64,000 nucleotides of DNA, taken from positions 6,972 to 70,971 of the forward strand of contig JAGGSN010000187.1 of NCBI GenBank assembly GCA_021159005.1. Reading direction: 5' to 3'. The notes beneath the pieces were generated by a model, which saw nothing but the letters and a program-made list of their open reading frames with translations, searched no databases and was not told where the DNA came from. Numbering within the stretch: position 1 is the stretch's first letter; the number at the start of each line of letters is the position of its first letter. Origin of the DNA: Candidatus Zixiibacteriota bacterium (GTDB lineage Bacteria > Zixibacteria > MSB-5A5 > UBA10806 > 4484-95). Shown here one piece after another: positions 1-64,000 of the stretch. The position numbers and the translations under genes are program-made.

Positions 1-451
1 CTCATCGTTTTGCAAGTATGCATCACCCTATAGCCGATGTCAACAATTAAAATACCATGAGTTTCCCCGTTTTTTTCAGAACCCGACCTGCGAATAATTT
101 ATTAAAATTTTAGTGGTTGGTGTACGTCCTCGCGCACTAACTTTTTTTCAAATTGTATATATCAATATCCAAAGAATGCATCTACCTAATTTCATGTATT
201 GTCAGGAACTCTTCATGCGTAGTTCCATGCGTTGTCAGTCCGCCCCGGCGGATTTCCAGACAACATCGGCGTTCACGCAAATGGGTTCCTGCCTTCGCGT
301 AAAGCTCGGTGTATTAATAGTCAAGACCGCAAGGAGGGTCTTGACTTGAAAGACGGTATCTAATGGGCTGATGAGTCAAGTCCCAAGCGGACTTGACCTG
401 CTTCGCAATGCATCGTTTGTTGAAAGAAATCTGATAATTTGCCTGAAAAAA

Positions 452-1438
452 CTATATTTTAATTGCTTTTGAGGCGATATCCGTACCAAGCAAATGAACA
501 AATTCTACAAATATCTTTTTGTCAAATTTAATGATAGAAGCCTTCATTTTTAACAATATCTTAAACGGTTTATGGTTCAATTTTAATTTATTGGTACGCA
601 ATGCTTCATCGTAACAATCACAAATAGCGATAATCCGCCCCTCTATACCAATTTCACCTGCTTTTAATCCGAAAGGGTAACCGGTTCCATCAAGACGTTC
701 CTGATGTTCGAGAACAGGACGGAGAGCGCCGCTGGGCACAACACCTGTTTTCTCCAACATGTTTTTGCCTATTATTGGATATTTTTTAAATCGCGTATTT
801 GTGATTCTAAAATTATCATTTTTGCGAAAGTAATAATTTTCGTCAATTATTCTTTTGCCGATTTCGTGCAATAGAGCTCCAATACAAATATTTTGGAGTT
901 TTTCGGGGTTAGTAATCCCACACCGTATGCCAAGAAGTATCGACATGTTAGCGACATTGATAGCATGCGCAATCGGATACGAAATTTTAGAGTAATCCAT
1001 TGTCATTAAATGCCGGGAGGATTCTTTATGAAGCGCCATATAAACATGGTTGTTGCTATGGTCAACCGAGTTCTTTATATTTGCTTTAGACATTGGTTCA
1101 GTTAGAATTCTATCGAGAATGCTCACCGAAGTACTAGTAAGAATATCAATTTTTTCTTCAATTAATACGGATTTATCTTGAAGCAAATTGGGCAGGTTAT
1201 TAATCATGTGGTCATAAAACGGTTCCTTTTGCTCGGAAGGCACATACAGGATTTCCTGCCCGTATTCTATAAGATTATCAAAATCCTTTTGTAATACGGG
1301 AATATTTTGGCATCGGAAAAGTCGAAATGAGCCATTATTTTTCTGATAAAGGTCGAATTGATATACCGAATCAATTGAAATCGACTTTATGCTTATAGGC
1401 AAATATTCACCGTTTTCATTGACATTTTGCTCGCGCAT
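452..1438 (-). CDS. HD-GYP domain protein (metal-dependent phosphohydrolase family), probably degenerate
   Basis: H..NVA, LLHEIGK and HQERLDGTGYP motifs fit an HD-GYP fold, but HD is replaced by HE and HHE by HQE. Confidence 0.65.
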   Translation of the reverse strand: MREQNVNENGEYLPISIKSISIDSVYQFDLYQKNNGSFRLFRCQNIPVLQKDFDNLIEYGQEILYVPSEQKEPFYDHMINNLPNLLQDKSVLIEEKIDILTSTSVSILDRILTEPMSKANIKNSVDHSNNHVYMALHKESSRHLMTMDYSKISYPIAHAINVANMSILLGIRCGITNPEKLQNICIGALLHEIGKRIIDENYYFRKNDNFRITNTRFKKYPIIGKNMLEKTGVVPSGALRPVLEHQERLDGTGYPFGLKAGEIGIEGRIIAICDCYDEALRTNKLKLNHKPFKILLKMKASIIKFDKKIFVEFVHLLGTDIASKAIKI

Positions 1439-1832
1439 ATTTTTATCCCTGATAAAAATTTTAAAGGATCCATTACTTTTACTAAATGCTTTGTAAAATA
1501 TTTATGAATTCCTCTATATCTCTATATCGGTTTTTATAATTATCACTTTTTATCGATAAAGAATTTCTGCAATTATTCTTCAATTTTTTCAAAAGTTAAG
1601 TTGCATTATGAATCAAATTTCCTCTCGGGAATCCGACCTGCAATTGAACAGGAAAAAAATGGGGAGAGTTCCGATAGTTATTAGGTTGACTTAATAAATC
1701 CATTTTTATATGTTTTAATATGATAAGCGATTTACCTTCCAAAAGTTATTCAAACCTCATAATAATAAGCCTTAATATTAATGACCGAAATTAATTACAT
1801 AAATCGATATTGTTTCGATAATAATAGATGCG

Positions 1833-2747
1833 ATGGATAATCAGCAATTATTTACAGGCAAGATAATAGCGATTTTTGGCAAAGATATTAAACTTTATCA
1901 CCAAGGGGATGTTTACAATGCCTCAATAAGGGGCAAGCTGTTGAAGGAATATCAACTTATCTCGCCTGTTGCGGTCGGCGATAATGTCGAATTTAAAATC
2001 ACTATTAAAGGCCAGGTGGTTATTGAAAATGTTCTGCCGCGTAAACAATACTTAGCCCGTCCCGGCAAATTAGTTAAAGGAAAAGTTCAAGTAATCGCGG
2101 CAAATTTAGACCAGCTCGTAATTATCAGCTCTACCCAAAACCCGAATTTCAAGCCCGGTTTGATTGACCGTTTTCTCGTCAGCGCCCTGAATGAAAAACT
2201 TAAGGCTGTAATTGTAATTAACAAGATAGACTTGACTGAAAAAAATATCCACAACGATTATCTCGATGCTTGGAGATCGGTCGGATTTCCTGCCATATAT
2301 ACATCTGCGAAAACCGGCGAGGGCATAGAAAAGCTAATCTCCCTTCTAAAAGGCAAATCATCCGCTATGGCTGGCCATTCCGGCGTCGGCAAATCATCCC
2401 TGCTAAATGCTATTAAACCATCGCTAAAATTAGCTACAAAAAAAATCTCCAAAGCTTCCGGAAGAGGAGTGCATACTACTTCCTCGGTTATTATGTTTCC
2501 TCTTGACAGCGATAGTTGGGTAGTCGATACGCCCGGAATTAAAGTTTTCGGTTTAACCGGAATCGATAAAAATAATTTGTTTCAAAACTTTCCCGAAATG
2601 GCTGAACTTAGCGGCAAATGCAGGTTTAACAATTGCCTGCATATTAGCGAACCGGACTGCGCTGTTAAAAAGGCCGTAGAAACAGGTAGTATAAATAAGT
2701 TCCGTTACTTAAGCTATAAAAGAATATGGGAACAACTTGATGAGTAA
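1833..2747 (+). CDS. rsgA: ribosome small-subunit-dependent GTPase A
   Basis: GHSGVGKSSLLNAI P-loop, VDTPGI, C-terminal Cys/His zinc motif CRFNNCLHISEPDCAV. Confidence 0.85.
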   Translation: MDNQQLFTGKIIAIFGKDIKLYHQGDVYNASIRGKLLKEYQLISPVAVGDNVEFKITIKGQVVIENVLPRKQYLARPGKLVKGKVQVIAANLDQLVIISSTQNPNFKPGLIDRFLVSALNEKLKAVIVINKIDLTEKNIHNDYLDAWRSVGFPAIYTSAKTGEGIEKLISLLKGKSSAMAGHSGVGKSSLLNAIKPSLKLATKKISKASGRGVHTTSSVIMFPLDSDSWVVDTPGIKVFGLTGIDKNNLFQNFPEMAELSGKCRFNNCLHISEPDCAVKKAVETGSINKFRYLSYKRIWEQLDE

Positions 2748-2947
2748 AATTATTGATAAAAAAGCGGTTAGAGCTTGGAGAAAAATAAATTAAAAATTAT
2801 GATAATCATTAATACATTTTACTGATTTATAACCTCAAATGTTTGAGCGGGTTGTAAGGCATAGTTTAATTCATTTATTAAAACAGTGCAACTTATGATA
2901 TAATAAATAGTTAGATATGTAAAAAAAACTTGTAAGTGCTTAAGAAA

Positions 2948-2990
2948 AAGCTTGACAAGAATAATGCAAATTATTACCTTGCTAAAAGTT
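2948..2990 (+). promoter_or_regulatory. putative sigma70 promoter upstream of rpsU (TTGACA near 2953) followed by small hairpin overlapping the SD
   Basis: gcTTGACAagaataatgcaaattattacc; CCTTTccgAAAGG hairpin plus GGGGG SD at 3031-3048. Confidence 0.3.
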
Positions 2991-3053
2991 AAGTAAGATG
3001 CTTAGCAGTTTTGCAATGTAAACCCTTAACCTTTCCGAAAGGGGGTTGAATGA

Positions 3054-3251
3054 ATGACAGGTGTCCGTGTACGTATGGACGAGGCTTTTGAAAGAGCATT
3101 AAAAAGATTTACCAAGACTTGTGAAAAAGCTGGGATTCTCTCTGATATAAAAAAACATCAACATTTCGAAAAACCATCCGACCGCAAGAAACGTAAACAA
3201 AATGCTGCCCGACGTAAGGCTCGGAAGAAAACCAGCTATTCGTATTATTGA
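3054..3251 (+). CDS. rpsU: 30S ribosomal protein S21
   Basis: MTGVRVRMDEAFERALKRF...KPSDRKKRK typical S21 sequence, 65 aa. Confidence 0.9.
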   Translation: MTGVRVRMDEAFERALKRFTKTCEKAGILSDIKKHQHFEKPSDRKKRKQNAARRKARKKTSYSYY

Positions 3252-3706
3252 AAGCTGCAATGAAGTTAGTTGATAAAATTAATGAGGACATCAAAACCGC
3301 TATGAAAAAGGGCGACAAGACCCGGCTTAGCGTGTTGCGAATGTTCAAGTCCGACTTGAAATACAGGCAAATTGATGCGGGTAGAGATATTACCGATGAT
3401 GATTGCGTTGCTGTTTTATCCAGTGCCGCTAAAAAACGACGGGATGCAATTGAGGGGTTTGGCAGGGGCGGCCGCAACGATTTAGTCGATAAGGAAAAAG
3501 CCGAACTTGAAATAATCAACGAATATCTGCCAAAACAAATTTCCGATGAAGAGTTGAGTAGGCTTGTCGATGACGTTGTCTCGGAAACTAATGCCTCTAC
3601 GACAACTGATATCGGTATGGTTATGAAAAATATCATGCCAAGGGTTAAGGGAAGGGTTGATGGCAGAAAAGTTAACGAATTAGTTGTGAATAAACTTAAA
3701 GAATAG
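3248..3706 (+). CDS. yqeY: GatB/YqeY domain protein
   Basis: overlaps rpsU stop; N-terminus LVDKINEDIKTAMKKGDKTRLSVLRM matches YqeY family. Confidence 0.8.
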   Translation: MKAAMKLVDKINEDIKTAMKKGDKTRLSVLRMFKSDLKYRQIDAGRDITDDDCVAVLSSAAKKRRDAIEGFGRGGRNDLVDKEKAELEIINEYLPKQISDEELSRLVDDVVSETNASTTTDIGMVMKNIMPRVKGRVDGRKVNELVVNKLKE

Positions 3707-3725
3707 TTTTGAGCAGGAGGGGATT

Positions 3726-4403
3726 TTGAACTGGATAGATTTTTTTATCGCAGTGGTTTTGCTTATAACTGTCGCCATCGGTTTTAGGCAAGGGCTTTTT
3801 AGGTCTATATTCACTTTATTAGGGTTAGTTGCCGCAACAATAATTACGTTCAGTTATGCAGATTGGCTGGCAATTCAGGTTGAGGGTATGTTTAATATTT
3901 CGCCAAGTTTGCGTTATACTTTTTGTTTTATGGCTTTGTTTCTGGTGATGGTGGCGGTATTAAAAATTATCAGCCGCTACTTCTATAGAATGGCTAAATT
4001 AACGCCTCTAAAATATCCCGATATGATTGGCGGCGGGTTGTTGGGTTTATTCCGAGGTGTAGTAATTGTATCAATGATTTTTATGATGTTTATTTTTTTC
4101 CCGGCATTTCAACAATTCAATCAGTCGGTTGATGAGTCTGTATTAGCGTCTCATGTCCGACAAGTAGTGCCGGTGGTTTTTAACATGACCATATCTTTAC
4201 ATCCCGAAAGCGGTCCCTTTGTCGATAAAATCTCTAAAGGCATATTAGGCTCCAAAACAGAAAAATATGCAAAAAACCCTAGGTCTCTGCTCGGTAAAAA
4301 TGAAGTGCTGGGATTTACAAACAAAGATATAGGCGTTCTCGATAATATAGATAAATACTTTGGCGAAACATTAGAACTGGCTACAAAAGATAAAAAAGAT
4401 TAA
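3726..4403 (+). CDS. CvpA family membrane protein
   Basis: N-terminal MNWIDFFIAVVLLITVAIGFRQG, several TM helices, ~225 aa. Confidence 0.55.
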   Translation: MNWIDFFIAVVLLITVAIGFRQGLFRSIFTLLGLVAATIITFSYADWLAIQVEGMFNISPSLRYTFCFMALFLVMVAVLKIISRYFYRMAKLTPLKYPDMIGGGLLGLFRGVVIVSMIFMMFIFFPAFQQFNQSVDESVLASHVRQVVPVVFNMTISLHPESGPFVDKISKGILGSKTEKYAKNPRSLLGKNEVLGFTNKDIGVLDNIDKYFGETLELATKDKKD

Positions 4404-4545
4404 TAATTTAGGGAGGTTGTTTCAATAGCGCTTAGATATTCTGCATCTGAGCAGTTATCGTGTTATTATTCCAAGCGCTATATGCCTGATTATCCGGCTT
4501 TTGAGACGGTCTTTCAGGGAAGGAATTGTCTATCGGCAAATTTGT

Positions 4546-6894
4546 ATGAATTCTCATGCACTTGAAGTACTGGAGTTTGATCGGATAGTTGAAAAACTCC
4601 ATGGATTATGCTGGAGTATTCCGGCTAAAAGATACCTTATTGAACCTACCATTAACTCTGATTGGATTGAACATTCTCTCGATTGCTTAGCGGAGATGGT
4701 TGATGTATACAAATCCGATGGCGGTCCTCCCACATTGGTTTTTGATGATATAGATATGATGTTGGAAAAAACAGCGGCTGAAGGTGTTGTGCTTGAACCG
4801 TCAGAATTGATTAAAACGGCAAATTTATATAATGTTGTTATGGGCTTTAAACAACTAAATAAAAAATATGCTAATATAGGCAGAATTTGTGAAAAATTGA
4901 CATATAGCGATGAGATTACCGCTGGAATCAACCAGGCAATTTTGCCGCCCAATGAAATTAAAGACAACGCTACGCCCGAACTGAAAAACATCCGCCGGCA
5001 AATAAGACAAACCAGACAGCGGCTCGAATCGAAATATAATTCCTATCTCGAATCTGATTATGCCAAATACCTCTCCGATAATGTCGTTACCGTAAGAGAC
5101 GGGCGTTTTGTTCTTCCGGTAAGGGAAGGCGATAAAAACCGCATACAAGGCATTGTGCACGATAGATCATCCACTGGCGCCACATTTTTTGTCGAACCGC
5201 TCGATGCTGTCGAATACAACAACAAATACCGCGAATTATTAGCCGCTGAAAAACAAGAAATTTTCCGCATTCTCAGAACCTTAACAGATCTTGTCCTCGA
5301 AAGCATCGATTCTATTAAAAGCAATATTAAAATCCTTGTCGAATTGGATATTTATTCGGCAAAAGCAAGGTTGGCAATAAAGCTTAAATGCAGCCGCCCC
5401 AAAATCAACGATGAAAGCTATTTCGATATTAAACGAGGCTTCCATCCCTTGCTGCGCTGGCGCGATATACAAAACGGTAATGATGCCTTAGTCCCGCTTG
5501 ATATCGAGCTTGGTAAAGAATTTACAACGCTGGTAATAACCGGTCCCAACACCGGCGGCAAGACTGTCGCCTTAAAAACGGTCGGTCTTGTCTGCCTGAT
5601 GGCGCAATCCGGCATGTTTATTCCTGCGGCTGAGGGTTCATCCGTACCGATTTTTAAAAATATATTCGCCGATATAGGCGATGAGCAATCGCTTGAATCA
5701 TCGCTTTCGACATTTTCGGCACATCTCGCCAATATCAAAACTGCGCTGAGCGAGGCTGCTCATGAATGCCTCGTGCTCTTAGATGAAATCGGCGCCGGCA
5801 CCGATCCCGATGAGGGCGCGGCGCTGGGGCAAGCTATTATAGAAAAGCTAACCGAACAAAATATCCTCTCGATAGTAACCACACATCACGGCAAACTCAA
5901 AACGCTGGCTATTAACATCGAGGGCGTTCAAAACGGTTCGCTCGATTTCGACAGCCGCAACATGAAGCCGACATACCGCTTCAGGCTGGGAACGCCCGGC
6001 CTTTCCTATGCCATCGAAACCGCAGTTAAAATCGGCTTGGATAAATCAATTACCGAACGGGCTGAATCGCTAATCGACCGCTCGGAAAGAAAACTGGCGC
6101 GTATTATTAGCGAACTTTCGGAAAAACTTCAGGCAACAGATGAAACTTTAGTCGAGGCGGAAAATAAAAGACTATCGTATGAAGCATTGTCGAATATTTA
6201 TAAAGAAAAACTCGATAATGTCCAGCAAGAACAAAAGCGTATAAAAAAGGAAGCTCTTCAAGAAGCCGAAAAGATGGTTTACAAACTTAAAGGCGAGATA
6301 ACCGACCTTATTGATGAGGCGAAAAAATCTGACAAGAAAGTAGAAGCCTTTCGCGCCGCCAAACATCAGGCTCAGGAGCAGATTCAAAACCTTAATGAAA
6401 AAATTAGGCAATTCGAACCGCCTGTTAATCAAGCGGCGGCTGATGGAACCGAAGGCGAAAAAGTGTATCTCCCCGACTTGAAAGCAATCGGCGAAATTGT
6501 CGAAAAACCCGAACCCAGCGGCAAGGTGCGAGTGCGCATTGGCAATGTGATTCTGCATACTGAGATGCGAAAGCTTTTCAAATCATCCGAACAGGGTGAA
6601 GCAAAAGCGCCGATAACTCATACCAATCCTTTTGTTAATGTTGACCCGTCAATGGAAATCGATTTGAGAGGCATGACATTCGATGAAGCTCAACCGGTGC
6701 TCGATAAATACCTCGAGGATGTATACCAGGCTCATCTTGATAACGTAACCGTAATCCATGGCAAAGGCACTGGCGTCTTAAGAATCAAGGTGCAGGATTA
6801 CCTTAAAAGACATTCCAAGGTAAAATCATTCCGGCTTGGCAATTGGAATGAAGGCTCATTCGGCGTAACGATAGTCGAGATTGTAAAGGACTGA
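4546..6894 (+). CDS. mutS2: endonuclease MutS2
   Basis: GPNTGGKTV Walker A, DEIGAGTDP, long coiled-coil, C-terminal Smr domain (VIHGKGTGVLR); start placed at MNSHALEVLEF. Confidence 0.85.
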   Translation: MNSHALEVLEFDRIVEKLHGLCWSIPAKRYLIEPTINSDWIEHSLDCLAEMVDVYKSDGGPPTLVFDDIDMMLEKTAAEGVVLEPSELIKTANLYNVVMGFKQLNKKYANIGRICEKLTYSDEITAGINQAILPPNEIKDNATPELKNIRRQIRQTRQRLESKYNSYLESDYAKYLSDNVVTVRDGRFVLPVREGDKNRIQGIVHDRSSTGATFFVEPLDAVEYNNKYRELLAAEKQEIFRILRTLTDLVLESIDSIKSNIKILVELDIYSAKARLAIKLKCSRPKINDESYFDIKRGFHPLLRWRDIQNGNDALVPLDIELGKEFTTLVITGPNTGGKTVALKTVGLVCLMAQSGMFIPAAEGSSVPIFKNIFADIGDEQSLESSLSTFSAHLANIKTALSEAAHECLVLLDEIGAGTDPDEGAALGQAIIEKLTEQNILSIVTTHHGKLKTLAINIEGVQNGSLDFDSRNMKPTYRFRLGTPGLSYAIETAVKIGLDKSITERAESLIDRSERKLARIISELSEKLQATDETLVEAENKRLSYEALSNIYKEKLDNVQQEQKRIKKEALQEAEKMVYKLKGEITDLIDEAKKSDKKVEAFRAAKHQAQEQIQNLNEKIRQFEPPVNQAAADGTEGEKVYLPDLKAIGEIVEKPEPSGKVRVRIGNVILHTEMRKLFKSSEQGEAKAPITHTNPFVNVDPSMEIDLRGMTFDEAQPVLDKYLEDVYQAHLDNVTVIHGKGTGVLRIKVQDYLKRHSKVKSFRLGNWNEGSFGVTIVEIVKD

Positions 6895-6896
6895 TT

Positions 6897-8651
6897 ATGG
6901 CTGGCCCAATACCGGAAAACATTGTCGAAAAAATAAAAAATGACACCGATATCCTCGACTTGATTTCAGAATATGTTACGCTTAAAAAAGCCGGCAAAAA
7001 TTATGTCGGTTTATGTCCGTTCCACAATGAGAAAACGCCGTCGTTTACTGTTTCGCCCGATAAGGGATTCTTCCATTGTTTCGGCTGTAAAGAATCAGGC
7101 AATGCCATAGGCTTTATCATGCGTCATGAAAGCCTGGATTTCCCGGAAGCCTTGAGATTCTTAGCCAAGCGCGCCGGTATCGCGATTCCCGAAAAAGGTT
7201 CCGTTGACTCCATCGCGACCAAACTTTACCAGGCGATTGAATACGCCCAAAGCTTCTATGTGAAGCATCTTAAAAACTCGACCGCCTATGAATATATTAA
7301 ATCGCGCGGCATAAATGATGATGTGATTAAAGAGTTATGGGTTGGTTTTGCGCCTCCCGGCTGGGATAATCTGTATAAAGAGATTTTAAAAGATAAATTG
7401 TCGCCGGAGGTCTTTGAAAAAGCAGGCCTGCTGGTGAAACGTGAAAAACAACCGGGTTATTACGATAAATTCCGCAACCGGTTGATGTTTCCTATATACA
7501 GCCTTTCCGGCCGCTCTATCGGTTTTGGCGGGCGCGCATTAAACGATGAAGAAGGGCCTAAATATCTAAACTCGCCGGAGACTGCTATATATCATAAAGG
7601 GTCTGTGCTGTATGGTCTAAACTGGTCTAAAAATTCAATCCGTCAATCTACTAAAGCTGTTATTGCCGAGGGCTATTTCGATTACATCTCATTATATCAA
7701 GCTGGCATAAAAAATATAGTTGCCGTATCAGGCACCGGCTTTACCGCCAATCAGGCTAATATGCTGGCGCGTTTTAGTGGTGAGGTTATTCTCCTATATG
7801 ATGCCGATTCGGCAGGCCTAAAAGCCACTTACCGGGCAGTTGAGGTTCTCTACAATGCAGGTCTTGAACCTAAGATTGTCAGGCTGCCCGAGGGTTCCGA
7901 CCCCGACAGCTTTATCGTCGAGCATGGCTCTGAAAAGCTTGCTATGTTGATTGATTCTGCCAAAAGCTATCTCGAGTTTGTAAGCGATTCGCTTCCCGAT
8001 AAATTTGTCCGGCTATCAATATCGCATCAGGAGAAACTTATCAAGTCATTAGCGGAAACTGCCGCCGGCATTGATGATAGATTAAAGCATGAATTATTTG
8101 TGCGTAAAGCCATTGAAATATTCGATCTCCCGCTGTCTGCAGAAGCTAAATTTCATAAACGGGGAGACGTCCAACAATCAAGAAGTAAGCAAACCGAACG
8201 GCTTGGCCGCGCTAAATTTGAGATTACATATCTTGGGTTAATAATGTCGCATCCCGAGTTTATTGATGAAAGTCTAAAAGTTATCAAGGAGGATAATTTT
8301 CAAGATTCTTTAAACAGAAGAATTTATGAAAAATTGAATATTATTGACATAAACAATCAGCCTGTCGGCGGACACGGCTTTTCAGTCGGCGATTTCCTTG
8401 AGCATTTTACAGATAAAAATCTCAGACAAAGATTAACCGAGATAATTATCAATGAAACTGCGGGAGCGCCGCCGGAGATGCTTTTTGATGAATATATGGC
8501 AAATTTTAAAAAGTTTATAGTAGCCGACCGTTTGGGCAAACTAAGAATCAAATTGGCCAATGCTGAAAAGGAGGGTAAAATCGAAGAATCAGAAAAAATT
8601 TACAGGGAATTTCAAGATCTTCAGAATACCGCTAACCAGGAGAGGATATAA
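6897..8651 (+). CDS. dnaG: DNA primase
   Basis: [11 protein letters not shown]...FHCFGC zinc ribbon, TOPRIM EGYFD...LYDADSAG. Confidence 0.9.
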
Positions 8652-10123
8652 TGGTAGAAGGGGAAAATTCAGGGTTGCCAGATTTTGACCGTGGATTATC
8701 ATTAGATAATGAAGGCAATGCGGCGAATGGCAGTGAGAATTCAAGTGATGTTAGTATACGCCGGGAAGTAGATGCCTCTGATGCGGGAGGCGATACTACT
8801 TGGGTATATTTTAAAGACCTTGGCAGGTTCAAAATTCTTACCAGGGAACAGGAAGTAGCTGTTGCTCGTCAGATAGAACAACATAAAATACACATCAAAG
8901 AGATAATATTTTCTTCATTAGCTGTCCTTGAAAAAATGATTGAGTGTCAGGACAAGCTTATCAATAAAGAAATCCGGCTTGAGGATATCGTTTCGCCGGA
9001 AACCTGCCGCTGGTTTGCTCCCGAAAACATCAAACGGGAAAAGCTGAAAGTTTTAAATCGCTTGAAAAAGATTAAGAAAATCATCAGCAATTTTGACAGG
9101 CCATTGGGAGATTACTCTCAAGAGAATCTTAAGGATGAGCTCAAATTACGCATTCAGTTGCGTAAAAAACTAATGAATGAAATCGAGAAATTCAATTTCA
9201 ACCTTGAGTTTTTAGATAACCTTATGTATGTATTTAAAAAAAGAACTTCCGGAGGCAGAAGATTTCACCGCCCGCAAAACAACCTGCCCGAGTTGAAAAA
9301 TAATGATCCTTGCGGATATTTATTGGCCGAGGAATTGCCTGTTGATGAACTTTCAAGATTAAAAAAGAAATTGCGCTTTCTCGAAAGAGAGTTGGAAGCT
9401 GCCAAAAAAATAATGATTGAAGCCAACATGCGCTTGGTAATTTCAATTGCCCGAAAATATATTGGCAGGGGCATGGAGTTTATGGACTTAGTACAAGAAG
9501 GCAATTCTGGCTTAGTTAAAGCTGTCGATAAATTCGATTATACAAAGGGCTTCAAATTCGGCACTTACGCTTCATGGTGGATACGTCAGGCTATCACCAG
9601 ATCATTAGCCGAACAGGCCAAAACTATCCGTACGCCAATGTATCTAAATAGCCAGTATGGCAGAGTGGCTAAAGTTTCGCAAAACCTGTTCCAGAAACTC
9701 GGACGCAAACCGAATGTCAAGGAAATATCAAAACTTTCAGGCTTTTCGGTAGACAAAGTCTCTGATATCCTGCAGATGATACCCCAAACGGTCTCGCTTT
9801 CGAAACCGCTTGGCGATGATGAGGAAAACCAGATATCAAATCTGATTGCCGACCCGCAATTCTCGACAACTTCGGGCAAAGCGTCGTTTGTATATCTTCA
9901 GGACCAAATAGAAAAAACGCTAAACTCATTGACTGTCCGTGAGGAGGAAATCATCAGGCTGCGTTTCGGTATGAATGACGGTATGCCGCGCACTCTCGAG
10001 GAGGTCGGTTTGATATTTAATCTGACACGCGAACGCATCCGCCAAATTGAGGCCAAAGCGCTAAAGAAGCTGCGCCATCGCACTCGTTCCGATAAACTGA
10101 GAAAATGTGTTGATTTGCTGTGA
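8651..10123 (+). CDS. rpoD: RNA polymerase sigma factor RpoD (sigma70)
   Basis: region 2 [37 protein letters not shown], region 4 [18 protein letters not shown]; follows dnaG. Confidence 0.9.
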
Positions 10124-10355
10124 TTGATTGCTTTGCGTTGTCAGGCTGCCTAAACAGCTGAATAATCTGTTATGACAGACCGGAAAAATCGGATACTTTA
10201 TTTTGCCGCTTTTTGACGTGTCTTTCTATCTCTTTATGATACAGCATGTTGAAAATTCTAAAATTCTATAAAAATCGCTATATTTAACTTGCATTTTTTC
10301 ATTTGTTAATTATCTTAAAACCTTATCCGTTTTAGAGAAACGGTGTTTTATAGTT

Positions 10356-11672
10356 ATGTTTGAACAGTTGACTGAAAGACTTGAATCGGTATTCAAAAAG
10401 ATTACCGGACGCGGCATCCTTAACGAAAAGGATGTCAAGGAAGCAATGCGGGAAATCCGCATGGCTCTTCTTGAGGCTGATGTCAATTACAAGGTCGCCA
10501 AAAAGCTAATTGTCAACATACAGGAACGCGCGGTCGGGCAAGAGGTTGCCAAATCGATAAAACCCGGTCAGCAGGTTGTAAAAATTGTCAGCGATGAGCT
10601 AACCAAGCTTCTCGGCGAACAAAATGCTCCTCTGAATACAGCTTCCCAGCCGCCGACAATCATCATGATAATAGGCCTTCATGGCGGCGGTAAAACAACG
10701 CTCGCCGGAAAGCTTGCCAAACTGCTTGGCTCGCGCGGCAAACATCCGCTTTTAGTGGCCGCTGATATTCATCGACCGGCAGCCAAAAAACAACTTGAGG
10801 TGCTGGCCAAATCAATTAATATGCCGTACTACACAAGCGATTCCAATGCTCCCGGAATATGCCTTGAGGCTGTAAATCACGCGAAGGAAAAGTTGTACGA
10901 TACTGTTATTCTTGATACCGCCGGACGTTTGCAAATCGATGATGATTTAATGGCTGAGCTTGCAGATATAAAAACTAAGGTGAATCCCGCAGAGGTGTTG
11001 TTTGTGGCGGATGCAATGACCGGTCAGGAAGCGGTAAATGTCGCTTCCTCGTTCAACGAGAAAATCGGCATTACCGGTGTTGCCCTAACCAAACTGGATG
11101 GCGATGCCCGCGGCGGCGCGGCATTATCTATTAAATCGGTTCTGGATGTGCCGATTAAATTCGTCGGTATTGGTGAGAAACTTGATGCAATTGAGGAATT
11201 TCACCCCGAACGAATGGCCTCCCGGATTCTGGGTATGGGCGATATTATAACCTTAGTTGAAAAAGCCCAGCAGAACGTAGATATCGAAAAAGCTAAAAAA
11301 CTCGAACAAAAGCTTCGCAAACAGGAATTTACTTTCGAGGATTTCCTTGACCAGTTAAAGCAGGTCAAGAAAATGGGACCGCTGGAGTCGCTTCTGGAAA
11401 TGGTTCCGGGCATGGGCGGAAAGCTGAAAGGGCTTTCCATTGATGATAAGGCATTGCCCCGAATCGAGGCGATTATTTGTTCGATGACTGTTCAGGAACG
11501 CCGTAATCCGTCAATAATTAACGGCTCAAGAAGAAAAAGAATTGCGCGCGGCAGCGGAACATCTGTACATGATATTAATGTTCTATTAAAGCAATTTACG
11601 CAGATGCGGAAAATGATGAAGAATTTTTCAAAGTTTAATTTCAAAGGTTTTCCGAAAGGGTTTCCGATATAA
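10356..11672 (+). CDS. ffh: signal recognition particle protein Ffh
   Basis: GLHGGGKTT, DTAGR, TKLDGDARGG, Met-rich M domain. Confidence 0.9.
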   Translation: MFEQLTERLESVFKKITGRGILNEKDVKEAMREIRMALLEADVNYKVAKKLIVNIQERAVGQEVAKSIKPGQQVVKIVSDELTKLLGEQNAPLNTASQPPTIIMIIGLHGGGKTTLAGKLAKLLGSRGKHPLLVAADIHRPAAKKQLEVLAKSINMPYYTSDSNAPGICLEAVNHAKEKLYDTVILDTAGRLQIDDDLMAELADIKTKVNPAEVLFVADAMTGQEAVNVASSFNEKIGITGVALTKLDGDARGGAALSIKSVLDVPIKFVGIGEKLDAIEEFHPERMASRILGMGDIITLVEKAQQNVDIEKAKKLEQKLRKQEFTFEDFLDQLKQVKKMGPLESLLEMVPGMGGKLKGLSIDDKALPRIEAIICSMTVQERRNPSIINGSRRKRIARGSGTSVHDINVLLKQFTQMRKMMKNFSKFNFKGFPKGFPI

Positions 11673-11703
11673 ATTTATAAGTTTAAATATAACAGGAGGA
11701 TAA

Positions 11704-12054
11704 GTGGCACTGACAATAAGACTTCGGAGATTGGGAGCTAAAAAAAGACCGTTCTACCGGATTGTTGCAATTGATAACAAAAAAGCTCGCGAGGGACGAT
11801 TTGTCGATATCCTTGGCTGGTATAGTCCGATTGATAAGCCGGCCAAAGTAAAATTTCATGAAGACAAAATTTTTAAACGTCTTGATGATGGAGCTATTAT
11901 ATCGGATACGGTTAATAGCTTGTTTAAACAAACCGGCTTGATGGCTAAGTATTATAAAGTAAAAAAGGGTGAAGATGTTTCGGATGTTGTCGTATCCGAA
12001 ACTATTAAGGAAAGGACAAAAAAGAAGAAGGAAAAAACCGCTAAGGCTGAGTAA
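11704..12054 (+). CDS. rpsP: 30S ribosomal protein S16 with Lys-rich C-terminal tail
   Basis: MALTIRLRRLGAKKRPFYRIVA; ~30 aa KKKKEK-rich extension. Confidence 0.9.
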   Translation: MALTIRLRRLGAKKRPFYRIVAIDNKKAREGRFVDILGWYSPIDKPAKVKFHEDKIFKRLDDGAIISDTVNSLFKQTGLMAKYYKVKKGEDVSDVVVSETIKERTKKKKEKTAKAE

Positions 12055-12096
12055 TGATGCTCAAATTGAACCACTTACTGTAATAAGGAGGCCAAG

Positions 12097-12327
12097 ATGA
12101 AAGAGTTCATCGAAGTCATAGCACGCGCACTGGTTGATAACCCTGAAAATGTCGAAGTCACCGATGTTGAAGGCGAAAAGACAACCGTATATGAGTTGAG
12201 AGTCGCTCCGGAAGACCTGGGAAAGGTTATAGGACGCAAAGGGCAGACCGCTAAAGCTATCAGAACATTGATAGCTGCTGTCTCAGCCAAGAAAGGTAAA
12301 AGGGCCTTACTGGAAATTCTGGAGTAG
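12097..12327 (+). CDS. KH domain RNA-binding protein (YlqC/UPF0109-like)
   Basis: [18 protein letters not shown] motif; position between rpsP and rimM. Confidence 0.7.
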
Positions 12328-12328
12328 T

Positions 12329-12850
12329 GTGAGCCCTAAGGATGATACTCTGATTGCCCTGGGGCATATTCAAAAGCCCCGGGGCCTCAGGGGTGAATTG
12401 ACGGTTTTACCATACCAGGCTGACAGCATAAACTTACGCCAGGGTTTGCAAGTCCTGATCAAAGCTAATAACAACTCATTCGAAACGACAATTGAAGATG
12501 TCAAGCATATCAGTTCCCGTTTAGGTGTGAAGCTTAAAGGAATTGATAATCGTGAGGCGGCGGAAGTTTATAAAAACGGAGAGTTATTTTGCAAATTTTG
12601 TTTTTTGCCAAAAATGGAAAAGAACGAAATTTATGTTTTTGATTTAATTGGATTGAAAATAATCGATGATAACGATGAAGGTTTTGGCACTATTATAGAT
12701 GTTAGAAGTTTTACTGCCAATGATTTGCTGGTAATTGAATCTCAGCATGGCGAGATTCTGGTGCCGATGGTAAAGCAGTTCATCGATTCAATCTCTATTG
12801 ATGAAGGGTTTGTGAAAATTAAAAGAATTCGCGAATTTATTATATCATGA
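12329..12850 (+). CDS. rimM: ribosome maturation factor RimM
   Basis: LIALGHIQKPRGLRGEL N-terminus and PRC barrel; conserved rpsP-rimM-trmD-rplS order. Confidence 0.8.
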   Translation: MSPKDDTLIALGHIQKPRGLRGELTVLPYQADSINLRQGLQVLIKANNNSFETTIEDVKHISSRLGVKLKGIDNREAAEVYKNGELFCKFCFLPKMEKNEIYVFDLIGLKIIDDNDEGFGTIIDVRSFTANDLLVIESQHGEILVPMVKQFIDSISIDEGFVKIKRIREFIIS

Positions 12851-13584
12851 GGATAGACGTCTTGACATTATTTCCCGAAATGATTACCCAACCGCTCAAT
12901 CACAGCATTATTGGGCGCGCGGTTAAAAACGGCGTGATGAATATTCAGGCGCATAATATTCGCGATTATGCTGTCGACAAGCACCATACCGTTGATGATA
13001 AGCCCTTCGGCGGCGGCACCGGCATGGTGATGAAAAGCGAACCTCTATATAATGCGATAAAAGCTATCGACCCCGATAATAAAGCTAAGAAGATATTAAC
13101 CGATGCCTCCGGCTATAAATTCGACCAGACTGCGGCTAAAGAGCTTATGCTTGAAGACTGGCTTTTGATAATATGCGGCCGCTATAAGGGAGTCGATGAG
13201 CGTATAAAAGAACTGTTCGATTTATATGAACTTTCCGTTGGCGATTATGTTTTAACCGGCGGCGAAATACCGGCGCTGACAATAATAGATGCGGTTGGCA
13301 GACTTGTGCCGGGCGTTATCAAAGAGATTTCATCAGCCCAATCCGATTCATATTTCGAGGGATTGCTGGGCTATCCGGAATATACGCAGCCGCGCGAGTT
13401 TATGGGACATTTCGTGCCCGAGGTTTTAACCGGCGGCAATCACAAACATATAAAAAGATGGCGGCTTGAGCAATCATTAAAAAAAACGCAAACAAGAAGG
13501 CCTGATCTTTTGGCAAATAGAGAACTCGATGACGAAGAAAAAATACTATTGAATTTGGAGGATAAAGATGTTGAAAATAATTGA
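12847..13584 (+). CDS. trmD: tRNA (guanine37-N1)-methyltransferase
   Basis: [28 protein letters not shown] motifs. Confidence 0.9.
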
Positions 13585-13915
13585 AAGCAAGTACCTGAAA
13601 GATAAACTGCCTGATTTTAAAGCCGGCGATAATATCAAGGTACACATCAAGATAATTGAGGGTGATAAAGAAAGAGTTCAGGTGTTTCAGGGTGATGTTA
13701 TAGCCATGCGCGGTTCCGGAATCAATAGATCCTTTACGGTCAGAAAAATTTCATCAGGTATTGGAGTCGAAAAAATCTTCGCGCTTCATTCGCCCAATGT
13801 TACCAAGATACAGGTTATTCGCAGAGGCGATGTAAACAGAGCAAAACTGTATTACCTTCGTGAACGCACCGGCAAGCGGGCTAGAATTGAAACTAAGGTT
13901 GCCGAAAAGAAATAG
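13568..13915 (+). CDS. rplS: 50S ribosomal protein L19
   Basis: [16 protein letters not shown]...[11 protein letters not shown]...RRGDV. Confidence 0.9.
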
Positions 13916-13984
13916 CGCCCGATGGAATAGCAGGTAAGCCGATTCATCTCGCTTAGTTGCGAACGAACGCAACATTAAAACGTA

Positions 13985-14017
13985 GGGGCGTCCACCTCAG
14001 GAGGATGCCCTCTTTTT
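13985..14017 (+). terminator. intrinsic terminator after rplS
   Basis: GGGGCGTCCacctcaggaGGATGCCC stem followed by CTCTTTTT. Confidence 0.6.
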
Positions 14018-14051
14018 GCTAAAAACGCTTGACAATCAAAGCAAGTAACTG

Positions 14052-14633
14052 ATGAGCAGGAAGCAGCCCGAAATAATCTGCGGTGTCGATGAGGTCGGTC
14101 GCGGTCCATTAGCAGGACCGGTTGTTGCCGCCGCTGTAATCCTCGATTCAAATATCATCATCAATGGCTTAACCGATTCCAAAAAACTTACACCTGCCCA
14201 AAGGTATCGAATCCTTTCAGGGATATTAGATAATTCCCAATGTTACGCTGTTGCCGGCGTTTCATGGTTTGTTATCGATAAGATAAACATACTTCAAGCC
14301 TCCTTGCTGGCTATGCGGCGGGCGATTGAGAAATTATCGGTATATCCCGACATGGTTTATGTGGATGGCAAATTCGAGATTCCCGGATTGGAGATTCCTC
14401 AACGAGCGGTCATCGGCGGCGACAGCAAGATACCGCAAGTTTCAGCCGCCTCGATTATTGCCAAAATCGCCCGTGATGTTTATATGATAGAGATGGCCAA
14501 TCAATATCCCGAATATGGTTTCGAACGTCATAAGGGATATGGCACTAAAAAACATCTCGAAATTCTCGATAGAATAGGTCCCTGTGAAATTCACCGCCGA
14601 AGTTTTAAACCAGTTTCGCAAATGACATTATAG
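14052..14633 (+). CDS. rnhB: ribonuclease HII
   Basis: GVDEVGRGPLAGPVV, DSK catalytic motifs. Confidence 0.9.
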   Translation: MSRKQPEIICGVDEVGRGPLAGPVVAAAVILDSNIIINGLTDSKKLTPAQRYRILSGILDNSQCYAVAGVSWFVIDKINILQASLLAMRRAIEKLSVYPDMVYVDGKFEIPGLEIPQRAVIGGDSKIPQVSAASIIAKIARDVYMIEMANQYPEYGFERHKGYGTKKHLEILDRIGPCEIHRRSFKPVSQMTL

Positions 14634-14682
14634 TATTTATCGGATGCTGAGGCTTTGCCGCGTGATAGATAATTTCAGGCAG

Positions 14683-14721
14683 TGTTAGTTCATAGTCCGC
14701 CTAAGGCGGATGAACTGACAC
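14683..14721. repeat. family-C long hairpin repeat (…TCAGTTCATAGTCCGCCTAAGGCGGATGAACTGACAC), copy 1, plus partner motif ACCTGCCTGAACAGTTAAATG at 14748-14780
   Basis: inverted repeat around a CCGCCtaaGGCGG core; near-identical copies at 17922 and 29265. Confidence 0.7.
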
Positions 14722-14865
14722 GTTTTACTACACAAAATCGGCAGGTTACGTTTCACTACGACCTGCCTGAACAGTTAAATGAGGGGCAGACGGGGACGTC
14801 TGCCGCCCACGCGAATCCTTGTCCACCATAGGCGGACTTAGGTTGTTGAAAAAGCAGCAACACCT

Positions 14866-14898
14866 CTCTTGTTACCAAGCGCTGCTTGGTAACAAGAG
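14866..14898. repeat. perfect 15-bp stem hairpin CTCTTGTTACCAAGC-gct-GCTTGGTAACAAGAG
   Basis: read directly; exact reverse complement arms. Confidence 0.7.
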
Positions 14899-15060
14899 GG
14901 CGTATCCGCCTGAGGCGTCCTTGTCTGCCAACAACGAATAAAAACCTTTTATTGTCATTTCTTATTATATATACTACTTTTAACGGTTGACATATATCCT
15001 AATGTGTCAACTTTTGAATAAAACACGCTCCGGATAATTTTCAAGGCTGGAGACTAATAA

Positions 15061-16404
15061 TTGGCTAAGGATTTAACACAAGGACCATTAGCAAGTCAAA
15101 TAGTCAGGCTGGCTATACCTGGCTTATTATCTCTTTTAGGGATAACGGTCAATCATTTTGTCGATGGCATCTGGGTCGGCAGACTTGGACCTGAAGCACT
15201 GGCGGCAATTACGCCATCATCATTTATAGTATGGATACTCTATTCGATTGTTGACATTATGCCGATAGGTTTGGTGGCAATAATCTCGCGCTATTATGGC
15301 GAGAAAAATCTAACCCAAGCATCGGAAACATCGCAGAAAGTTATTCAATTAGTATTCTTTATATCAATAATATTATCAGTCTGCGGTTGGCTGTTTGCTA
15401 AAAACGCCATGGAGCTTGTTGGGGTATCGGCCGAGGTTGTCAGGCTTGGCAGCATTTATTTGATGATAATCTCGACCTGTCTGCCGGCGATATTCTTAGT
15501 CGAGACTTATTCGAGCATATTCCGGGCAGTTGGCGATACTATCGTGCCTATGAGGCTTATTTTAACGGCAATTATCGCAAATATAATACTTGATCCGCTG
15601 TTGATATTTGGAATCGGTCCCTTCCCCGAAATGGGGATAGCTGGCGCGGCATTAGCTACTGCGATTGGTTATTATTTATCATTGGGTTTGGCATTTGTTG
15701 AATTAAACAGAGGCAAGCTACCTTTCAAAATTATTAAAGCAAGACCGTTGCCTTTTGATTTCCCCCTTCTCTGGCGGATTGCTAAGATAGGACTTCCAAT
15801 TTCAATATCAGGAATTGGCTTTTCTATAGTATATTTGGCGTTGGTAAGAATTGCCGCTCCATTCGGTGATTATGTAGTAGCCTCATTCAGGGTTGGTCAA
15901 TTTATCGAGGCTGTTTCCTTTATGATATGTTTCGGTTTTGGGCAGGCGACAGCGAGCATGATAGGACAGAATCTCGGCGCCAAGCTTACCGACCGAGCGG
16001 AAAAATCAGCGCAAACGGCAATTGGCATTGTTTCCGGCATTACCATAGCGTTTTCATTCATATTTTTCTTTGCCGCCAAGCCGTTAGTCTCAATATTCTC
16101 AAGCGATATTCAGGTGGCAACTGCGGCGGCTTTATATCTGAAAATCATAGCCATCTCGCAATTGTTTATGGGATTAGAGATCGTTTATGAGGGCGCTTTC
16201 TCAGGGGCGGGCGATACATTGCCCCCGATGCTGATTTCAATTATTGGCACTACCTTGCGAATCCCATTGGCAATTATCTTCGTTGGACCGTTAAATTGGG
16301 GATACCAGGGAATGTACTGGGCGATCACAATTTCGACGGTTTTAAAAGGAGTTAGTATCTTTATCTGGTTTAAGCTTGGCAGATGGAAACTGAAGCAGGT
16401 ATAG
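15061..16404 (+). CDS. MATE family efflux transporter
   Basis: 447 aa, 12 TM-like segments, duplicated halves typical of MATE/NorM. Confidence 0.75.
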   Translation: MAKDLTQGPLASQIVRLAIPGLLSLLGITVNHFVDGIWVGRLGPEALAAITPSSFIVWILYSIVDIMPIGLVAIISRYYGEKNLTQASETSQKVIQLVFFISIILSVCGWLFAKNAMELVGVSAEVVRLGSIYLMIISTCLPAIFLVETYSSIFRAVGDTIVPMRLILTAIIANIILDPLLIFGIGPFPEMGIAGAALATAIGYYLSLGLAFVELNRGKLPFKIIKARPLPFDFPLLWRIAKIGLPISISGIGFSIVYLALVRIAAPFGDYVVASFRVGQFIEAVSFMICFGFGQATASMIGQNLGAKLTDRAEKSAQTAIGIVSGITIAFSFIFFFAAKPLVSIFSSDIQVATAAALYLKIIAISQLFMGLEIVYEGAFSGAGDTLPPMLISIIGTTLRIPLAIIFVGPLNWGYQGMYWAITISTVLKGVSIFIWFKLGRWKLKQV

Positions 16405-16413
16405 AAATTTTAA

Positions 16414-16440
16414 TGGTTGGCGTACGTCCTCGTCTGCCAA
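16414..16440. repeat. family-A hairpin repeat (consensus GGCTGGTGTACGTCCTCGTGCACCAGC), diverged copy
   Basis: ggttggcgtacgtcctcgtctgccaac. Confidence 0.6.
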
Positions 16441-16555
16441 CTTAAGAAATAAAGAATAGCCAAGACCACAAGTCCGCCTCAGTCGGATTGACCTACAAAA
16501 TACTAAACGTTCCCCTTTTATTGAATATATCGATATAATCATTTGTTAACAGTCT

Positions 16556-16600
16556 GAGGGCGTATGCAATACGAGGGCGTATGCAATACGCCCCTACGCG
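16556..16600. repeat. family-B hairpin repeat (GAGGGCGTATGCAATACGCCCCTACGCG), 1.5 tandem copies
   Basis: GGGCGTAT-gca-ATACGCCC perfect 8-bp stem. Confidence 0.75.
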
Positions 16601-16612
16601 AACGGTGTTTCA

Positions 16613-16667
16613 GTGGCTGGTGTACGTCCTCCTTTATAGTGGCTGGTGTACGTCCTCGTGCACCAAC
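16613..16667. repeat. family-A repeats: truncated copy then full copy
   Basis: ggctggtgtacgtcctcc…ggctggtgtacgtcctcgtgcaccaac followed by caataagtt as at 28039. Confidence 0.75.
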
Positions 16668-16676
16668 AATAAGTTC

Positions 16677-16746
16677 AGGGCGTATGCAATACGCCTCTAC
16701 GCGCAACGGCATTTCAGTGGTTGGTGTATGTTCTTGTGCACCAACT
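16677..16746. repeat. composite B + A unit (B 16677-16704, A-variant 16718-16746)
   Basis: same B-spacer-cagtgg-A arrangement as 16574-16667 and 27970-28038. Confidence 0.7.
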
Positions 16747-16830
16747 TCAGTGGTTCATGTGGATGGCATCCGCCATAGGCGGGCTCGTCTGCCAACAACG
16801 ACCCTTGACTGGGCTTATCCGCCTTACCGG

Positions 16831-16866
16831 GCAAACAAAAAGGCAGGTCTCGGAAAGACCTGCCCT
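16831..16866 (-). terminator. intrinsic terminator for the - strand gene 16895-17260
   Basis: revcomp GGGCAGGTCTttccgAGACCTGCC followed by TTTTTGTTT. Confidence 0.6.
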
Positions 16867-16894
16867 ACATAGTTTCCATCCTAATACCTGAAAA

Positions 16895-17260
16895 CTATCT
16901 TCTTCTGCCGATAGCCCTCATCTTCTTCTTAAGATCGGGATTTTCCGCCATTTTTTCAAGCATCATATCAGACATACCTTCATACCCGAGAAGCTTCTCG
17001 AATATAACCTGCCGCTTATCCATCTGCTCAGTCAAGCGGTTTATAGTAGAGCTGACCCAGATGGTGTCTGCAAATAACTGATTAGTGATATCCGCTTTGA
17101 TTGTTTCATTCTCAAGCATCTTGCTCATAAGATAGCTTTTCATTTCCGGTTTTTCTAAAATCTGGTCAATCGCTTTGCGCCGGTCGCAATTTACAAACAA
17201 CACAGCGGCAATAAGCGTAATGAGTAATAATGTTAGAAGCTTTCTCAATTGTTCCTCCAT
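16895..17260 (-). CDS. hypothetical lipoprotein
   Basis: signal peptide with FVNC lipobox-like site; no recognisable domain. Confidence 0.4.
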   Translation of the reverse strand: MEEQLRKLLTLLLITLIAAVLFVNCDRRKAIDQILEKPEMKSYLMSKMLENETIKADITNQLFADTIWVSSTINRLTEQMDKRQVIFEKLLGYEGMSDMMLEKMAENPDLKKKMRAIGRRR

Positions 17261-17337
17261 TTATTTAAATGTTTATATCTTTCCTTATTTGTATAAATTA
17301 TTCATCGGTTAAGTGTCAAGGTAAATTTAAAAAATAC

Positions 17338-17365
17338 TTGACCCGTAATTGCAATGTAGTATAAA
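17338..17365 (+). promoter_or_regulatory. putative sigma70 promoter of fur (TTGACC-16-TATAAA) containing palindrome ATTGCAAT in the spacer
   Basis: read directly; palindrome between -35 and -10 is a candidate autoregulatory operator. Confidence 0.35.
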
Positions 17366-17370
17366 CTTTA

Positions 17371-17832
17371 ATGGTAATGTCGGATTTTGATAGAAATATT
17401 GCCTTGGCTAAGTTCAAATCTTTTCTGGCGGAAAAAGGGTTGAAACTTACCGCTGAAAGGCTAATCATATTAGAGGAATCATTAGCCACCGAGGGGCATT
17501 TCGAGGCGGATGACCTTTTGATGATATTAAAAAATAAAGGCCGCAAAACATCGCGGGCGACTGTCTATCGGACTCTGGATATTATCGCTTTAGCTGGAAT
17601 TCTCCGCAAGGTTTATCTTGGCGATGCGCCGGTGCAGTTCGAGAAAATTACCGATGAGCCCCAGCATGACCACATGATTTGCCAGAAATGCGGCGCCAAA
17701 ATCGAATTTCATCTGCCCGAACTAAGCGAACTTCAAGAACAGCTCTGCGATGAACATGATTTTACCATGAAAGCCTATAGTCTGCAAATTTACGGTATAT
17801 GTTCTAATTGTTCGGAAAATAAGAGCGTTTAG
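17371..17832 (+). CDS. fur: Fur family transcriptional regulator
   Basis: winged-helix N-terminus, HDHMICQKCG, CSNC metal-binding motifs. Confidence 0.8.
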   Translation: MVMSDFDRNIALAKFKSFLAEKGLKLTAERLIILEESLATEGHFEADDLLMILKNKGRKTSRATVYRTLDIIALAGILRKVYLGDAPVQFEKITDEPQHDHMICQKCGAKIEFHLPELSELQEQLCDEHDFTMKAYSLQIYGICSNCSENKSV

Positions 17833-17866
17833 GGGTGTCCGCCTGAGGAGGACGCCCTCTTTTTTA
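17832..17866 (+). terminator. intrinsic terminator after fur, covarying homolog of the rplS terminator
   Basis: GGGGTGTCCgcctgaggaGGACGCCC then CTCTTTTTT. Confidence 0.6.
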
Positions 17867-17921
17867 TTATTCCCCTCTTGAGGGAGGTTAGGGGTATGTT
17901 ATTAACGCAAAATTTTATGTT

Positions 17922-17962
17922 GTGTCAGTTCGTAGTCCGCCTAAGGCGGATGAACCGGCACT
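17922..17962. repeat. family-C long hairpin repeat copy 2, plus partner motif at 17988-18021
   Basis: tgtcagttcgtagtccgcctaaggcggatgaaccggcac … cgtttcgctacgcatgcctaaacagttaaatg. Confidence 0.7.
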
Positions 17963-18099
17963 TTTTGCTTGATAAGAATATCGCCAGGTCACGTTTCGCT
18001 ACGCATGCCTAAACAGTTAAATGTTCTGAAAATAAAATGGGGAAGCTCCTATTTTACTAAAAGATTGACCGTTAATACAGTTATCTATATATTAAATAC

Positions 18100-18858
18100 A
18101 TGAAATTCATCCAATTCAATCCCGAAAGCAAACTGTCTGCCTTGCCTGTCGAGGTTAAACTTGCCTGGATCCTATGCCTGTCAATATGGATACTTGTCGT
18201 CGATTTGGCAACAAGCCAGCTGCTTTTACTTATCCTAATGGCAGTTCTTGCGTTCTGCGGCGGCTTGAAAATATCAGCTATTATGCATCAATTTTACCTG
18301 TTTTTGCCCGTATTTATAATTGTATTCTTGTTTCATCTGTTTTATCATCCGGGAGACGAGCTATTTCATCTCTGGGTTTTAACCGCCACCGACACGGGAC
18401 TTAAAGCTGGCATATTTAATATTTTCAGGTTTATTAATTTCATTATAATGGCTGTGTGCATTTTAAGCTTTATTTCTCCGGAAGAGTTTGCCGTAAAGCT
18501 TTCAACTGGTTTTGGTATTGTGCGGCACAGGTTTTTTCAGGAGTTAGCTTTAGTATTTTTTATCGCCCTGCGTTTTCTGCCGGTTCAGGCTCGCGAAAGG
18601 GAGATAGTCAGGATGGCTATGAATGCCAGAGGCGCCAATCTGAAAGGCGGTTATATTAACAGATTAAAAATGGAATCGAAATTATTATTGCCGCTTTTTG
18701 CCAGAACGATAAAGCAGTCCGATGATGTGGCGGCGGCTATCGCTTTAAAGGGGCATGATGGAGTTTATTTTGCCGGCGTTAAATCATCATTGAAAGGCAT
18801 TGATTATTGCTTTATTTTTGTTGGTTTATCGATTACAATACTTATACTATTAATATGA
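18100..18858 (+). CDS. ecfT: energy-coupling factor transporter transmembrane component (CbiQ/EcfT family)
   Basis: 5-6 TM helices, conserved ARG..L motif region; no adjacent ecfA genes. Confidence 0.65.
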   Translation: MKFIQFNPESKLSALPVEVKLAWILCLSIWILVVDLATSQLLLLILMAVLAFCGGLKISAIMHQFYLFLPVFIIVFLFHLFYHPGDELFHLWVLTATDTGLKAGIFNIFRFINFIIMAVCILSFISPEEFAVKLSTGFGIVRHRFFQELALVFFIALRFLPVQAREREIVRMAMNARGANLKGGYINRLKMESKLLLPLFARTIKQSDDVAAAIALKGHDGVYFAGVKSSLKGIDYCFIFVGLSITILILLI

Positions 18859-18875
18859 ATTGCTATTATTATAAA

Positions 18876-19598
18876 ATGACAGTCGAATATGAAGGCGCAG
18901 AATTCTCCGGCTGGCAAATTCAGTCGAATAATCGCACCGTGCAGGGCGTTATTCAAGATGCAATCGAGAAGGTTTATCGCCAGAAAGTGAAGCTAAGCGG
19001 CTCGGGCAGAACCGATGCCGGTGTGCATGCAGCAGCCCAAGTCTGCGCTTTTGGCCTCGATAAGAATATCGAACCTGCCAAACTAATGTACCGTCTTAAC
19101 AGGCTGCTTCCCGATGAGATAGCGGTTATAAAACTAAGCCGGACTAATGCGAAATTCGACCCTCGGCGGGATGCGGTCAGCCGTCTTTACAGGTACAACA
19201 TAGCTGAATCCCCGACTGCGCTTAACAGACATATAACATATCAAGTTTGTCGGCGTCTTGATATCGACAAATTAAATAAAGCTGCCCGAATGCTTAAAGG
19301 ACGACATGATTTCAGCGCTTTCTGCAAAATGAAATCTCAAAAGCAGGACAACCATTGCGAGGTTTTTATCTCGCGCTGGTTCCGTTATGGAGGCATGTTA
19401 GTTTATGAAGTGAAAGCCAATAGGTTTTTACATCACATGGTTCGGCGTATGGTGAGTGCTATGTTGGCGGTAGAGAATTTGAAAATAAACTTGACACGAA
19501 TGAAGAGTTTTTTGAATAATACAGATTATGTGCGATTTAATGTTCCAGCTAATGGTCTGGTTTTAATTGAGGTAAATTATAGAAAGGAAAAACGATGA
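18876..19598 (+). CDS. truA: tRNA pseudouridine(38-40) synthase
   Basis: [16 protein letters not shown]…[11 protein letters not shown] catalytic Asp motif; start placed at ATG 18876. Confidence 0.85.
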
Positions 19599-20242
19599 AG
19601 TTTTTTATCGATACTGCTAATATCGACGAGATTAAAAAAGCCGCTGAACTCGGTATGCTTGATGGGGTTACGACGAATCCTTCGCTTCTGGCGAAAGAAT
19701 CCGGCAATTATATAGACATCCTGAAAGCCATCTGTGAAATAGTCGATGGTCCTATCTCGGCTGAGGTTACCGCTGTTGATGCCGATGGAATTGTAGCTGA
19801 GGCGGAAGAATTATGCAAGATTCATAATAATATCATTGTTAAGGTTCCCTGTATACGGGAGGGATTTATAGCCACTAAGCGTCTATCCGATAAAGGCATT
19901 AATGTGAACATGACCTTATGTTTCTCGCCCTTGCAGGCATTGATGGCGGCTAAGGCTGGTGCGGCTTTTATTTCGCCTTTTGTCGGCAGGTTGGATGATG
20001 TCAGCCATGTCGGGATGGACTTGGTTGAGCAAATTATCGATATATACGACAACTACGATTTCGAAACTGAGGTGCTGGTAGCTTCCATTCGCAACCCGCT
20101 TCATGTGGTTGAGGCGGCTATGATGGGCGCTGATGTTTCCACTATTCCCTATAAAGTTATCGAGCAGATGGCTAAGCATCCTCTAACCGATATCGGACTG
20201 AAAAAGTTCTTAGCCGATTGGGAGAAAGTGAAAAAAAATTAG
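19595..20242 (+). CDS. fructose-6-phosphate aldolase / transaldolase family protein
   Basis: [23 protein letters not shown], 215 aa short Tal/FSA form. Confidence 0.85.
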
Positions 20243-21535
20243 ATGATTCAGCGCTATACATTGCCGGAGATGGGGGCGCTCTGGACTGATGAAAACAGGT
20301 TCGCAACCTGGCTTAAGGTGGAAATCGCTGTTTGCGAGGCTTGGGCTAAGCTTGGCAAGATTCCAAAATCGGCGGTTGTTGATATTAAGAAGAAAGCCAA
20401 TTTTAATATCGAGAGAATCTTCGAAATCGAAGAAGAAACCCATCATGATGTAATAGCCTTTTTAACCAGCGTGGCTGAATTTGTCGGACCTAATTCCAAA
20501 TATATCCATTACGGTTTGACATCATCTGATATATTGGATATTTCCCTGTCGATTACAATCCAGAAAGCGGCTTTGCTTATCAGGAAAAGGCTGGTTAAGA
20601 TTACCTCTTTACTTAAGAAGATGGCTAAACGTCATACCAATACAATCTGTATAGGCAGAACTCATGGCGTGCATGCCGAGCCGATGACATTTGGTCTGAA
20701 GATGGCGTTATGGTATTCCGAACTGGCAAGAGGAATCGAACGGTTCGATTTTGCTGTTAAGGAAATGGCTGTCGGCAAAGTATCCGGCGCGGTTGGCAAT
20801 TTTGCTCATGTTGACCCTCGAATAGAACAATATGTCTGCCGCAAGTTCAAACTTAAACCGGCTAAAGTTTCCACGCAGGTTATCCAGAGAGACCGTCATG
20901 CCGACTTATTGAATGCTATAGCGGTAATAGGCGGGTCGCTGGAGAAATTCGCAATTGAGATAAGAGGGCTTCAGCGAACCGAGATTGGCGAACTTGAGGA
21001 AGGATTTGCCAAAAAGCAGAAAGGTTCCTCGGCGATGCCGCATAAGAAAAACCCGATTACCTGCGAGAGAATCACCGGACTGGCGCGTATTTTCAGAGCC
21101 AATGCTATAGCCGGCATGGAAAACCAAGCGCTATGGCATGAACGCGACATCTCTCATTCATCGGTTGAACGCATTATTATCCCTGATTCCTGCATCCTTA
21201 TGGATTATGCGCTGTTCAAATTTGAGGGTATTCTTAAGGGTTTGGTTATCAACAAAAAGCGGATGAAGGAAAATGTTTATTCGGGCGGCGGTTTAGTATT
21301 TTCTCAGAGGGTTTTGCTGGCGCTTATCTCGAAGATGCCAAGCAGGGAAGAGGCATACAAAACAGTCCAGACCTTGGCGATGAAAGCCCGCAATACAGGC
21401 GGAAGCTTTTACGACCTTGTTAGCGGCTCATCGGAAATAGGCGGATTTTTATCCGAGAAGGAGATTGAAGATTGTTTCGATGTTGGTTATTTTACTAAAA
21501 AATCGGATTACATAATTAGAAGGGCGGTGAGATAA
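20243..21535 (+). CDS. purB: adenylosuccinate lyase
   Basis: fumarate lyase signature GSSAMPHKKNP; N-terminus MIQRYTLPEM. Confidence 0.9.
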   Translation: MIQRYTLPEMGALWTDENRFATWLKVEIAVCEAWAKLGKIPKSAVVDIKKKANFNIERIFEIEEETHHDVIAFLTSVAEFVGPNSKYIHYGLTSSDILDISLSITIQKAALLIRKRLVKITSLLKKMAKRHTNTICIGRTHGVHAEPMTFGLKMALWYSELARGIERFDFAVKEMAVGKVSGAVGNFAHVDPRIEQYVCRKFKLKPAKVSTQVIQRDRHADLLNAIAVIGGSLEKFAIEIRGLQRTEIGELEEGFAKKQKGSSAMPHKKNPITCERITGLARIFRANAIAGMENQALWHERDISHSSVERIIIPDSCILMDYALFKFEGILKGLVINKKRMKENVYSGGGLVFSQRVLLALISKMPSREEAYKTVQTLAMKARNTGGSFYDLVSGSSEIGGFLSEKEIEDCFDVGYFTKKSDYIIRRAVR

Positions 21536-22155
21536 TGGCGCGTGAGGGATTTATATTCTTTTTACCATTTGTGGTTATAGCCGTGATATTTTTCTATCTA
21601 TTTAATAGATATACTAACATGGCTTTCATTTACTTGGGTGTTATATCATTTGTTCTTGCCTGCGCATTCATATTGTTTTTCCGCGACCCGGTCAGGAAAA
21701 TACCAGCAGGCGACGATTTGATTGTTTCGCCCGCTGATGGCAAAATATTGAATATCGTTGATACAGGCGACCAAACTGTGATTACAATATTTTTATCGAT
21801 TTTGGATGTTCATATTAACAGGATTCCCGTTAATGGCAAGGTTGTAAGGCTAAAATACAAACCGGGGAAATTCTTAGCCGCTTTTAGAGAAGCCGCTTCC
21901 GATGTTAATGAGCGTTTTGAAATAGAAATATCTACCGATAAGGGTAATGTAACAGTTCACCAGATTGCCGGTGTTTTGGCAAGGCGCGTTGTTTGCCGTC
22001 TTAAGGATAATCAAACCGTTGTCAAGGGCGACAGGTTTGGCATGATACGATTTGGCAGCAGGGTGGATTTGTTTATTCCCGGCTCATCGCGAGTTGATGT
22101 TAAAAAAGGGGATAAGGTTAAAGGCGGCGAAACTATAATGGGGAAATTGCTTTGA
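21535..22155 (+). CDS. psd: phosphatidylserine decarboxylase proenzyme (short form)
   Basis: FGSRVD cleavage/pyruvoyl motif; adjacent to pssA. Confidence 0.8.
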   Translation: MAREGFIFFLPFVVIAVIFFYLFNRYTNMAFIYLGVISFVLACAFILFFRDPVRKIPAGDDLIVSPADGKILNIVDTGDQTVITIFLSILDVHINRIPVNGKVVRLKYKPGKFLAAFREAASDVNERFEIEISTDKGNVTVHQIAGVLARRVVCRLKDNQTVVKGDRFGMIRFGSRVDLFIPGSSRVDVKKGDKVKGGETIMGKLL

Positions 22156-22916
22156 ATGGTTATCGTCAAATATTTCCGGGGTTATTTACGATGGGCAATC
22201 TGTTTTGCGGGTATGCCTCGATATTAGCCAGCATGCGCGGCGAGAATTTAACCGAAGCCGCTTGGCTGATTATTTTTGCCGCATTTTTCGATTTTCTCGA
22301 TGGCTTAGTTGCCCGCTTATCGAAAGGCGCCTCGCGTTTTGGTGTAGAGCTTGATTCCTTAGCCGATATTGTTTCGTTTGCGGTTGCTCCGGCAGTCCTG
22401 CTTTATTCATTCAAGATGATAGAATTCGGTAATTGGGGCTGGTTTATAGGCTTCTCTTTCATCATGGCGGGCGCTTATCGTTTGGCAAGATATAATCTTG
22501 ATGCAAAGATTGAAACCAAAGGCAATTTCCTTGGCTTACCGGTGCCGATTGCAGCGATTGCTATCGCCTCATTTGTGATATTTTGCGACCATCTGTGGGG
22601 CGAAATAAGACTTGACCGATTCCTGTTAATTATGATAATACTGTTTTCAGCGCTGATGGTATCGACTATTGAATATGAAACAATGCCCCGGTTCGATTTT
22701 TCAATCAAAAAGAACCGGATTAAGATGATTATATTGGTAAGCGCTGGGATGCTTTTGATGATTAAAACGCGGCTTTTGATGTTTCCGTTTGTTGCCGGCT
22801 ACATAATATGGGGAATTGTAAAATTGCTTGCCAGCTTAATAGAAAAAGGCGTTCATAATGATGATGATAATCAGTCTGAAAAATCATTGAAAAAGAATAA
22901 AAGCGCAGAGGAGTAG
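22152..22916 (+). CDS. pssA: CDP-diacylglycerol--serine O-phosphatidyltransferase
   Basis: CDP-alcohol phosphatidyltransferase motif DFLDGLVAR…G…D…D. Confidence 0.8.
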   Translation: MNGYRQIFPGLFTMGNLFCGYASILASMRGENLTEAAWLIIFAAFFDFLDGLVARLSKGASRFGVELDSLADIVSFAVAPAVLLYSFKMIEFGNWGWFIGFSFIMAGAYRLARYNLDAKIETKGNFLGLPVPIAAIAIASFVIFCDHLWGEIRLDRFLLIMIILFSALMVSTIEYETMPRFDFSIKKNRIKMIILVSAGMLLMIKTRLLMFPFVAGYIIWGIVKLLASLIEKGVHNDDDNQSEKSLKKNKSAEE

Positions 22917-23168
22917 ATGAGTAAATATACGGCAAAAGTTGAAGTCAAATTTAAAAGCGGAGTTTTAGACCCTCAGGGGGAAACTATTAAAAATGCGCTG
23001 TACAACCTTGATTACAACATGGTTGAATCTGTTAAAACCGGCAAAGTGTTTTGGATAGATTTGGAATCGGATTCAACCTCGAAAGCTTTGAAAACAGTAA
23101 ATGAATTAACCGATAAGCTTTTGGCGAATCCGATAATCGAGAAATTTGAGGTGGAGATAGAGAAATGA
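22917..23168 (+). CDS. purS: phosphoribosylformylglycinamidine synthase subunit PurS
   Basis: 83 aa, [15 protein letters not shown] PurS fold. Confidence 0.85.
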
Positions 23169-23857
23169 AATTCGGCGTGGTTATATTCCCGGGTTCCAAT
23201 TGCGATTATGATTCGTATCAGGCGGTTAAATCAACCGGCATCGGCGAGGTGCAATATCTTTGGCATGCCGATAAATCGCTTGATGGTGTTGATGTGGTGA
23301 TCCTTCCCGGCGGCTTTTCATACGGCGATTACCTTCGTTCGGGAGCTATTGCGCGCTTTTCGCCGATTATGAAATCGGTAATCGATTTCGCCAATAATGG
23401 CGGCGCAGTAATAGGTATTTGCAACGGTTTCCAAGTGCTTTTGGAGGCGGGATTACTTCCTGGGGCTATGCGTAAAAATTTGGGAATGAGGTTTGTCTGT
23501 CAGGATGTTTACCTGAATGTTGCCAACCGCGATACGAGATTTACTAAAAACTGCCCGGACGAGAAGCTTCTCAAAATCCCCATCGCTCATGCTGAGGGGA
23601 ATTATTTTGCCGATGAAGATACTATAAATGAACTTAATGAAACTAATCGCATTTTATTCAGGTATTGTAATAAGGATGGCGAAATTACCGAAGAGGCCAA
23701 TCCTAATGGGGCTCAGCAAAATATCGCCGGAATTATCAATAAGGAGGGCAATGTGCTGGGCATGATGCCTCATCCGGAAAGAGCTTGTGATATGCTATTA
23801 GGTTCGCAGGATGGACGGTTTATTTTCGAATCAGTTGCAGGAGAGCAGGATAAATGA
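23165..23857 (+). CDS. purQ: phosphoribosylformylglycinamidine synthase glutaminase subunit PurQ
   Basis: [19 protein letters not shown] catalytic Cys, HPE near C-terminus. Confidence 0.9.
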
Positions 23858-24120
23858 AAAAGAGGGAAGTGGTGTTTTTGACTGTCGCCTTAGTGTTAGG
23901 CGCTGTTATTGGCGGACTGTTAGGCGAACTAATCGGCTCTTTTCTGCCGGATGGAGCGGTTAAAACGCTGTTTATTGAATCGATTGAGATAGGCTTCAAG
24001 ACGTTTACTGTGGAACTTTATGCTCTCAGTTTTACGCTTGGATTAATGGTAAAAATAAATTTTGTTTCTGTCTTGATGATTATTTTTGTTATTGTATATT
24101 TCAGATGGTGGTATATTTAG
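23854..24120 (+). CDS. DUF4321-like small membrane protein
   Basis: 88 aa, two TM helices, [13 protein letters not shown] motif. Confidence 0.55.
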
Positions 24121-24131
24121 AGAAGCGTTGT

Positions 24132-24192
24132 TGTCAGAAGTAACTTTTGACAACACAATAAAAAAGGCGGTTGTCAGAAGTAACTTTTGACC
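24132..24192 (+). promoter_or_regulatory. tandem operator-like palindromes TGTCAGAAGTAACTTTTGACA (two copies, 40-bp period) upstream of tatA
   Basis: read directly; TGTCA-N11-TGACA inverted repeat twice; second copy overlaps a TTGACC -35-like hexamer. Confidence 0.4.
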
Positions 24193-24210
24193 GTACGTAA
24201 GATATGAGAG

Positions 24211-24453
24211 GTGAATATGTTTGATTATATACTGATTGGCACGCCTGGCCCGACAGAACTGATTGTTATTCTATTGTTGGTTCTGGTATTATTCGGCGCC
24301 AAACGAATCCCGGAAATCGCTCAGGGATTAGGCAAAGGAATCCGCGAGTTTAAAAAGTCGATGAGCGACATTCAGGGCGAAATAGAATCCCCCGAAAAGG
24401 AGAAGAAGGCAGACCAACCATCAGAGAAAAAAGAAGACGACAAAAATGGCTGA
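24211..24453 (+). CDS. tatA: twin-arginine translocase TatA/E family subunit
   Basis: MFDYILIGTPGPTELIVILLLVLVLFGAKRIPEIAQGLGKGIREFKKS canonical TatA. Confidence 0.85.
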   Translation: MNMFDYILIGTPGPTELIVILLLVLVLFGAKRIPEIAQGLGKGIREFKKSMSDIQGEIESPEKEKKADQPSEKKEDDKNG

Positions 24454-24904
24454 GAATAATCAACGCCCGATTTTTACTGAAAACGCTATTCAAGCTATAG
24501 CCAAAGTTCTCAACAACGCCGAAGTCTCAAGCCTTCAGGACCACTGGCGAATCAAGGTGGTTAATCCGCAGGAGCATCGGCACCTGTCGATAGATATTTA
24601 TCCCCGGGCGAGTCTATCAAAGAAAAAGAAGGGCGCTTTGGTTTCAGTTTATGCCCTTAACAGCCATTTACAGCTTCATGAGTGCCGCGGTTTTATTATC
24701 TCTGATGAACTTGGCGAGGTTACTTTTATAAGCCATGCCGATAGCACACTCAGCGGTTTGGTTATCGAAAGGGAAGCTGCCTGTTCGCTCTATGCCAATG
24801 CCGACAAAGACCTGCTCTCGGATGATTTCACTCAACTCGGTGTCGAGGTGATGCTATCCGGCGTCGCTCTATCGTTAGCCGAGGAAATAATTGATAATAA
24901 ATAA
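24446..24904 (+). CDS. hypothetical protein, translationally coupled to tatA
   Basis: ATG overlaps tatA stop by 8 nt; 152 aa soluble, no recognisable domain. Confidence 0.45.
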   Translation: MAENNQRPIFTENAIQAIAKVLNNAEVSSLQDHWRIKVVNPQEHRHLSIDIYPRASLSKKKKGALVSVYALNSHLQLHECRGFIISDELGEVTFISHADSTLSGLVIEREAACSLYANADKDLLSDDFTQLGVEVMLSGVALSLAEEIIDNK

Positions 24905-24917
24905 TTAATAATTTTGT

Positions 24918-24949
24918 GGCTGGTGTGCATCACCGTGCGCCAGTTTTTA
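24918..24949 (+). terminator. family-A repeat variant followed by T-run, acting as intrinsic terminator
   Basis: GGCTGGTGTGCATCACCGTGCGCCAG + TTTTTAT 14 nt after the stop codon. Confidence 0.5.
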
Positions 24950-25238
24950 TGATATGCTGTCAGGTGCGGGGACATGACAGCGCTTGAAAATCATTTAAAG
25001 CTATTAATTAATATCACTGAATAGTCAGGAGTCGGAGACTCCTGACCTACTTCCTAAATATATAGTGAGTGCAAGGTAATTTTAAATATCAAATCTCACT
25101 CAGTTATCGCAGGTTGGGTTCTCCACCCCAGGCGGATGAGTGGAGCGAACGAGCGGACGAAGTCCTTTATTCAACCCGACACCTCTCACAACAATATAAT
25201 ATTTTTTCCTTTAGTAAAATCCCTATCATAATCGAAAT

Positions 25239-25269
25239 GTCGGGTTTCTCCCGTTGGTCGGAACCCGAC
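25239..25269. repeat. family-D hairpin repeat (GTCGGGTT…AACCCGAC)
   Basis: gtcgggtttctcccgttggtcggaacccgac; related copies 27812-27857 and 28054-28091; half-sites at 78-90 and 1630-1645. Confidence 0.6.
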
Positions 25270-25299
25270 CTGCTCTACTATAACAGATTGTGTGATAAC

Positions 25300-25413
25300 G
25301 GAAAACAAAAGAAACTCGCACTGACAGCATGTATGAAAAAACTCCTCTTGATAATACGGAGCATGCTAATTAACAAAACAACCTTTAATCCTGAAATAAA
25401 TAGCTTGACTTGA
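25300..25413 (+). pseudogene. IS110-family transposase C-terminal remnant
   Basis: NGKQKKLALTACMKKLLLIIRSMLINKTTFNPEI resembles the conserved C-terminus of IS110/IS1111 transposases; no N-terminal DEDD domain present upstream. Confidence 0.4.
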
Positions 25414-25428
25414 AAGACGGTATCTACA

Positions 25429-25455
25429 AAGCTGGTGTACGTCCTCGTGTAGCTT
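25429..25455. repeat. family-A hairpin repeat, diverged copy, immediately 3' of the IS110 remnant and flanking the GIY-YIG gene
   Basis: aagctggtgtacgtcctcgtgtagctt. Confidence 0.6.
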
Positions 25456-25458
25456 ATG

Positions 25459-25863
25459 CTATTTATGAATATTCCATGATTTCTGAGGCAACGTTGCTAT
25501 TATTGCATTTTCGAGTCCGTTGATCATATCGATTTCCAAACCGCTACTATACTGCCTATTTTCGGATGGTTTCCATGCCAGAATCTTTACCTTTTTATTC
25601 TCTCTAAGAGCTTGTTTAATCAATTCCGCAATCCGTTCATTAGTCCCAGCGCCTATCATTCCTTGGTATCGTCCCATGCGGTCCTTCAAAGTAGTTGTTG
25701 AACTTTGACACGCACCGACATACATGACTTCATCATTAACCAAAAAAGCATAAATAACTCTATCATCTTTGCTTTTATTTAGACTAAAACGTACGCCACT
25801 GCTCAAGTTTTCATCTAATAAACATTCACCAACTTCATTAAATTCAAGTCCTGATATTTCCAT
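25459..25863 (-). CDS. small GIY-YIG-like nuclease family protein
   Basis: RVIYAFLVNDEVMYVGACQSS…R…NERIAE fits GIY-(10)-YVG…R…E pattern; 134 aa. Confidence 0.5.
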   Translation of the reverse strand: MEISGLEFNEVGECLLDENLSSGVRFSLNKSKDDRVIYAFLVNDEVMYVGACQSSTTTLKDRMGRYQGMIGAGTNERIAELIKQALRENKKVKILAWKPSENRQYSSGLEIDMINGLENAIIATLPQKSWNIHK

Positions 25864-25893
25864 AAAACCTCCTGAAAATGGTAGTTATTTTGT

Positions 25894-25920
25894 GGCTGGT
25901 GTACGTCCCCGTGCACCAGC
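25894..25920. repeat. family-A hairpin repeat
   Basis: ggctggtgtacgtccccgtgcaccagc. Confidence 0.75.
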
Positions 25921-26052
25921 TATTTTATCGCCGCGGTGAGTCGAACCGAGGCTGAAAGCCTCGGCTATTATATATCCTAATATATTATATACTTCAAGAT
26001 GGTTCATCTCAGGTGAGCCGTATGACTGTAGGGATGCGGTTGCTCTTGGCAA

Positions 26053-26421
26053 CTACCGTTTCGATTTCTTACTCGATGTGTCCTTCTCGCTGTTTTTCTT
26101 TTCGATTTTTTTAACCTTCACCGGCATTTTCTGCTCAATTTTTGGTTTGGGCTTGGGTGGCGCAACCTTCTTGACAGCCGGCGCTTTGCGTTTCTGATAA
26201 TCATCGTTAATTCCATCGCCGTCTTTGTCGATAAACTTATCTTTCACAGGTAAGGCTGCAGCTTTCGATTTCAGTTTTACAGCCGGCGTTTTCTTATCAA
26301 TCTTCTTTTCGATTTTGGTCGAATCTTTTTTGCTTTTCTTAGACACTTTCTGAATAGCAAAAGCCTCCGCACCGCTCATAGCTATGAACAGCGCCAACGT
26401 CAATATAATTACTTTTTTCAT
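26053..26421 (-). CDS. secreted Lys-rich protein with thrombospondin-type-3-like Ca-binding motif
   Basis: signal peptide MKKVIILTLALFIAMSGAEA; DKDGDGINDD; KKSKK low-complexity; start ATG overlaps upstream gene stop (ATGA). Confidence 0.55.
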   Translation of the reverse strand: MKKVIILTLALFIAMSGAEAFAIQKVSKKSKKDSTKIEKKIDKKTPAVKLKSKAAALPVKDKFIDKDGDGINDDYQKRKAPAVKKVAPPKPKPKIEQKMPVKVKKIEKKNSEKDTSSKKSKR

Positions 26422-27782
26422 TTCCTGCCTCTTTCCTTAGAATATTTCGACCCGGATTTGGAGCTTCCGCTTTTTAATTTGTCGCTGGTTTTAGAACGTA
26501 CAGGTTCGGCTTTTTTAGACTCGTTTTTCTTGATATTGTCTGACTTTTTATTATCTGTTTTTTTTACTGAAGTTTGTCCCGAATTCGGTTTTTTCTGCTT
26601 CTGCTTTTTATTTATAATAATATCTTTATCGTCAGAATTCAAGGATTTACTGCTTTTTTCCCGTTTAATCTGATATTCTCTATCTTTTTGGGGATAATTG
26701 TGAATATTATCCTTTTTGTTTTTTTCTTTAAATATTAATCCGCTATTTTGCTTATTAATCTTTTCCGTGTAGGTTCCATCATTAAAAATCCTATCCGAAT
26801 ACTTTTTCTGCACTCTTGATGGCGGAGTATGAAGCGGCCTGGTATGTTTAACTCGATATTTTTCCGCTTCCCTGACAAAACCGGGATCGTTGCGGTGCTT
26901 CTCCTGTTTAAATCTCCAATTTTTCATATTCGAGCGGCCATAATCGAAATCCCGGAATTTTCGTTTAATCTTGGCATCGACATAATATCGCTGACCTCTT
27001 GTTACATAAACATAATCCTGCCAGCAGGGATAGCCATGATAATAAATCCATACCCAGTGACGGCCAATATATATTTCCGGTATAAGAATTGGCGCGATGC
27101 CGAAATAACAGCCGTCAATCCAGATCTCGGCGCCCGGGTAATCACAGCCAATCCAGATACTGCCAATATAATACGGGTCATAACGCCAGTAGCGGTACCA
27201 ACTGTGATGCCGGTAGCGGTTATCGATAAAAAACATCGTCGAGGCGGAAATATAAGACCCATTCCTAACAATTCTATTATTTAGGTCGTTTACGAAAACC
27301 GCCATCTCGCCGCGCATCGTATGAACGAAATCATCATAGTAGCTGTCCCAGTTGCCATACTCAAAATATTCATAACGCATGAATTCGGGAGGGTCAATCC
27401 GGTAGGGGCTGGCAACGGCGTAAATATATTCCTTGCCCTTAGGTCCGGTTACCTCAAGCCGGTAATCATCATAAGCATCGGGGATACGGTAAACCTCTTC
27501 GCCGCGAATAAAACAATCGCTGTTGTAATCGGATGGGAAAAGAAGGCTGACATTGCCGGCTGGATCGATATCATAAATCACCGCATAGCAATCCTCCGAA
27601 GCGCGAAAATAAACAGCCACATCTTCGCCGAAATAATATGTCGCTCCATCGCTTTTATTAACCCAGACATCAATCTCAAGGTTGTCAACCCTGCTGATGC
27701 CGTGTTTCTGGTCGGCGGAGGCGGCAACTGTCATAATTGCGGCCAGCGCTATTACCATTAAATTTCTCAAATGCTTTTTCAT
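26418..27782 (-). CDS. secreted DUF4384/PEGA domain protein with Trp/Tyr-rich region and Lys-rich C-terminal tail
   Basis: signal peptide MKKHLRNLMVIALAAIMTVAASA; PGAEIWIDGCYFGIAP PEGA-like motif; true start at 27782 (the track ORF extends upstream only by reading through repeats). Confidence 0.6.
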   Translation of the reverse strand: MKKHLRNLMVIALAAIMTVAASADQKHGISRVDNLEIDVWVNKSDGATYYFGEDVAVYFRASEDCYAVIYDIDPAGNVSLLFPSDYNSDCFIRGEEVYRIPDAYDDYRLEVTGPKGKEYIYAVASPYRIDPPEFMRYEYFEYGNWDSYYDDFVHTMRGEMAVFVNDLNNRIVRNGSYISASTMFFIDNRYRHHSWYRYWRYDPYYIGSIWIGCDYPGAEIWIDGCYFGIAPILIPEIYIGRHWVWIYYHGYPCWQDYVYVTRGQRYYVDAKIKRKFRDFDYGRSNMKNWRFKQEKHRNDPGFVREAEKYRVKHTRPLHTPPSRVQKKYSDRIFNDGTYTEKINKQNSGLIFKEKNKKDNIHNYPQKDREYQIKREKSSKSLNSDDKDIIINKKQKQKKPNSGQTSVKKTDNKKSDNIKKNESKKAEPVRSKTSDKLKSGSSKSGSKYSKERGRK

Positions 27783-27811
27783 ATCAACCACCTTGTTTAA
27801 TATTATTGTAG

Positions 27812-27857
27812 GTCGGGTTCTCCGCCTAAGGCGGACCGTAGCGGGGAGAAACCCGAC
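27812..27857. repeat. family-D hairpin repeat containing CCGCCTAAGGCGG core
   Basis: ggtcgggttctccgcctaaggcggaccgtagcggggagaaacccgac. Confidence 0.6.
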
Positions 27858-27888
27858 GCCGTTTGCTTTATTATGGTTTGAGGCATGC

Positions 27889-27999
27889 GAGGGCGTATGC
27901 AATACGCCCCTACGCGGAATAGCATGCGAGGGCGTATGCAATACGCCCCTACGCGGAATAATAGCATGCGAGGGCGTATGCAATACGGCCCCTACGCGG
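27889..27999. repeat. three tandem family-B repeats (39-42 bp period), no unique spacers
   Basis: gcatgcgagggcgtatgcaatacgcccctacgcggaata x3. Confidence 0.8.
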
Positions 28000-28011
28000 A
28001 ACAGTAATTGT

Positions 28012-28038
28012 GGCTGGTGTACGTCCTCGTGCACCAGC
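28012..28038. repeat. family-A hairpin repeat
   Basis: ggctggtgtacgtcctcgtgcaccagc then caataagtt. Confidence 0.8.
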
Positions 28039-28053
28039 AATAAGTTATTGTAA

Positions 28054-28091
28054 GTCGGGTTCCGACCCAACGCAGTAGGGGAGAAACCCGA
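28054..28091. repeat. family-D hairpin repeat
   Basis: gtcgggttccgacccaacgcagtaggggagaaacccgat. Confidence 0.55.
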
Positions 28092-28219
28092 TACAACCAC
28101 TTCATTTAACCCGATGCCGCTTGATTTGTTTTCATCTTTCATCATCGCTGCCTTTTTCTACAGCTGGTATCCGCCATTGACGGACACCAACCATATTACC
28201 CTATAAGAAATTATGCCCC

Positions 28220-29047
28220 TTAATTTACATCCAAGTCATTGCCGGCATGTTTCTGCATATCCGGCCTGATTTTCAATTCTCTATTGTCTTCATCAATTTG
28301 ATAAGCCCAGTAAAACTCCATCGCGTCAGGATTATTATCAAAATCGGTTATCCATATTCGGGCGTAATGCCACTCATCGAAATGCCATAGCTTCAGCATG
28401 TACATATGCCCATCAATAGCCTCGACACTGTTAAAATCCGACCAGCCATCATCGGGAGCATAGCTTACATCATCGAAACCATCGGCATAGCCGAAATCCT
28501 GGATGTAATAATCATCATGACGGACATATATATAGAACGAGTTGTTATAATAGCTAAGGTAAATATCGCAATTGGTATAATCATCATACGGAACTCTTTC
28601 GCCCGCATAAAGATCGAAACCGGTATAATCGTAATAACTGTTTTCGTCATAAGCGTATATAACAGCATTAGCCCCTTCCGGGCGAGGTGTATCATAGGTA
28701 TAATCAGACAACTCTGATTCCTGGCCATCCTCGTCAATAGCGGTTACCGCATAGTAATATGTTTCACCATTATCAACAGCGTTATCAATCCAACTGGTAT
28801 AGTTTGATGATACCTCATTCTGAAAATAAAAGGTATTGTCCGGGCCGTTTGTATTGCGGTAAATAGCATATGTTTTGATATCCAGTTCGCCAACCGCATA
28901 CCAGGCAAGATAAATCGCCTCATCGGCGGTAATTGATGTTAAACCTGTCGGCGCGGCGGGTACGGGATCGACATAAGAAGTGTTTTCCTCACAGCCAACT
29001 ATAATCATGGCTACTAATACTATCATAATGCCCATAAGCTTTTTCAC
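28220..29047 (-). CDS. lipoprotein with fibronectin type III-like domain and Asp/Tyr-rich C-terminal region
   Basis: MKKLMGIMIVLVAMIIVGC lipobox; FN3-like PAAPTGL…YYYAVTAID; DY-rich tail. Confidence 0.55.
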   Translation of the reverse strand: MKKLMGIMIVLVAMIIVGCEENTSYVDPVPAAPTGLTSITADEAIYLAWYAVGELDIKTYAIYRNTNGPDNTFYFQNEVSSNYTSWIDNAVDNGETYYYAVTAIDEDGQESELSDYTYDTPRPEGANAVIYAYDENSYYDYTGFDLYAGERVPYDDYTNCDIYLSYYNNSFYIYVRHDDYYIQDFGYADGFDDVSYAPDDGWSDFNSVEAIDGHMYMLKLWHFDEWHYARIWITDFDNNPDAMEFYWAYQIDEDNRELKIRPDMQKHAGNDLDVN

Positions 29048-29264
29048 TGAAACCTCCTGTTGTTATCGTCTGATAATTAATTAATCAATAATCATGCCAA
29101 AATCGCTAATTCTGTAACATGCAGTCTTTCAGGGAGATATGGTTTTACGTAAAAATGTCGGTTGCTGTTATGCACAATATTTGTTCGTTTGGCAACTATA
29201 GTTGTGCATGGCTATTATTCACATTGCAGGGAAATCCGAGCCGCCTAAACATTTGATTCGGGGT

Positions 29265-29304
29265 TGTGTCAGTTTGCAGTCCGCCTAAGGCGGATGAACT
29301 GACA
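29265..29304. repeat. family-C long hairpin repeat copy 3
   Basis: tgtgtcagtttgcagtccgcctaaggcggatgaactgacaca. Confidence 0.7.
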
Positions 29305-29566
29305 CATATAGCGAAGACAGGAACCACTGCCTGATTCCGGTAATATAAAAGTATCAATGTTGATAGGGAAATATTCCTGACAACGCTTGAATTAATCACT
29401 CCCTGATAATTTTTTAAATTTTGTAAAAACAAAATAATATCAACTTTGTTAATTGTGGTTAGGTTATTCTATATAATTGTGATTCATAGTCTTAAATGGA
29501 ATTATTAATGTTAAGCAATTGGCTTGCCAAACCGATAAAATATTTTAAATGTTTTAAAAAAAGTTC

Positions 29567-29594
29567 TTGACACTCCGATAAGGAGTTTTATATT
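29567..29594 (+). promoter_or_regulatory. putative sigma70 promoter for tRNA-Thr/tuf (TTGACA-16-TATATT)
   Basis: read directly, ~50 nt upstream of tRNA. Confidence 0.45.
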
Positions 29595-29643
29595 GCAAGT
29601 CTGTCATTTAGAGGATGTTCTATTTCTCTATGTGATTAGGTGT

Positions 29644-29716
<73 letters not shown>

Positions 29717-29807
29717 ATTAAACAGAATATGGTTTGCCGAGTGTAGAAATTATTATTGCAGTTCGGTGATTAAATAATGAATTTATGTGGCAGGAGAAGG
29801 ATGACTG

Positions 29808-31016
29808 ATGGCCAAGGAGAAATTTGAGCGAACGAAACCGCATGTGAATGTAGGTACGATAGGTCATGTTGATCATGGCAAGACTACATTAACGGCGGCG
29901 ATGACGATGATATTGGGTCGCAAGGGTCAGGCGGCGGTTCGCGATTTTGATTCGATTGACAATGCTCCGGAGGAGCGTGAGCGCGGCATAACGATAGCGA
30001 CGGCGCATGTTGAGTATGAGACCGATAGGCGTCATTATGCTCATGTTGATTGTCCTGGTCACGCCGATTATGTTAAGAACATGATAACGGGTGCGGCCCA
30101 GATGGATGGCGCGATATTGGTAGTTAGCGCGGCGGATGGTCCGATGCCTCAGACGCGCGAGCATATATTATTGGCACGTCAGGTAGGAGTTCCTTACATA
30201 GTTGTATTCATGAACAAGATAGACCAGGTAGATGATCCTGAGTTATTAGACTTGGTGGAGCTTGAGGTACGGGATTTATTGAGTCAGTATCAATTTCCGG
30301 GTGATGACATTCCGATAATTCGTGGTTCGGCATTAGAGGCTATGAATCGCGGCGCTGATGAGAGCGTACCTTATGATGATCCTGCTTTTAAGTGTGTGCA
30401 TGAGTTGATGGATGCGGTAGACAGCTATATACCGGAGCCGAAGCGTGATATTGACAAGCCGTTTTTATTGCCGATAGAGGATGTATTTTCGATAACGGGT
30501 CGAGGTACGGTAGGAACGGGTCGAGTTGAGCGCGGCAAGATAAAGACCGGTGATCCTGTTGAGCGTGTTGGTGTTAGGGAGACTCGCAAGACGGTAGTAA
30601 CGGGTGTTGAGATGTTTCGGAAGATATTGGATTATGCTCAGGCGGGCGATAATGTAGGTTTGTTATTGCGCGGAGTAGATAAGAATGATCTTGAGCGCGG
30701 CATGGTTTTGGCGGCGCCTGGCAGTATTAAGCCGCACAAGAAGTTTAAGGGAGAGGTATACATTTTGACGAAGGAAGAGGGTGGTCGTCACACGCCGTTT
30801 TTCAATGGTTATCGTCCGCAGTTTTATTTTCGGACGACGGATGTAACAGGTACGGTGAAGCTTCCGGAAGGTGTTGAGATGGTAATGCCTGGTGATAATG
30901 TAACAGTAGAAGGCGAGTTAATAACGCCGATAGCGATGGAGAAAGAGCTTCGTTTTGCTATCCGTGAAGGCGGCCGCACCGTAGGCGCCGGCGTTATTAG
31001 CGAAATAATAGAGTAA
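29808..31016 (+). CDS. tuf: elongation factor Tu (copy 1, tufB-type position)
   Basis: [25 protein letters not shown]; 402 aa; identical to the copy at 45482. Confidence 0.95.
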
Positions 31017-31027
31017 AGAGGTATTCA

Positions 31028-31192
31028 ATGGCTAAAGATAGAAAGCGGCCGATTGTTATACTTGAATGTGTTGAGTGTAAAAATAGAAATTATAATACAA
31101 CTAAAAATAAAAGGAAGCATCCGGAACGAATAGAACATAAAAAGTATTGCCCGACATGCAATAAGCATGTTATGCATAAGGAAACAAGATAA
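31028..31192 (+). CDS. rpmG: 50S ribosomal protein L33
   Basis: [54 protein letters not shown]; below ORF-track size cutoff. Confidence 0.8.
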
Positions 31193-31199
31193 TACTTTT

Positions 31200-31272
31200 A
31201 GGACAGTAGCTCTAATGGTAGAGCGCCGGTCTCCAAAACCGGATGCTGGGGGTTCGAGTCCCTCCTGTCCTG
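31200..31272 (+). tRNA. tRNA-Trp (anticodon CCA)
   Basis: acceptor AGGACAG/CTGTCCT, anticodon loop cTCCAAAa, T-arm GGTTCGAGTCC. Confidence 0.85.
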
Positions 31273-31284
31273 AATGGAGTTTTT

Positions 31285-31470
31285 ATGATAAAAAAGACAG
31301 TTAAATTTGTTACTGAAGTTAGACAAGAACTGACAAAAGTCGCGTGGCCAGCGAAAATAGAATTGCGTGATTCTACGATTGTGGTGATTATTTTTTCGCT
31401 GATTTTATCAATATTCATCGGAATAGTTGATACGGGTTTGACAAAAGCCACAACCCTTATTTTCAGGTAG
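31285..31470 (+). CDS. secE: preprotein translocase subunit SecE
   Basis: MIKKTVKFVTEVRQELTKVAWP + single TM; start set to ATG after the tRNA. Confidence 0.8.
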   Translation: MIKKTVKFVTEVRQELTKVAWPAKIELRDSTIVVIIFSLILSIFIGIVDTGLTKATTLIFR

Positions 31471-31477
31471 GAATATT

Positions 31478-32008
31478 ATGGCTAAAAGGTGGTACGTAGC
31501 TCATACATATTCAGGCCATGAATATAAAGCAAAAAAATATCTTGAAAGCGCTATCGAGGGGAATAACCTTGACGAAGCTTTTGGCGATATACTTGTTCCT
31601 ACTGAAGAAATAGTGGAAATGAAGCAGGGCAAACGCTCAACTTCAGTAAAAAAATTCTTGCCCAGCTATATTTTAGTTGAAATGGAGCTGAGCAAGGATG
31701 CTCAAAATCTCGTTACCTCAACGCCCGGAATAACCAACTTCGTTGGCGCATCCGGCAAACCCGTACCGCTTCGTAAAAATGAGGTAACCAGAATCATGCA
31801 GCAAATTGACCGCTCGAAGAACCGTGATGTTCTTGATATACCTTATAAAATAGGCGAGGCGGTCAAGGTTGTCGATGGACCGTTTTCAGACTTTGCTGGA
31901 ACTGTTAGCGAGGTCAATCCCGAACGCAGAAAATTAAAAGTTATGGTTTCAATTTTCGGAAGGCCAACTCCGGTCGAACTGGATTATCTTCAGGTGAAAT
32001 CTCTTTAA
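31478..32008 (+). CDS. nusG: transcription termination/antitermination factor NusG
   Basis: WYVAHTYSGHE NGN domain, KOW GEAVKVVDGPFSDFAGTV. Confidence 0.9.
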   Translation: MAKRWYVAHTYSGHEYKAKKYLESAIEGNNLDEAFGDILVPTEEIVEMKQGKRSTSVKKFLPSYILVEMELSKDAQNLVTSTPGITNFVGASGKPVPLRKNEVTRIMQQIDRSKNRDVLDIPYKIGEAVKVVDGPFSDFAGTVSEVNPERRKLKVMVSIFGRPTPVELDYLQVKSL

Positions 32009-32026
32009 AGCTGATAAGGAGCTGTT

Positions 32027-32449
32027 GTGGCTAAAAAAATAATAGGTACAGTCAAACTTCAAATACCGGCGGGCAATGCCACTCCGGCGCCGCCAGTAGG
32101 TCCTGCTTTGGGTCAGGCAGGCATAAACATTATGGAATTTTGCAAAGCCTTCAATTCCCGAACTAAATCTCAAGCCGGCTTGATTATTCCAGCTGTTATT
32201 ACTGTTTATGCTGATAAGTCGTTTACGTTTATTACTAAAACGCCGCCGGCAGCAGTTTTACTGAAAAAAGCCGCCAAACTTGAAAAAGGCTCGGGAGAGC
32301 CTAACAAAAATAAGGTTGGCGTTGTCAAAAAATCCCAAGTCAGGGAAATTGCAGAACTTAAGATGACAGATTTAAATGCCGGTTCTGTTGAAATGGCTGA
32401 GAGAATGATTGAGGGTACCGCCCGTAGTATGGGCATCGAAGTTCGGTGA
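32027..32449 (+). CDS. rplK: 50S ribosomal protein L11
   Basis: [35 protein letters not shown]. Confidence 0.95.
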
Positions 32450-32577
32450 TAATCAGGTATTGAAAAGCTGAAATAATTTAAAAGGTAAAATTACTTTTAA
32501 TGGTTTGATAGTTGGAACAAAGAATAATTATTTCTTAGGATAAATAAGGTCGTTAAGGGGAGACCAAAGGAGTTTAG

Positions 32578-33279
32578 TTGAAAAGAGGAAAAAAATACAA
32601 AGAAGCCGCGGAAAAAGTGGAAAAAACCAAAGCTTATACCCTGGCTGAGGCTTTTGAAGTTATTCGTAAAACCGCGACTGCCAAGTTTGATGAGACTATT
32701 GAGGTCTCATGCCGTCTGGGGGTTGACCCCAGAAAAGCCGACCAGATGATTAGGGGAACCGTATTGCTTCCCCATGGCACCGGCAAAAAAGTGCGAGTGC
32801 TGGTATTGACGAAAGGTGAAAAAGCCTCCGAAGCTGAGGCAGCCGGAGCGGATATGGTCGGCGCTGATGATTATATCGAAAAAATTAAAGGTGGCTGGGC
32901 TGATGTTGATGCTATTGTAGCGACACCGGATATGATGGGAAGCATCGGACGCCTTGGCAAGCTTTTGGGACCTAAGGGGCTTATGCCAAACCCCAAAGCC
33001 GGTACGGTAACTAATAATATTGCCAAAGCGGTTAAAGACTTGAAAGCCGGTAAAATCGAATACCGGGTTGATAAAACCAGCAACATCCATTGCGGTGTCG
33101 GAAAACTGTCATTTAACGATGAACAATTAATCGATAATGCTAAAGTGTTTTTCGGAGCGATTGTTAGAGCCAAGCCAGTATCTGCTAAGGGAACATATAT
33201 GAAAAATGCTTCTATATGTTCGACGATGGGACCTGGAATAAAATTGGACACATCAGAAATTTTAACTTTTGCCAGGTAA
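32578..33279 (+). CDS. rplA: 50S ribosomal protein L1
   Basis: KRGKKYKEA…[16 protein letters not shown]; non-ATG start. Confidence 0.9.
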
Positions 33280-33802
33280 GGTTTATATGCCGACTAAAGA
33301 AAAAGAAAATAAGATTAAACTTATTAAAGATAAAATCGCCGATTCTAACTGTATTATTGTAACGGATCACACCGGCGTAAATGTTAATGACATTACAATC
33401 TTAAGGCGAGAACTGAAAAAAACCAATGCCGAATTACGAGTCGCTAAGAATACTCTAATGTCTTTAGCAGTTAAAGAAACGGAACTGGAAAAACTGACTG
33501 ATATTTTTGTCGGACCATCCTCATTGGTATTTGGCTTTGATGATCCGTCGGTTCCAGCCCGGATAATCTATGATTTTGGAAAGAAAACCGATAAGCCTAA
33601 AGTGAAAGCATTCGTTCTTGAAAATCGACTTTTGAGTGTAGAGGATTATAAAAAAATCGCTCAATTGCCGCCCAAAGAACAGGTTTTGGCTATGGTTGTT
33701 GGCGCTGTACAGGGGCCAATCACCGGATTTGTAATGACACTTGATGGTGTTATCAGGAATTTTATCGGTTTAGTGGATGCGTTAGCTGAAAAGAAAAGTT
33801 GA
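33269..33802 (+). CDS. rplJ: 50S ribosomal protein L10
   Basis: position and length; start may be the ATG at 33287. Confidence 0.85.
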
Positions 33803-33942
33803 AAGTTTATGGCAAAATGACAACGCTTCTGATTGCTTGAATTGACCGTCAAATATTAGCAATCTGTCAAAGTAGCTGTAAGCTTTAAATAATGACGGAG
33901 CAGGAAAGTACAAAAGAAAATAGTTAAAAGTAGAGGTTTGAA

Positions 33943-34314
33943 ATGGGTAATAAAATTGAAGAAGCTTTCGATATTATTAAAGAGATGACAGTAATAGAAT
34001 TGTCTGATTTATCAAAAAAAATGCAGGATGAATTCGGTGTTTCTGCCGCTATCGCTGCCGCTCCTGCCGCTGCCGCTCCGGCTGCTGCCGAAGAGGAAGA
34101 ACAAACAGAATTTAATGTTGTTTTGGAATCTATTGGCGACAAGAAAATTCAGGTTATAAAAGCCGTGCGCGAACTCACCAGTCTTGGCTTGAAAGAAGCT
34201 AAAGAAGTGGTCGATAAAGCTCCAGGCAATGTCAAAGAAGGCGTTAGTAAAGAAGAAGCGGAAGCAGCCAAGACTAAACTTGAGGAAGCCGGCGCTTCTG
34301 TTCAGATAAAATAA
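33943..34314 (+). CDS. rplL: 50S ribosomal protein L7/L12
   Basis: Ala-rich hinge [36 protein letters not shown]. Confidence 0.95.
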
Positions 34315-34370
34315 GTGATTTGATTAGATAACATTAATATTTATCATTTAATTGATATGGGAGGGACTTC

Positions 34371-37300
34371 GTGAGTTTAAAGAATGGAAACGGACGAGTC
34401 TCTTTTTCCAGGCTTGAGACTATTTTAAAGCCGCCGCACCTTTTAGCGGTTCAGACAGATTCATTTGAAAGCTTTATGCAGGCTAAGGTTGATCCTGATG
34501 AAAGGAAAAACCAGGGTTTGCAGGCAGTCTTTCAGTCTATGTTCCCTATTACGGATGTCCATGAGATTTATTCTTTGGAATTCGTGAGGTATACTATTGA
34601 GGAGCCGAGGTATTCAATGGTCGAATGCCAGGAACGCAATATGTCTTTTGGGTCAGCTCTTAAAGCTACCCTGCGTTTAGTCGTTAGGGAAGGCGAGGGC
34701 GAGGATGCCAAGGTAAAGGATATTATCGAACAGGATGTGTTCTTAGGTGAACTTCCCCAAATGACCGAAAAGGGAACCTTTATTATTAATGGCGCCGAAA
34801 GAGTTGTGGTTAGTCAGCTCCATCGTTCTCCCGGTGTTTTCTTTGATGAGACTATTCATCCTAACGGCAAAAAACTTTTTTCCGCCAGAATTATTCCATA
34901 CCGCGGTTCATGGGTGGAATTTTCTCTTGATATTAATGATATAATGTTTGTCCATATTGATTCGCGCCGCAAACTATCCGCTACCACGCTTTTGAGGGCT
35001 ATAGGCATTTCGACGGATGAAGACCTACTCAATACTTTTTGCAAAGTTAAAACGGAATCGTTTTCCTCGAAGAAGGCTCCAAAACTGGTAGATAGGTTTA
35101 CAGCCGCTCCGATTGTCGACCCGAACACCGGCGAGATCATTATAGAAGCCGGCGAACTACTTGCTGAAGCTGATATTGAAAAACTTGTAGAATTGCAAAT
35201 CTCAAAAATAAAATTGATTGATATTAACCTGGCTCACGAAACTCCGGTAATCATTAATTCTATTGCGAAGGATAAAAAGGAAAATATCCGCGACGAAGAG
35301 GGTGCTCTTCAGCGTCTGTATTCTTTGATTCGTCCGGGTGACGCTCCTACTATGGAATTGGCCAAATCCCTTCTTGAAAGGATGTTTTTTAATCCCAAGC
35401 GGTATGATCTTGGCGAAGTAGGCCGTTATATGATAAATCAGCGGCTTAACCTCGATATCCCTGTTGAGCAAACTGTTCTGGATAAAACTGATTTTATTTC
35501 CATAGTTAAATATCTTATCGACCTTCGAAATAATATTGGTGATGTTGACGATATTGACCATCTTGGCAATAGACGTTCGAGGTCGGTGGGCGAGCTTCTC
35601 GGCAATCAGTTCTCAATTGGATTGTCGCGCATGGCTAGAACAATCAAGGAAAGAATGAGCCTAAGAAGCGATGAGACTCCTACGCCTCACGAATTGGTTA
35701 ACGCGCGAACCGTGTCATCGGTGATAGATACTTTTTTCGGTTCGTCCCAGCTTTCCCAGTTTATGGATCAAACTAATCCTTTAGCGGAACTTACGCATAA
35801 GAGAAGATTGTCGGCTTTGGGACCAGGCGGACTAACAAGAGAGAGAGCCGGTTTTAAAGTTAGGGATGTTCATCATACACATTATGGAAGAATGTGCCCA
35901 ATCGAAACCCCAGAGGGTCCTAATATCGGATTGATTAATTCTATGGCAACATACGCTCGAATCAATAAATATGGTTTTCTCGAAACGCCATACCGCAAAG
36001 TTATTAAAGGTAAAGCAACTAATAAAATCGAATATCTTACTGCCGATGTTGAGGACCGATTTATTGTTGCTCAAGCTAACGAACCAATTATGGAAAACGG
36101 AGAATTCACTAACAAGATAATCACCGCAAGAAAAAAAGGCGACCTTGTTTCCGTTACACCTAAAGAGATTGCTTATATGGATGTTGCTCCTATGCAGCTT
36201 GTTTCAATAGCAGCGTCATTAATACCGTTTCTTGAGCATGATGATGCTAACCGGGCTTTGATGGGGTCGAATATGCAGCGCCAGGGAGTCCCGCTTTTAG
36301 AAACTGAATCGCCTATTATCGGAACCGGTATTGAGGGAGTTGCCGCTATCGATTCGCATGCGGCTATTACCGCAAAAAGAAGCGGAATGGTCGAATACGC
36401 CTCAGCTGAGCAAATTATTATTAAACCTAATGTCAAAGATATGAATAAATCTTTAGACATTATGGATTTTGATACATATAAATTGCTGAAATTTGCCCGC
36501 TCCAATCAGGATACCTGCATTAGTTATAAACCGATAGTCAAGGCAGGCATGGAGGTTAAGGCTGGCCAGCCAATCGCTGATGGCCCGGCTACTTCAAATG
36601 GCGAATTGGCGTTGGGCAAGAACGTATTAGTAGCTTTTATGCCTTGGCGCGGTTATAATTTTGAGGATGCTATTATTGTTTCGGAAAGATTAATTATCGA
36701 TGATGTCTTTACTTCTATTCATATCGAAACTTTTGAAATTCAGGTGCGGGACACTAAAAGGGGCACTGAGGAAATAACTCGTGAAATACCTAATGTTTCC
36801 GAGGAAGCGTTGGTAAATCTCGATGAAACAGGCATTGCCAGAATAGGTGCCGAAGTAGAAGCCGGCGATATCTTAGTCGGCAAGGTAACGCCTAAAGGCG
36901 AAACAGAACTTTCTCCCGAAGAGAGATTATTGCGGGCAATTTTTGGCGAAAAAGCCGGTGATGTCAGGGATGCTTCCCTGAAAGCCCCTCCGGGGATGAA
37001 TGGAATTGTTATTGACAGCAAACTTTTTTCTCGAAAAAGCCGTTCGTCCGATGAAGCTAAGAAACAGGAACGAAAAGAAATATCGAGAATAAAGAAAGAT
37101 TTTGCCAAACAGATAGACTATATCGTTCAATTGCGAAATACGCGGATGGGCGAATTTCTTGCCAACCAAACCTCGCGAGTAGTCAAAGACGAAAATGGTG
37201 AAATAATAGTTAAACCCGGCTCAAAAATCCATAAGGATACATTCATTAGTTTCAAAAGCGCTGTTATAACTGCTGAAAATGGTTTCGTTGCTGATGAAAA

Positions 37301-38153
37301 ATTAAACAAAGAAGCTATTAAATTATGCCGGCAAGCCAAAGATCTGATAGCCAAAAAGGAATCTCAACGAGAGATAGAAATAGAAAAAGTAGTTCGCGGC
37401 ACTGAATTGCCTCCGGGAGTAGTACAGCTTGTCAAAGTGAAGATAGCGATTAAACGGCATCTCTCCGTTGGCGATAAAATGGCTGGCCGCCATGGAAATA
37501 AAGGCGTAATTGCCAAAATTGTGCCGATTGAAGATATGCCGTATTTACCTGACGGCACTCCTTTGGACATCCTCTTGAATCCATTGGGCGTGCCATCACG
37601 TATGAATGTTGGCCAGCTTCTTGAAACACATCTTGGCTGGGCTGCTAAAGAATTGGGACTGAAAATAGCTACGCCTGTTTTTGATGGTGCAACCGAAGCT
37701 CAAATCAAAGAATACTTGAAAAAAGCCGGACTTCCCGAAAACGGCAAATCTGTCGTCTATGATGGTTTTACCGGCGAACCGTTTGCCAATGAAATTACGA
37801 TTGGCTGCATTTACATGATGAAGCTCTCACATTTGGTTGACGACAAGATACATGCCCGTTCCATCGGACCATACTCGTTAGTTACGCAGCAGCCTTTGGG
37901 CGGTAAAGCTCAATTTGGCGGGCAGCGGTTTGGTGAAATGGAGGTTTGGGCATTAGAGGCTTATGGCGCTTCCCATGTTTTGCAGGAAATGCTGACCGTA
38001 AAATCTGATGATGTTGCGGGCAGATCGCGCATATACGAAGCTATTGTGAAGGGTGAAAATCCTCCCGAACCGGGCGTGCCCGAATCGTTTAATGTTCTTG
38101 TCAAAGAGCTTCAGGCTCTTGGGCTGGATGTTGAATTGGTAGAGAAAGAATAA
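34371..38153 (+). CDS. rpoB: DNA-directed RNA polymerase subunit beta
   Basis: 1260 aa; [18 protein letters not shown], rifampicin-region motifs. Confidence 0.95.
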
Positions 38154-38196
38154 CTTTCAAGTGGAAATATTAATGCCATTGCGTAGGAGACTTTAA

Positions 38197-41100
38197 GTGG
38201 TCGATCCTTTTGCCAAAAATCAGAGGAAGCCGTCGGACATTACAGCTATAAAAGTCCAACTGGCTTCACCGGATGTCATAAGAGAATGGTCTTATGGTGA
38301 AGTTACAAAACCTGAAACGATCAATTACAGGTCGTTTAAACCGGAACGAGAGGGCTTGTTTTGCGAAAGAATTTTCGGTCCGGTAAAAGACTGGGAATGT
38401 AATTGCGGGAAATACAAACGCATAAGATTCAGAGGTATTGTTTGCGACCGATGCGGCGTTGAGGTTACTCAATCTAAAGTGCGGCGCGAGAGGATGGGAC
38501 ACATTGAACTCGCCGTTCCTGTAACTCATATATGGTATACTCATTCGCTGCCAACCAGAGTTGGCTATCTCCTTCATATGCCCGTCAAAGCGTTGGAAAA
38601 GATAATTTATTACCAGTCGTATGTTGTTATTGACCCGGGCAACACTTCGCTGAAATATAAAGAAATAATTTCCGAGGAAGAATGTTTCGAGCTTGAAGAT
38701 GAGGGCAAAAAATTTGACGCCAGAATGGGAGCTGAAGCTGTTCGGGAGCTTTTACGGAAATTGGATATCGAAGAACTGGCTGTTTCGCTTCGAGCGCAGG
38801 TTAAAGTTGAAACCTCCGTACAGCGGAAAAAAGATACGCTTAAAAGACTTAGAGTAATCGAAGCGTTCCGTCAATCCCAAAATAAGCCCGAATGGATGGT
38901 AATGGATGTTATTCCGGTTATTCCGCCAGACCTGCGTCCACTGGTTCCTCTTGAGGGAGGCAGGTTTGCCACCTCGGATTTAAATGATTTATATCGGCGG
39001 GTTATTAATCGTAATAATCGTCTTAAAAAACTTATCGAAATTAAAGCTCCTGAAGTTATTTTGAGAAACGAAAAGCGAATGCTTCAAGAAGCCGTCGATG
39101 CCCTGCTGGATAATGGACGCCGCAGCCGTTCTGTACGCGGCGATTCCAAACGTCCGCTAAAGTCATTGTCCGATTTATTGAAGGGCAAACAGGGCAGATT
39201 CCGTCAAAACCTGCTGGGTAAACGAGTCGATTACTCCGGCCGCTCGGTTATCGTGGTTGGCCCCGAATTAAAACTCCACCAGTGCGGGCTGCCAAAAAGC
39301 ATGGCGCTTGAATTGTTTAAGCCCTTTATTATCCATAAACTCGAAGAAAAAGGGTATGTCCAAACCGTAAAATCAGCTAAACGATTGGTCGAACGGGAAC
39401 GTCCCGAAGTCTGGGATATCTTGGAGGAAATAATCGAAGATCACCCGATTATGTTAAACCGCGCGCCAACACTTCACCTTCTCGGCATCCAGGCATTTTT
39501 CCCAGTACTTGTCGAGGGTAAGGCAATCAGGCTTCACCCGCTTGTTTGCGCCGCTTTCAATGCCGATTTTGACGGCGACCAAATGGCGGTTCATGTGCCT
39601 TTGTCATTCGAGGCTCAATTGGAAGCGCGGCTGTTGATGCTGTCGGTTAATAATCTGCTTCTGCCGTCATCCGGCAAACCGGTAGCGGTGCCGTCTCAGG
39701 ATATCGTTTTAGGATGCTATTATCTTACTAAAGAACGGCATAATGTTAAGGGCGAAGGAAAGATATTCGCCTCCGCGAATAATGTTATTTATGCTCAGTC
39801 AATGAAAGAAATAGACTTGCATGCGATAATTAAAGTTCGGATAAACGATGATGATAAAGAACTGTTGGAGACAACGCCCGGTAGAGTAATCTTTAATGAA
39901 ATTATTCCCGATGAATTAGGCTATTTTAACGAAGCGGCGACTAAGGGAAATTTGGGAGAATTGGTTTTCAAATGTTTTCACAAAGCGGGAATCGCTGTAA
40001 CTGCGAAATTTTTAGATAAGCTTAAAAAGATTGGCTTCGAATACGCTACTCTGGGTGGAATTACAATCGGTATTGATGATTTAGTCATACCAAAAGAAAA
40101 AGAACTTCTGGTTAAAAATACCTATAAAGAAGTTGAAGAAATTACTAAAATGCATAAAAGCGGCGCTATTACACAGGGCGAACGCTATAATAAAGTAATT
40201 GACGCATGGACTAGAACAACATCCGCAGTAACCGAGGCGCTATTCGACAATCTTGCTATTCTCAATGAAGGTTTTAATCCTGTATATATGATGTCAAGGT
40301 CAGGCGCCAGAGGTTCGAAAGACCAGGTTCGCCAGTTAGCTGGTATGCGCGGATTGATGGCTAAGCCGCAGAAGAAAGTCATTGGTCAGATAGGCGAAAT
40401 TATTGAAACCCCGATTATTGCTAATTTCCGCGATGGCTTAACGGTGCAGGAATACTTTATTTCAACTCATGGCGCTCGCAAGGGTTTGGCTGATACAGCC
40501 CTGAAAACCGCCGATGCCGGTTATCTTACGCGCCGGTTGGTTGATGTTGCCCAGGATGTTATTATCACAGAGGATGATTGCAATACTATATTAGGTCTTA
40601 ATGTCTCAGCATTAAAAGAGGGCGAAGAGGTTATCGAGTCCCTTGCCGACCGCATCATTGGCCGAGTAACTCTTGAAGATGTTATTCATCCGATCACCAA
40701 TGAGGTCTTAGTCGAATCCGGAGATATGATTACCGAAGAGACTGCCAAGGAAATTGAAGATGCGGGAGTCGAGTCGGTTTATATTCGATCGGTATTAACT
40801 TGCGAGGCTCGCCGGGGCGCTTGCGCTAAATGTTATGGGTCAAATATGGCCTCCGGCAATCTGGTTGAAATCGGCGAGTCTGTTGGGGTAGTCGCTGCTC
40901 AATCAATAGGCGAGCCCGGTACGCAGCTTACACTAAGAACATTCCATATTGGTGGTACTGCTGCTGTTATTGCCGAACAATCAAAAATCGAATCCCGCCA
41001 TTCTGGCAAAGTTGTTATTAAGGATGTTCGATCAGTTCCCACAAGAGAAGAAGGCTGTCAAATTGTTTTGTCATCAAAAGGCGAAATACAAATCGTTGAT

Positions 41101-42270
41101 GAAAAAAATCGAACTCGCCAAAAATTTTCTATCCCTTATGGCTCAACATTAAAAGTGATGGATGGTCAGGAAATAGAAAAGGGCACTATTATTTTTGAGT
41201 GGGATCCGCATACAAATTATATCCTTACCGATAAAAAAGGCATTGTTGAATTTGTAGATATTATCGAAAATGTTACATACAGGGAAGAACTCGATGAATC
41301 AACCGGCTTATCGGCGAGGATGATTATTGAACAAAAAGATAAATCGAAGCGGCCGCAAATAAGGATTCTCAATGAAAACGGTAATCGTATTGCCAATTAC
41401 CCCGTTCCCACATTAGCCAACCTTGTAATAAAGGATGGTCAGGAAGTTATAGCTGGTGATTTGCTGGTTAAAATTCCTCGTGAAATCTATAAAACGAAAG
41501 ATATTACCGGCGGTTTACCAAGAGTTGCCGAGTTATTCGAAGCGCGTCATCCTAAAGACCCCGCAGTTGTTACGGAAATCGATGGTACGATTGAATATGG
41601 GAAAATAATTAGAGGCAATCAGCAAATTATAGTTAGTGCCGAACATGAAGAAGTTAAAGAATACTTAGTGCCTCACGGTAAACATATGAGGGTTCATAAC
41701 GCTGATAGGGTAGATTCCGGAGATAGATTATGTGAGGGTCCGATTGACCCGCATGATATATTGAAAATCAAAGGTCCTAACGATGTGCAGGAATACTTAG
41801 TCAACGAGATTCAGGAAGTTTATCGTCTTCAAGGCGTTAGAATAAATGATAAACACATTGAAGTTATTGTTCGACAGATGCTGCAGAAGGTTAGAGTTGA
41901 AGAAGTTGGCGATACCAATTTCCTTGAGGGTGATCAGGTTGATAAATTCCGATTCAATGATGAGAACCAGCGGGTTATTTCCGAGGGCGGCGAACCGGCG
42001 ACATTTACACCCATATTAATGGGGATAACTAAAGCGGCTTTGTCGACCGAGAGTTTTATCTCGGCCGCCTCATTCCAGGAAACTACTCGTGTTCTCACTG
42101 AGGCTGCCATTAACGGCAAACAGGACAATCTCCTTGGTTTGAAAGAAAATGTTATTATTGGACATCTGATTCCTGCTGGCACAGGTCTGGAAGAGTATAA
42201 TAAAATAGAAATTGAGGAAGAAGAGAAAGAAGAAGAAACGGAAAAGGAAACTGAATCAACAATTATCTAA
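38197..42270 (+). CDS. rpoC: DNA-directed RNA polymerase subunit beta'
   Basis: 1357 aa; [14 protein letters not shown] catalytic motif, zinc fingers CNCGKY…CDRCG. Confidence 0.95.
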
Positions 42271-42277
42271 AAAATGC

Positions 42278-42306
42278 TTGACAATAGCAAATTTAAGAGT
42301 ATTTTA
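42278..42306 (+). promoter_or_regulatory. putative sigma70 promoter for str operon (TTGACA-16-TATTTT)
   Basis: read directly. Confidence 0.4.
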
Positions 42307-42336
42307 AAATTTTGTTTTTGAATAACGGAGGTTCGA

Positions 42337-42711
42337 TTGCCGACAATAAGTCAGTTAATAAGAAAGCCAAGGAAGCGGATTCTCACGAAACCGACAACAC
42401 CGGCTTTGAAAGGGTGCCCGCAAAAACGGGGCGTCTGTACCAGAGTGTATACATCCACTCCCAAGAAACCTAATTCGGCTTTGCGTAAAGTTGCTCGTGT
42501 AAGGCTGACTAATGGGATTGAAGTAACTGCCTATATTCCAGGCGAAGGTCACAACCTTCAGGAACATTCCATTGTTCTTATTCGCGGCGGCCGCGTAAAA
42601 GATTTGCCCGGAGTGCGCTATCATATTATAAGAGGCACTCTCGATACGGCCGGAGTAGAAGATCGTAAAAACAGCCGTTCAAAATACGGCGTTAAAAGAC
42701 CGAAGAAGTAA
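42337..42711 (+). CDS. rpsL: 30S ribosomal protein S12
   Basis: [13 protein letters not shown]…[11 protein letters not shown]. Confidence 0.95.
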
Positions 42712-42729
42712 TAAACTGTTGAGGTAGTT

Positions 42730-43200
42730 GTGCCGAGAAAGTGCGCACCATTAAAAAGAGAAAGAATGCCTGATCCCCGCTATAACCTTCAATTGGTTTC
42801 GCAATTTGTTAATTGCTTAATGGAGCGGGGGAAAAAGCAGGTTGCCGAAAGAATATTTTATAATGCAATGGATATCATCCAGGAAAAATCCAATGAAGCA
42901 CCTCTGGATGTATTCCATAAAGCATTAACTAACGTTAAACCATTATTAGAGGTAAAGTCCCGCCGAGTAGGTGGCGCCAATTACCAAGTGCCTATTGAAG
43001 TAAGACCTGACCGTAGAGTAGCTCTCGCCATCAGATGGTTGATTAATTACTCGAACAGCCGGCCTGAAAAAACAATGGCTGACAAGCTAGCTAATGAAAT
43101 CCTCGCCGCTTCTCGTAATGAGGGCAGTTCTGTAAAGAAAAAAGAGGATACTCATAAAATGGCTGAAGCCAACAAGGCATTTGCTCATTTCCGTTGGTAG
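42730..43200 (+). CDS. rpsG: 30S ribosomal protein S7
   Basis: 156 aa, NAMDII…VEVRPDRRVALAIRW. Confidence 0.95.
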   Translation: MPRKCAPLKRERMPDPRYNLQLVSQFVNCLMERGKKQVAERIFYNAMDIIQEKSNEAPLDVFHKALTNVKPLLEVKSRRVGGANYQVPIEVRPDRRVALAIRWLINYSNSRPEKTMADKLANEILAASRNEGSSVKKKEDTHKMAEANKAFAHFRW

Positions 43201-43332
43201 GTTGGGATAAAAGGTTGTATTTAGACGATTCTTTTTACATAGGAAATTAAAATATCGGTTCTAATCCGCTGCTGCGTGCTTAGCTCGATTGTTTATGTTT
43301 CCGCACATTGTAAAAACAGCAGTGGTTTTTTT

Positions 43333-45417
43333 ATGTCAATGAATCTGGAAAAAACAAGAAATATCGGAATTATGGCTCATATTGATGCTGGCAAAACTAC
43401 TACCACAGAGCGTGTGCTCTACTATACGGGTCTGACTCATCGGATAGGAGAAGTCGATGACGGTGCGGCTGTTATGGATTGGATGGACCTCGAAAAAGAA
43501 CGCGGTATTACTATCACATCCGCGGCCACTACTGTTTATTGGAATGATTATCGCCTCAATATAATCGATACGCCCGGTCATGTTGATTTTACTGTTGAAG
43601 TGGAAAGATCGCTCAGAATCCTGGATGGAGCAATTGCTCTTTTCTGCTCCGTCGGTGGAGTCGAACCGCAATCCGAAACTGTCTGGCGTCAGGCGGATAA
43701 ATACAGAGTTCCGCGCATTGCCTATGTTAATAAAATGGATCGTATCGGTGCCGATTTCTTTGGCGCTGTTGATATGATGAAAAAAAGATTAGGTGCCAAT
43801 GCCGTTCCTATTCAGATACCTGTTGGCTCGGGAGATTTGTTTACCGGCATTATTGATGTTATAGAAATGAAGTCCAGGACTTTCGATGAGGAAACGCTTG
43901 GCGCAACTTATTACGATAGCGATGTTCCCGATTCCCTTATGCAGCAAGCCGAAAAAACCCGCGAAGAACTCTTGGAAATCCTCTCCGAATATGATGATAC
44001 GCTGCTGGATAAGTTTGTTAACAATGAACCAATAATGATTCATGAAATAAAAAACGCCCTTCGGAAAGCCACGCTTAAATCAGAAATATTTCCGGTAATG
44101 TGCGGGTCATCTTTTAAAAATAAAGGCGTTCAGAAGATGCTTGATGCAGTAGTTGATTATCTGCCATCCCCTCTCGACCTGCCTCCTGTTATAGGACATA
44201 TTCCGGATACGGAAAAAGAAATAACCAGAAAACCATCTGAAGATGAACCGTTTGCAGGCTTGGTATATAAAATAATTGTCGATCCATACGTCGGAAAACT
44301 CACCTATTTTAGGATTTATTCAGGCAAGATACAAGCAGGTTCTACCATATTTAACGCTACAACCGGCAAAACCGAAAGAGTTTCTCGGCTGCTTCTGATG
44401 CATTCTAATAAGAAAAATGATGTTCGCGAAGCGTGTGCTGGCGACATTGTTGCCGGTATCGGGTTTAAAAATACCGCCACTGGCGATACGATATGTGATA
44501 AAAAGCACCCTATTATCCTCGAGCAAATGAATTTCCCTGATCCGGTAATTTCTATTGCTATCGAACCTAAAACAAAAGCAGACCAGGAGAAGTTAGCTAT
44601 TTCATTATCTCGCTTGGCTGAGGAGGATCCGACATTCAAAGTGAATCAGGATGAAGATACCGGCCAGACAATTATCTCGGGAATGGGAGAACTTCACCTT
44701 GAAATATTAATTGATAGGATGGTTAGGGAATTTAAGGTTTCGGCTAATGTAGGTAAACCACAGGTTGCTTATAAAGAAACCATCTCGAAAATCGCCAAAT
44801 GTGAGGGGAAATTCATCAAACAAACCGGCGGCCGCGGCCAGCATGGTCATGTCAAGTTAAGAATAGAACCATTAGAAACCGGATGTGATTTTGAATTTGC
44901 CAGCGAAGTTACCGGCGGGGAGGTCCCAAAAGAATATATTCCCGCAGTTGAAAAAGGTGTTAGAGAATCCCTTGATAATGGAATTATCGCCGGCTATCCT
45001 ACCGTGGATATCAAAGTTGTGCTTATTGGCGGAAGTTTCCATGATGTCGATTCATCCGAGTTGGCATTCAAAATAGCCGGGGCGATGGCTTTCCAGGATG
45101 GTCTCAGGAAGGCGGCGCCTGTGCTTTTGGAGCCTATAATGGATGTTGAAGTGGTCGTGCCCGAGGAATATCTTGGCGATATTATCGGCGACCTGCAAAC
45201 CAGACGCGGTAAGATCGAGGGAATTGCTCAGCGGCCTGATGCTAAAGTTGTGGCAAGCGAAGTGCCGCTATCCGAAATGTTTGGTTATGCAACTAAACTG
45301 AGGTCGCTTTCTCAGGGAAGGGCAGTATATTCGATGCAGTTTGCGCATTATGCGAAGATGTCTCAGCAGGTAAGTGATAAAATTGTTAAGAAAGTTAAAG
45401 GATATGTTTATCATTAA
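43333..45417 (+). CDS. fusA: elongation factor G
   Basis: [22 protein letters not shown]; start set to [12 protein letters not shown] (track ORF starts earlier at 43276). Confidence 0.9.
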
Positions 45418-45481
45418 ATAGGGACGTTATTTTTATTTTTTAGTGATTTGATAATGGAAAATAAAGTTAAGGAGATGACTG

Positions 45482-46690
45482 ATGGCCAAGGAGAAATTTG
45501 AGCGAACGAAACCGCATGTGAATGTAGGTACGATAGGTCATGTTGATCATGGCAAGACTACATTAACGGCGGCGATGACGATGATATTGGGTCGCAAGGG
45601 TCAGGCGGCGGTTCGCGATTTTGATTCGATTGACAATGCTCCGGAGGAGCGTGAGCGCGGCATAACGATAGCGACGGCGCATGTTGAGTATGAGACCGAT
45701 AGGCGTCATTATGCTCATGTTGATTGTCCTGGTCACGCCGATTATGTTAAGAACATGATAACGGGTGCGGCCCAGATGGATGGCGCGATATTGGTAGTTA
45801 GCGCGGCGGATGGTCCGATGCCTCAGACGCGCGAGCATATATTATTGGCACGTCAGGTAGGAGTTCCTTACATAGTTGTATTCATGAACAAGATAGACCA
45901 GGTAGATGATCCTGAGTTATTAGACTTGGTGGAGCTTGAGGTACGGGATTTATTGAGTCAGTATCAATTTCCGGGTGATGACATTCCGATAATTCGTGGT
46001 TCGGCATTAGAGGCTATGAATCGCGGCGCTGATGAGAGCGTACCTTATGATGATCCTGCTTTTAAGTGTGTGCATGAGTTGATGGATGCGGTAGACAGCT
46101 ATATACCGGAGCCGAAGCGTGATATTGACAAGCCGTTTTTATTGCCGATAGAGGATGTATTTTCGATAACGGGTCGAGGTACGGTAGGAACGGGTCGAGT
46201 TGAGCGCGGCAAGATAAAGACCGGTGATCCTGTTGAGCGTGTTGGTGTTAGGGAGACTCGCAAGACGGTAGTAACGGGTGTTGAGATGTTTCGGAAGATA
46301 TTGGATTATGCTCAGGCGGGCGATAATGTAGGTTTGTTATTGCGCGGAGTAGATAAGAATGATCTTGAGCGCGGCATGGTTTTGGCGGCGCCTGGCAGTA
46401 TTAAGCCGCACAAGAAGTTTAAGGGAGAGGTATACATTTTGACGAAGGAAGAGGGTGGTCGTCACACGCCGTTTTTCAATGGTTATCGTCCGCAGTTTTA
46501 TTTTCGGACGACGGATGTAACAGGTACGGTGAAGCTTCCGGAAGGTGTTGAGATGGTAATGCCTGGTGATAATGTAACAGTAGAAGGCGAGTTAATAACG
46601 CCGATAGCGATGGAGAAAGAGCTTCGTTTTGCTATCCGTGAAGGCGGCCGCACCGTAGGCGCCGGCGTTATTAGCGAAATAATAGAGTAA
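45482..46690 (+). CDS. tuf: elongation factor Tu (copy 2, tufA-type position)
   Basis: protein identical to copy 1; nucleotide identity extends from ~10 nt upstream of ATG to the stop. Confidence 0.95.
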
Positions 46691-46695
46691 TTAAA

Positions 46696-47004
46696 ATGGA
46701 TAGCCAGAAAATAAGAATAAGACTCAAGGCGTATGATCATGTCTCCCTTGATAGGTCTACTTTAGAAATTGTTAATACTGTAAATCGAACCGGAGCAAAA
46801 ATTATCGGACCGGTGCCGTTGCCGACTAAGAGGACTGTTTATACTGTTCTGCGTTCTCCGCATGTTGACAAGAAATCGCGGGAACAGTTTGAGACCAGGA
46901 TTCATAAAAGGTTGATTGATATTTATGATTCCAATCCTCAAACAGTCGACTCATTGATGAGGCTTGATTTGCCGGCCGGTGTTGATGTTGAAATTAAAGT
47001 CTAA
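46696..47004 (+). CDS. rpsJ: 30S ribosomal protein S10
   Basis: [12 protein letters not shown]…PLPT conserved. Confidence 0.95.
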
Positions 47005-47019
47005 GGATAGTGCGTCAAA

Positions 47020-47640
47020 ATGAAAACATTGTTTGGTTTTAAAATAGGAATGACACGGGTCTTTGACGAGATAGGAAACATGGTGCCGGTAACTGTAATC
47101 CAGGCAGAGCCCCAGCATGTTATCGGTATAAAGACTAAGGATAAAGACGGCTACAATGCCTTAAAAATAGGTTTTGGCGAAATTCGCAAGAAACTTGTCA
47201 AAAAGCCGGTAGCTGGTCAATTTAAGGAAGCGGGCATCGAACCGCGCCGTCACATCAGGGAAATAAGAACTGAATCTGACGTTGACAGCAAGATTGGTGA
47301 TGCCATTAATGTTGACATTTTTGCAGCTGGCGAAAAGGTTAACGTTACGGGAATTTCTAAAGGTCTTGGCTTTCAGGGCACTGTTCGCCGTCATGGATTC
47401 AAAGGCGGACCCAAAACGCATGGCCAGTCTGATAGACTGCGGGCGCCTGGTTCAATTGGTCAATCTTCATATCCATCCCGGGTTTGGAAAGGCATGAAAA
47501 TGGCTGGTCATATGGGTAATGAAAAAGTTACTACTAAAAAACTGTTGATAAATTCGGTAGAACCCGAACATAACTTGATTTTAATTCGCGGTGCAATCCC
47601 CGGCAAGCCCGGTGGGCTGTTGAAAATCGTTAAAGCATAG
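47020..47640 (+). CDS. rplC: 50S ribosomal protein L3
   Basis: GFKIGMTRVFDE, 206 aa. Confidence 0.95.
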   Translation: MKTLFGFKIGMTRVFDEIGNMVPVTVIQAEPQHVIGIKTKDKDGYNALKIGFGEIRKKLVKKPVAGQFKEAGIEPRRHIREIRTESDVDSKIGDAINVDIFAAGEKVNVTGISKGLGFQGTVRRHGFKGGPKTHGQSDRLRAPGSIGQSSYPSRVWKGMKMAGHMGNEKVTTKKLLINSVEPEHNLILIRGAIPGKPGGLLKIVKA

Positions 47641-47642
47641 GT

Positions 47643-48281
47643 GTGATTGCGATGGCTGAAGTAAAAGTATTTGATATTGACGGAAACAACAAAGAAAGCA
47701 GGCAATTGAACGGTCCGCTGTTTAATTCAGAGGTAAAACCGCATCTGCTTCATGAATATTCTGTTGGTTATTTGAGAAATCAACGTCAAGGAACCGCTTC
47801 TACAAAAACCAGAACTATGGTAAGAGGCGGGGGGCGAAAACCATGGCGTCAAAAAGGAACCGGTAGGGCAAGAGCAGGCACTAAGAATTCGCCTTTGTGG
47901 GTTGGCGGCGGCGTTGCTTGGGGACCTCACCCAAGAGATTATTACCGGGATATGCCCAAAAAGTTTAAGCGCGCGGCATTAAAATCAGCATTTTCTGATA
48001 AAGTCGCCAACGATCGAATAAGAATTGTCGAACTGCCCGAATTGGAAGAACCCAAATCTAAAATTATCGCAGGGTTTTTAAAAGGACATGAAATTTATCA
48101 TAAACGAACGCTAATACTTTATGAGGGCGTAAATAAAAATCTGGGCATGTCATGCCAAAATATAAAATGGCTTGCGGTGAAACGTTCAGTATTAGTAAAT
48201 CCATTTGACCTTATATGGGCTGAACATATCCTTATTACACCTGATGCCTTGCAAAAAATAGAGGAGGTATTTGGTAATTGA
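47643..48281 (+). CDS. rplD: 50S ribosomal protein L4
   Basis: RQGTASTKTR…KPWRQKGTGRAR; ATG at 47652 is an alternative start. Confidence 0.9.
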   Translation: MIAMAEVKVFDIDGNNKESRQLNGPLFNSEVKPHLLHEYSVGYLRNQRQGTASTKTRTMVRGGGRKPWRQKGTGRARAGTKNSPLWVGGGVAWGPHPRDYYRDMPKKFKRAALKSAFSDKVANDRIRIVELPELEEPKSKIIAGFLKGHEIYHKRTLILYEGVNKNLGMSCQNIKWLAVKRSVLVNPFDLIWAEHILITPDALQKIEEVFGN

Positions 48282-48568
48282 AAACGGCAGAAAACATAAT
48301 TAGACAGGCTGTTATTTCTGAAAAGGGAACCCTTTTGAGAGATAATGAAAATTGCTATGTTTTTAAGGTTCATCCCTCGGCCAATAAAATAGAAATAAAG
48401 AAAGCCATTGAAAAGGCTTTTGATGTTAAGGTTTTGAATATCAAAACAATTAACGTAAAAGGTAAAACCAAGCGGTTGGGACGATTCGAAGGCAAACGCT
48501 CTTCTTGGAAAAAAGCTATGATTAAGCTAAAAGAAGGCGATTCAATCGATATCTTCGAGAATGTGTGA
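48278..48568 (+). CDS. rplW: 50S ribosomal protein L23
   Basis: 96 aa, VFKVHPSANKIEIKKAIE. Confidence 0.9.
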   Translation: MKTAENIIRQAVISEKGTLLRDNENCYVFKVHPSANKIEIKKAIEKAFDVKVLNIKTINVKGKTKRLGRFEGKRSSWKKAMIKLKEGDSIDIFENV

Positions 48569-48577
48569 GGCAGCTAA

Positions 48578-49402
48578 ATGGGACTAAAGAAATTTAAACC
48601 GACGACTCCTAGCCGTCGCTATATGACAGTTTCCGATTTTTCGGAGATTACTCATGGCTATCCCGAAAAGAGTTTGTTGAAACCTATTCGGAAAACGGGC
48701 GGACGATGCAATACCGGACGAATTACAAGCCGGCATATAGGCGGTGGTCATAAAAAGCATTATCGTATAATTGATTTCAAACGTGAAAAAATCGGTATTC
48801 CAGCCAGGGTAGCTTCAATAGAATATGATCCTAATCGGTCGGCCAGGATTGCATTATTGTTTTATTTTGATGGCGAGAAAAGATATATCATAGCGCCGCT
48901 GAATCTAAAGGTTGACGATATCATCCAGACTACCGATAAGCTTGAAATTAAACCCGGCAATAATCTTCCTTTGGAAAAAATTCCTCTTGGAACTGATATT
49001 CACAATATCGAACTCAAAGCCGGCAAAGGAGCGCAGATGGTTCGTTCGGCTGGTACGATGGCAACGCTTTTAGCTAAGGAAGGGAATTACGCTCATGTTC
49101 GCCTGCCATCCGGCGAAGTAAGGCTGATTCATTTAAAGTGTCGTGCTACTATTGGTCAGGTCGGTAATATCGACCATGAAAATATAAATCTTGGCAAAGC
49201 CGGCCGTTCCAGATGGCTGGGAAAACGTCCTAAAGTAAGGGGCGTTGCCATGAATCCGGTGGACCACCCTATGGGCGGCGGCGAAGGACGCTCGTCGGGC
49301 GGACGACATCCTTGCAGCCCCTGGGGACAATTTTCTAAGGGACTAAAAACACGCAAGAAAAAACACTCTGATAAGATGATTATTAAGAGACGAGGGAAAT
49401 AA
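48578..49402 (+). CDS. rplB: 50S ribosomal protein L2
   Basis: [20 protein letters not shown]…MNPVDHPHGGGEG pattern. Confidence 0.95.
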
Positions 49403-49433
49403 TATCCCGATGGACTATACAGGAGGTTTTTAA

Positions 49434-49721
49434 ATGACCAGGTCTTTGAAAAAAGGACCATACTTGGATGCTAGCTTAGTGAAGAAAGTTAAGGCGCTGA
49501 ACGATAGCAGCGAAAAACGCGTTATCAAAACATGGGCGCGCCGTTCGACTATTCCACCTGAATTCGTAGGACACACGCTGGCGATTCATAATGGAAATAA
49601 ATTTATCCCCGTATATATAACTGAAAATATGGTAGGCCATAAACTCGGTGAATTTGCTCCTACGAGAATATTTAGAGGGCATTCAGGCAAGCTTACCGAC
49701 AGGTCTGTCACTTTAAAATAG
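49434..49721 (+). CDS. rpsS: 30S ribosomal protein S19
   Basis: [10 protein letters not shown]…[11 protein letters not shown]. Confidence 0.95.
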
Positions 49722-49733
49722 GTTATGATTATT

Positions 49734-50108
49734 ATGGAAGCTAAAGCAACTTCAAAATACATTAGAATGTCGCCTCGAAAAATCCGTCAGGTGGCGGAAT
49801 TAATTAAAGGTCGCAAGTATGTCGATGCAAAAGGTATCCTGACATTTATGCCCAAAGCGGCCAGTCAGGTTCTTTTGGCCACCATGAAATCTGCGGCGGC
49901 TAATGCTATATCAAAAGAGGGTTCGGCAAAAGTAAAGGTTGAAAACCTCTATGTTAAGAATATACAAATTAATTCCGGCCCAATCCTAAAAAGAATTAGA
50001 CCGGTTGCAATGGGAAGGGCTTTCAGAATTCGTAAAAGAACCTCCCATATTAATATTGTTCTGGCTGAGAAAAAAGCCTCAACAGTTAGACCAGGTAAGG
50101 AGGCTTAG
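49734..50108 (+). CDS. rplV: 50S ribosomal protein L22
   Basis: MEAKATSKYIRMSPRKIRQV; start set to ATG 49734. Confidence 0.9.
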   Translation: MEAKATSKYIRMSPRKIRQVAELIKGRKYVDAKGILTFMPKAASQVLLATMKSAAANAISKEGSAKVKVENLYVKNIQINSGPILKRIRPVAMGRAFRIRKRTSHINIVLAEKKASTVRPGKEA

Positions 50109-51100
50109 TGGGACAGAAAACTCACCCATACGGGTTGCGGCTTGGAATAGTTAAGCCATGGAAATCTCGCTGGTTTGCCGCTAAAAATTTCGCTGATTTG
50201 CTGCAGGAAGATTTGCTCATACGGCGCTATGTTTCTAAGCGTTTGGATCATGCCGGCATTGCAGACATACAAATTTTAAGGGCTCCGAAAAAAGTGTCAA
50301 TTGATATTCATACTGCAAAACCAGGCATAGTAATCGGTAGAAAAGGCACAGAAGTAGATAAGCTGAAGGAAGAACTTCAACTTCTGTCGGATAAAGAAAT
50401 TCTGCTGAATATTGTTGAGGTTAAAAAGCCGGAGCTTTCTGCTTCGTTGGTTGCTCAATCGATTGCTCAACAGCTTGAGGGCAGAGTGAATTTCCGTCGA
50501 GCTATGAAAAAAGCCGTAGCCGCTTCAATGAAAAGCGGTGCCGAGGGAATCAAAGTAGTCTGCGGCGGACGTCTCGGCGGCGCCGAAATTGCGCGGTCTG
50601 AAAAATATCACAAAGGAAGAGTCCCGCTTCATACCCTGAGAGCAGATATCGATTATGCCGCCGTTACAGCGCATACTACCTATGGCTGTATCGGAATAAA
50701 AATCTGGATATGTAAGGGCGAAATCGTTGAAAAAGAGAAGGTTAATGCCAGACTCTTAGGCGAGGACATTGCAGACAAAGACGAAAAACCAACCGAACAT
50801 CGTCAAAAACCCAGAAGAAGCAGAAGAGGCGGCGATAGCCATAGACGTCCCTTTGTTGGCGGTAAAAAACCATCAGCTAAAGATCTCGATAAGTCAAAAA
50901 AATATCGCCGGGAAGATAGCAGAACTGAAAAAAGACAACATCCGGATGCTTCCCCCAAAACAGATACTGGCAAAAAAGAAGGCTCTAAGAAAGCTTCAAA
51001 GAGCTATTCAAAAACTAAAGCTTCCGGTGATGCTAAAATAGATAAAAAACCAATTAAAAAACCTGATGCCTCAGGCGGGTCGGATAAGGAGAAGAAGTAA
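50108..51100 (+). CDS. rpsC: 30S ribosomal protein S3 with ~110-aa Lys/Arg-rich low-complexity C-terminal extension
   Basis: [16 protein letters not shown]-domain core; 330 aa versus ~220 typical. Confidence 0.9.
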
Positions 51101-51102
51101 GT

Positions 51103-51525
51103 ATGCTTACCCCGAAGAGAGTGAAATTCAGGAAACAACAACGTGGCAGGCGTAGAGGTAAAGCTTATCGCGGCAGTAATATCGATTTCGGTGAATATGG
51201 CTTAAAAGCTCTCGAACCGGCATGGATAACCAATAGACAAATTGAAGCTGCCAGGGTTGCCCTTACACGTCATATTAAAAGAGGCGGCAAGGTTTGGATT
51301 AGGATATTTCCCGATAAACCGGTTACTTTCAAGCCCGCCGAAACTAGAATGGGTAAAGGCAAAGGCTCGCCCGAATACTGGGTAGCTGTTGTAAAGCCAG
51401 GCAGAATTCTGTTCGAACTCGAAGGTGTTGCCGAATCTGTGGCAAGAGAGGCTTTAAGGCTGGCTGATGCCAAACTGCCTATCAAAACCAGATTCGTTTC
51501 GCGTCAGGATATTACAAAGGATTAG
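51103..51525 (+). CDS. rplP: 50S ribosomal protein L16
   Basis: [16 protein letters not shown]. Confidence 0.95.
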
Positions 51526-51779
51526 TGATGAAAGCTCGTGAGTTAAGAGACCTTACTTATGAAGAAGTTCTTCAAAAAAGGGAAGAGGTCAGAAAAGAAA
51601 TCTTTAATTTAAGATTAAGACAGGCAACTCGCCAAACTGATAATCCTTTAAAAGTGCGTGAGCTGAGGAAGGATTTAGCCAGAACTAATACTGTTATTAA
51701 TGAACATGGTAAAAAAATTAACATTTTAGCTGATAATCCAACAGAAGTAAAAGACAGGCAGGGCGTTGATGAGAAATAG
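51525..51779 (+). CDS. rpmC: 50S ribosomal protein L29
   Basis: [32 protein letters not shown]. Confidence 0.9.
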
Positions 51780-52020
51780 TCGTAAAATCAGAACAGGCAC
51801 CGTAAAATCGGCGAAAATGGGGAAAACTATTGTAGTGGCGGTAGAAAGAACGCTAAGACACCCAAGATATGGCAAAATTATTAAACGAACGTCCAAAGTT
51901 TACGCCCATGATGAAAAGAATGAAGCAAAATTAGGCGATGTTGTACAGGTTATGGAAACACGACCTATATCTAAAACTAAAAAATGGCGCCTGACTAATA
52001 TTTTAGAAAAAGCTAAATAG
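51766..52020 (+). CDS. rpsQ: 30S ribosomal protein S17
   Basis: [23 protein letters not shown]…KYHAHDE pattern. Confidence 0.9.
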
Positions 52021-52036
52021 CAGGTGGTGAGCAGTT

Positions 52037-52405
52037 ATGATACAGGAATATACCAGATTAACAATATGCGATAACTCAGGCGCGAAAATCGCCATGTGTT
52101 TTCGTATTCTCGGCGGTACCCGTCATCGCTATGGTAGAATTGGCGATATTATCGTGGTTACTGTAAAGGACGCAATTCCGGGCGGTACGGTCAAGAAGAG
52201 CGAAGTCTGTAAGGCAGTAATTGTACGCACTAAAAAGGAAATCCGCCGTAAGGATGGTTCTTACGTAAGATTTTCCGATAATGCCGCCGTGATAATAAAT
52301 GATCAAGGCGAACCGCGCGGAACCAGAATCTTCGGCCCGGTAGCCAGAGAACTTCGCGAAAAGCAATTTATGAAAATCGTATCTCTTGCCCCGGAGGTTT
52401 TATAA
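52037..52405 (+). CDS. rplN: 50S ribosomal protein L14
   Basis: [17 protein letters not shown]. Confidence 0.95.
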
Positions 52406-52430
52406 TTATGCAGTACACCGGGAGGATCGT

Positions 52431-52742
52431 ATGAGAGTCAGAAAAAACGATACCGTAAAAGTTATTTCGGGCGACGATAAGGGAAAAATCGGCAAAATAC
52501 TCAAAACTTTCCCTGATAAAAACAGGGTCATTATTGAGAATGTCAATCTTATCAAACGCCATACCAGACCAAGTCAGAAAAATCGTAAAGGCGGAATTGT
52601 TGAAAAAGAAGGCACTATTTCGGCAACTAATGTTATGCTTTATGATGTAAGAACCAATGCCCCTGCTCGAATTGGTTATAGACGATTAAAGGATGGCTCT
52701 AAAGTCAGAATTAATAAAAAATCAGGGGAGATTATTGAGTAA
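52431..52742 (+). CDS. rplX: 50S ribosomal protein L24
   Basis: MRVRKNDTVKVISGDDKGKIGKIL KOW; GGGAGG SD upstream. Confidence 0.9.
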   Translation: MRVRKNDTVKVISGDDKGKIGKILKTFPDKNRVIIENVNLIKRHTRPSQKNRKGGIVEKEGTISATNVMLYDVRTNAPARIGYRRLKDGSKVRINKKSGEIIE

Positions 52743-52745
52743 ATT

Positions 52746-53285
52746 ATGGCCAGGTTAAAAGAAAAATATCTAAGCGAGGTCAGACCTGAACTTCAAAAAA
52801 AGTTGGATTTTACAAACATTAATGAAGTTCCCAAAATTTCAAAAATAGTAGTTAATTCAGGCGTTGGCGAAGCGATAGTCGACCATAAGAAATTGGAATC
52901 TGTATCCAACGAGCTTATGATAATTACCGGCCAAAAACCGGTAGTTCGCAGGGCTAAAAAATCGATTTCAAATTTTAAGCTTCGTGAGGGTATGCCAATA
53001 GGTGTTTCCGTTACCTTGCGCGGCGATAGAATGTTCGAGTTTTATGACCGCTTGGTTAACGTTGCTATCCCAAGAATTAGAGATTTTCGGGGTGTGCCCG
53101 AAAAATCATTCGATGGCCGCGGCAATTATACGATTGGAATAACCGAGCAAATTATTTTTCCTGAAATAGATTATGATAAAGTGGATAAAATCCGCGGCAT
53201 GAACGTAACGATTGTTACTTCAGCTAAAACGGATTCTGAAGCTTTCGAATTGTTAAAACTAATGGGTATGCCATTTAAAAAATAG
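52746..53285 (+). CDS. rplE: 50S ribosomal protein L5
   Basis: MARLKEKY…NINEVPKI. Confidence 0.95.
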
Positions 53286-53295
53286 AGGAGTTGGT

Positions 53296-53481
53296 GTGGC
53301 CAAAAAATGTAAAATCGCAGCTAGTTTGAAAAAGCCGAAATTTAATGTTCGTCAGAGTAATCGCTGCAGAAGATGTGGTCGCCCGCGCGGTTATATGAGA
53401 CGTTTTGGGCTTTGTAGAATATGCTTTAGACAACTTGCGTTAGCTGGGGAAATCCCCGGCGTAACAAAAGCTAGCTGGTAG
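53296..53481 (+). CDS. rpsN: 30S ribosomal protein S14 type Z (zinc-binding)
   Basis: 61 aa, [23 protein letters not shown]. Confidence 0.9.
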
Positions 53482-53496
53482 CAGGAGGACTTGGCT

Positions 53497-53895
53497 ATGA
53501 CTATGACTGACCCAATCGCCGATTATTTAACTCGTATTAGAAATGCCAGCAGAGCTTCAATAAGACGAGTAGAGATTCCGGCGTCTAATATGAAAAAAAG
53601 AATCACTGAAATCCTTCTGGAGAACAACTTTATTCGTTCAGTCGATTATATCGAGGACGATATACAGGGGGTTTTAAGGATTCGTCTTAAGTATACTTCT
53701 GATGGGATAAGCATTATCAAGGGGCTTGAGAGAGTTTCCACACCCGGCTTGAGAGTCTATCGAAATAGTAAAGATTTGCTTAAAGGCTCAAGAAAACCGG
53801 GTATGGTAATAGTATCTACATCATCAGGTATTATGACAGAAAAAAATGCCAACCAACAAGGAATCGGCGGCGAGGCATTATTCAGAATTTGGTAG
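53497..53895 (+). CDS. rpsH: 30S ribosomal protein S8
   Basis: TDPIADYLTRIRNA. Confidence 0.9.
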   Translation: MTMTDPIADYLTRIRNASRASIRRVEIPASNMKKRITEILLENNFIRSVDYIEDDIQGVLRIRLKYTSDGISIIKGLERVSTPGLRVYRNSKDLLKGSRKPGMVIVSTSSGIMTEKNANQQGIGGEALFRIW

Positions 53896-53908
53896 GAGGA
53901 ATTTCAAT

Positions 53909-54448
53909 TTGTCACGAATAGGAAAATTGCCGATAGACATCCCCAAAGGGGTTAAAGTTGCCCGAAGTGGTGATGTTATTAATGTGGAAGGACCGAAAGG
54001 AAAGCTTTCTGAAAGTATCCACCCATTAATACAGACTGAAATAACTGATACCAATGTTGTTGTTAAACGTTCATCGGATTTGAAATATCATCGGTCGCTT
54101 CATGGCTTATCAAGAGCATTAATCGCCAATATGGTGATTGGTGTTACCGAAGGATTTAAGAAGAACCTTGAAATTATCGGTGTCGGTTATCGAGCAGAGA
54201 AAATCGGAAAAGTAATAACTTTTTATCTGGGATATTCCCATCCAATTACGCTTGTGCCCCCAGAGGAAGTAAGTATAGAGCTTGATGGGGCTAATAAAAT
54301 ACAGGTTTCAGGCATTAATAAACAGATAGTTGGCCAGGTGGCGGCTGAAATTAGATCGTTCAGGCCTCCTGAACCATACAAAGGCAAGGGAATTAAATAT
54401 TCCGACGAAAATATTAGAAGAAAAGCCGGAAAGACGGCAGGCGCTTAA
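53909..54448 (+). CDS. rplF: 50S ribosomal protein L6
   Basis: [16 protein letters not shown]; TTG start in frame. Confidence 0.85.
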
Positions 54449-54450
54449 TT

Positions 54451-54816
54451 ATGGCAAATTTCGAAAAACAAAAAAACAGAGCTATAGCCAAACGCAAACT
54501 TCGCTCTAAGAGAAAATTGTTTGGCACATTGGAACGACCCCGGATGACAGTATATAAATCATTGAAGCATATCTATGCTCAGATTGTAGACGATCAATCT
54601 CAGAAATGCATTGTCGGAGCTTCAACTCTATCAAAAGAATTATCAGATTCAAAAATACCCAAAACAGAAAATGCTGTCAAGGTTGGCGAATTAATCGCCG
54701 TTCGAGCGAAAGAAAAAGGAATTACAGATATCGTTTTCGATAGATCGGGCTACCTTTATCATGGCCGCGTGAAGGCTGTTGCTGAAGGCGCTCGTAAAGG
54801 TGGATTGAATTTTTAA
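54451..54816 (+). CDS. rplR: 50S ribosomal protein L18
   Basis: 121 aa, [20 protein letters not shown]. Confidence 0.9.
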
Positions 54817-54836
54817 TATAAAACTGAGAGGTTTCT

Positions 54837-55343
54837 TTGGCGCAGTTTAATCAGATAGATACCGAATTCGAAGAAAAAGTCATTAATGTGAATCGCGTTG
54901 CCAAAGTGGTTAAAGGCGGTCGGCGCTTTAAATTTACCGCTTTAGTGGCAACCGGCGATAAAAAAGGCAAAGTCGGAATCGGCTATGGTAAAGCATCTGA
55001 GGTTGCAGAAGCTATACGCAAAGCCTGCGAGGCTGCGCGTAAAAATCTGGTCAGAATCGATGTCCATGAGGGTTCCATTTCTCATGAAGTAATCGGTAAG
55101 TGCGGTGCTGCCAGCGTCCTTCTTAAACCAGCCTCGGCTGGTACCGGTGTGATTGCCGGCGGACCTGTCAGGGCGGTAGTCGAATCTGCCGGTATCCAGG
55201 ATGTACTGACAAAGTGCCTCGGTACATCAAACCCCTTTAACGTTGTTAAGGCTACAATGAATGGACTTTTGCAGCTTAAAGAAATCGAGAGCCTTATCAA
55301 GGCTCGAACAGAAGCGGGAAAAGAAGATGGCAAATCAAATTAA
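54837..55343 (+). CDS. rpsE: 30S ribosomal protein S5
   Basis: [26 protein letters not shown]. Confidence 0.95.
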
Positions 55344-55509
55344 AATTCAACAGGTAAAAGGCGTAGCGGGTTCCTCCCAGCATCAAAGACGAGTTCTGCG
55401 TGCATTGGGACTCCGCCGCCGCGAACATACTGTCATGCATTATGATACTCCGCAAATAAGGGGTATGATAAACAAGGTATTTCATATGGTAAAGGTGATT
55501 GAGGGGTAA
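55327..55509 (+). CDS. rpmD: 50S ribosomal protein L30
   Basis: [31 protein letters not shown]; internal start within a longer track ORF. Confidence 0.85.
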
Positions 55510-55955
55510 TGATGGATTTATCAAGCTTAAAACCAGCTCCGGGTGCAAAAAGTAATCGTAAAAGACTCGGACGAGGTCCCGGTTCCGGGTTAGGGTCGCA
55601 AAGCGGCAAAGGTCATAAAGGGCAAAAATCAAGATCCGGATATAAAAGCAGAGCCTGGCATGAGGGCGGTCAGATGCCAATGAATCGTCGGTTGCCAAAA
55701 CGCGGCTTTACGAATATATTCAAAACTATTAGCCAGGTAGTTAACTTAAACTCCCTCGAAAAATTGAACTTGGATGTTATTGATAAAGATGTTCTTTATT
55801 CAAAAAAGCTGATACGGAGAAAAAGAATTCCTGTTAAAATACTGGGTACTGGCGATATAACAAAGCCGTTAACTGTAAAAGCTCATGCTTTTTCTAAGAC
55901 AGCTATTGAAAAAATCGAAAAAGCGGGCGGAAAAGCAGAGGTAATCAAGTGTTAG
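55509..55955 (+). CDS. rplO: 50S ribosomal protein L15
   Basis: Gly-rich N-terminus GRGPGSGLGSQSGKGHKG. Confidence 0.9.
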   Translation: MMDLSSLKPAPGAKSNRKRLGRGPGSGLGSQSGKGHKGQKSRSGYKSRAWHEGGQMPMNRRLPKRGFTNIFKTISQVVNLNSLEKLNLDVIDKDVLYSKKLIRRKRIPVKILGTGDITKPLTVKAHAFSKTAIEKIEKAGGKAEVIKC

Positions 55956-57259
55956 GGAGTTTTAAAAACGTATTCAAAATCCATGAACTCCGTCAGCGGC
56001 TTCTATTTACTTTGGCCATTTTGGTTGTCTATAGAATTGGCGGTCATATACCGACACCCGGTATTGATGCGCATGCTTTGGGAGAGTTTTTCCAAACCGC
56101 CTCCGGGTCTTTATTCGGCATGTATGATATGTTTGTCGGTGGTGCCTTTAGTAAAGCAACTGTCTTTTCTTTAGGTATTATGCCGTATATCTCAGCTTCG
56201 ATTATCTTTCAGCTTTTGGGAGCAGTAATTCCCTACTTCCAGAAACTCCAGAAAGAAGGCGAGGAAGGCAGGCGGAAAATCACCCAGTATACGCGTTATG
56301 GAACAGTGTTGATTGCCTCGCTGCAGGCTTTGGGAACCGCTGTGTTTTTAGAATCAATAACAACTTCATCCGGCGCTTCAGTAGTGCCCTATCCCGGCAT
56401 TGGCTTCAAACTGCTGACTATGCTGACATTCACTAGCGGCACAATTTTTATTATGTGGCTGGGTGAAAAAATAACCGAACGCGGTATCGGTAACGGCATC
56501 TCCCTGATTATCTTCATAGGTATTATTGCCAGATTCCCGCAGGGCGTTATGGATGAAGCGCGCATGGTTTTAGGCGGCCAGCGGTCAATAATCGTAGAAT
56601 TAATTATTCTTGCTTTTATGGTTGCTATTATTGCAGCGATTGTGCTGGTTACTCGCGCTCAGCGCAAGGTTCCGGTGCAGTATGCTAAACGCGTTGTCGG
56701 CCGTAAGGTTTATGGCGGAATGGCTACTCATATACCTTTATCAGTCAACACCGCCGGCGTTATTCCTATCATCTTTGCCCAGTCGATTATGTTTGCTCCA
56801 ACAACTCTAACATCATTTTTCCCAAATTCCGAATTCATGCAGATGATTGCCTCATGGTTTGACCCGGGCGCTATAGTGTACAGTTTGGTTTATGGTTTAA
56901 TGATTATATTCTTCGCTTATTTCTATACGGCTATTGTGTTCAACCCTATTGATCTGGCTGATAATATGAAGAAACAGGGCGGATTTATTCCCGGCATTCG
57001 ACCAGGTCAAAAAACAGCTGAATATATCGATTACATCCTTACCCGTATCACGCTCCCCGGCGCTATGTTCTTTGCTCTGGTTGCGGTGTTGCCTTATGTT
57101 TTGATTAGAAAAATAGGCGTAACATTTTATTTTGGCGGCACAGGCTTGCTGATTATTGTCGGTGTGGCTCTTGATACGCTTCAACAAATTGAATCCCATC
57201 TTTTGATGAGGCATTATGACGGGTTTATGAAAAAAGGAAAAATGAAAGGCAGGTATTAG
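55949..57259 (+). CDS. secY: preprotein translocase subunit SecY
   Basis: 436 aa, 10 TM; LFTLAILVVYRIGGHIPTPGID. Confidence 0.9.
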   Translation: MLGSFKNVFKIHELRQRLLFTLAILVVYRIGGHIPTPGIDAHALGEFFQTASGSLFGMYDMFVGGAFSKATVFSLGIMPYISASIIFQLLGAVIPYFQKLQKEGEEGRRKITQYTRYGTVLIASLQALGTAVFLESITTSSGASVVPYPGIGFKLLTMLTFTSGTIFIMWLGEKITERGIGNGISLIIFIGIIARFPQGVMDEARMVLGGQRSIIVELIILAFMVAIIAAIVLVTRAQRKVPVQYAKRVVGRKVYGGMATHIPLSVNTAGVIPIIFAQSIMFAPTTLTSFFPNSEFMQMIASWFDPGAIVYSLVYGLMIIFFAYFYTAIVFNPIDLADNMKKQGGFIPGIRPGQKTAEYIDYILTRITLPGAMFFALVAVLPYVLIRKIGVTFYFGGTGLLIIVGVALDTLQQIESHLLMRHYDGFMKKGKMKGRY

Positions 57260-57262
57260 TTA

Positions 57263-57898
57263 ATGCGCTTAGTGTTTTTAGGGCCTCCTGGTTCGGGCAA
57301 AGGAACTCAGGCAAAAATTTTGGCTGAGAAGAAAAATCTTACTCATATATCTACTGGAGATGTATTAAGAAATGCCGTAAAAAATGGCACCGAACTTGGC
57401 AAGAAAGCAAAACCTATTATGGATACCGGAGGCTTGGTTCCTGATAATATTATTTTGGGAATGATAAAAGAACTGTTGCAAAACACTAACGATAACTTTA
57501 TACTTGATGGTTTTCCAAGAACCGCTGCACAAGCCGAGGGCTTAGAAAAAATGATGGTTGAACTCGGAATTAAGATTGATGCGGCGGTAAACCTTGATGT
57601 GAATGATGAAGAAGTGTTGAAAAGATTAACTGGCAGATTCTTCTGCGAAAAATGCGGCGCTGATTTTAATGCTAATACTCGTCCTCCAAAAGCTGAAGGC
57701 ATTTGCGACAAGTGCGGCGGTAAATTAATGCAGCGCGATGATGATAAAACTGAAGTAATTACTGGCAGACTCAACGTCTATCGGGAAAAAACAAAACCGG
57801 TTGAGGATTTCTACCGTTTACATAATGTGTTGGTGAATGTTAACGGAACTCAGGGTTTTGATGATGTTACTGCTGATATTTTAAAGGTTGTAAACTGA
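57263..57898 (+). CDS. adk: adenylate kinase (zinc-binding lid)
   Basis: MRLVFLGPPGSGKGTQA; lid CEKCG…CDKCGG. Confidence 0.95.
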   Translation: MRLVFLGPPGSGKGTQAKILAEKKNLTHISTGDVLRNAVKNGTELGKKAKPIMDTGGLVPDNIILGMIKELLQNTNDNFILDGFPRTAAQAEGLEKMMVELGIKIDAAVNLDVNDEEVLKRLTGRFFCEKCGADFNANTRPPKAEGICDKCGGKLMQRDDDKTEVITGRLNVYREKTKPVEDFYRLHNVLVNVNGTQGFDDVTADILKVVN

Positions 57899-57902
57899 TT
57901 TT

Positions 57903-58646
57903 ATGATAATTTATAAATCGGCCAACGAAATAAAAAAAATAAGAGCGTCTGGCTCAATAGTGGCGCAAACGATAAAATTGCTCTTTGAAAATATTAAACC
58001 TGGTATCACCACCGCCGAATTGGATAAAATGGCCGAAGATTTTATTCGTTCTAAGAAGGCTGTACCTTCATTTAAGGGCTACAATGGATTCCCAGCCAGT
58101 ATCTGTGCATCAATCGATGATGAGGTTGTGCATGGAATTCCGGGCTCGAGAGTTTTAGAGGAAGGTCAGGTTATCGGTATTGATGTTGGAGCTTACAAAG
58201 ATGGATATCATGGCGATTCCGCTTGGACTATTACTGTCGGCAAAGTAAGCGATGAAGCGAAAAAACAAATCAAAGTGGGCGAAGAGTGTCTTTGGCGGGG
58301 AATTGAACAAGCGCGTGTCGGCAATCAGCTCGGAGATATCGGACATGCTATTCAAGCTCATGCCGAAAAGAACGGTTATTCGGTTGTGCGGGATCTGGTT
58401 GGTCATGGTGTCGGTAGAAAGCTGCATGAAGACCCCCAGGTGCCTCATTATGGAAAACAACACACCGGACTTACTTTGAGATCCGGTTTGGTTATTGCAA
58501 TAGAGCCTATGATAAATGATGGCGTATATCAGGTAAAATTACTTAATGATAATTGGACTATTGTTACTGCTGATGGCAAACGCTCAGTCCATTTTGAACA
58601 TACAATTGCCGTAAGTGAAAACGGTCCTGTTATTTTAACGGAATAA
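57903..58646 (+). CDS. map: type I methionine aminopeptidase
   Basis: pita-bread fold motifs DVGAYKDGYHGD, HGVG, metal ligands. Confidence 0.9.
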   Translation: MIIYKSANEIKKIRASGSIVAQTIKLLFENIKPGITTAELDKMAEDFIRSKKAVPSFKGYNGFPASICASIDDEVVHGIPGSRVLEEGQVIGIDVGAYKDGYHGDSAWTITVGKVSDEAKKQIKVGEECLWRGIEQARVGNQLGDIGHAIQAHAEKNGYSVVRDLVGHGVGRKLHEDPQVPHYGKQHTGLTLRSGLVIAIEPMINDGVYQVKLLNDNWTIVTADGKRSVHFEHTIAVSENGPVILTE

Positions 58647-58657
58647 TTTGAGGTTAG

Positions 58658-58876
58658 ATGGCTAAGGAAGATGTAATAGAGGTTGAAGGCAGAGTTATTG
58701 AACCTTTACCCAACGCTATGTTTCGCGTTGAACTTGATAATGGACATCAAGTATTAGCGCATATTTCGGGTAAAATGAGGATGCACTTTATCAAAATCCT
58801 CCCCGGTGATAAAGTTACTCTCGAACTATCACCCTATGATCTGAACCGAGGTCGGATAACATATAGACATAAATAG
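58658..58876 (+). CDS. infA: translation initiation factor IF-1
   Basis: [41 protein letters not shown]. Confidence 0.95.
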
Positions 58877-58894
58877 AGAATTAAGGAGTTGGTT

Positions 58895-59008
58895 GTGAAA
58901 GTACGATCATCTGTTAAAGTTCGCTGCGAAAAATGTAAAATAATCAGGCGCAAAGGCGTGGTTAGGGTTATTTGCTCTAACCCCAAACATAAACAGCGTC
59001 AAGGCTAA
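58895..59008 (+). CDS. rpmJ: 50S ribosomal protein L36
   Basis: [40 protein letters not shown] start; below ORF-track cutoff. Confidence 0.8.
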
Positions 59009-59023
59009 ATAAGGAGGTTATGA

Positions 59024-59395
59024 TTGGCTCGTATAGCCGGAGTTGATTTGCCGCGCAGCAAAAGAATCGAAGTTGCGTTAACATATATTTATGGTATTGG
59101 GCATACTACCGCTAAGAAGATTATTAAAATCAGTAAAGTTGACCCCGATATACGGGTGAATAAACTTACCGATGAACAAATTGCCAGCCTGAGAAATGTT
59201 ATCGAACAGAACCATAAAGTCGAAGGCGCTCTAAGAACAGAATACAACATGAATATCAAGCGCCTTATCGATATTGGATCTTATCGCGGTCTCAGGCATC
59301 GACGCGGTTTACCGGTTCGCGGACAGCGCACCAAAACAAATGCCCGAACCCGTAAAGGTCGCAAGAAAACCATAGGAAGAAAGAAAAAATCTTAA
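59024..59395 (+). CDS. rpsM: 30S ribosomal protein S13
   Basis: [26 protein letters not shown]. Confidence 0.95.
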
Positions 59396-59413
59396 TTATA
59401 AACGGAGGAAGAT

Positions 59414-59809
59414 TTGGCAGAACCTTCTAAGAAAAGAAAAACTAAAAAGAAAGCAAAAAAAGTTGATGCTAATGGCGTTGTCCATATAAAGGCTTCTTTT
59501 AATAATACCATTATTACTATTGCTGATACTAAAGGTAATGTGATTGCATGGGCGACTGCGGGAAAAGCTGGTTTTAAGGGTTCTAAAAAATCTACTCCTT
59601 TTGCCGCGCAGGTTGCCGCGCAGGCTACTGCAAAGGAAGCTATGGATATGGGCTTAAGGAAAGTTGAAGTATGGGTTAAGGGACCAGGTTCCGGCAGAGA
59701 AGCTACCATACGGTCAATCCAGGCTGCCGGACTCGAAATAACCGCAATAAAAGATGTGACCCCTATCCCGCATAATGGATGTCGTCCTTCTAAAAAGAGA
59801 AGGGTTTAA
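59414..59809 (+). CDS. rpsK: 30S ribosomal protein S11
   Basis: [16 protein letters not shown]…[10 protein letters not shown]. Confidence 0.95.
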
Positions 59810-59812
59810 GAA

Positions 59813-60442
59813 ATGGCTAGGTATCGTGACGCAAATTGTAAGCTTTGCCGACGAGAGGGTATGAAATTATTCCTGAAGGGAAGCCGCTGCTATTCTGACA
59901 AATGCGCTTTCGACCGCCGCGGTTATGCCCCTGGTCAGCATGGCCAAAAAGGCCGCCGTAAAGGTTCCGAATACGGCCTTCAGCTTCGCGAAAAACAAAA
60001 AGTGCGTCGTATTTATGGCGTTTTAGAAAATCAATTTCGCAATTATTTTAAAAAAGCTGCCAAGAAAAAAGGCATTACCGGTGAAATACTTTTGCAAATG
60101 CTGGAATGCCGCCTGGATAACCTTGTTTACAGGTTTGGTTTTGCCCCCTCGCGAAAAGCTGCTCGTCAGCTTGTAAGGCATTGTCATATCACGGTCGATG
60201 GTAGAAAGGTTAACATCCCATCTTTTGGAGTTAAAACTGGCAGCGTTGTAAGTGTTCGAGAAAAAAGCCGCAATCTTGATGTTGTTCACCAAGCATTAAA
60301 AGATGCAGGCCGAGGAGTTGACCTTGATTGGATTCAATTGGATAAGGTTAAGATGGAAGGCAAATTGCTCGAAATCCCCACTCGAACACAAATCCCTGTT
60401 TTAGTGCAGGAACAAATGATTGTAGAGTTATATTCAAAGTAG
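59813..60442 (+). CDS. rpsD: 30S ribosomal protein S4
   Basis: [16 protein letters not shown] zinc motif, S4 domain. Confidence 0.95.
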
Positions 60443-60482
60443 TGTGCTTTTATTTATTTAGAATTGTGGAGGCGAGCTGCCG

Positions 60483-61472
60483 ATGAAATGGAAAAGCATT
60501 CAAATGCCCAAAGAAATGGTTATTGATGAAAACGGTACCGATGATCATTATGGACGTTTTATCATCGAACCTTTAGAACGAGGTTTTGGACAGACTATAG
60601 GCAATGCTATGAGACGAGTGCTGCTGTCCTCTATTCAGGGTGCGGCATTCACGTCAATTAGGATTGATGGAATCTTACACGAATTTTCTACTATCTCCGG
60701 CGTGTATGAGGATTTAACTAATATCATCCTTAATGTGAAAAGAACAAACATAAAACTTGATGGCGATGCGCCTAAAACTGTCATTCTTGAAGCGATAGGC
60801 AAAGGCGATTATTCGGCATCCCATTTTCAGCATGATGCTGATCTCGAGATTTTAAATCCCGACCAGCATATTCTTACTTTAACCGATGATATTACTTTAA
60901 GAATGGAACTCAGAGTTGACAGCGGCAGAGGATTTGTTACCGCTGAAATGAATGTCCAGCCTGATGCGCCAGTCGGCTCTATCCCGCTTGATGCTCAATT
61001 TTCGCCTATCGAAAAGATTAATTTCGAGGTTGAAAACACAAGAGTCGGACAGCGCACAGATTACGATAAACTCATTTTGTATGTCTGGACTAACGGCGCT
61101 ATTTCCCCTGAGGATTCCCTGTCTTTTGCGGCTAAGCTTATTAAAGATCATCTTAATGTGTTTGGTCATGCCGAACAGGAAATGGAAATTGATGAGGATG
61201 AGAAAGTCGACGAGGAAGTTCTTCGCATTCGCAATCTGCTGAATATGCGCGTTGATGAACTGGAACTGTCCGTTCGGTCTTCAAACTGCCTTCACGCTGC
61301 TAACATTGTTACTTTGGAAGATCTTGTCCGTAAAACAGAAAGTGAAATGTTGCGCTATCGTAATTTCGGAAGAAAATCATTGAACGAATTAAACAACATC
61401 TTAAGCGAACTCGGCTTGTCATTTGGTATGGATGTTGAAAAATATAAAGAGGAAATAACAACTAAGGCTTAA
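60483..61472 (+). CDS. rpoA: DNA-directed RNA polymerase subunit alpha
   Basis: GFGQTIGNAMRRVLLSS, C-terminal domain NCL..A.I..L.DL. Confidence 0.9.
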   Translation: MKWKSIQMPKEMVIDENGTDDHYGRFIIEPLERGFGQTIGNAMRRVLLSSIQGAAFTSIRIDGILHEFSTISGVYEDLTNIILNVKRTNIKLDGDAPKTVILEAIGKGDYSASHFQHDADLEILNPDQHILTLTDDITLRMELRVDSGRGFVTAEMNVQPDAPVGSIPLDAQFSPIEKINFEVENTRVGQRTDYDKLILYVWTNGAISPEDSLSFAAKLIKDHLNVFGHAEQEMEIDEDEKVDEEVLRIRNLLNMRVDELELSVRSSNCLHAANIVTLEDLVRKTESEMLRYRNFGRKSLNELNNILSELGLSFGMDVEKYKEEITTKA

Positions 61473-61474
61473 TT

Positions 61475-61888
61475 ATGCGTCATAGAAGATCGGTTCGTAA
61501 ACTGGGAGTTAAAACCGCGCACCGCAAGGCTATGATGTCGAACATGGCATCATCCTTAATAGAGCATGGACAGATTCAAACTACTGTTGCTCGCGCTAAA
61601 GTGCTGGTGCCGGTTGTTTCACGTTTGATTACATTTGCCAAAAGAGGCGATGTCCATGCCCGCCGCATGGCTGCCATTACTATTAAAAATAGAAACATCC
61701 TCAAGAAGCTGTTTAACGATATTGCTCCTGAATTTGAAAATAAAAACGGCGGTTATGCCAGAGTCATCAGAAATGGATTCAGAAAAGGTGATGGCGCCTC
61801 GATGGCTGTTGTTGAACTTCTTATCGAGAAAAAAGGCGAAACAAAAGAAACGAAAAAAGGCAAAGCAGATAAAGATAAAGAAAAGTAA
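61475..61888 (+). CDS. rplQ: 50S ribosomal protein L17
   Basis: MRHRRSVRKLGVKTAHRKAM. Confidence 0.95.
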   Translation: MRHRRSVRKLGVKTAHRKAMMSNMASSLIEHGQIQTTVARAKVLVPVVSRLITFAKRGDVHARRMAAITIKNRNILKKLFNDIAPEFENKNGGYARVIRNGFRKGDGASMAVVELLIEKKGETKETKKGKADKDKEK

Positions 61889-61915
61889 TTTGCGTATTAA
61901 ACTCAGTTTAAATTA

Positions 61916-61945
61916 GGCCGGACGATTTCGCCCGGCCTTTTTGTT
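61916..61945 (+). terminator. intrinsic terminator ending the ribosomal super-operon
   Basis: GGCCGGacgatttcgCCCGGCC + TTTTTGTT. Confidence 0.7.
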
Positions 61946-62328
61946 AATGCCGCTATATTAGTATTTTGTTTTAACCCAAGTTTTTGCAGTAGAAGTTTAT
62001 TATAGCAGTGATTATCACATAAAGCATTGCAATGAATCGATATCATTACACCATTTTAGCTCGGTTTACTAAGCGGTGCTTGGCAGCCAGGGAAAATAAC
62101 CTCACAGATAAAGTGAAATATTAGAAAACTGTCTTAATACTATTACAATCGTCAACATGCCCCTAAATCTCCTCTCAAGAGGGGGACTTCGTTAACATAT
62201 CACAAATGAGAATTGCCATAAAACCCTAAATCCTCCGCCATTTACGGGGGACTTTTAGATTGCATAGCCATATAACGTGTTAGCGCAAATATTATTCCTC
62301 TCTCGAGAGGGGTTAGGGGTGTGTTATG

Positions 62329-62386
62329 ACTGGTGTACGTCCTCGTGCAAAAGCGTCGCGGCTGGTGTACGTCCTCGTGCACCGGC
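62329..62386. repeat. two family-A hairpin repeats (truncated + full) adjacent to prfB 3' end
   Basis: gactggtgtacgtcctcgtgcaa … ggctggtgtacgtcctcgtgcaccggc. Confidence 0.75.
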
Positions 62387-62392
62387 ATTTAG

Positions 62393-63518
62393 CTATCTCG
62401 AAATCTTACCCGCGCCCTTTTTACTACCCCTATGAGACAGATAACCTGAGATGAAAACATCCAATCCGCCATCCATAACCATCTGGATATTGGATGTTTC
62501 AATATTAGTGCGATGGTCTTTTACCATGTTGTAGGGATGAAAAACATAAGAACGAATCTGACTGCCCCATTCAATTTTCTTTTTATCAGGTTCCTTTTTA
62601 GCCAATTTTGCTTGTTCCAATTCAAGATAATGCTGATAAAGGCGCGATTTTAAAATCTTCATTGCCGATTCTTTATTCTTATGCTGGGAACGCTGAGTCT
62701 GGCATTGGACAACGATTTTTGTGGGCAAATGCGTAATCCTTACCGCCGATGAGGTTTTATTGACATGCTGACCGCCAGCGCCCGAGGCTCGATAGGTGTC
62801 AATCCGCAAGTCCTCGTCATTAATTTCAACGCTTACGTTGTCTTCTATCTCGGGGATGACAAAAACCGAGGCAAACGAAGTATGACGGCGATTATTAAAA
62901 TCAAACGGCGACAGCCGCACTAACCTGTGAACTCCCGATTCGGCTTTCAAATATCCGTAGGCATGGTCGCCTCTTACCTCTACGGTTGCTGACTTTATAC
63001 CGGCTTCCTCGCCGTCGATATAATCCAAGGTCTCAGTCTGGAAACCTTTCTGCTCTGCATAGCGAAGGTACATCCGTAAAAGCATCTGCGCCCAATCCTG
63101 AGACTCGGTTCCGCCGGCTCCGGGGTGGATAGTTAGTATGGCATTTTTGTCATCATCCTCGCCGGAGAGAATAGATTTAAACTCGAAACTATCTATCTGT
63201 TTGACTAAAGATTCCGCCTGAATGGCAATATCCTGAAGGGATGTTTCGTCGTTATCGGAATTAGCCAACTCTGAAAGCTCTTTAAGGTCGGAGACCTCGC
63301 TATGGAGTTTTGTCCATAATTCGATTATGTTTTTTTTGCGGGAAGATTCTTTAAGGATTGCCTGAGCTTTCAGATTATCATTCCAGAAACCATCGACTTG
63401 AGTTTGCTTATCAAGCTTGGCAACCTCATCTTTAAGGGTATCGATGTCAAAGATACCCCCGTAATTTCATCAGGCGGTCGTCTAATTTATCGAAATCTAT
63501 TTCAAGATGATAAGCCAT
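62393..63518 (-). CDS. prfB: peptide chain release factor 2, requires programmed +1 ribosomal frameshift (join 63518..63450, 63448..62393)
   Basis: frame-0 MAYHLEIDFDKLDDRLMKLRGYL ends at in-frame TGA within AGGGGGTATCTTTGAC; +1 frame continues DIDTLKDEV… into the SGAGGQHVNKT (GGQ) ORF. Confidence 0.85.
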
Positions 63519-64000
63519 TTATTTATTCCATTTAATTTTAAAGAAATTTTTCTTGCCGATTTTTATAACATTATCATTCGACAAATCAACTTTTTGATCT
63601 TTATCGGCAATTTTCGCCCCATTTAGCTGAATGCCGCCGCCTTTAATCAACCTTATAGCGGCGCTGTTGGATTTAGCTATGCCTGAGGCCGCAATAACCT
63701 TCACAATCCAGACTCGAGGTTCATCGCTGCTTATCAAAAGCTCCGGAATATCATCGGGAATAATCTTTTTCGAGAACTTCATTTCGAAATCGTTTCGGGC
63801 TTTTTCCGCCTCCGCCTTATTATGATATAACTCAACAAGTGTCCAGGCCAGTTCCTTTTTCAAAACCATTGGATTTACTGAATCGGATTCAAGCTGCAGC
63901 TTAATCTGCTTAAGCTTATCTTCATTGACTTCAGTGGCTAAGGTGAAATAATTTAATATCTGATTATCCGGAATCGACATTGCTTTGCCGTATATTTCAG
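63519..64000 (-). CDS. tyrS: tyrosyl-tRNA synthetase, C-terminal portion (5' end lies beyond window)
   Basis: S4-like RNA-binding C-terminal domain IRLIKGGGIQLNGAKI…FFKIKWNK resembles TyrS C-terminus; coordinates at the window edge may be off by 1. Confidence 0.55.
   Translation of the reverse strand, partial: EIYGKAMSIPDNQILNYFTLATEVNEDKLKQIKLQLESDSVNPMVLKKELAWTLVELYHNKAEAEKARNDFEMKFSKKIIPDDIPELLISSDEPRVWIVKVIAASGIAKSNSAAIRLIKGGGIQLNGAKIADKDQKVDLSNDNVIKIGKKNFFKIKWNK

Follow-up and report, generated by a model that had tools for sequence, protein, structure and literature searches.

Downstream of the rnhB gene of a Candidatus Zixiibacteriota bacterium, an intergenic hairpin of some 40 nt is followed by a shorter conserved motif, and a similar arrangement recurs after fur and near a tRNA-Thr gene within the 64,000-nt stretch of DNA that was analysed (hereafter the window). 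The question raised by this repeat, called family C, is whether it represents a small structured RNA or a miniature kind of mobile DNA, both of which had been put forward in a preliminary description of the locus. Its copies in the window are named c1 (after rnhB), c2 (after fur) and c3 (near tRNA-Thr), and loci outside the window are given as L followed by a number.

Anatomy of the family C doublet

The repeat and its three reported copies are real, as the 22-mer AGTCCGCCTAAGGCGGATGAAC occurs at 14694, 17934 and 29278, each time on the + strand, where none is expected from dinucleotide-preserving shuffles. Copies c1 and c2 can be aligned across about 112 nt and have in common a 5' flank (AATTT..), hairpin 1, an AT-rich spacer, hairpin 2 and a tail (TrAACAGTTAAATG), which bears out the hairpin-spacer-partner layout attributed to c2 as well as the 27 nt counted between hairpin and partner in c1 (Table 1). 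Hairpin 1 (40 nt) is built of a 10-bp outer stem, a 3-nt bulge, an inner stem GTCCGCC/GGCGGAT and a TAA loop, and hairpin 2 (28 nt) reads GGCAGGTy...CTAC-GACCTGCC. A covariance model (CM) built from c1, c2 and L051 detects the three copies with the scores listed in Table 1, and no further family C copy in the window.

Some details had to be revised. The sequence of c1 is TTAGTTCATAG and not TCAGTTCATAG (TTAGTTC, not TCAGTTC), and c3, rightly described as a third hairpin, is more than a hairpin, since it is followed by a decayed partner. The fragment CCTAAACA noticed upstream of c3 is found at 29244-29251, and the outer right arm of c2 is indeed degraded, with one A.C mismatch and one G.U pair. 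When folded as RNA, c1 reaches -40.6 kcal/mol (z = -4.1) and c2 does no better than shuffles (z = -1.2), owing to the A.C mismatch in hairpin 1 and to the broken hairpin 2; the copies therefore differ in their state of decay. In c1 only, TTCAGGCAG (14674-14682), upstream of hairpin 1, is fully complementary to CTGCCTGAA (14764-14772) in the 3' arm of hairpin 2, a pairing that might close off the entire doublet or else form at the expense of hairpin 2; TTCAGGCAG may also be a fragment of another unit.

Table 1. Location of family C copies and their parts, of other palindromic repeats and of genes for REP-associated tyrosine transposases (RAYTs) (window coordinates unless a locus is named).
Feature	Location	Strand	Remarks
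Copy c1, full doublet	14670-14781	+	rnhB-MatE spacer; CM match 119 bits at 14680-14780
c1 unit 1 (hairpin 1)	14682-14721	+	GTGTTAGTTC / bulge ATA / GTCCGCC-TAA-GGCGGAT / GAACTGACAC
c1 unit 2 (hairpin 2)	14740-14767	-	GGCAGGTT..CTAC-GACCTGCC
c1 conserved tail	14768-14781		TGAACAGTTAAATG; directly 3' of unit 2
Copy c2, full but decaying doublet	17910-18023	+	between fur terminator and CbiQ gene; CM 102 bits
c2 hairpin 1	17922-17961		GTAG present; one A.C mismatch
c2 hairpin 2	17983-18009		stem broken
Copy c3	29266-29334		hairpin 1 and decayed hairpin 2; CM 49 bits at 29264-29351
c3 unit 1 (hairpin 1)	29266-29305	+	intact; GCAG replaces GTAG; upstream of tRNA-Thr
c3 unit 2 remnant	29316-29334	+	GACAGGAACCACTGCCTGA; cmsearch aligns ends of hairpin 2; interior deleted
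L107 member	L107 13664-13787		same JGI sample; 62 bits, opposite strand 37 bits
L108 member	L108 17174-17274		relative; 38.5 bits, opposite strand 20 bits
Solo unit	L104 2431-2454
REP_B, GTAGGGGCGTATTGCATACGCCC	16575-16597, 16678-16700, 27891-27913, 27930-27952	-	GTAG head and GC-rich palindrome
Repeat GTGGCTGGTGTACGTCCTCGTGCACCAGC	113-141, 16639-16667, 25892-25920, 28010-28038, 62326-62386		GTGG head
Terminator-like family	13983-14017, 17830-17864; L104 16869-16905		GGGGCGTCCrCCTnAGGAGGAyGCCC+T
RAYT genes	L098 4173-4784; L099 4064-4633; L100 1003-1512; L103 4190-4705; L104 10001-10561

The proposed search for further copies with a covariance model was successful. Among the metagenome loci searched, only L051 (106 bits) and L047, which is identical to c3, match the model. 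The former contig is of Zixibacteria origin, its TldD shares 88% identity with the counterpart in the MAG to which the window belongs, and its element sits in a divergent promoter region. By fetching the tldD neighbourhood, two additional members were found in L107 and L108. L107 belongs to the same MAG or to a very close strain, since its TldD (P0242) falls into one cluster (90% identity or more) with the TldD of the MAG (MCD6163534.1). In L108, as in L051, a Por_Secre_tail gene lies upstream of tldD. About five family C loci were thus seen in the approximately 115 kb of this genome that were sampled. Neither half of the element matches viral contigs, and a literature search for the sequence string found none.

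The members of L107 and L108 clarify the architecture. Each of their halves is a short hairpin, CAGGTC-GTAG-TG-AAA-CG-TGACCTG, and within each locus one half is clearly the inverse of the other, both following CAGkTC-GTAG-short hairpin-TGAmCTG, the left half resembling the reverse complement of the right half better than in any of 300 shuffles in both loci; the same comparison is marginal in c1, c2 and L051 (11-16 of 300 shuffles as good). Because these halves are inverted and match the model on both strands, the so-called partner motif is a second, inverted copy of the unit, and unit 2 of c1 accordingly reads CAGGTC-GTAG-TGAAACG-TAACCTG on the minus strand. The consensus unit is 5'-ATTTwA..GTTk..CAGkTC-GTAG-(inner hairpin)-TGAmCTG, and each element holds two inverted copies of it with 11-54 nt of AT-rich spacer between them. 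The window copies stand apart as a subfamily: the tip of their unit 1 has grown, TCCGCC-TAA-GGCGGA (TCCGCCTAAGGCGGA) having replaced about CG-AAA-CG, and unit 1 of L108 carries a different extension, CCCGCAAGGG. On the side of unit 2, GTAG (as CTAC) is found in four of the five intact copies, L107 reading GCAG; in unit 1 the tetranucleotide is GTAG in c2, L051 and L107, ATAG in c1 and GCAG in c3, and unit 1 of L108 is devoid of it (GTCGTGCCC). This GTAG forms the foot of the inner stem but is located within the outer stem, as the 3-nt bulge and one paired G. An orthologous HisKA-CheW operon lies a few hundred nt downstream of the copy in both L107 and L108, which may hold one orthologous, long-lived copy with compensatory divergence, although their upstream genes differ.

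Once homologs from other loci were added, covariation, which had been predicted, became significant. Across six copies, 97% of the cells in both hairpins are paired and 8 of 25 pairs changed on both sides, a result reached in none of 500 shuffles and abolished by sliding the partners, although the alignment was fitted to the covariance model, which somewhat favours the structure. With three sequences only, covariation is not significant (56 of 500 shuffles). The covarying substitutions announced for the inner stem between c1 and c2 do not exist, since GTCCGCC/GGCGGAT is invariant in every copy; c1 and c2 differ in the 3-nt bulge and in one-sided changes of the outer stem. In the given orientation, G.U pairs are common and A.C pairs rare. 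Covariation cannot, however, distinguish an RNA from a DNA reading, because hairpins recognised as DNA also covary.

Genomic setting and distribution

A candidate division Zixibacteria MAG encodes the RNase HII of the window with 100% identity (MCD6163043.1), and the same sequence is also found in JGI 3300016457, ENA ERZ23499350 and Logan SRR14000038. All genes from ffh to beyond purS lie on the + strand, and the neighbours of c1, c2 and c3 are RNase HII, Fur and tRNA-Thr, respectively. Located between rnhB and a MatE gene, c1 starts about 37 nt past the rnhB stop codon (14633) with no terminator between, whereas c3 has a minus-strand gene on one side and tRNA-Thr, about 340 nt further downstream, on the other. 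The placement of the fuller copies right after terminator hairpins therefore holds for c2 (hairpin at 17830-17864) but not for c1, as the hairpin invoked (13983-14017) occupies the rplS-rnhB spacer, some 650 nt ahead of c1.

Every family C copy is strictly intergenic, and the settings vary, including positions 3' of a gene, behind a terminator, in divergent promoter regions and beside tRNA genes. Copies c1, c2, c3 and that of L051 are oriented like the downstream gene, whereas those of L107 and L108 are opposite to the flanking genes. No strain polymorphism by insertion or excision was seen, L001-L005 being identical, and the target-site duplications suggested as a check were not recognisable at either c1 or c2. 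A tRNA-like gene, called by eye, is present on the minus strand of L107 (about 13925-14000), some 150 nt from the family C copy; together with c3, this indicates a possible tendency to sit near tRNA genes. A stretch of 300 nt at 29800-30099 is 100% identical to 45474-45773 and corresponds to the starts of two tuf (EF-Tu) copies, one of which belongs to a tRNA-Thr / tuf / tRNA-Trp cluster.

Six related Zixibacteria, with rnhB 66-75% identical, keep the synteny rpsP-rimM-trmD-rplS-rnhB, and five of them also keep MatE...fur...cbiQ. Family C is absent throughout the 3-20 kb fetched from these six relatives: no copy occupies the rnhB site in any of the six, nor the fur site in the five with contigs extending to fur (L098-L100, L102 and L103). 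In L098, L099 and L103, where no additional ORF intervenes, the rnhB-MatE spacer measures 162-255 nt vs. 427 nt in the window, and L101, the closest relative, exhibits unrelated sequence over the 142 nt following rnhB. The presence of family C is lineage-specific, and repeats account for a rnhB-MatE spacer more than twice as long as in the relatives.

Palindromic neighbours and the RAYT of the lineage

The window is rich in further short palindromic families, and the genome encloses other GTAG- or GTGG-headed families in the same spacers as family C. REP_B and the repeat GTGGCTGGTGTACGTCCTCGTGCACCAGC often occur in tandem or in mixed arrays, and the rnhB-MatE spacer itself strings together five or more different hairpins. 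Downstream of c1, positions 14782-15060 form a mosaic of at least four palindromic units that do not belong to family C (e.g., GGGGCAGACGGGGACGTCTGCC, GTCCACCATAGGCGGAC and CTCTTGTTACCAAGCGCTGCTTGGTAACAAGAG), two of which recur in similar form at L107 13555-13660, beside REP_B and the family C copy. The hairpins resembling Rho-independent terminators after rplS and fur constitute a repeat family as well, (G)TAGGGGC-GTCCrCC-NNN-GGnGGAyG-CCCTC followed by a T tract, which combines a GTAG/TTAG head with the inner module of family C hairpin 1.

This tip hairpin has a wide distribution of its own. Its exact 19-mer GTCCGCCTAAGGCGGATGA was found at 87 metagenome loci in 77 distinct contexts, taken as a raw count; the flanks are nearly all unrelated, and only L047 and L051 are members of family C. 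The 19-mer caps a further unrelated outer stem in 25 of the 77 contexts, compared to 13.6 expected from permuted flanks, and lies between short direct repeats in 8 of 77 (1.3 expected). A scan of a genome collection with the 21-mer gave one match, in the unrelated context of a Pseudomonadota MAG (L006 1845-1865), where the tip hairpin tops a long stem-loop in a tRNA leader, the tRNA being tRNA-Met by our by-eye reading. Elsewhere, the 19-mer interrupts a tRNA-like sequence (L037, about 633-651), is part of a 23S rRNA-like sequence (L009 1258-1276) or adjoins a truncated RAYT (L057). In the genome studied here, no fewer than two unrelated outer stems carry the tip hairpin: that of family C unit 1 and, with 2-3 substitutions in the tip, that of the GGGGC/GCCCTC terminator-like family. 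It is missing from the ancestral family C unit (L107 and L108). Independent convergence on a very stable stem-loop is the default and plainer explanation of this recurrence. That the 15-19-nt tip (G)TCCGCC-TAA-GGCGGA(TGA) is a module in its own right seems unlikely; if it were one, it might recur through nested REP formation, with a minimal hairpin being copied or inserted at the tip of others, or because a widespread protein binds it at all of these sites.

Relatives of the organism encode a Y1/HUH protein (169-203 aa), the gene of which belongs to a conserved block, lexA-X-Y1-small ORF-dinB. Of three such proteins tested with the NCBIfam model NF047646 for REP-associated tyrosine transposases (cutoff 80), those of L099 and L103 pass with 82.3 and 81.1 bits and the third reaches 77.8 bits, whereas the IS200 model gives 16-31 bits for a cutoff of 55. 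The MAG of the window also encodes a RAYT on L104 (P0131, identical to MCD6163320.1), which scores 79.5 bits on NF047646 (cutoff 80), keeps the HUH and Tyr motifs and was placed in this MAG by its accession block (MCD6163320.1 vs. MCD6163043.1 for rnhB). The block lexA - ORF - RAYT - small ORF - dinB is conserved in five Zixibacteria, adjoining ffh in the relatives and lying on another contig in the window's MAG, and this arrangement fits a vertical, single-copy inheritance. No RAYT was detected inside the window by tblastn, and no second RAYT of the MAG could be identified, by source or accession, among the best 120 homologues.

In the three relatives inspected for it (L099, L100 and L103), the RAYT gene is immediately preceded by a doublet in which about 30-35 nt of spacer separate a GTAG-hairpin from a hairpin-CTAC, and the REP upstream of the L099 gene is identical to REP_B of the window. 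Similarly, the RAYT of L104 is bordered by REP_B on both sides, with no family C unit adjoining; family C is not the REP family that flanks the RAYT found. A copy of REP_B also lies in frame within the RAYT ORF itself (L104 10291-10313, minus strand), between the HUH and Tyr motifs, where it encodes ..GVCNTPL..; the transposase gene therefore carries its own presumed substrate hairpin. In-frame inserts GVCDTPL or GVFDTPL are found in the RAYTs of L098 and L099 and are missing from two other RAYTs.

Weighing the readings and comparison with known systems

Taken together, family C is probably a non-autonomous extragenic palindromic doublet of the REP/BIME/REPIN type in a Zixibacteria genome. On this reading, an ordinary type of element has turned up in another host, and no new RNA gene is involved. 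Its layout, with heads directed outward (GTAG ... CTAC) and a short spacer, is that of RAYT-associated doublets, by analogy with which we infer that a RAYT mobilises family C. The units would fold as single-stranded DNA hairpins, of which a Y1 (HUH) REP-associated transposase, either the RAYT found or another Y1 encoded in an unsampled part of the genome, would recognise the GTAG and the hairpin, nicking and rejoining single-stranded DNA. The doublet would spread in this manner as a non-autonomous element and its copies would then decay, the solo units and the damaged c2 and c3 representing presumable decay products. Where transcripts read through, a secondary use as RNA hairpins may have been acquired.

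A primary role as RNA, i.e., as a 3'-end stabiliser, terminator, leader or 3' UTR-derived sRNA kept by selection on the RNA, is in our opinion unlikely. The position of c1 close behind the rnhB stop codon, with no intervening terminator, would suit such a role, as would the short U tract after hairpin 1 in c1 (GUUUU) and c2 (UUUUU), but this tract is missing from c3, L051, L107 and L108. The strong RNA fold of c1 also speaks for RNA, whereas c2 lies behind a strong terminator and folds poorly. Both hairpins are kept by compensatory changes, with G.U pairs common and A.C pairs rare in the given orientation, and a promoter-like site precedes c3 (29189-29218); however, promoter and terminator scans revealed nothing conserved between copies, and with Rfam 15 the sole window features to attain the gathering score are two tRNAs, with no match at the elements even at E <= 10. 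The contexts are heterogeneous, two members run opposite to their flanking genes, and the element is missing after rnhB in six relatives and after fur in five. Moreover, its two-fold inverted symmetry has no obvious RNA rationale and is characteristic of DNA elements. The suggestion of a small structured RNA family, either a 3' UTR-derived sRNA or a toxin-antitoxin RNA, is thus not supported.

Among DNA elements, a conventional MITE derived from a DDE-transposase IS and moved in trans via terminal inverted repeats appears very unlikely. A length of about 110 nt, inverted ends ATTTwA..GTT.. at both termini in the c2 alignment and an intergenic, lineage-specific occurrence would agree with it, but the inverted repeat spans a complete unit, each of the two halves is a hairpin by itself and bears GTAG, units also occur singly, target-site duplications are not recognisable at c1 or c2, and no matching or parent IS was present in the window or the fetched loci (which include about 115 kb of this genome). 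The label "MITE-like" hence remains acceptable in the broad sense of a short, non-coding, multi-copy, intergenic and lineage-specific element, though not for a transposon-style MITE with terminal inverted repeats and target-site duplications. Slightly less probable still is a palindrome-associated element derived from IS200/IS605, or the orphan end of a TnpB omega-RNA, with hairpins at its left and right ends. Subterminal hairpins, the lack of target duplications and the Y1 transposase relatives of the lineage are shared with such elements. The end hairpins of IS200/IS605 have the same orientation on one strand, whereas the two GTAG units of family C are inverted; in addition, neither TnpB nor an IS200-type TnpA is encoded nearby, the Y1 proteins score as RAYTs and far below the IS200 cutoff, and no omega-RNA-like Rfam match was obtained.

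Several other likenesses were considered and discarded. A K-turn or C/D-box in hairpin 1 was rejected on inspection, as the positions that need tandem G.A are G.U and U-A; the resemblance of CCGCCUAA to hammerhead or twister ribozymes lacks the core motifs and an Rfam match; an integron attC (GTTAAAT being close to GTTRRRY) was dismissed in the presence of housekeeping genes on the flanks, with neither inverse core nor cassette context; and a CRISPR-like array does not apply, the partner motif not being a repeat of the hairpin.

The significance of the REP/BIME/REPIN-type reading is modest. The uncultured phylum Zixibacteria has a typical REP/RAYT landscape in which several palindromic families coexist, family C being a doublet family of nested hairpins with an exchangeable tip, and REPIN biology gains an example with a syntenic RAYT from beyond the Proteobacteria. 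In annotation, it is advisable to mask these elements as repeats instead of listing them as sRNA candidates. The L107 and L108 copies, possibly orthologous and with compensatory evolution, could serve to test DNA- vs. RNA-level selection on the hairpin structure.

REPs were described as imperfect stem-loops of 35-40 nt with a 5' GTAG, often inversely paired as BIMEs, and RAYT, whose genes occupy a single locus and are flanked by BIMEs, binds the hairpin and the GTAG as single-stranded DNA and cuts nearby (PMC3479197). REP doublets, or REPINs, form a non-autonomous unit dispersed by vertically inherited single-copy RAYTs (PMC5581495; PMC3337134). As in the BIMEs of E. coli, which are processed by TnpA-REP/RAYT, each family C unit is an autonomous bulged hairpin that in most copies bears GTAG 5' of its stem, the partners are unequal in length and in sequence like the Y and Z REPs, and the elements cluster with other palindromic units in the intergenic spacers of a genome that has a RAYT. 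On the contrary, the GTAG of family C is enclosed by an extra outer stem instead of lying at the foot of the hairpin, its sequence is unrelated to the enterobacterial Y/Z consensus and belongs to a Zixibacteria host, and the RAYT found here is flanked by another REP family. With the Pseudomonas REPINs of Bertels and Rainey, family C shares an inverted doublet of one short unit plus spacer as the likely mobile unit, singlets that look like decay products, intergenic copies and a genome with a single-copy, syntenic and apparently vertically inherited RAYT; however, the two REPs of a REPIN pair into one long hairpin, whereas each family C unit folds on itself. A further comparison is REP_B of the same genome, which differs from family C by its hairpin sequence, by the lack of an outer stem and by its demonstrable adjacency to a RAYT, with GTAG...CTAC doublets upstream of the L099 gene, but which similarly presents a GTAG head followed by a GC-rich palindrome and occupies the same intergenic arrays.

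Follow-up and report, generated by a model that had tools for sequence, protein, structure and literature searches.

An undescribed family of REP hairpins of the GTAG-tagged class in uncultured Zixibacteria

Introduction

What kind of element is the small hairpin that recurs between genes around positions 16414-16746 of this DNA, and how did it come to occupy so many sites? The window, meaning the whole 64,000-nt stretch analysed here, had been predicted from its letters to contain a 27-nt hairpin repeat (hereafter family A) at 11 or more sites, and the repeat had been described as REP-like. The evidence assembled below indicates that family A is an undescribed REP family in the uncultured phylum Zixibacteria, within the known class of GTAG-tagged REPs. 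REPs, or repetitive extragenic palindromes, are short repeats in the gaps between bacterial genes whose copying is attributed to a domesticated transposase. Its fold, its partners, its distribution and its neighbouring genes are considered in turn, followed by the explanations that compete to account for its spread and conservation.

Copies of family A in the window

A pattern search with the 27-mer GGCTGGTGTACGTCCTCGTGCACCAGC returned five plus-strand matches at up to three mismatches, against none in 100 dinucleotide-preserving shuffles. A looser search (up to seven substitutions), a repeat search and a profile search recovered 11 copies or variants, where chance predicts none, and these searches retrieved every site listed in the original prediction. 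All 11 copies lie on the plus strand, spread over seven intergenic regions. By the public gene calls each falls between genes, as had been claimed, with the sole exception of a 102-aa call at 16564-16872. This call has no Pfam match and its sequence is built of the repeats themselves; it is therefore probably spurious, and we flag it as a probable artefact among the public annotations.

The copies range from perfect to heavily decayed. The first, GTGGTTGGTGTACGTCCTCGCGCACTAAC (113-141, +), carries a GT head and is followed by a T run. Its neighbours are the stop of an HD-domain gene (452) on one side and, on the other, the start of the minus-strand gene that follows. At 16413-16441 (+), beginning 9 nt past the end of a MatE gene, stands ATGGTTGGCGTACGTCCTCGTCTGCCAAC, a degenerate hybrid between family A and a related type, A2. 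Three further units follow in the same region: a truncated copy that keeps the head, the 5' arm and the loop and ends after the loop (16613-16631, +), a copy with one mismatch inside a composite with a second family, B (16639-16667, +), and a degenerate copy in which C-to-T changes have created three G·T pairs while the plus-strand fold is kept (16717-16745, +). Further along, a degenerate copy followed by a T run occupies 24916-24944 (+), 11 nt past a gene stop, and another, devoid of the GT head, occupies 25428-25456 (+) and ends 2 nt before the stop of a convergent minus-strand gene (25459). The copy at 25892-25920 (+) has a TCCC loop and is flanked by two minus-strand genes, and the perfect copy at 28010-28038 (+) closes a mosaic of three minus-strand B units and one plus-strand A unit. 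Partial head-to-tail tandems occur at 16613-16667 and 62326-62386; in the latter, the first unit (62326-62354, +) has three mismatches and an ATG head, and the second (62358-62386, +) has one mismatch and ends 6 nt before the stop of a convergent release-factor gene (62393).

The hairpin and its 5' head

Folding reproduces exactly the structure that had been proposed, an 11-bp stem with one G·U pair and a UCCU loop. Written as DNA, the G·U pair of the family-A consensus is T·G and its tetraloop is TCCT, the loop reading TCCY across copies. The consensus reaches -11.9 kcal/mol as DNA (z = -6.8) and -20.7 kcal/mol as RNA (z = -6.0), and no shuffle matched its energy in either form.

In an alignment of 81 distinct copies, paired cells amount to 94.2%, against 84.9% after shuffling, and two-sided changes occupy 96 cells where 41 are expected, a count reached by 0 of 500 shuffles. 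Sliding the 3' partners by 1-3 columns in this alignment destroys the pairing. The three outer stem pairs and the head fall outside the 20-mer with which other genomes were searched and are therefore free of ascertainment bias. These outer pairs show compensatory change between genomes, with one dominant version in each: the window and its closest carrier have GGCTGG..CCAGC, the genome MAG50 has GCGTGG..CCACG and AC1.147 has GGTTGG..CCAAC, with GGATGG..CCATC as a further version among carriers. In the 55 copies that lack the exact search core, pair 7-22 is T-A in some and C-G in others, and 50 retain T9·G20. The compensatory changes, together with pairing above the shuffled level, argue that the hairpin is under selection.

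A second conserved feature lies outside the stem. Across 251 distinct copies, each of G(-2), T(-1) and G(1) is kept in 95-97% of cases and positions -6 to -3 are rich in T and C, whereas the sequence 3' of the stem shows no conservation. Family A is consequently asymmetric, with an unpaired head at its 5' side only. Since the fourth base, G or C, is already part of the stem, the tag reads GTG(G/C), and the GTG head represents a conserved unpaired 5' tag of the GT[AG]G type. Two earlier studies document GTG(G/C) as a variant of that tag (PMC3733652, PMC6006769), the first of them with GTGG itself on record. The original prediction had overlooked this head, as well as an inverted relative of the repeat at 14783-14810 (-) and the GTAG-headed nature of family B.

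Partner families and mosaics

At least four other tagged hairpin families coexist with family A, in dimers and in BIME-like nests. One of them in the window is family B, a classical GTAG-headed REP that reads GTAG-GGGCGTATTGCATACGCCC on the minus strand, where all of its window copies lie. One copy, GTAGGGGCGTATTGCATACGCCC (16575-16597, -), stands tag to tag with family A and has a partial extra copy beside it (16558-16573); another, with one mismatch, is paired with the 16717 copy (16678-16700, -). Three tandem units (27891-27913, 27930-27952 and 27972-27995, all -) adjoin the 28010 copy, with their number uncertain because the public scaffold has an N gap there. Tags of B(-) and A(+) face each other across a linker of 14-20 nt that is also conserved. 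Three such B(-)-linker-A(+) composites stand in the window, two of them at 16575-16745 and the third at 27972-28038, and the composite dimers appear to have been duplicated as units.

The A2 type is a sister type of family A. Its representative in the window, GTGGGCGGCAGACGTCCCCGTCTGCCCC (14783-14810, -), has the head, a TCCC loop and the ACG/CGT apex as in family A, with a different stem. In other genomes, A2 is the usual inverted partner of family A: it lies downstream at a median of about 11 nt, heads outward, at 44 of 272 copies, compared with 3 of 272 in a random control. Such a partner reads GGCRGACGRGGACGTCYGCC followed by CCAC, which on its own strand corresponds to GTGG, stem, TCCY and stem. 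In the terms of PMC3733652, the A-A2 pairs are heterodimers with tags outside.

Occurrence across genomes

The cross-genome search used an exact 20-mer from the family-A core, TGGTGTACGTCCTCGTGCAC. It matched 93 stretches of species-representative genomes, belonging to about 28 true carrier MAGs, and 116 stretches of JGI metagenome contigs. Carrier MAGs are labelled Zixibacteria (15), GN15 or unclassified 'bacterium', and four are Ignavibacteria (as labelled). The window itself derives from an 86-kb metagenome scaffold, and RpoB and RpoA assign it to Zixibacteria: the best named RpoB match is 81% identical, an RpoA identical over all 329 aa belongs to a Zixibacteria MAG at NCBI, and every named match is from this phylum. 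They hold 1-44 copies each, a lower bound given that only loci with the exact 20-mer were counted. The retrieved carrier loci span 36% to 59% G+C, and the core is nearly identical throughout. Matches labelled Streptosporangiaceae, Gemmatimonadales and Latescibacterota (L003, L070 and L083) were set aside as chance matches without the head or the outer stem, that in L070 sitting in an rpoA-like ORF. Zero IMG/VR contigs contain the core, and on this ground a phage or mobile-element origin was rejected.

Copies avoid long reading frames, with a median of 339 nt for an ORF that spans one and 1020 nt at random positions of the same loci. The flanking genes differ from locus to locus and no gene family is common to the flanks; family A is therefore a dispersed repeat rather than a conserved leader or trailer. 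Recurring neighbours are limited to dockerin-like proteins, sigma-54 regulators, ABC ATPases and RAYTs, and no other transposase family, TnpB-like genes included, recurs near the copies.

A literature search on the exact strings of families A and B found nothing. It likewise found no paper linking Zixibacteria with REPINs and no REP description for this phylum. In Rfam 15, only two tRNAs reach the gathering score in the whole window, and no match overlaps the copies in 16300-16950 at E up to 1, so a known RNA family was discarded as an identity. The earlier description as a REP-like element is borne out by the palindrome, the 5' head, the extragenic placement of multiple copies in the window and the retrieved loci, the preference for gene 3' ends and the organisation in dimers and mosaics.

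RAYT genes and the proposed mode of spread

RAYT-type genes surfaced when ORFs near the copies were clustered, recognisable by the motifs PDH(V/L/I)H and Y(V/I)H(Y/N)NPV. Four such ORFs in carrier genomes pass both NCBIfam NF047646 (REP-associated tyrosine transposase) and Pfam Y1_Tnp, and one from a metagenome locus aligns over its whole length with E. coli TnpA-REP (PDB 4ER8) at E = 1.8e-33. With a profile made from these ORFs, the 1.5 Mb of sampled loci yielded 10 RAYT genes or remnants. Six (L014, L018, L086, L140, L197 and L221) have a family-A copy within 1 kb, where by our estimate roughly 2.8 would be expected under an even distribution, small as these numbers are. At L197, the RAYT stop is followed at 125-190 nt by an A-A2 dimer; at L140, two inverted A-type copies form a dimer 250-330 nt upstream. 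In MAG50, RAYT remnants occur 300-350 nt from copies, one of them truncated and the other cut off at the edge of the examined locus, and a homologue search with the MAG50 remnant returned only four short matches. RAYTs are present in carrier genomes, but none was found in the 77 kb of the source contig that was covered, which takes in the window and 9.5 kb to the left of it.

The innermost REPs flanking each RAYT seen belong to other GTAG families, and no RAYT directly flanked by family A occurs in 209 loci. The immediately flanking repeats read GTAGGTCAGGAGC..., GTAGGGAAGAACC... and GTAGGGCGGGTCCGTCCTCGAACCCGCC. The first of these families also has one copy in the window (25024-25050), and the last, from MAG50, has the loop core CGTCCTCG in common with family A. 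A core that is near-identical over 36-59% G+C while the RAYT-flanking REPs differ between carrier genomes is unexpected for simple REP/RAYT co-evolution.

The best explanation, to which we assign a probability of about 0.7, is that family A is a REP of the GTAG superfamily that has been spread by a RAYT. We infer mobilisation of this kind, and the RAYTs near family-A copies are the candidates for the enzyme that would act on it. The mechanism proposed here is modelled on E. coli TnpA-REP, which acts on single-stranded REP and not on inverted REP, and which needs both the head and the stem irregularity (PMC8266576). The motif strand would fold as single-stranded DNA, for example at the replication fork, and an HUH-Y1 RAYT would recognise the head together with the irregular hairpin, then cut and rejoin beside it. 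Single units and dimers could thereby be spread and homogenised in intergenic DNA, with insertions mostly just past gene ends, where they would be tolerated. Surviving copies would accumulate as BIME-like nests with other REP families, and transcribed copies may additionally act as RNA hairpins.

Gene ends, strand preference and a possible RNA role

Gene ends are the preferred location of family A. Among 63 classifiable clusters, placed by crude ORF-based calls, the gap is convergent in 23, co-directional in 31 and divergent in nine, and a gene 3' end adjoins 54; when position relative to gene ends is tabulated, gene 3' ends and convergent gaps are favoured. Four of the window copies lie 2-11 nt from stop codons. 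Both observations would suit a host-selected RNA element in 3' UTRs that serves mRNA 3' protection, operon punctuation or ribosome stalling, with spread as a secondary matter. REPs of E. coli have roles in mRNA stabilisation and, when near stop codons, in translation. We nevertheless regard this reading as unlikely for family A. Orientation is not tied to transcription, as the motif is antisense in 20 and sense in 11 of the co-directional gaps, and the 25892 and 28010 copies are antisense to both neighbours.

The 3' side of the hairpin offers little to this alternative either. Only 28 of 271 copies have a T-rich tail (at least six T in the next 10 nt), about 10%, and a Rho-independent terminator was rejected for that reason. 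The 24916 copy alone scores as terminator-like among the eight window copies in the scanned region. Canonical terminators exist separately: ordinary hairpin-plus-T structures are present in these organisms, for instance after rplQ in the window and in three relatives. Moreover, the best-conserved feature of the family is the unpaired 5' GTG head, which has no obvious use in an RNA hairpin, and the genome-specific, homogenised stem variants at non-orthologous sites would be left unexplained.

The pairing also shows a strand preference. At positions free of the search, G·T combinations outnumber A·C by 53 to 22 (binomial p = 4.5e-4, with copies that are non-independent), and folding indicates that G·T pairs stabilise RNA far more than DNA. 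Most changes in the degenerate window copies are transitions after which G·T pairing persists on the motif strand. The 16717 and 24916 copies retain a good fold on the plus strand only, more clearly as RNA than as DNA, with -15.7 kcal/mol as RNA on the motif strand against -8.2. The G·T excess suits an RNA element at least as well as a single-stranded DNA one, and PMC3733652 takes frequent G·T pairing as a sign that many REPs act in RNA form. Part of the excess could stem from strand-biased C-to-T mutation. Folding on one strand is as compatible with an RNA role as with single-strand recognition by a RAYT; under the proposed mechanism the selected form would be DNA in its single-stranded state, and not RNA.

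A further point in favour of an RNA element concerns persistence. In a related metagenome contig (L139), whose flanking genes are 82-90% identical in nucleotides to those of the window, the 28010 copy is found at the orthologous site with identical sequence amid diverged intergenic DNA. The B-type units beside it have diverged, and two copies of another GTAG-headed element present in the window (27808-27857 and 28046-28092) are absent there. Family-A copies can therefore persist for long while other REP families turn over nearby. The original prediction had read the degenerate copies as a sign of ongoing decay and turnover; this is only partly borne out, since the identical orthologous copy speaks for persistence alongside decay. 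Four other assemblies of the source population, 99.95-100% identical, show no family-A insertion polymorphism and no indels at the copies. Regions of about 9-24 kb each from relatives with RpoB/RpoA 78-85% identical contain no family A; synteny with these relatives breaks upstream of tufB and right after rplQ, so that the sites are not comparable.

An orientation rule based on the replication strand was also considered. Of 21 MAG50 loci, 19 have the motif on the C-rich strand irrespective of how the genes are oriented, whereas in the window it lies on the G-rich strand, where skew simply tracks the coding strand. Other genomes show no trend of motif strand with GC skew, and the rule was rejected for this inconsistency.

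Selection, protein binding and larger elements

A related proposal holds that family A is a phylum-wide structured element kept by selection, beyond a selfish REP. The conserved core, the one orthologous copy, the G·T pairing on one strand and the lack of an own REPtron among those found speak for it, and we give it a minor share of the probability, much as for the RNA element. Within this proposal, the repeat could be a REP that hitch-hikes on RAYTs flanked by other REPs, or it could be a host-domesticated signal at gene ends, acting as RNA or as single-stranded DNA.

It is considerably less probable that family A is a duplex or cruciform binding site for a host protein such as gyrase, IHF or a nucleoid protein, of the kind reported for BIMEs of E. 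coli. Such a site would be kept for chromosome structuring, and recombination or slippage, not a transposase, would be its means of spread. A core strongly conserved across very different G+C contents would suit such a site, as would the clustering of copies in mosaics and tandems, and a 131-nt indel that is bounded by REPs and distinguishes two strains shows that repeats do recombine with each other. PMC2817692 describes BIMEs as protein binding sites. Compensatory changes and tolerance of G·T, however, indicate intrastrand pairing and not duplex readout, and an asymmetric 5' head combined with a strand-specific T·G pair is characteristic of elements recognised as single strands. Recombination alone, in addition, cannot place copies at more than 200 unrelated loci.

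Another alternative, that family A derives from the termini or debris of a larger mobile element, either a MITE or an IS200/IS605-type element with TnpB, is very improbable: the hairpin does lie inside longer tandem units at three loci (units of about 121 nt at L060 and of 54-93 nt at L004 and L086) and IS200/IS605 ends are hairpins, but the conserved region does not extend past the head at its 5' side or past the stem foot at its 3' side, with no terminal inverted repeats, no target duplications, no TnpB-like gene recurrent nearby and no viral or mobile contigs with the motif.

Implications and relation to known systems

Spread of a GTAG-class REP by a RAYT remains the preferred reading, and it extends the range of REP/RAYT systems to an uncultured phylum of the FCB group. 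Several GTAG- and GTG-headed families coexist in these genomes and fill most of the long intergenic gaps, and their nests explain scaffold gaps. With its conserved head, single T·G pair, compensatory variants and nearby candidate RAYTs, family A offers a clean test case for RAYT specificity. If a host function proved true, it would bear on whether REPs are parasites, symbionts or regulatory parts.

Three known systems provide points of comparison. REPINs of Pseudomonas are REP doublets that form hairpins and are mobilised by RAYTs. Family A resembles them in that about 16% of its copies belong to inverted doublets whose heads point outward and whose units are a short spacer apart. It differs in that the partners are of unlike type (A/A2 or A/B), which precludes a long perfect doublet hairpin, and most copies are singletons or head-to-tail tandems.

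The REP/BIME elements of E. coli and their TnpA-REP (4ER8; PMC3479197, PMC8266576) share more of the architecture: an imperfect palindrome, a conserved stem irregularity, a preceding head and strand asymmetry. Two REP types alternate in inverted order across short conserved linkers in both cases, B and A here and Y and Z there, and RAYT proteins homologous to TnpA-REP occur in carrier genomes. The irregularity of family A, in contrast, is a single T·G pair and not a two-mismatch bulge. A REPtron with family-A flanks was not seen among the loci.

The closest counterparts are the GTAG-tagged REPs of Di Nocera, De Gregorio & Rocco 2013 (PMC3733652), and the comparison draws on the available sections of that paper. 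Family A departs from them in its tag, which is GTG(G/C) and not GTAG in almost all copies, and in its sequence, for which no match was found. Its host phylum, Zixibacteria, is not mentioned in those sections, and its core is nearly invariant across genomes of 36-59% G+C. The likenesses are extensive. Both combine an unpaired terminal tag with a stem-loop, the nearest types being the long-stem GTAG-24 and the GTGG-tagged GTAG-20 of Opitutus terrae. Sub-families are set by complementary stem variants, and G·T pairing is frequent. The units stand alone or join into tandems, clusters and dimers, the dimers having their tags turned either out or in, and heterodimers are common. Finally, the elements lie downstream of genes and between convergent genes, and several families are found together in one genome.

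Mosaic structure and family B

Family B, the partner REP placed tag-to-tag with family A in mosaics, is a GTAG-headed element (GTAGGGGCGTATTGCATACGCCC) that occupies the minus strand at 16575-16597, 16678-16700, 27891-27913, 27930-27952 and 27972-27995. Exact matches to its 23-mer were obtained in 26 stretches of IMG/VR whose G+C content ranges from 34% to 69%, and the distribution of the family therefore reaches far outside Zixibacteria. Neither a REP-associated tyrosine transposase (RAYT) nor family A was found in these 26 stretches. The public ENA scaffold contains gaps at about 26051-26105 and 27921-27960 of the window. Since the latter lies inside the family-B tandem, the copy number at 27891-27995 is assembly-dependent.

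The B-A mosaic lies between two plus-strand copies of a longer hairpin element with a GTAG/GTAA head, GTAGGTCGGGTTCTCC...GGGGAGAAACCCGA (27808-27857 and 28046-28092), each preceded by the pentamer TTATT. Both copies are absent from the orthologous intergenic region of the related contig L139 (900-1160), which indicates an insertion/deletion polymorphism of this element, a REP-like family other than A. Variation in length is also seen between two near-identical strains (L143, 3330-3600; L158, 1530-1880), which differ by a 131-nt segment edged by direct copies of another REP than family A, the GTGC-headed GTGCGCGGCACATGTCCACATGTGCCGCG. This difference is a repeat-mediated indel within a REP nest.

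Further repeat families

Additional repeats populate the window. The REP GTAGGTCAGGAGTCTCCGACTCCTGAC, located on the minus strand at 25024-25050 with a degenerate copy at 16470-16500, belongs to a family whose members lie immediately beside RAYT genes in three of the sampled stretches (L014, L221 and L140). A long hairpin around AGTCCGCCTAAGGCGGATGAAC is present in three copies (14671-14729, 17911-17969 and 29255-29313). Two copies of a GTAG/TTAG-headed hairpin, each followed by a T run (13982-14010 and 17829-17857), look like terminators.

Gene calls and local synteny

Public annotation places a 102-aa gene at 16564-16872. This call is probably not a real gene, because it is composed of REP copies and has no match in Pfam. 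The tuf genes at 29800-31016 and 45474-46690 are 100% identical across 1217 nt, an identity of the kind that gene conversion between the two paralogues is expected to produce.

In three relatives with RpoA 79-83% identical (L251, L254 and L255), a metalloenzyme-cdd-deoC operon comes next after rplQ, and a plain terminator alone separates the two. Synteny with these relatives is broken after rplQ in the window (61889-62392), and the family-A tandem within this interval abuts the stop codon of a release-factor gene in convergent orientation.

Strand bias and REPtron-like loci

In MAG50 (JAHLKV01), a genome that carries family A, 19 of 21 loci have the motif on their C-rich strand, independent of gene orientation; examples of MAG50 loci are L006, L018, L052, L076, L082 and L086. 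The window, in contrast, displays the reverse of this bias. MAG50 also harbors at least two complete loci resembling REPtrons, that is, a RAYT gene together with its flanking REPs (L004, 1630-2830; L033, 220-1400), and their REP families differ. One MAG50 RAYT is preceded by four tandem GTAG REPs and followed by a single inverted REP.

Follow-up and report, generated by a model that had tools for sequence, protein, structure and literature searches.

REP sequences and their RAYT tyrosine transposases are defined by a GT(A/G)G head, a palindrome and a rayt gene placed between two inverted REPs (Nunvar 2010, PMC2817692), and definitions of both have also been given by Di Nocera 2013 (PMC3733652). 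A mode of recognition in which the palindrome is bulged was described by Corneloup 2021 (PMC8266576). A literature search returned no paper linking Zixibacteria with REP, RAYT or REPIN terms.

Here we analyse a 64,000-nucleotide stretch of DNA (the window) from a Candidatus Zixiibacteriota MAG, in which a sequence-only reading had described several families of intergenic repeats, among them D and E. The window lies on the metagenome scaffold SPET22-1 scaffold_53, and its SecY shows 100% identity to an NCBI protein from a ‘candidate division Zixibacteria’ MAG. That D and E are real repeat families held up; what the repeats of the window are had not been recognised, namely GTAG/GTGG-headed REPs tied to RAYT. 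We conclude that family D is very probably a GTAG-tagged REP family copied by a RAYT tyrosine transposase.

Anatomy of family D in the window

The window contains six D copies, three of them decayed, within about 80 kb of the MAG read in total. All six are intergenic:

27808-27857, plus strand: D-family REP; GTAG head, outer stem GTCGGGTT/AACCCGAC, apical hairpin TCCGCCTAAGGCGGA
28050-28092, plus strand: D-family REP; GTAA head, right arm ending in ..CCCGAT
25239-25273, minus strand: D-family REP, short form; GCAG followed by GTCGGGTTCCGACCAACGGGAGAAACCCGAC; ssDNA fold z -3.9
25109-25181, plus strand: degenerate long D copy; GCAG followed by GTTGGGTTC...CAACCCGAC; absent from the sequence-only reading
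about 55-91, minus strand: decayed D copy; head GCAG and left arm GTCGGGTTC intact, right arm mutated
1610-1642, minus strand: decayed D copy; GCAG followed by GTCGGATTCC..., with head and left arm GCAG-GTCGGATTC

Once oriented, the window copies read (G[T/C]A[G/A])-GTCGGGTTC-...-GGAGAAACCCGAC, with the head GTAG once, GTAA once and GCAG four times; the family consensus is GTAG-GTCGGGTTCCGA-(variable inner hairpin)-GAGAAACCCGAC-A. Each element begins 5′ with GTAG or GCAG; behind this head follow an outer stem of 8 bp (GTCGGGTT/AACCCGAC), a conserved internal loop (C-CGA / GAGA-A) and an apical hairpin whose sequence varies while its pairing is kept. As ssDNA, the window copies fold at -9.5 to -15.8 kcal/mol (z -2.7 to -3.9), with the 27808-27857 copy at -15.8 kcal/mol and z -2.9. 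The copies at 25109-25181 and 25239-25273 form an inverted, REPIN-like doublet.

The three D hairpins reported earlier at 25239-25269, 27812-27857 and 28054-28091 (GTCGGGTT..AACCCGA(C)) are all present. Two half-sites reported with them also exist, at slightly different coordinates: GAACCCGACCTGC lies at 79-91 rather than 78-90, and GAATCCGACCTGCA at 1629-1642 rather than 1632-1645. On the minus strand, both half-sites are the head and left arm of decayed full D copies. The pattern GTCGGGTT-N5-35-AACCCGA matched five times on the two strands of the window, compared with zero matches in 100 shuffles.

Distribution and variation of D across genomes

A scan of one genome per GTDB species with the pattern GTCGGGTTC-N8-38-GAGAAACCCGA returned at least 142 matches at no fewer than 120 loci, against a chance expectation of about 8 matches by our own estimate. 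Among the matches listed, eight loci look like chance, as they come from the wrong phyla and have no GTAG head or flanking signature (Gammaproteobacteria, Pseudomonas, Microbacteriaceae, Saccharibacteria, Kuenenia, Spirochaetaceae and Bacteroidota). The scan yielded at least 134 non-chance D copies in at least about 55 species-level MAGs. A chance origin of D was rejected on this excess over the expected matches and on the absence of any match in the shuffles. The D-bearing MAGs listed are labelled Zixibacteria (about 33), Ignavibacteria (about 16) and others including Calditrichaeota, FCB-group bacterium and Deferrimicrobium, where the labels Ignavibacteria, Deferrimicrobium and Calditrichaeota could reflect mis-binning.

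Among the matches listed, D recurs many times per genome in many related genomes, an indirect answer to the refuting condition named in the sequence-only reading, a lack of genome-wide enrichment. Close inverted D pairs occur at many loci. The 3.98-Mb Zixibacteria chromosome OY969724 has at least 16 strict matches in the parts examined. No D was found in viral contigs. When L087 is compared with L012, L014 and L092, one D copy, together with 15 nt of flank on each side, is almost identical between a MAG with an Ignavibacteriaceae label and the Zixibacteria chromosome OY969724. This match suggests a larger repeat unit in common, a recent transfer or mis-binning.

The search pattern itself accounts for part of the conservation seen in the outer arms between genomes. 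The pattern left the head free, and directly 5′ of the match stands GTAG in 116 and GCAG in 9 of the 134 listed copies. Further features outside the pattern, CGA after GGGTTC and C-A 3′ of the right arm, are shared by nearly all listed copies. The inner segment is hypervariable, with 125 distinct sequences among the 134 listed copies, and folds at a mean of -6.4 kcal/mol, compared with -2.9 kcal/mol after shuffling. In 32 gap-free D copies, double compensatory changes were found at 7/7 inner-stem pairs. The number of compensatory cells was 57, compared with 21.9 +/- 3.6 in shuffles (0/500 reached 57) and 8-21 in slid controls.

The apex of the 27808-27857 copy contains CCGCCTAAGGCGG, the core of family C, just as the sequence-only reading had noted when it suggested that modules recombine. 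Because the apex is hypervariable family-wide and CCGCC..GGCGG apices recur in three other MAGs (five D copies), this C-core is a recurrent D variant, and no recombination in this genome is needed to account for it.

Genomic placement of D and a possible RNA function

D is extragenic: 21% of the listed copies fall within ORFs of 100 aa or more, compared with 78% of random positions. Relative to co-directional flanking genes, its orientation is split 27:21, showing no bias. This absence of strand preference, together with the extragenic placement, argues for a DNA-level rather than a transcript-level element.

It is very unlikely, in our judgement, that D (and E) are primarily structured RNAs, acting as mRNA 3′-end stabilisers, attenuators or small RNAs under selection for their RNA fold. 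The inner stem of D does covary and tolerates G-T pairs, many D copies are located 3′ of genes, and some of the window's other REPs have T-tails and are terminator-like (16840-16866, 24918-24945 and 17845-17862). For REPs in general, Di Nocera 2013 (PMC3733652) makes the case that transcription is common. However, an RNA function sits poorly with the 27:21 orientation, with RAYT genes placed between inverted D copies and with orthologous sites that differ in D presence or absence, both described below. No D copy has a T-tail, and in the window tRNAs alone pass the Rfam gathering threshold, with no match over D or E at E<=1. A secondary RNA role for D is possible.

Further identities were considered and rejected for D. 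A ribozyme or known RNA motif was dismissed on the lack of an Rfam match and of strand bias. For an intrinsic terminator, no D copy appeared in the terminator scan, and the 3′ flank of the 134 listed copies reads CA.., not a T-run. CRISPR, tandem array and integron attC were set aside on the irregular spacing and the lack of an R''/R' core.

Insertion polymorphism and mobility of D

The related contig L137 carries flanking genes that are 82-88% identical to those of the window. The orthologous intergenic stretch that separates its DUF4384/PEGA gene from the lipoprotein gene upstream is without the D copies 27808-27857 and 28050-28092, and keeps the A copy and two B-like copies. Since both D copies at 27.8-28.1 kb are absent from L137, they represent insertion polymorphisms. 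At the inverted doublet, positions 25142-25271, including the spacer, are 76% identical to a stretch of L074, a MAG labelled Ignavibacteria. With doublet and spacer conserved in L074, the pair behaves as a REPIN-like unit.

L137 and the window also differ in gene order nearby. At L137 2163/2168, corresponding to window positions 26761 and 23604, the DUF4384/PEGA gene (reverse) lies right next to the purQ region (forward). L137 lacks the segment at 24.4-26.8 kb of the window, with the D doublet, an IS110-like fragment and orphan ORFs, which reflects either a rearrangement or a chimeric contig. One 134-aa orphan ORF (25459-25863, minus strand) lies between repeat clusters and gave no Pfam match and an insignificant NCBIfam match. 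The IS110-like fragment adjoins the GCAG head of a D copy (25273/25274), and its ORF ends in ..LYYNRLCDNGKQKKLALTACMKKLLLIIRSMLINKTTFNPE:

25274-25398, plus strand: possible IS110-family transposase C-terminal remnant; NCBIfam transpos_IS110, E 0.0096, profile positions 301-342 of 343

Judging from the profile match, this fragment may be what is left of an IS110 element cut off at a REP; it had no PDB match and no homologue in the loci examined. A genuine remnant would agree with the known tendency of IS110-family elements to insert into REPs (Tobes & Pareja 2006, PMC1525189). That tendency, and the start of the fragment exactly at the head of the 25239-25273 copy, could be taken to mean that D hairpins are the ends or target scars of another mobile element (an IS110/IS1111-type element guided to the palindromes, or a DDE-transposon MITE) and not RAYT substrates. 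We consider this extremely unlikely: the match is weak (E 0.0096) and concerns one of six D copies, and the IS elements of PMC1525189 use REPs as targets and do not generate them. Moreover, none of the 134 listed D copies fits terminal inverted repeats with target duplications, and the sole gene found recurrently between D copies encodes a Y1 transposase.

RAYT genes bracketed by inverted D copies

E. coli YafM served as the first tblastn probe, solely for locating ORFs. Y1-transposase ORFs were identified in four of the loci examined, and 4/4 scored above the curated cutoffs of Pfam Y1_Tnp and NCBIfam NF047646. Inverted D copies bracket the gene within 4-30 nt at five independent loci, L055, L064, L185, L189 and L230/L231. 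Scored directly, the L055 and L064 proteins reached 135 and 105 bits against NF047646, ‘REP-associated tyrosine transposase’ (cutoff 80), and passed Pfam Y1_Tnp; their sequences show HUH motifs and the catalytic Tyr region. In L055, one D copy lies 27 nt upstream of the RAYT gene and an inverted D copy 4 nt past its stop codon, and L064 has the same arrangement. The genes in L185, L189 and L230/L231 are homologues of the L055/L064 RAYT (45-100% identity), and the inverted D copies that bracket them are GTAG-headed.

The REP at the L189 RAYT (GTAGGTCGGGTTCCGACCAATGGGAGAAACCCGAC) is nearly identical to the window copy 25239-25273. L217 holds a more divergent RAYT (45% identity) that has a different though related REP on its flanks, GTAG-GTCGGAACC..GGTTCCGAC, as enzyme-repeat co-evolution predicts. 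At E<=1e-20, 148 RAYT homologues were found, and all organism-named ones are from Zixibacteria; the complete Zixibacteria genome LS998015 encodes both D-type and A-type RAYT homologues (P0065, P0322). By tblastn, no RAYT gene was detected in the 64-kb window or in about 14 kb of extra scaffold beyond both ends, and the homologues P0070, P0025, P0120 and P0041 led to no cognate RAYT from the window's samples.

By analogy with described systems, a single-copy RAYT (TnpA-REP, an HUH Y1 tyrosine transposase) would bind the folded ssDNA hairpin together with its GTAG head, cut beside the hairpin and rejoin the strand. Single REPs and inverted doublets (REPINs) would in this way be copied or moved among intergenic sites. 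We infer these catalytic steps of the D-RAYT from work on the TnpA-REP of E. coli, S. maltophilia and Marinomonas (PMC3479197, PMC8266576), and also infer that a D-type RAYT is present in this particular MAG.

Families A, B and C and the wider repeat repertoire

The earlier impression of several repeat families per intergenic region proved correct: the 6.7 kb of intergenic sequence contain about 30 small palindromic repeats. Counted without regard to family, GT[AG]G/GCAG-tagged hairpins number 16 in these 6.7 kb, compared with a mean of 1.9 and a maximum of 6 in 100 shuffles. Outside D and E, the repeats are:

28007-28037, plus strand: A-family REP; GTGG-CTGGTGTACGTCCTCGTGCACCAG-C; z -6.3; conserved in L137
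near 110, 16410, 16610, 16636, 16714, 24913, 25431, 25889, 62323 and 62355: other A copies (about 10 in all)
27883-28001, minus strand: tandem array of three B-family REPs; reverse-complement unit GTAG-GGGCGTATTGCATACGCCC-TCGC
17920-17961, plus strand: C-family element; GTAG-TCCGCCTAAGGCGGA within the outer inverted repeat GTGTCAGTTC..GAACYGRCAC; z -3.5
14679-14720 and 29263-29305: other C copies
375-401, 16842-16868, 25024-25050 and 14783-14810, all minus strand: other GTAG/GTGG-headed palindromes; GCAG-GTCAAGTCC.., GTAG-GGCAGGTC.., GTAG-GTCAGGAGTC.. and GTGG-GCGGCAGAC..

These extra GTAG/GTGG palindrome types bring the number of REP-like families in the window to more than five. The cluster at 27.8-28.1 kb has the order D - 3xB - A - D, and further mixed clusters lie at 16.4-16.9 kb and 62.1-62.4 kb. 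What had looked like a rich repertoire thus consists of several REP families in BIME-like clusters. A, B, C and several other hairpins of the window are further GT[A/G]G-headed REP families, each probably with its own RAYT.

A 20-mer derived from family A was found at no fewer than 55 metagenome loci, with GC contents from 39 to 68%. At least about 50 A-matching loci (GC 39-60%) have a GTGG-type head beside the match; a few others, of high GC, appear to match by chance. At 14783-14810 the window has an A-related REP (GTGG-..GGCAGAC-loop-GTCTGCC). Inverted A-related GTGG REPs enclose a second clade of RAYT, of about 174 aa, in L110 (399-1128), L225 (885-1556) and L226 (890-1525). A third RAYT, at L092 3648-4249, is flanked by different palindromes, CCCACGGCTTGCCGTGGG.

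Such a repertoire had been called atypical for a compact ribosomal-gene neighbourhood, a description that does not fit: there are no repeats at about 31.5-61.9 kb, the region of rpoBC and the r-protein operons. Every repeat sits in the intergenic regions flanking these operons, a placement that is usual for REP-rich genomes (Di Nocera 2013, PMC3733652).

A 23-nt exact repeat, CTTGACTTGAAAGACGGTATCTA, assigned to none of the families, occurs at 340-362 and 25404-25426, each time beside other hairpins. The two tuf (EF-Tu) genes, at 29808-31016 and 45482-46690, share 300 bases at 100% identity (29800-30099 / 45474-45773), beginning 8 bases upstream of each start codon; the identical 5′ stretches suggest gene conversion. 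The Logan contigs L002 and L003, from the same organism, end inside the cluster matching window 27.8-28.2 kb.

Family E, a hairpin-plus-tail repeat

Family E is a real, widely shared small hairpin-plus-tail repeat that occurs in REP clusters and is separate from D. Its consensus is TTCCCCTCTYGAGAGGGG-TTAGGGGTGTG, with the core TTCCCCTCTYGAGAGGGG-(A)TT(T)AGGGGTGTGTT. The two copies that the sequence-only reading had placed at 17862-17900 and 62288-62325 are genuine; their boundaries are 17865-17902 and 62290-62327, and they share 33/38 bases. Two hairpins it had seen nearby, both starting CCCTAAATC, are also real and are E-like copies in the opposite orientation:

17865-17902, plus strand: E copy; TTATTCCCCTCTTGAGGGAGGTTAGGGGTATGTTAT
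62290-62327, plus strand: E copy; TTATTCCTCTCTCGAGAGGGGTTAGGGGTGTGTTAT
62161-62190, minus strand: E-like copy; reverse complement GTCCCCCTCTTGAGAGGAGATTTAGGG
62224-62256, minus strand: E-like copy; differing hairpin sequence

E was not classed as a REP because it has no 5′ GTAG head, TTAG standing instead 3′ of the hairpin, and because no transposase, Y1 included, was found near E in any E-bearing locus examined, IMG/VR contigs among them. Its hairpin energy is weak (z -0.3 to -1.1). The E tail TTAGGGGTGT equals the head and left arm of a B-like REP at 17830-17864, a resemblance that serves as a lead only.

E adjoins D copies in two other MAGs, L032 and L075, where its flanks are unrelated. 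Six IMG/VR contigs together hold 16 E copies whose 27-nt core is identical; these copies are intergenic, in both orientations and sometimes arranged as inverted doublets. In one of these contigs (2636415943_000003; L201 1310-2244), two inverted E copies bracket an AbiJ-like (abortive infection) gene. E had no match in INPHARED phages or PLSDB plasmids, a result to which the low-complexity filter may contribute. At rplQ-prfB, comparison of E with relatives ended where synteny breaks, after rplQ. Inverted E doublets form long hairpins that draw spurious miRNA-family matches (L210 4740-4830, L214 8516-8621).

A possible though unlikely explanation is that E is not mobile and acts as a regulatory or terminator-like module, or as a phage-related recombination or packaging signal, that is found twice in the window by happenstance. 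The identical 27-nt core at intergenic sites in six IMG/VR contigs, once bracketing the AbiJ-like gene in a moron-like manner, is compatible with this, and E2 and one E-like copy are weakly terminator-like. However, the T-tail is not consistent, and copies of E point either way with respect to the genes beside them and also form inverted doublets. Its flanks are also unrelated in L032 and L075, which are different phylum-level MAGs, and it is always within REP clusters.

Implications

A joint reading, which we entertain only tentatively and hold to be doubtful, treats D as a ‘modular’ REP with a passenger apex and E as a distinct, RAYT-independent mobile hairpin of FCB-group bacteria/(pro)phages. 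For D, the basal stem, internal loop and GTAG head are identical in at least about 55 species, and the apex varies and repeatedly takes the cores of other REP families. If the modular reading were true, the system would be very old in the FCB group or horizontally transferred between phyla.

As a GTAG-tagged REP family copied by a RAYT, D would extend REP-RAYT systems to Zixibacteria. REP clusters account for the crowded, hairpin-rich intergenic regions and for short-read assembly breaks. The at least 125 apical variants on one invariant base form a data set on which parts of a REP the RAYT reads. As so many variants share one base, the RAYT appears indifferent to the apex, which suggests that it reads the base and the GTAG head. 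In similar MAGs, such repeats should be masked or annotated before the prediction of ncRNAs, terminators or CRISPR-like arrays. E provides a lead toward a separate element.

Comparison with known systems

The closest counterparts of D are GTAG REPs with a RAYT, the ‘REPtrons’ represented by E. coli REP/BIME with YafM and by Stenotrophomonas SMAG (PMC2817692, PMC3733652). D shares with them an imperfect palindrome headed 5′ by GT(A/G)G, the extragenic location in both orientations, the clusters and inverted dimers, the presence of several families per genome and the RAYT between inverted copies. As in the E. coli group REPs, the stem of D is broken by an internal loop (Corneloup 2021, PMC8266576). 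Unlike the surveyed REPtrons (PMC2817692, PMC3733652), D has its hosts among Zixibacteria and neighbouring FCB-group MAGs. It also departs from classical REPs in having two helices, of which the apical one is hypervariable (125 variants in 134 listed copies). Whereas many classical REP families are species- or genus-specific, the basal stem and loop of D are common to at least about 55 species.

The D doublet at 25109-25273, like D pairs at many other loci, resembles the REPINs of Pseudomonas fluorescens SBW25 (Bertels & Rainey 2011, PMC3116915) in being inverted and 20-100 nt apart. In contrast to SBW25, the window has singletons and tandem copies at least as often as doublets, and replication of the doublet as a unit would be by analogy with those REPINs.

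For E, the nearest likeness is to the TIRs flanking ‘TIRYT’ tyrosine transposases, which share the motif GGGGWSAS (Di Nocera 2013, PMC3733652). The E tail GGGGTGTG fits 7/8 positions of this motif, and E forms inverted doublets as TIRs do; unlike TIRs, no E copy has a tyrosine transposase beside it, and the likeness serves as a lead only.

Finally, although the clusters of the window are without the regular alternation of defined units with fixed linkers, they resemble enterobacterial BIMEs in combining several different palindromic units within one intergenic region.

What the first reader, a model, noticed from the sequence alone, without database searches (positions are those of the whole stretch)
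25300..25427. IS110-family transposase 3' remnant sharing a 23-nt flank (CTTGACTTGAAAGACGGTATCTA) with the window start (343-365)
The final ~35 codons before 25413 resemble the conserved C-terminal tail of IS110/IS1111 transposases (…KKLALTACMKKLLLIIRSMLINKTTFNPEI). No upstream DEDD domain exists, so this is a relic. Directly downstream, CTTGACTTGAAAGACGGTATCTA (25405-25427) recurs exactly at 343-365, next to paired hairpins GTCAAGACC…GGTCTTGAC and GTCAAGTCC…GGACTTGAC (320-398). The ORF at 113-349 there has a vaguely similar C-terminus (SCLRVKLGVLIV). IS110/IS1111 elements are known to insert into REP-like palindromes. Two decayed element ends next to A repeats (113-141; 25429-25455) fit that behaviour.
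Basis: partly seen in the sequence, partly recalled or inferred. Interest (0 to 1): 0.55.

Follow-up and report, generated by a model that had tools for sequence, protein, structure and literature searches.

The report
Two dead IS110 insertion-sequence ends
The window holds two dead leftovers of an IS621-like, RNA-guided (IS110-family) insertion sequence, and the shared 23-nt repeat is the element's own right tip rather than a host flank; this is ordinary genomic debris, although one-tip leftovers of this kind recur in many uncultured bacteria.

Summary
CTTGACTTGAAAGACGGTATCTA occurs exactly twice, at 340-362 and 25404-25426. Shuffled sequence gives none.

Site 2 (25276-25425) carries the last 45 codons, the stop codon and the right terminus of a ~1.22-kb IS110-family element. 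It is 93% identical in protein to an intact 328-aa DEDD + Transposase_20 transposase (P0044). That transposase matches the IS621 recombinase at E=4.6e-45.

The repeat is not a flank. It is the element's right end. It holds a -35 box (TTGACT), the stop codon, the half-site ACGGTAT that the element's own bridge RNA copies, and the CT crossover core. In 27 intact relatives the flanking DNA diverges straight after this CT.

Site 1 (340-361) is a bare 22-nt right end joined to a hairpin (320-345). That hairpin matches the target guide of the closest intact relative's bridge RNA at 9 of 10 positions. A second, uninterrupted hairpin of the same family lies at 375-399.

No DEDD domain, left end or bridge RNA survives anywhere in the window, so both copies are inert.

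The kind is known; this lineage is unnamed. In 9-10 of 16 truncated copies from unrelated metagenomes the break falls at the same point, 22 nt from the end, beside a hairpin. This hints at a specific deletion route, which I did not prove.

The parts
25276..25413 (+). Relic of the transposase gene: codons 284-328 of 328 plus the stop codon TGA (25411-25413). Nucleotide homology to the intact IS begins at about 25276-25278 (CTATAAC...).
   Evidence: tblastn of P0004, P0001 and P0010 against the window: 25276-25410 aligns to aa 284-328, E=2.6e-13. 93% aa identity to P0044. About 88% nt identity to the L103 IS over 150 nt. NF033542 positions 309-342 of 343.
25404..25425 (+). Right end (RE) of the IS at site 2: -35-like TTGACT (25405-25410), stop codon, donor half-site ACGGTAT (25417-25423) and CT core (25424-25425). 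The flank starts with AC at 25426.
   Evidence: Identical to the RE of 26 of 27 intact copies, in which the flanks diverge immediately after this CT. The bridge-RNA-like left end of the relatives carries ACGGTA(T/A)CT in its second internal loop.
340..361 (+). Solo right end at site 1: the last 22 nt of the IS only (-35 box 341-346, ACGGTAT 353-359, CT core 360-361). The flank AATGGGCT starts at 362.
   Evidence: Exact match to IS positions 1198-1220 of 1221; nothing else of the IS lies upstream. The right flank AATGGGCT resembles the flank ACTGGGCT of intact copy L103.
320..345 (+). Target hairpin 1 (GTCAAGACC-gcaaggag-GGTCTTGAC), the left target half-site. Its 3' arm shares CTTGAC (340-345) with the solo RE.
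   Evidence: GTCTTGAC plus CT matches 9 of 10 positions of the left-target guide TTCTTGACCT in the left ends of L103 and L080. All 27 intact copies have such a hairpin 3' arm directly left of the IS.
375..399 (+). Target hairpin 2 (GTCAAGTCC-caagc-GGACTTGAC-CT), an uninterrupted copy of the same palindrome family.
   Evidence: Nearly identical to the left flank of intact IS copy L103 (GTCAAGTCCCAAGTGGACTTGAC-CT|TGTATC...). These are the only two exact copies of this hairpin family in the window.
25239..25271 (+). REP-like hairpin (GTCGGGTT...AACCCGAC-CT) immediately left of the relic's breakpoint. Other copies lie at about 61-90 and 27789-27820 (-).
   Evidence: The arm GGAACCCGAC-CT is the left target of other lineages of this IS family (L035, L047; guide ACCCGACCT in L045). 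Here it is followed by its own GC plus 4 nt, so the break is not at its CT.
25429..25455 (+). Diverged copy of the window's commonest REP-like palindrome (GCTGGTGTACGTCCTCGTG...), directly right of the relic's RE.
   Evidence: Repeat families D2, D3 and D5, with 9 copies in the window.

Best explanation
Both sites are non-functional leftovers of an IS621-like member of the IS110 family, a bridge-RNA-guided recombinase element about 1.22 kb long.

In intact relatives the layout is as follows. A host REP-like hairpin arm forms the left target. Then come a CT core, a ~215-nt left end that encodes a two-loop bridge RNA, a 328-aa transposase gene, a right end that finishes ...CTTGACTTGA(stop)AAGACGGTAT, a second CT core, and host DNA that starts with AC.

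The 22-nt right end does three jobs. It ends the open reading frame. It supplies the donor half-site ACGGTAT-CT, which the second loop of the bridge RNA copies. It carries a -35 box (TTGACT) placed exactly 17 nt from TATCTT at the start of the left end, so a sigma-70 promoter would form only when the element circularises.

At site 1 the element had inserted at its canonical target, the 3' side of hairpin 320-345. Nearly all of it was then deleted between the CTTGAC of the hairpin arm and the CTTGAC that lies 22 nt from the right end. At site 2 a deletion removed IS positions 1 to about 1075. That left 45 codons plus the right end between two REP-like palindromes.

Shown: the identity of the fragments, their exact extent, the absence of the rest of the IS, and the match between the hairpin and the guide. 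Inferred: the promoter function, the order of events and the deletion mechanism.
For: The family is large: 534 homologues at E<=1e-20, and every one of the 120 listed carries PF02371, nearly all with PF01548 as well. P0044 matches the IS621 transposase (PDB 8wt6) at E=4.6e-45 along its whole length. In 27 distinct intact copies the motif is the terminus and the flanks diverge immediately after it; 26 of 27 right flanks start with AC, and every left flank is a hairpin 3' arm followed by CT. The left end folds into two stem-loops with internal loops, and 17 of 41 pairs show compensatory changes. The 5' side of loop 1 copies each element's own left flank: mean 7.5 of 10 positions against 5.5 for other elements' flanks. 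Loop 2 holds ACGGTA(T/A)CT. Window hairpin 1 matches the L103/L080 guide at 9 of 10 positions. No other IS sequence exists in the window by blastn or tblastn, by Smith-Waterman against shuffles, or by a covariance model of the left end. That model's best window hit is 6.6 bits, yet it finds divergent left ends not used to build it at 63 bits. Published IS621 biology gives the same geometry: REP hairpin, then CT, then AC (target ATCAGGCCTAC), with a junction promoter whose -35 box lies in the right end (PMC11208160).
Against: No intact copy from the same organism or sample was recovered, so the parent element's own bridge RNA is unknown. The guide match uses relatives from other metagenomes (L103, L080). 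Pfam did not recognise the fragment, and the NCBIfam score of 16 bits is far below the family cutoff of 140. At site 1 the flank after the core is AA, not the usual AC. At site 2 the left breakpoint is not at a recognisable target core, so that original insertion site cannot be reconstructed. The junction promoter is read from the sequence only.
Confidence: 0.9

Rival explanations
1. The 23-nt motif is a host REP-like repeat or other common genomic repeat that has nothing to do with the IS and merely happens to lie next to a transposase relic.
For: The window is full of REP-like palindrome families. At site 1 the motif overlaps a hairpin arm.
Against: There are only two copies in 64 kb. In genome and metagenome scans the motif sits at the 3' terminus of IS110-type transposase genes in Zixibacteria, Ignavibacteriales and others, it contains their stop codon, and the flanks diverge straight after it. 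Its ACGGTATCT is copied in the elements' own left-end RNA.
Confidence: 0.03
2. The solo 22-nt end at site 1, like similar ones elsewhere, is the product of the recombinase itself rather than of generic microhomology deletion. One route is crossover between the true left core and the CT-TG that lies 22 nt from the right end, which acts as a half-site for the right donor arm. Another is a nested insertion at that half-site followed by donor-arm-guided excision.
For: In 9-10 of 16 truncated copies from unrelated contigs the break is at the same place, 22 nt from the end, directly after a hairpin and followed by AC; junctions such as ...CTGCC|CTTGAC... occur in L003, L021, L038, L043 and L060. None of these has a left end nearby. 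The breakpoint is a CT followed by TG, the two right-donor bases next to the core. A preprint reports that IS621 recombines at sites matching the core plus one arm only, and that it excises using the donor arms alone (10.64898/2026.08.31.748434).
Against: In the window the junction lies within a 6-nt direct repeat (CTTGAC) in a different register from the CTGCC|CTTGAC class. That fits repeat-mediated slippage better than crossover at one fixed CT. The left junction and the subterminal right-end site share 4-8 nt of homology in every case, so RecA-independent deletion also explains the pile-up. My searches could not detect ends shorter than 18-21 nt. The half-match experiments used a partner carrying a full donor junction.
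Confidence: 0.3
3. ORF 25069-25413 (114 aa) is a live small gene that has co-opted the transposase C-terminus, or the solo end acts as a host promoter element through its TTGACT -35 box.
For: An uninterrupted 114-codon ORF with a GTG start exists. The -35 consensus is perfect in 5 of 6 positions.
Against: The depositor's gene calls skip this interval. Residues 1-67 are translations of REP-like palindromes and have no homologue. No -10 box lies at the right distance from either end, and the promoter scan found nothing there.
Confidence: 0.03
4. The element belongs to the IS1111 subgroup, whose guide RNA lies downstream of the transposase gene. On this view hairpins 320-398 would be remains of that 3' RNA.
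Against: In 27 intact relatives only 12 nt separate the stop codon from the end of the IS. The structured RNA lies in the ~215-nt left end. Hairpin 2 is host DNA that flanks the LEFT side of intact copy L103.
Confidence: 0.02

Closest known systems
IS621 (E. coli), the IS110-group bridge-recombinase element (PDB 8wt6; Durrant et al. 2024, PMC11208160)
   Same: Intact relatives share the two-domain transposase (P0044 against IS621: E=4.6e-45 over the full length). They share the CT core and insertion at the 3' side of a REP hairpin followed by AC (IS621 target ATCAGGC-CT-AC). They share a left-end RNA with two internal loops that copy the target and donor half-sites, and a -35 box in the right end that pairs with a -10 box in the left end only in the circular form.
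   Different: This is a different and much-diverged lineage from uncultured sediment bacteria (Zixibacteria, Ignavibacteriales and the unknown host of this window). The right end is very short: 12 nt after the stop codon, which lies inside the donor region. Nothing functional remains in the window, only 150 nt at one site and 22 nt at the other.
ISPpu10 / ISPpu9 (Pseudomonas putida), IS110-family elements that target REP stem-loops
   Same: The target is a conserved intergenic stem-loop immediately 5' of the base-paired target sequence (bioRxiv 10.64898/2026.03.19.712850). ISPpu10 circles form a hybrid junction promoter (PMC12288879).
   Different: No sequence relationship was tested here. ISPpu9 carries modules (ssr9) that move on their own as circles. 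The solo ends here have no left end and cannot form a donor junction.
ISEc32 (IS110-like, E. coli plasmids)
   Same: It is the best match to the relic in the plasmid collection: 47.7% identity over the last 44 residues, E=9e-5.
   Different: Its ends (L002) show neither the CTTGTATC left end nor the CTTGACTTGAAAGACGGTATCT right end. It is only a distant family member.

Membership tests
IS110 family (IS110 group, IS621-like bridge recombinase elements) | N-terminal DEDD RuvC-like domain (PF01548) | tested here: not met
   Absent from the window: tblastn with 7 full-length relatives aligns only aa 284-328. It is present in the intact relatives. The window therefore holds a relic of a member, not a member.
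IS110 family (IS110 group, IS621-like bridge recombinase elements) | C-terminal Transposase_20 domain (PF02371), or an NF033542 full-length match | tested here: inconclusive
   Only the last 45 residues remain. Pfam gives no hit. NF033542 matches positions 309-342 of 343 at E=0.004 and 16 bits, against a cutoff of 140. The tail is nonetheless 93% identical to the tail of P0044, which carries PF01548 and PF02371.
IS110 family (IS110 group, IS621-like bridge recombinase elements) | Left-end non-coding RNA with a target-binding loop and a donor-binding loop (bridge RNA) | tested here: not met
   Covariance model R1 of 24 relatives' left ends finds nothing in the window (best 6.6 bits, E=2.3). The same model finds left ends not used to build it at 63-202 bits. 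In the relatives the fold has 17 of 41 compensatory pairs, and its loops copy the flank and the right end.
IS110 family (IS110 group, IS621-like bridge recombinase elements) | Element terminus with a donor half-site and CT core; flanks diverge immediately after the core | tested here: met
   Window 340-361 and 25404-25425 are identical to the right end of 26 of 27 intact copies. The flanks differ from the first base after CT.
IS110 family (IS110 group, IS621-like bridge recombinase elements) | Insertion at a guide-specified target next to a REP-like stem-loop | tested here: met
   Site 1: the arm of hairpin 320-345 matches the L103/L080 left-target guide at 9 of 10 positions, and the right flank AATGGGCT resembles L103's ACTGGGCT. 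Site 2: the left target is lost; the right flank starts with the usual AC.
IS110 family (IS110 group, IS621-like bridge recombinase elements) | Promoter reconstituted across the right-end/left-end junction of the circular form | not testable with these tools
   Read from the sequence only: TTGACT, then 17 nt, then TATCTT when the right end is joined to a relative's left end. No promoter is formed at the window's dead ends.
IS1111 subgroup of IS110 (guide RNA in the right end, subterminal inverted repeats) | Long non-coding right end downstream of the transposase gene that encodes the guide RNA | tested here: not met
   Only 12 nt lie between the stop codon and the end of the IS in all 27 intact relatives and at site 2.

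The most novel reading that the evidence does not exclude
IS621-like elements of this lineage leave a characteristic 22-bp 'solo right end' scar at their hairpin targets. The scar would be made by the bridge recombinase itself crossing over at a second CT-TG site 22 nt inside the right end, through half-site recombination, rather than by random decay. Window 320-361 would be one such scar. Bridge-recombinase excision would then not always be scarless, and the scars would record past insertions and leave donor-arm half-sites scattered through genomes.
Probability: 0.25. Interest if true: 0.5.

Novelty: new member of a known kind. Interest (0 to 1): 0.22.

Why it matters
For the window itself it matters little. 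These are two inert scraps of a mobile element in intergenic DNA, and the result mainly corrects the annotation: the shared 23-mer is the IS terminus, not a flank or a host repeat.

Two things have some wider use. First, this is a large and well-sampled IS621-like lineage in uncultured sediment bacteria: 534 homologues, and 27 intact copies whose flanks let guide-to-target pairs be read directly. Second, the same 22-nt solo-end scar recurs beside target hairpins. If the recombinase makes that scar, it bears on how cleanly bridge recombinases excise, which is a live question for their use as genome editors.

Tried and rejected
- **Pfam** scan of the ORFs gave nothing, because the fragment is too short.
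- **The word-indexed homologue search and the PDB sequence search** with the 50-aa tail gave nothing. The tail was identified instead with tblastn against plasmids and with NCBIfam.
- **Rfam** has no family that matches the relatives' left-end RNA; its only hit in the two loci searched was a tRNA in L022.
- **ORF 113-349 as a second transposase relic** was rejected: no family hit, and no alignment to the IS beyond shuffled-sequence expectation.
- **More IS sequence hidden upstream of either site** was rejected by blastn, tblastn, Smith-Waterman against shuffles and the covariance model.
- **The REP-like hairpin at 25239-25271 as the relic's original left junction** was rejected. It is followed by its own downstream bases (GC, as in the copy at 81-92) plus 4 more nt before IS homology starts.
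- **Solo ends as miniature non-autonomous elements** were rejected: no left end or right-donor sequence lies near any of them.
- **ISEc32 as a close relative** was rejected; its ends are unrelated.
- **L017/P0001** turned out to be an aberrant copy. Its N-terminus differs, and the left-end model found nothing in any of the three loci that carry this copy (L017, L024, L076). I did not use it to define the left end.
- **The host organism** was not identified.

Full report
**1. The observation**

The 23-mer CTTGACTTGAAAGACGGTATCTA occurs exactly twice in the window, at 340-362 and 25404-25426, both on the + strand. No further copies appear at up to three mismatches, and 100 dinucleotide-preserving shuffles gave none.

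GTCAAGACC/GGTCTTGAC lies at 320-328/337-345, and GTCAAGTCC/GGACTTGAC lies at 375-383/389-397.

ORF 25069-25413 ends ...YYNRLCDNGKQKKLALTACMKKLLLIIRSMLINKTTFNPEINSLT*.

**2. Is the tail an IS110 C-terminus?**

Pfam found nothing. The word-indexed homologue search and a PDB sequence search with the 50-aa tail also found nothing. Three other tests were positive:
- tblastn against 7.3 Gb of plasmids returned 1,274 records. All 30 listed are Escherichia or Shigella plasmids, and 25 of them annotate an IS110-family (ISEc32-type) transposase under the match. The best hit had 47.7% identity over 44 aa at the extreme C-terminus, E=9e-5.
- NCBIfam NF033542 ('IS110 family RNA-guided transposase') matched profile positions 309-342 of 343 at E=0.004.
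- After intact relatives were recovered (section 3), tblastn of these against the window aligned only 25276-25410, to residues 284-328 of 328, at E=2.6e-13. The closest protein, P0044, is 93% identical over these 45 residues. Its DNA (L103) is about 88% identical over 150 nt, with homology starting at about 25276-25278.

**3. What the 23-mer is**

A scan of one genome per species for the first 21 nt of the motif gave 19 loci, in Zixibacteria, Ignavibacteriales and one Cognatazoarcus. A metagenome scan with a 20-mer taken from it gave 75 more. Many lie at contig ends, as multi-copy elements do.

When the loci are oriented on the motif, the sequence upstream is usually the 3' end of an IS110-type gene. 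The sequence downstream differs in every copy from the base after ...GGTATCT.

A full-length transposase from one locus found 534 homologues at E<=1e-20. All 120 listed carry PF02371, and 119 of them also PF01548; most are 326-328 aa. P0044 aligns to the IS621 recombinase (PDB 8wt6) along its whole length at E=4.6e-45.

I tabulated 27 distinct intact copies with both flanks. Each is 1,212-1,227 bp long and has this layout:
- a host hairpin 3' arm, then CT;
- TGTATCTTA..., a left end of about 215 nt;
- the 328-aa gene;
- ...CTTGACTTGAAAGACGGTAT, then CT;
- host DNA, starting with AC in 26 of 27 copies.

So the 23-mer is the last 22 nt of the element plus one flank base. It is not a flank.

**4. 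What the right end does**

The left ends of 24 relatives fold into two stem-loops, each with a large internal loop. Of 41 predicted pairs, 17 show compensatory changes. This is the two-loop architecture of the IS110 bridge RNA as I know it from the IS621 papers; the passages read here say only that the RNA has a target-binding loop and a donor-binding loop (PMC11208160 and PMC11208158).

The 5' side of loop 1 repeats each element's own left flank plus CT. The mean match is 7.5 of 10 positions against 5.5 for other elements' flanks, and three low values are 1-nt register shifts. The 3' side of loop 1 carries GTAGA, the complement of TCTAC, which spans the CT core and the flanking AC.

Loop 2 carries ACGGTA(T/A)CT, a copy of the right end, and ACAAG, the complement of CTTGT at the start of the left end. 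The motif's ACGGTAT-CT is therefore the left donor half-site plus the core.

The motif also holds the stop codon. In addition, TTGACT lies exactly 17 nt from TATCTT at the start of the left end once the two ends are joined. That is a junction promoter of the kind described for IS621, whose -35 box also lies in the right end. This promoter is read from the sequence and has not been tested.

**5. Site 1 (320-399)**

Only IS positions 1198-1220 are present. Nothing upstream aligns to the IS better than shuffled sequence does.

The solo end is joined to hairpin 320-345, and the two share the hexamer CTTGAC. The hairpin arm GTCTTGAC plus CT matches the left-target guide TTCTTGACCT of the closest intact relatives (L103, L080) at 9 of 10 positions. 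That is better than L103's own flank, which matches at 8 of 10. The right flank AATGGGCT resembles L103's ACTGGGCT.

Hairpin 375-397 with its CT (398-399) is almost identical to the DNA immediately left of intact copy L103 (GTCAAGTCCCAAGTGGACTTGAC-CT|TGTATC). Here it is uninterrupted.

Reading: the element inserted at a canonical target and then lost about 1.2 kb, probably between the two CTTGAC repeats.

**6. Site 2 (25239-25455)**

The relic (25276-25425) is bounded on the left by a REP-like hairpin (25239-25271). The arm of that hairpin, GGAACCCGAC-CT, is a genuine target for other lineages of this family (L035, L047). Here, however, the hairpin keeps its own downstream bases, so the break is not at its core.

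On the right, the element end abuts a diverged copy of the window's commonest palindrome (25429-25455). The flank begins with the usual AC. The original left target cannot be reconstructed.

**7. Nothing functional remains**

There is no DEDD domain. There is no left end or bridge RNA: covariance model R1 scores at best 6.6 bits in the window, yet it finds divergent left ends not used to build it at 63 bits. No promoter forms at either end. The depositor called no gene in this interval. The source is a metagenome scaffold (ENA ERZ23499370, scaffold_105), and I did not identify the host.

**8. A pattern beyond the window**

Sixteen copies were truncated by something other than a contig end. In 9-10 of them only the 22-nt end is kept (±0-2 nt), directly after a hairpin and followed by AC. 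Examples are ...GACCTGCC|CTTGACTTGAAAGACGGTATCT|AC in L003, L038, L043 and L060, and similar junctions in L009, L021, L006 and L039. The others keep about 36 to 150 nt, and each of these is also preceded by a hairpin. None has a left end nearby.

The common breakpoint is a CT followed by TG, the two right-donor bases next to the core. It also shares 4-8 nt of homology with the left junction. Two routes fit:
- short-repeat slippage, which the different register seen in the window favours;
- recombinase action at a half-site, as a preprint reports for IS621 (10.64898/2026.08.31.748434).

I cannot separate these by computation. My searches could not see ends shorter than 18-21 nt.

**9. Verdict**

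The anatomy needs correcting: the motif is the IS terminus, ORF 113-349 is unrelated, and the relevant palindrome at site 1 is the GTCAAG hairpin. The kind is well known, the lineage is unnamed, and the window copies are inert. Interest is low, with a modest side lead in the recurrent solo-end scars.

Noticed in passing
window 29800-31016 and 45474-46690: Two copies of a 402-aa EF-Tu (tuf) gene are identical over 1,217 nt, with similarity fading within about 50 nt on each side. This looks like the usual tufA/tufB pair kept identical by gene conversion.
   Followed up: partly
window 110-149, 16410-16753, 24913-24952, 25889-25928, 28007-28046, 62323-62394: A REP-like palindrome family (GTGGCTGGTGTACGTCCTCGTGCACCAGC) has 9 or more copies in intergenic DNA. 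The copy at 24918-24945 also scores as a terminator-like hairpin.
   Followed up: partly
window 16550-16708 and 27883-28002: A second palindrome family (GAGGGCGTATGCAATACGCCC-CT-ACGCGG) occurs in tandem arrays. Each unit ends in hairpin-CT-AC, the target geometry of IS621-like elements, yet none is occupied.
   Followed up: no
window 14671-14729, 17911-17969, 29255-29313: A third repeat family of about 59 nt is centred on GTCCGCCTAAGGCGGATGAAC. Related GTCCGCC...GGCGGA hairpins also occur at 225-260 and 27818-27835.
   Followed up: no
window 26418-28145 (-): The 575-aa mechanical ORF runs through the palindrome array at 27883-28046. The depositor's gene call for this locus is only 454 aa (PF14326 DUF4384 and PEGA), so the N-terminal ~120 codons are probably translated repeats.
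   Followed up: partly
L017 / L024 / L076 (Ga0315555_1000015): This IS copy has an intact-looking 320-aa gene, but its N-terminus differs from the family (other members align over only 76% of it). The left-end covariance model finds nothing upstream. It may be a chimeric or 5'-replaced copy without a bridge RNA.
   Followed up: no
L019 (about 90-120 nt upstream of its truncated right end); L074 and L085: Uninterrupted target-type sites (hairpin-CT-AC), such as GGCAGAACCGCTAAAGGGTTCTTCC-CT-ACG and GTCAAGCCC...GGGCTTGAC-CT-AC, lie near IS ends in other organisms. The targeted palindrome families are therefore shared across distant taxa.
   Followed up: partly
window 25459-25863 (-) and 24446-24904 (+): The two convergent genes flanking the relic (134 aa and 152 aa) have no Pfam match even at E<=10.
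   Followed up: no

Follow-up and report, generated by a model that had tools for sequence, protein, structure and literature searches.

A predicted T4 endonuclease II-like nuclease gene among abundant hairpin repeats in a Zixibacteria genome

A 134-aa ORF with a GIY-YIG-like core lies between two copies of an abundant hairpin repeat, here called the A family, in a candidate division Zixibacteria MAG, which raises the question of whether nuclease and repeat belong together. The preliminary description of the locus had proposed that they do, i.e. as a repeat-associated cassette or as a nuclease servicing the A repeats. If true, this would have meant a non-HUH enzyme mobilising or servicing REP-like repeats. 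We analysed the stretch of 64 kb that holds the gene (the window) and compared it with ~80 homolog loci gathered from genomes and metagenomes. Our data favour with good probability a stand-alone, probably active nuclease of the T4 endonuclease II (EndoII)/Hpy188I branch, i.e. mobile cargo located at a breakpoint, to which the A hairpins are incidental.

The gene and its predicted product

The gene and two neighbouring features are as follows (window coordinates throughout).

25459..25863, minus strand: predicted GIY-YIG nuclease gene, T4 endonuclease II/Hpy188I-like; intact ORF, 134 aa
25868..25872, minus strand: Shine-Dalgarno sequence GGAGG, 4 nt 5' of the nuclease ATG, read off the sequence
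25946..25964, plus strand: GC-rich stem-loop CCGAGGCTGAAAGCCTCGG from a scan for terminator-like structures; unrelated to A, between the nuclease gene and the next minus-strand gene

The ORF had been described correctly: sequence and ORF list agree on an ATG start and a TAG stop, with GGAGG 4 nt upstream. In the databases, the identical protein is annotated as 'hypothetical protein J7K40_11685' of a candidate division Zixibacteria MAG. Its GIY and YIG motifs read V-I-Y38 and M-Y48-V-G50, about ten residues apart in a beta-hairpin. In the alignment of 18 homologs, four positions (Y48, R62, E118 and N131) do not vary at all, and conservation of Y38 and G50 is 90 % or more; the catalytic residues Y38, Y48, R62, E118 and N131 are all present in the 134-aa protein, which ends directly after the catalytic Asn (N131).

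The Pfam search proposed in the preliminary description was negative, i.e. no family matched the protein, PF01541 included, even at E≤10, and the NCBIfam and PADLOC scans returned nothing relevant. Therefore, the family assignment rests on remote homology and predicted structure. PHROG 1111 ('endonuclease') matches residues 28–132 (E=4e-9), and phmmer against the PDB sequences finds T4 EndoII (2WSH; E=0.0015). A profile of the 18 homologs reaches EndoII with E=7e-7, aligning residues 5–131 with EndoII 14–139 (chain numbering). In this alignment, R62 corresponds to R57 and N131, part of an invariant WN131, to N130, and the invariant GLE118N aligns with the LEE segment of EndoII, so that E118 corresponds to E117/E118 within one residue; EndoII E118 is the residue mutated in 2WSH. 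The AlphaFold (AF2) model of the protein (pLDDT 88.9, pTM 0.85) shows an N-terminal beta-hairpin, the two GIY/YIG strands (E37–42 and E45–51) and the expected helices, in keeping with a GIY-YIG alpha/beta fold. A Foldseek search with this model ranks T4 EndoII at the top (E=1e-5, TM 0.67) and Hpy188I next; in the structural comparison with EndoII, 121 residues are aligned, with 26–28 % identity in structural alignments.

The GIY-YIG-like core noted earlier is thus borne out by the EndoII profile match, PHROG 1111, the structure comparison and the conserved motifs. Judged by sequence and predicted structure, the 134-aa protein belongs with the GIY-YIG nucleases of the EndoII/Hpy188I branch and has its catalytic residues intact. 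Among distant members of the family, PF01541 matches P0142 inside the homologous region with E=0.014, under the gathering score, and P0106 with E=4.5e-6, above the gathering score, N-terminal of the best family match.

A free-standing GIY-YIG homing endonuclease of the Seg/I-TevI type was considered and rejected, as there is no room for a C-terminal NUMOD/HTH domain after the catalytic Asn. The context gives the same picture: tblastn of the nuclease against 50,697 phage records gave no match, and no phage genes lie near the window gene. Among plasmids there was one distant match, annotated 'GIY-YIG nuclease family protein' and located among metabolic genes. The 'END nucleases' of a recent preprint (PMC12191111) are endonuclease III/PLD fusions and irrelevant to the 134-aa protein.

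By analogy with its characterised relatives, the protein would use one-metal-ion GIY-YIG catalysis, in which Y38/Y48 and R62 would attack the scissile phosphate and Mg2+ would be bound by E118. Its target would be dsDNA, cleaved by phosphodiester hydrolysis as in T4 EndoII and Hpy188I, and the N-terminal beta-hairpin would aid DNA binding or oligomerisation as in T4 EndoII.

The nuclease family elsewhere and the origin of the gene

An exhaustive profile search recovered 1,235 representatives (clustered at 50 % identity) at E≤1e-3 and 597 at E≤1e-10, spread over bacteria and archaea. Many family members (P0039, P0019, P0022, P0026 etc.) carry an N-terminal extension of ~100 aa, which in P0039 (270 aa) corresponds to Pfam DUF7664 (E=1e-24); in others, the extension is C-terminal and resembles no Pfam family.

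Comparison of the flanks of each gene among the ~80 homolog loci revealed direct repeats of 81–88 nt with an internal hairpin around the homologs in L009 and L018 and inverted repeats of ~20 nt in L004/L005, L016, L021 and L033. A tiny element bounded by terminal inverted repeats (TIRs) or a long target duplication was considered for L004/L005, L009, L016 and L018 and rejected, since the motifs are the R''/R' and L''/L' pairing of attC sites. Specifically, GTTAGGC (the R' core, GTTRRRY) lies ~25 nt 5' of the ATG, and the ORF is followed by GCCTAAC (R'', RYYYAAC), L'', a variable centre, a complementary L', a 5-nt spacer and GTTRRRY, over a total length of 59–131 nt. Scan and inspection together place such integron-type sites in about 20 of 60 distinct homolog loci, with canonical attC in L004, L009, L013, L023, L029, L030 and L033 and GTTAGCC before the ATG in L018 and L066. 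Consecutive attC sites surround unrelated neighbour cassettes in L020 and L033, and the array of L009 runs on into an MNT-HEPN pair. Given these cores, their pairing and the arrays with unrelated cassettes, the TIR and target-duplication reading was dropped; attC sites are the substrates of integron integrases, not of the protein that a cassette carries. Where the homolog is not a cassette (about 40 loci), its flanks held no direct or inverted repeat of a non-attC kind that stood out above shuffles.

Cassette homologs can be seen in L009 (1703–1790 and 2225–2312), L018 (flanks of 390–800), L033, L020, L070 and L026, from hydrothermal, sediment and groundwater metagenomes; consecutive attC sites are 84 % identical within an array. 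In L004/L005, the homolog has the appearance of a solitary cassette, with housekeeping genes (ruvABC, deoC, lexA) around it.

A second group of homologs has neighbours known from restriction-modification (R-M) and defence, as follows.

L012, 4297-4695: HsdS-HsdM-Mrr, then the nuclease homolog
L075, 1602-2018, and L063, 500-928: nuclease homolog immediately 5' of hsdS
L039: nuclease homolog adjoining GmrSD
L025: nuclease homolog after an AIPR gene
L037: nuclease homolog between a DNA methylase and a HATPase_c_3 protein
L010: nuclease homolog within a cluster of several restriction enzyme and methylase genes
L006: nuclease homolog after a Qat system and an integrase

A subset thus sits inside Type I R-M operons, either before hsdS or after hsdM-mrr, a position at which accessory defence nucleases such as PrrC are known. 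Further homolog loci lie among housekeeping genes. In L001 (contig ZORZ22 scaffold_72), the homolog (6001–6420) is translationally coupled to an upstream 133-aa gene (5598–5999) without Pfam match, whose product may be a partner or immunity protein.

The integron cassettes and the R-M and defence neighbourhoods therefore mark the family as typical mobile cargo of the accessory genome. Phage-defence genes are among the known contents of integron cassettes (bioRxiv 10.1101/2024.07.02.601719), and one integron of Aeromonas has been described as holding a GIY-YIG cassette (PMC10609294).

At the window gene itself, the stop side is occupied by the scar of an insertion sequence.

25264..25426, plus strand: IS110-family remnant; last ~49 transposase codons and the element end CTTGACTTGAAAGACGGTATCTA; adjoins an A fragment

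The adjacent IS110-like remnant had been recognised before, and holds: its 49 aa at 25264–25410 match the C-termini of IS110/ISEc32 transposases (tblastn; 47.7 % identity, E=8e-5), with weak NCBIfam and PHROG matches in addition. The 23-nt element end CTTGACTTGAAAGACGGTATCTA occurs twice in the window, at 340–362 and 25404–25426, and both copies are followed after 4 nt by GCTG(A/G)TG, which may be the right half of the RNA-guided target of the IS110 element. When positions 1–400 and 24990–25460 were aligned, the common part was this 23-nt end and no longer element.

The nuclease gene has a GC content of 37.0 % and a GC3 of 31.9 %, both 1.8 SD below the genes of the window (z=−1.8). The claim that it lies in the only accessory stretch of the window did not survive, as the gene immediately upstream, of 152 aa, belongs to the conserved core of Zixibacteria and has more than 1,000 homologs. 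The cbiQ...purS-purQ-tatA-152aa operon is preserved in relatives at ~80 % amino-acid identity, which do not have the nuclease gene at this position and each carry different DNA downstream; therefore, the nuclease gene sits at a synteny breakpoint. An exact empty site was sought via the conserved 152-aa neighbour and not found, the ~80 %-identity relatives being rearranged downstream. Together, the low GC and GC3, the gene-less relatives with their differing downstream DNA and the adjacent IS110 scar point to a foreign origin of the nuclease gene.

Besides the scar, the neighbours of the nuclease gene encode predicted secreted proteins or lipoproteins with signal-peptide-like N-termini. No methyltransferase ORF was found at 22–30 kb of the window, and neither a methyltransferase nor an immunity gene adjoins the nuclease gene. 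A Type II restriction-modification pair was ruled out, since there is no adjacent cognate methyltransferase.

Could the window gene be a decayed integron cassette, its attC lost to IS110 insertion, deletion and colonisation by A repeats? This idea concerns the origin alone and is compatible with the explanation that we prefer. It draws on the closest clades being cassette-borne (L018 and L066; L004, L009, L013, L023, L029, L030 and L033), on the lone cassettes among housekeeping genes elsewhere (L004/L005) and on the IS110-family scar lying exactly where an attC would be expected; Tetu and Holmes reportedly described in 2008 a subgroup of the IS110-type IS family that targets attC. However, the core sites GTTRRRY and RYYYAAC are absent at the expected positions beside the nuclease gene, a strict attC scan of the 64-kb window found none (the same scan recovers sites in the homolog loci), the window holds no integron integrase, and its flanks share no nucleotide similarity with those of the homologs. 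We therefore regard a decayed cassette as unlikely.

The preferred explanation, i.e. a stand-alone nuclease carried as cargo, would account for the locus as follows. The family would travel as horizontally mobile cargo, in other organisms as an integron cassette or as an R-M or defence-island gene, and a single copy would have landed at the end of a conserved operon in the Zixibacteria MAG, at an IS110-hit synteny breakpoint, where A hairpins would fill most large intergenic gaps whatever the neighbouring genes. Its role would most plausibly be that of a restriction-like or anti-mobile-element nuclease, not that of a repeat servicer, a defence function being suggested by the neighbourhoods. 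Our verdict is that the window gene encodes an orphan nuclease, was acquired by horizontal transfer and lies where synteny breaks off and IS110 elements have inserted as well.

A-family hairpins beside the gene and across the window

The A copies nearest to the nuclease gene, with two further ones that bear on their interpretation, are listed below.

24919..24944, plus strand: degenerate A copy with a T-run behind it; located 14 nt past the stop of the conserved 152-aa core gene
25431..25449, plus strand: A fragment of 19 nt; 5' arm, loop and 4 nt, without the 3' arm and without TTnGTGG
25895..25920, plus strand: complete A hairpin GCTGGTGTACGTCCCCGTGCACCAGC, a generic intergenic repeat with perfect core, 31 nt from the nuclease start codon
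28013..28038, plus strand: consensus A copy, which together with the 25895 copy brackets a two-gene unit (26053-27782)

The repeat family reported earlier is real: its core, GCTGGTGTACGTCCYCGTGCACCAGC, occurs in 9–11 copies in the 64-kb window in relaxed searches, with none expected from shuffles. The 11 copies of the window (at 116, 16416, 16616, 16642, 16720, 24919, 25431, 25895, 28013, 62329 and 62361) share one orientation (plus) across 62 kb, and most have a 5' TTnGTGG extension. A conserved T.G wobble in the stem on the plus strand becomes an A.C mismatch on the minus strand (−11.6 versus −10.3 kcal/mol). The single orientation together with the wobble suggests a strand-specific role of the A repeats, either at the RNA level or in ssDNA, in the direction of the genes, most of which are on the plus strand.

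The gene had been described as precisely bracketed by A hairpins, which stands for the start side only. The copy at 25895–25920 is a true hairpin, folding as ssDNA with −11.6 kcal/mol (z=−6.2). The stop-side copy, previously placed at 25429–25455, proved to be a 19-nt fragment in the same (direct) orientation, wedged between the IS110 scar (4 nt off its 5' side) and the nuclease ORF; it does not form a stable hairpin (−4.2 kcal/mol; z=−1.5), being equalled by 14 of 200 shuffles. Since neither the 5' extension nor the 3' arm is present in this copy, the bracketing consists of one true hairpin and one fragment.

To judge the bracketing against chance, a cleaned gene model was used, with 77 entries (genes and tRNAs), which leaves 32 intergenic gaps of at least 40 nt. 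A copies were found in six of these 32 gaps, and five of the seven gaps that measure 427 nt or more hold them. Unrelated genes have A copies close to their stop codons, at distances of 11, 14 and 6 nt (copies at 16416, 24919 and 62386), and the copy after the 152-aa gene stop shows that A adjoins unrelated genes. When the six A-bearing gaps were placed at random, at least one single gene was bracketed with P=0.45 (unweighted) or P=0.62 (length-weighted). Furthermore, A-like sequence (up to five mismatches) was sought in 89 fetched loci (~440 kb), i.e. the ~80 homolog loci and also two related Zixibacteria loci, and gave no match.

Thus, homologs of the nuclease are not flanked by A, and A is as much at home around unrelated genes as beside the nuclease, so that neither a repeat-associated cassette nor an A-servicing nuclease is upheld. 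The hairpins are an ordinary intergenic repeat beside many unrelated genes, and hence no evidence of a special nuclease-plus-repeat cassette. As part of the explanation that we consider probable, judged on the one genome with A repeats that was available, the proximity of A to the nuclease gene is incidental, and A is a generic REP-like intergenic repeat of this genome. Dense REP-like repeats can produce apparent 'cassettes' by chance, and the nuclease locus is an example.

A selfish cassette would require that a segment of ~445 nt had inserted into an A hairpin, with 19 nt (GCTGGTGTACGTCCYCGTG) doubled in a long target-site duplication, which staggered nicks made by the encoded nuclease might have produced. 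The 19-nt direct repeat at 25431–25449 and 25895–25913 (18 of 19 positions identical, z=8.7 versus shuffles) and the GC content of the nuclease gene below its surroundings would fit. However, the 19 nt are the mere core of a family with nine other copies nearby, and the left copy has in addition lost its 5' side to the IS110 end, which argues for several independent events and not for one clean insertion. No homolog shows such a duplication, the long direct repeats seen elsewhere all being consecutive attC sites, and the window contains no second copy of the segment. Insertion of a selfish cassette is therefore highly improbable.

The precedent for a nuclease flanked by its own substrate is the Ssn family (cd10448; SsnA has 94 aa), which in Neisseria cuts ssDNA next to the NTS/SRM hairpins; for 42 % of its homologs, the cognate hairpin repeat lies on both sides of the gene (Chenal et al. 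2025, PMC11893778). That the window nuclease would likewise recognise the A hairpin as ssDNA and cut nearby could be argued from this precedent of small GIY-YIG nucleases, from the A copy on either side of the gene, and from the single A orientation and the G.T wobble (stronger plus-strand hairpin), which fit strand-specific recognition, but is hardly credible given that the bracketing is expected by chance, that one flanking copy is a non-folding fragment, that A repeats are absent from ~80 homolog loci, that ~40 non-cassette homolog loci show no flanking repeat other than attC, that the SRM search pattern has no match in the window, and that the protein, with its 134 aa, EndoII-type N-terminal beta-hairpin and best match to T4 EndoII, is unlike the 94-aa cd10448 type. 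We give equally scant credence to the related idea that a second, independent GIY-YIG lineage (EndoII-like) was recruited in Zixibacteria to cut the strand-oriented A hairpin, with its gene placed among its substrates like ssnA.

Several REP-like families are unusually abundant in this genome. A second palindromic family, GAGGGCGTATGCAATACGCCCCTACGCG, is interleaved with A copies at 16550–16708 and 27883–28002, at the latter place as three tandem units of 39–42 nt, which artificially lengthen the ORF 26418–28145; translation of this ORF probably starts at 27782, with the Met of a signal peptide. A third intergenic family of ~59 nt, with the hairpin GTCCGCCTAAGGCGGAT at its centre, occurs at 14671–14729, 17911–17969 and 29255–29313. 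Two further unrelated palindromes, GCTGTCAGGTGCGGGGACATGACAGC and AGTCAGGAGTCGGAGACTCCTGACT, lie in the stretch from the 152-aa core gene to the IS110 scar (24905–25070), which makes the breakpoint region a hairpin mosaic. The window also holds two 402-aa EF-Tu (tuf) genes, at 29808–31016 and 45482–46690, which show 100 % identity over their first 300 nt at least, a pattern that gene conversion between the two copies would explain.

Since the evidence does not support a non-HUH repeat enzyme, the nuclease locus is that of an ordinary accessory gene, and the value of the analysis attaches mainly to the uncharacterised EndoII-like family and not to the window locus. The cellular T4 endonuclease II relatives make up a sizeable family (~1,200 clusters), which Pfam, NCBIfam and PADLOC all miss. 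As they recur as integron cassettes and in R-M and defence islands, they are reasonable candidates for defence screens. It is tempting to speculate, though the odds are rather against it, that the family is an unrecognised single-gene anti-phage or anti-plasmid nuclease that spreads in integron cassettes and as an accessory gene of Type I R-M operons.

Comparison with known systems

With REP/RAYT systems (REPtrons), the window shares abundant, short, GC-rich imperfect palindromes that are intergenic and often lie just past stop codons. However, a RAYT is an HUH Y1 (IS200-like) transposase flanked by inverted REPs, whereas the window protein has a predicted GIY-YIG fold and its two flanking A copies are in direct orientation, as all 11 A copies of the window have one orientation.

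The likeness to integron cassettes lies in the compact single-gene format of ~460–520 nt and in the many homologs that are textbook cassettes; unlike these, the window copy is without attC core sites, and the 64 kb around it hold no integrase.

Like the Ssn nucleases, the protein is encoded by a small GIY-YIG gene flanked by an abundant hairpin repeat of its genome. In contrast to the single-domain Ssn proteins of about 94 aa (under 150), it has 134 aa with an EndoII-type N-terminal extension and EndoII as best match, which speaks against membership, and it probably belongs to a different GIY-YIG branch, with EndoII and Hpy188I as nearest relatives. Ssn homologs often have their own hairpin flanks across genomes, whereas homologs of the window nuclease are flanked by attC-type repeats only, and the published SRM pattern (HGTCWY...RNCYNB) had no match on either strand of the 64-kb window. 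Membership of the Ssn family is thus not supported.

The GIY-YIG restriction and defence nucleases R.Hpy188I, R.Eco29kI and PD-T4-3 resemble the window nuclease in that its homologs occur in R-M operons and defence islands. They differ in being much longer, and the window nuclease lacks an extra recognition domain; in addition, the window gene has no adjacent cognate methyltransferase, and no PADLOC model matches it.

Finally, T4 endonuclease II (DenA; PDB 2WSH) is phage-encoded, whereas the window nuclease lies in a bacterial chromosome and had no tblastn match in the 50,697 phage records. T4 protects its own DNA by hmC glucosylation, a counterpart of which is not evident for the window nuclease, and in the alignment EndoII is without the invariant Cys52 and the G71-x-G73-T-N75-x-R77 segment of the family. 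Nevertheless, the two proteins are alike in size (136 versus 134 aa), share an N-terminal beta-hairpin followed by the GIY-YIG core, and can be aligned over their full length by profile (E=7e-7) with the catalytic Arg, Glu and Asn in register.
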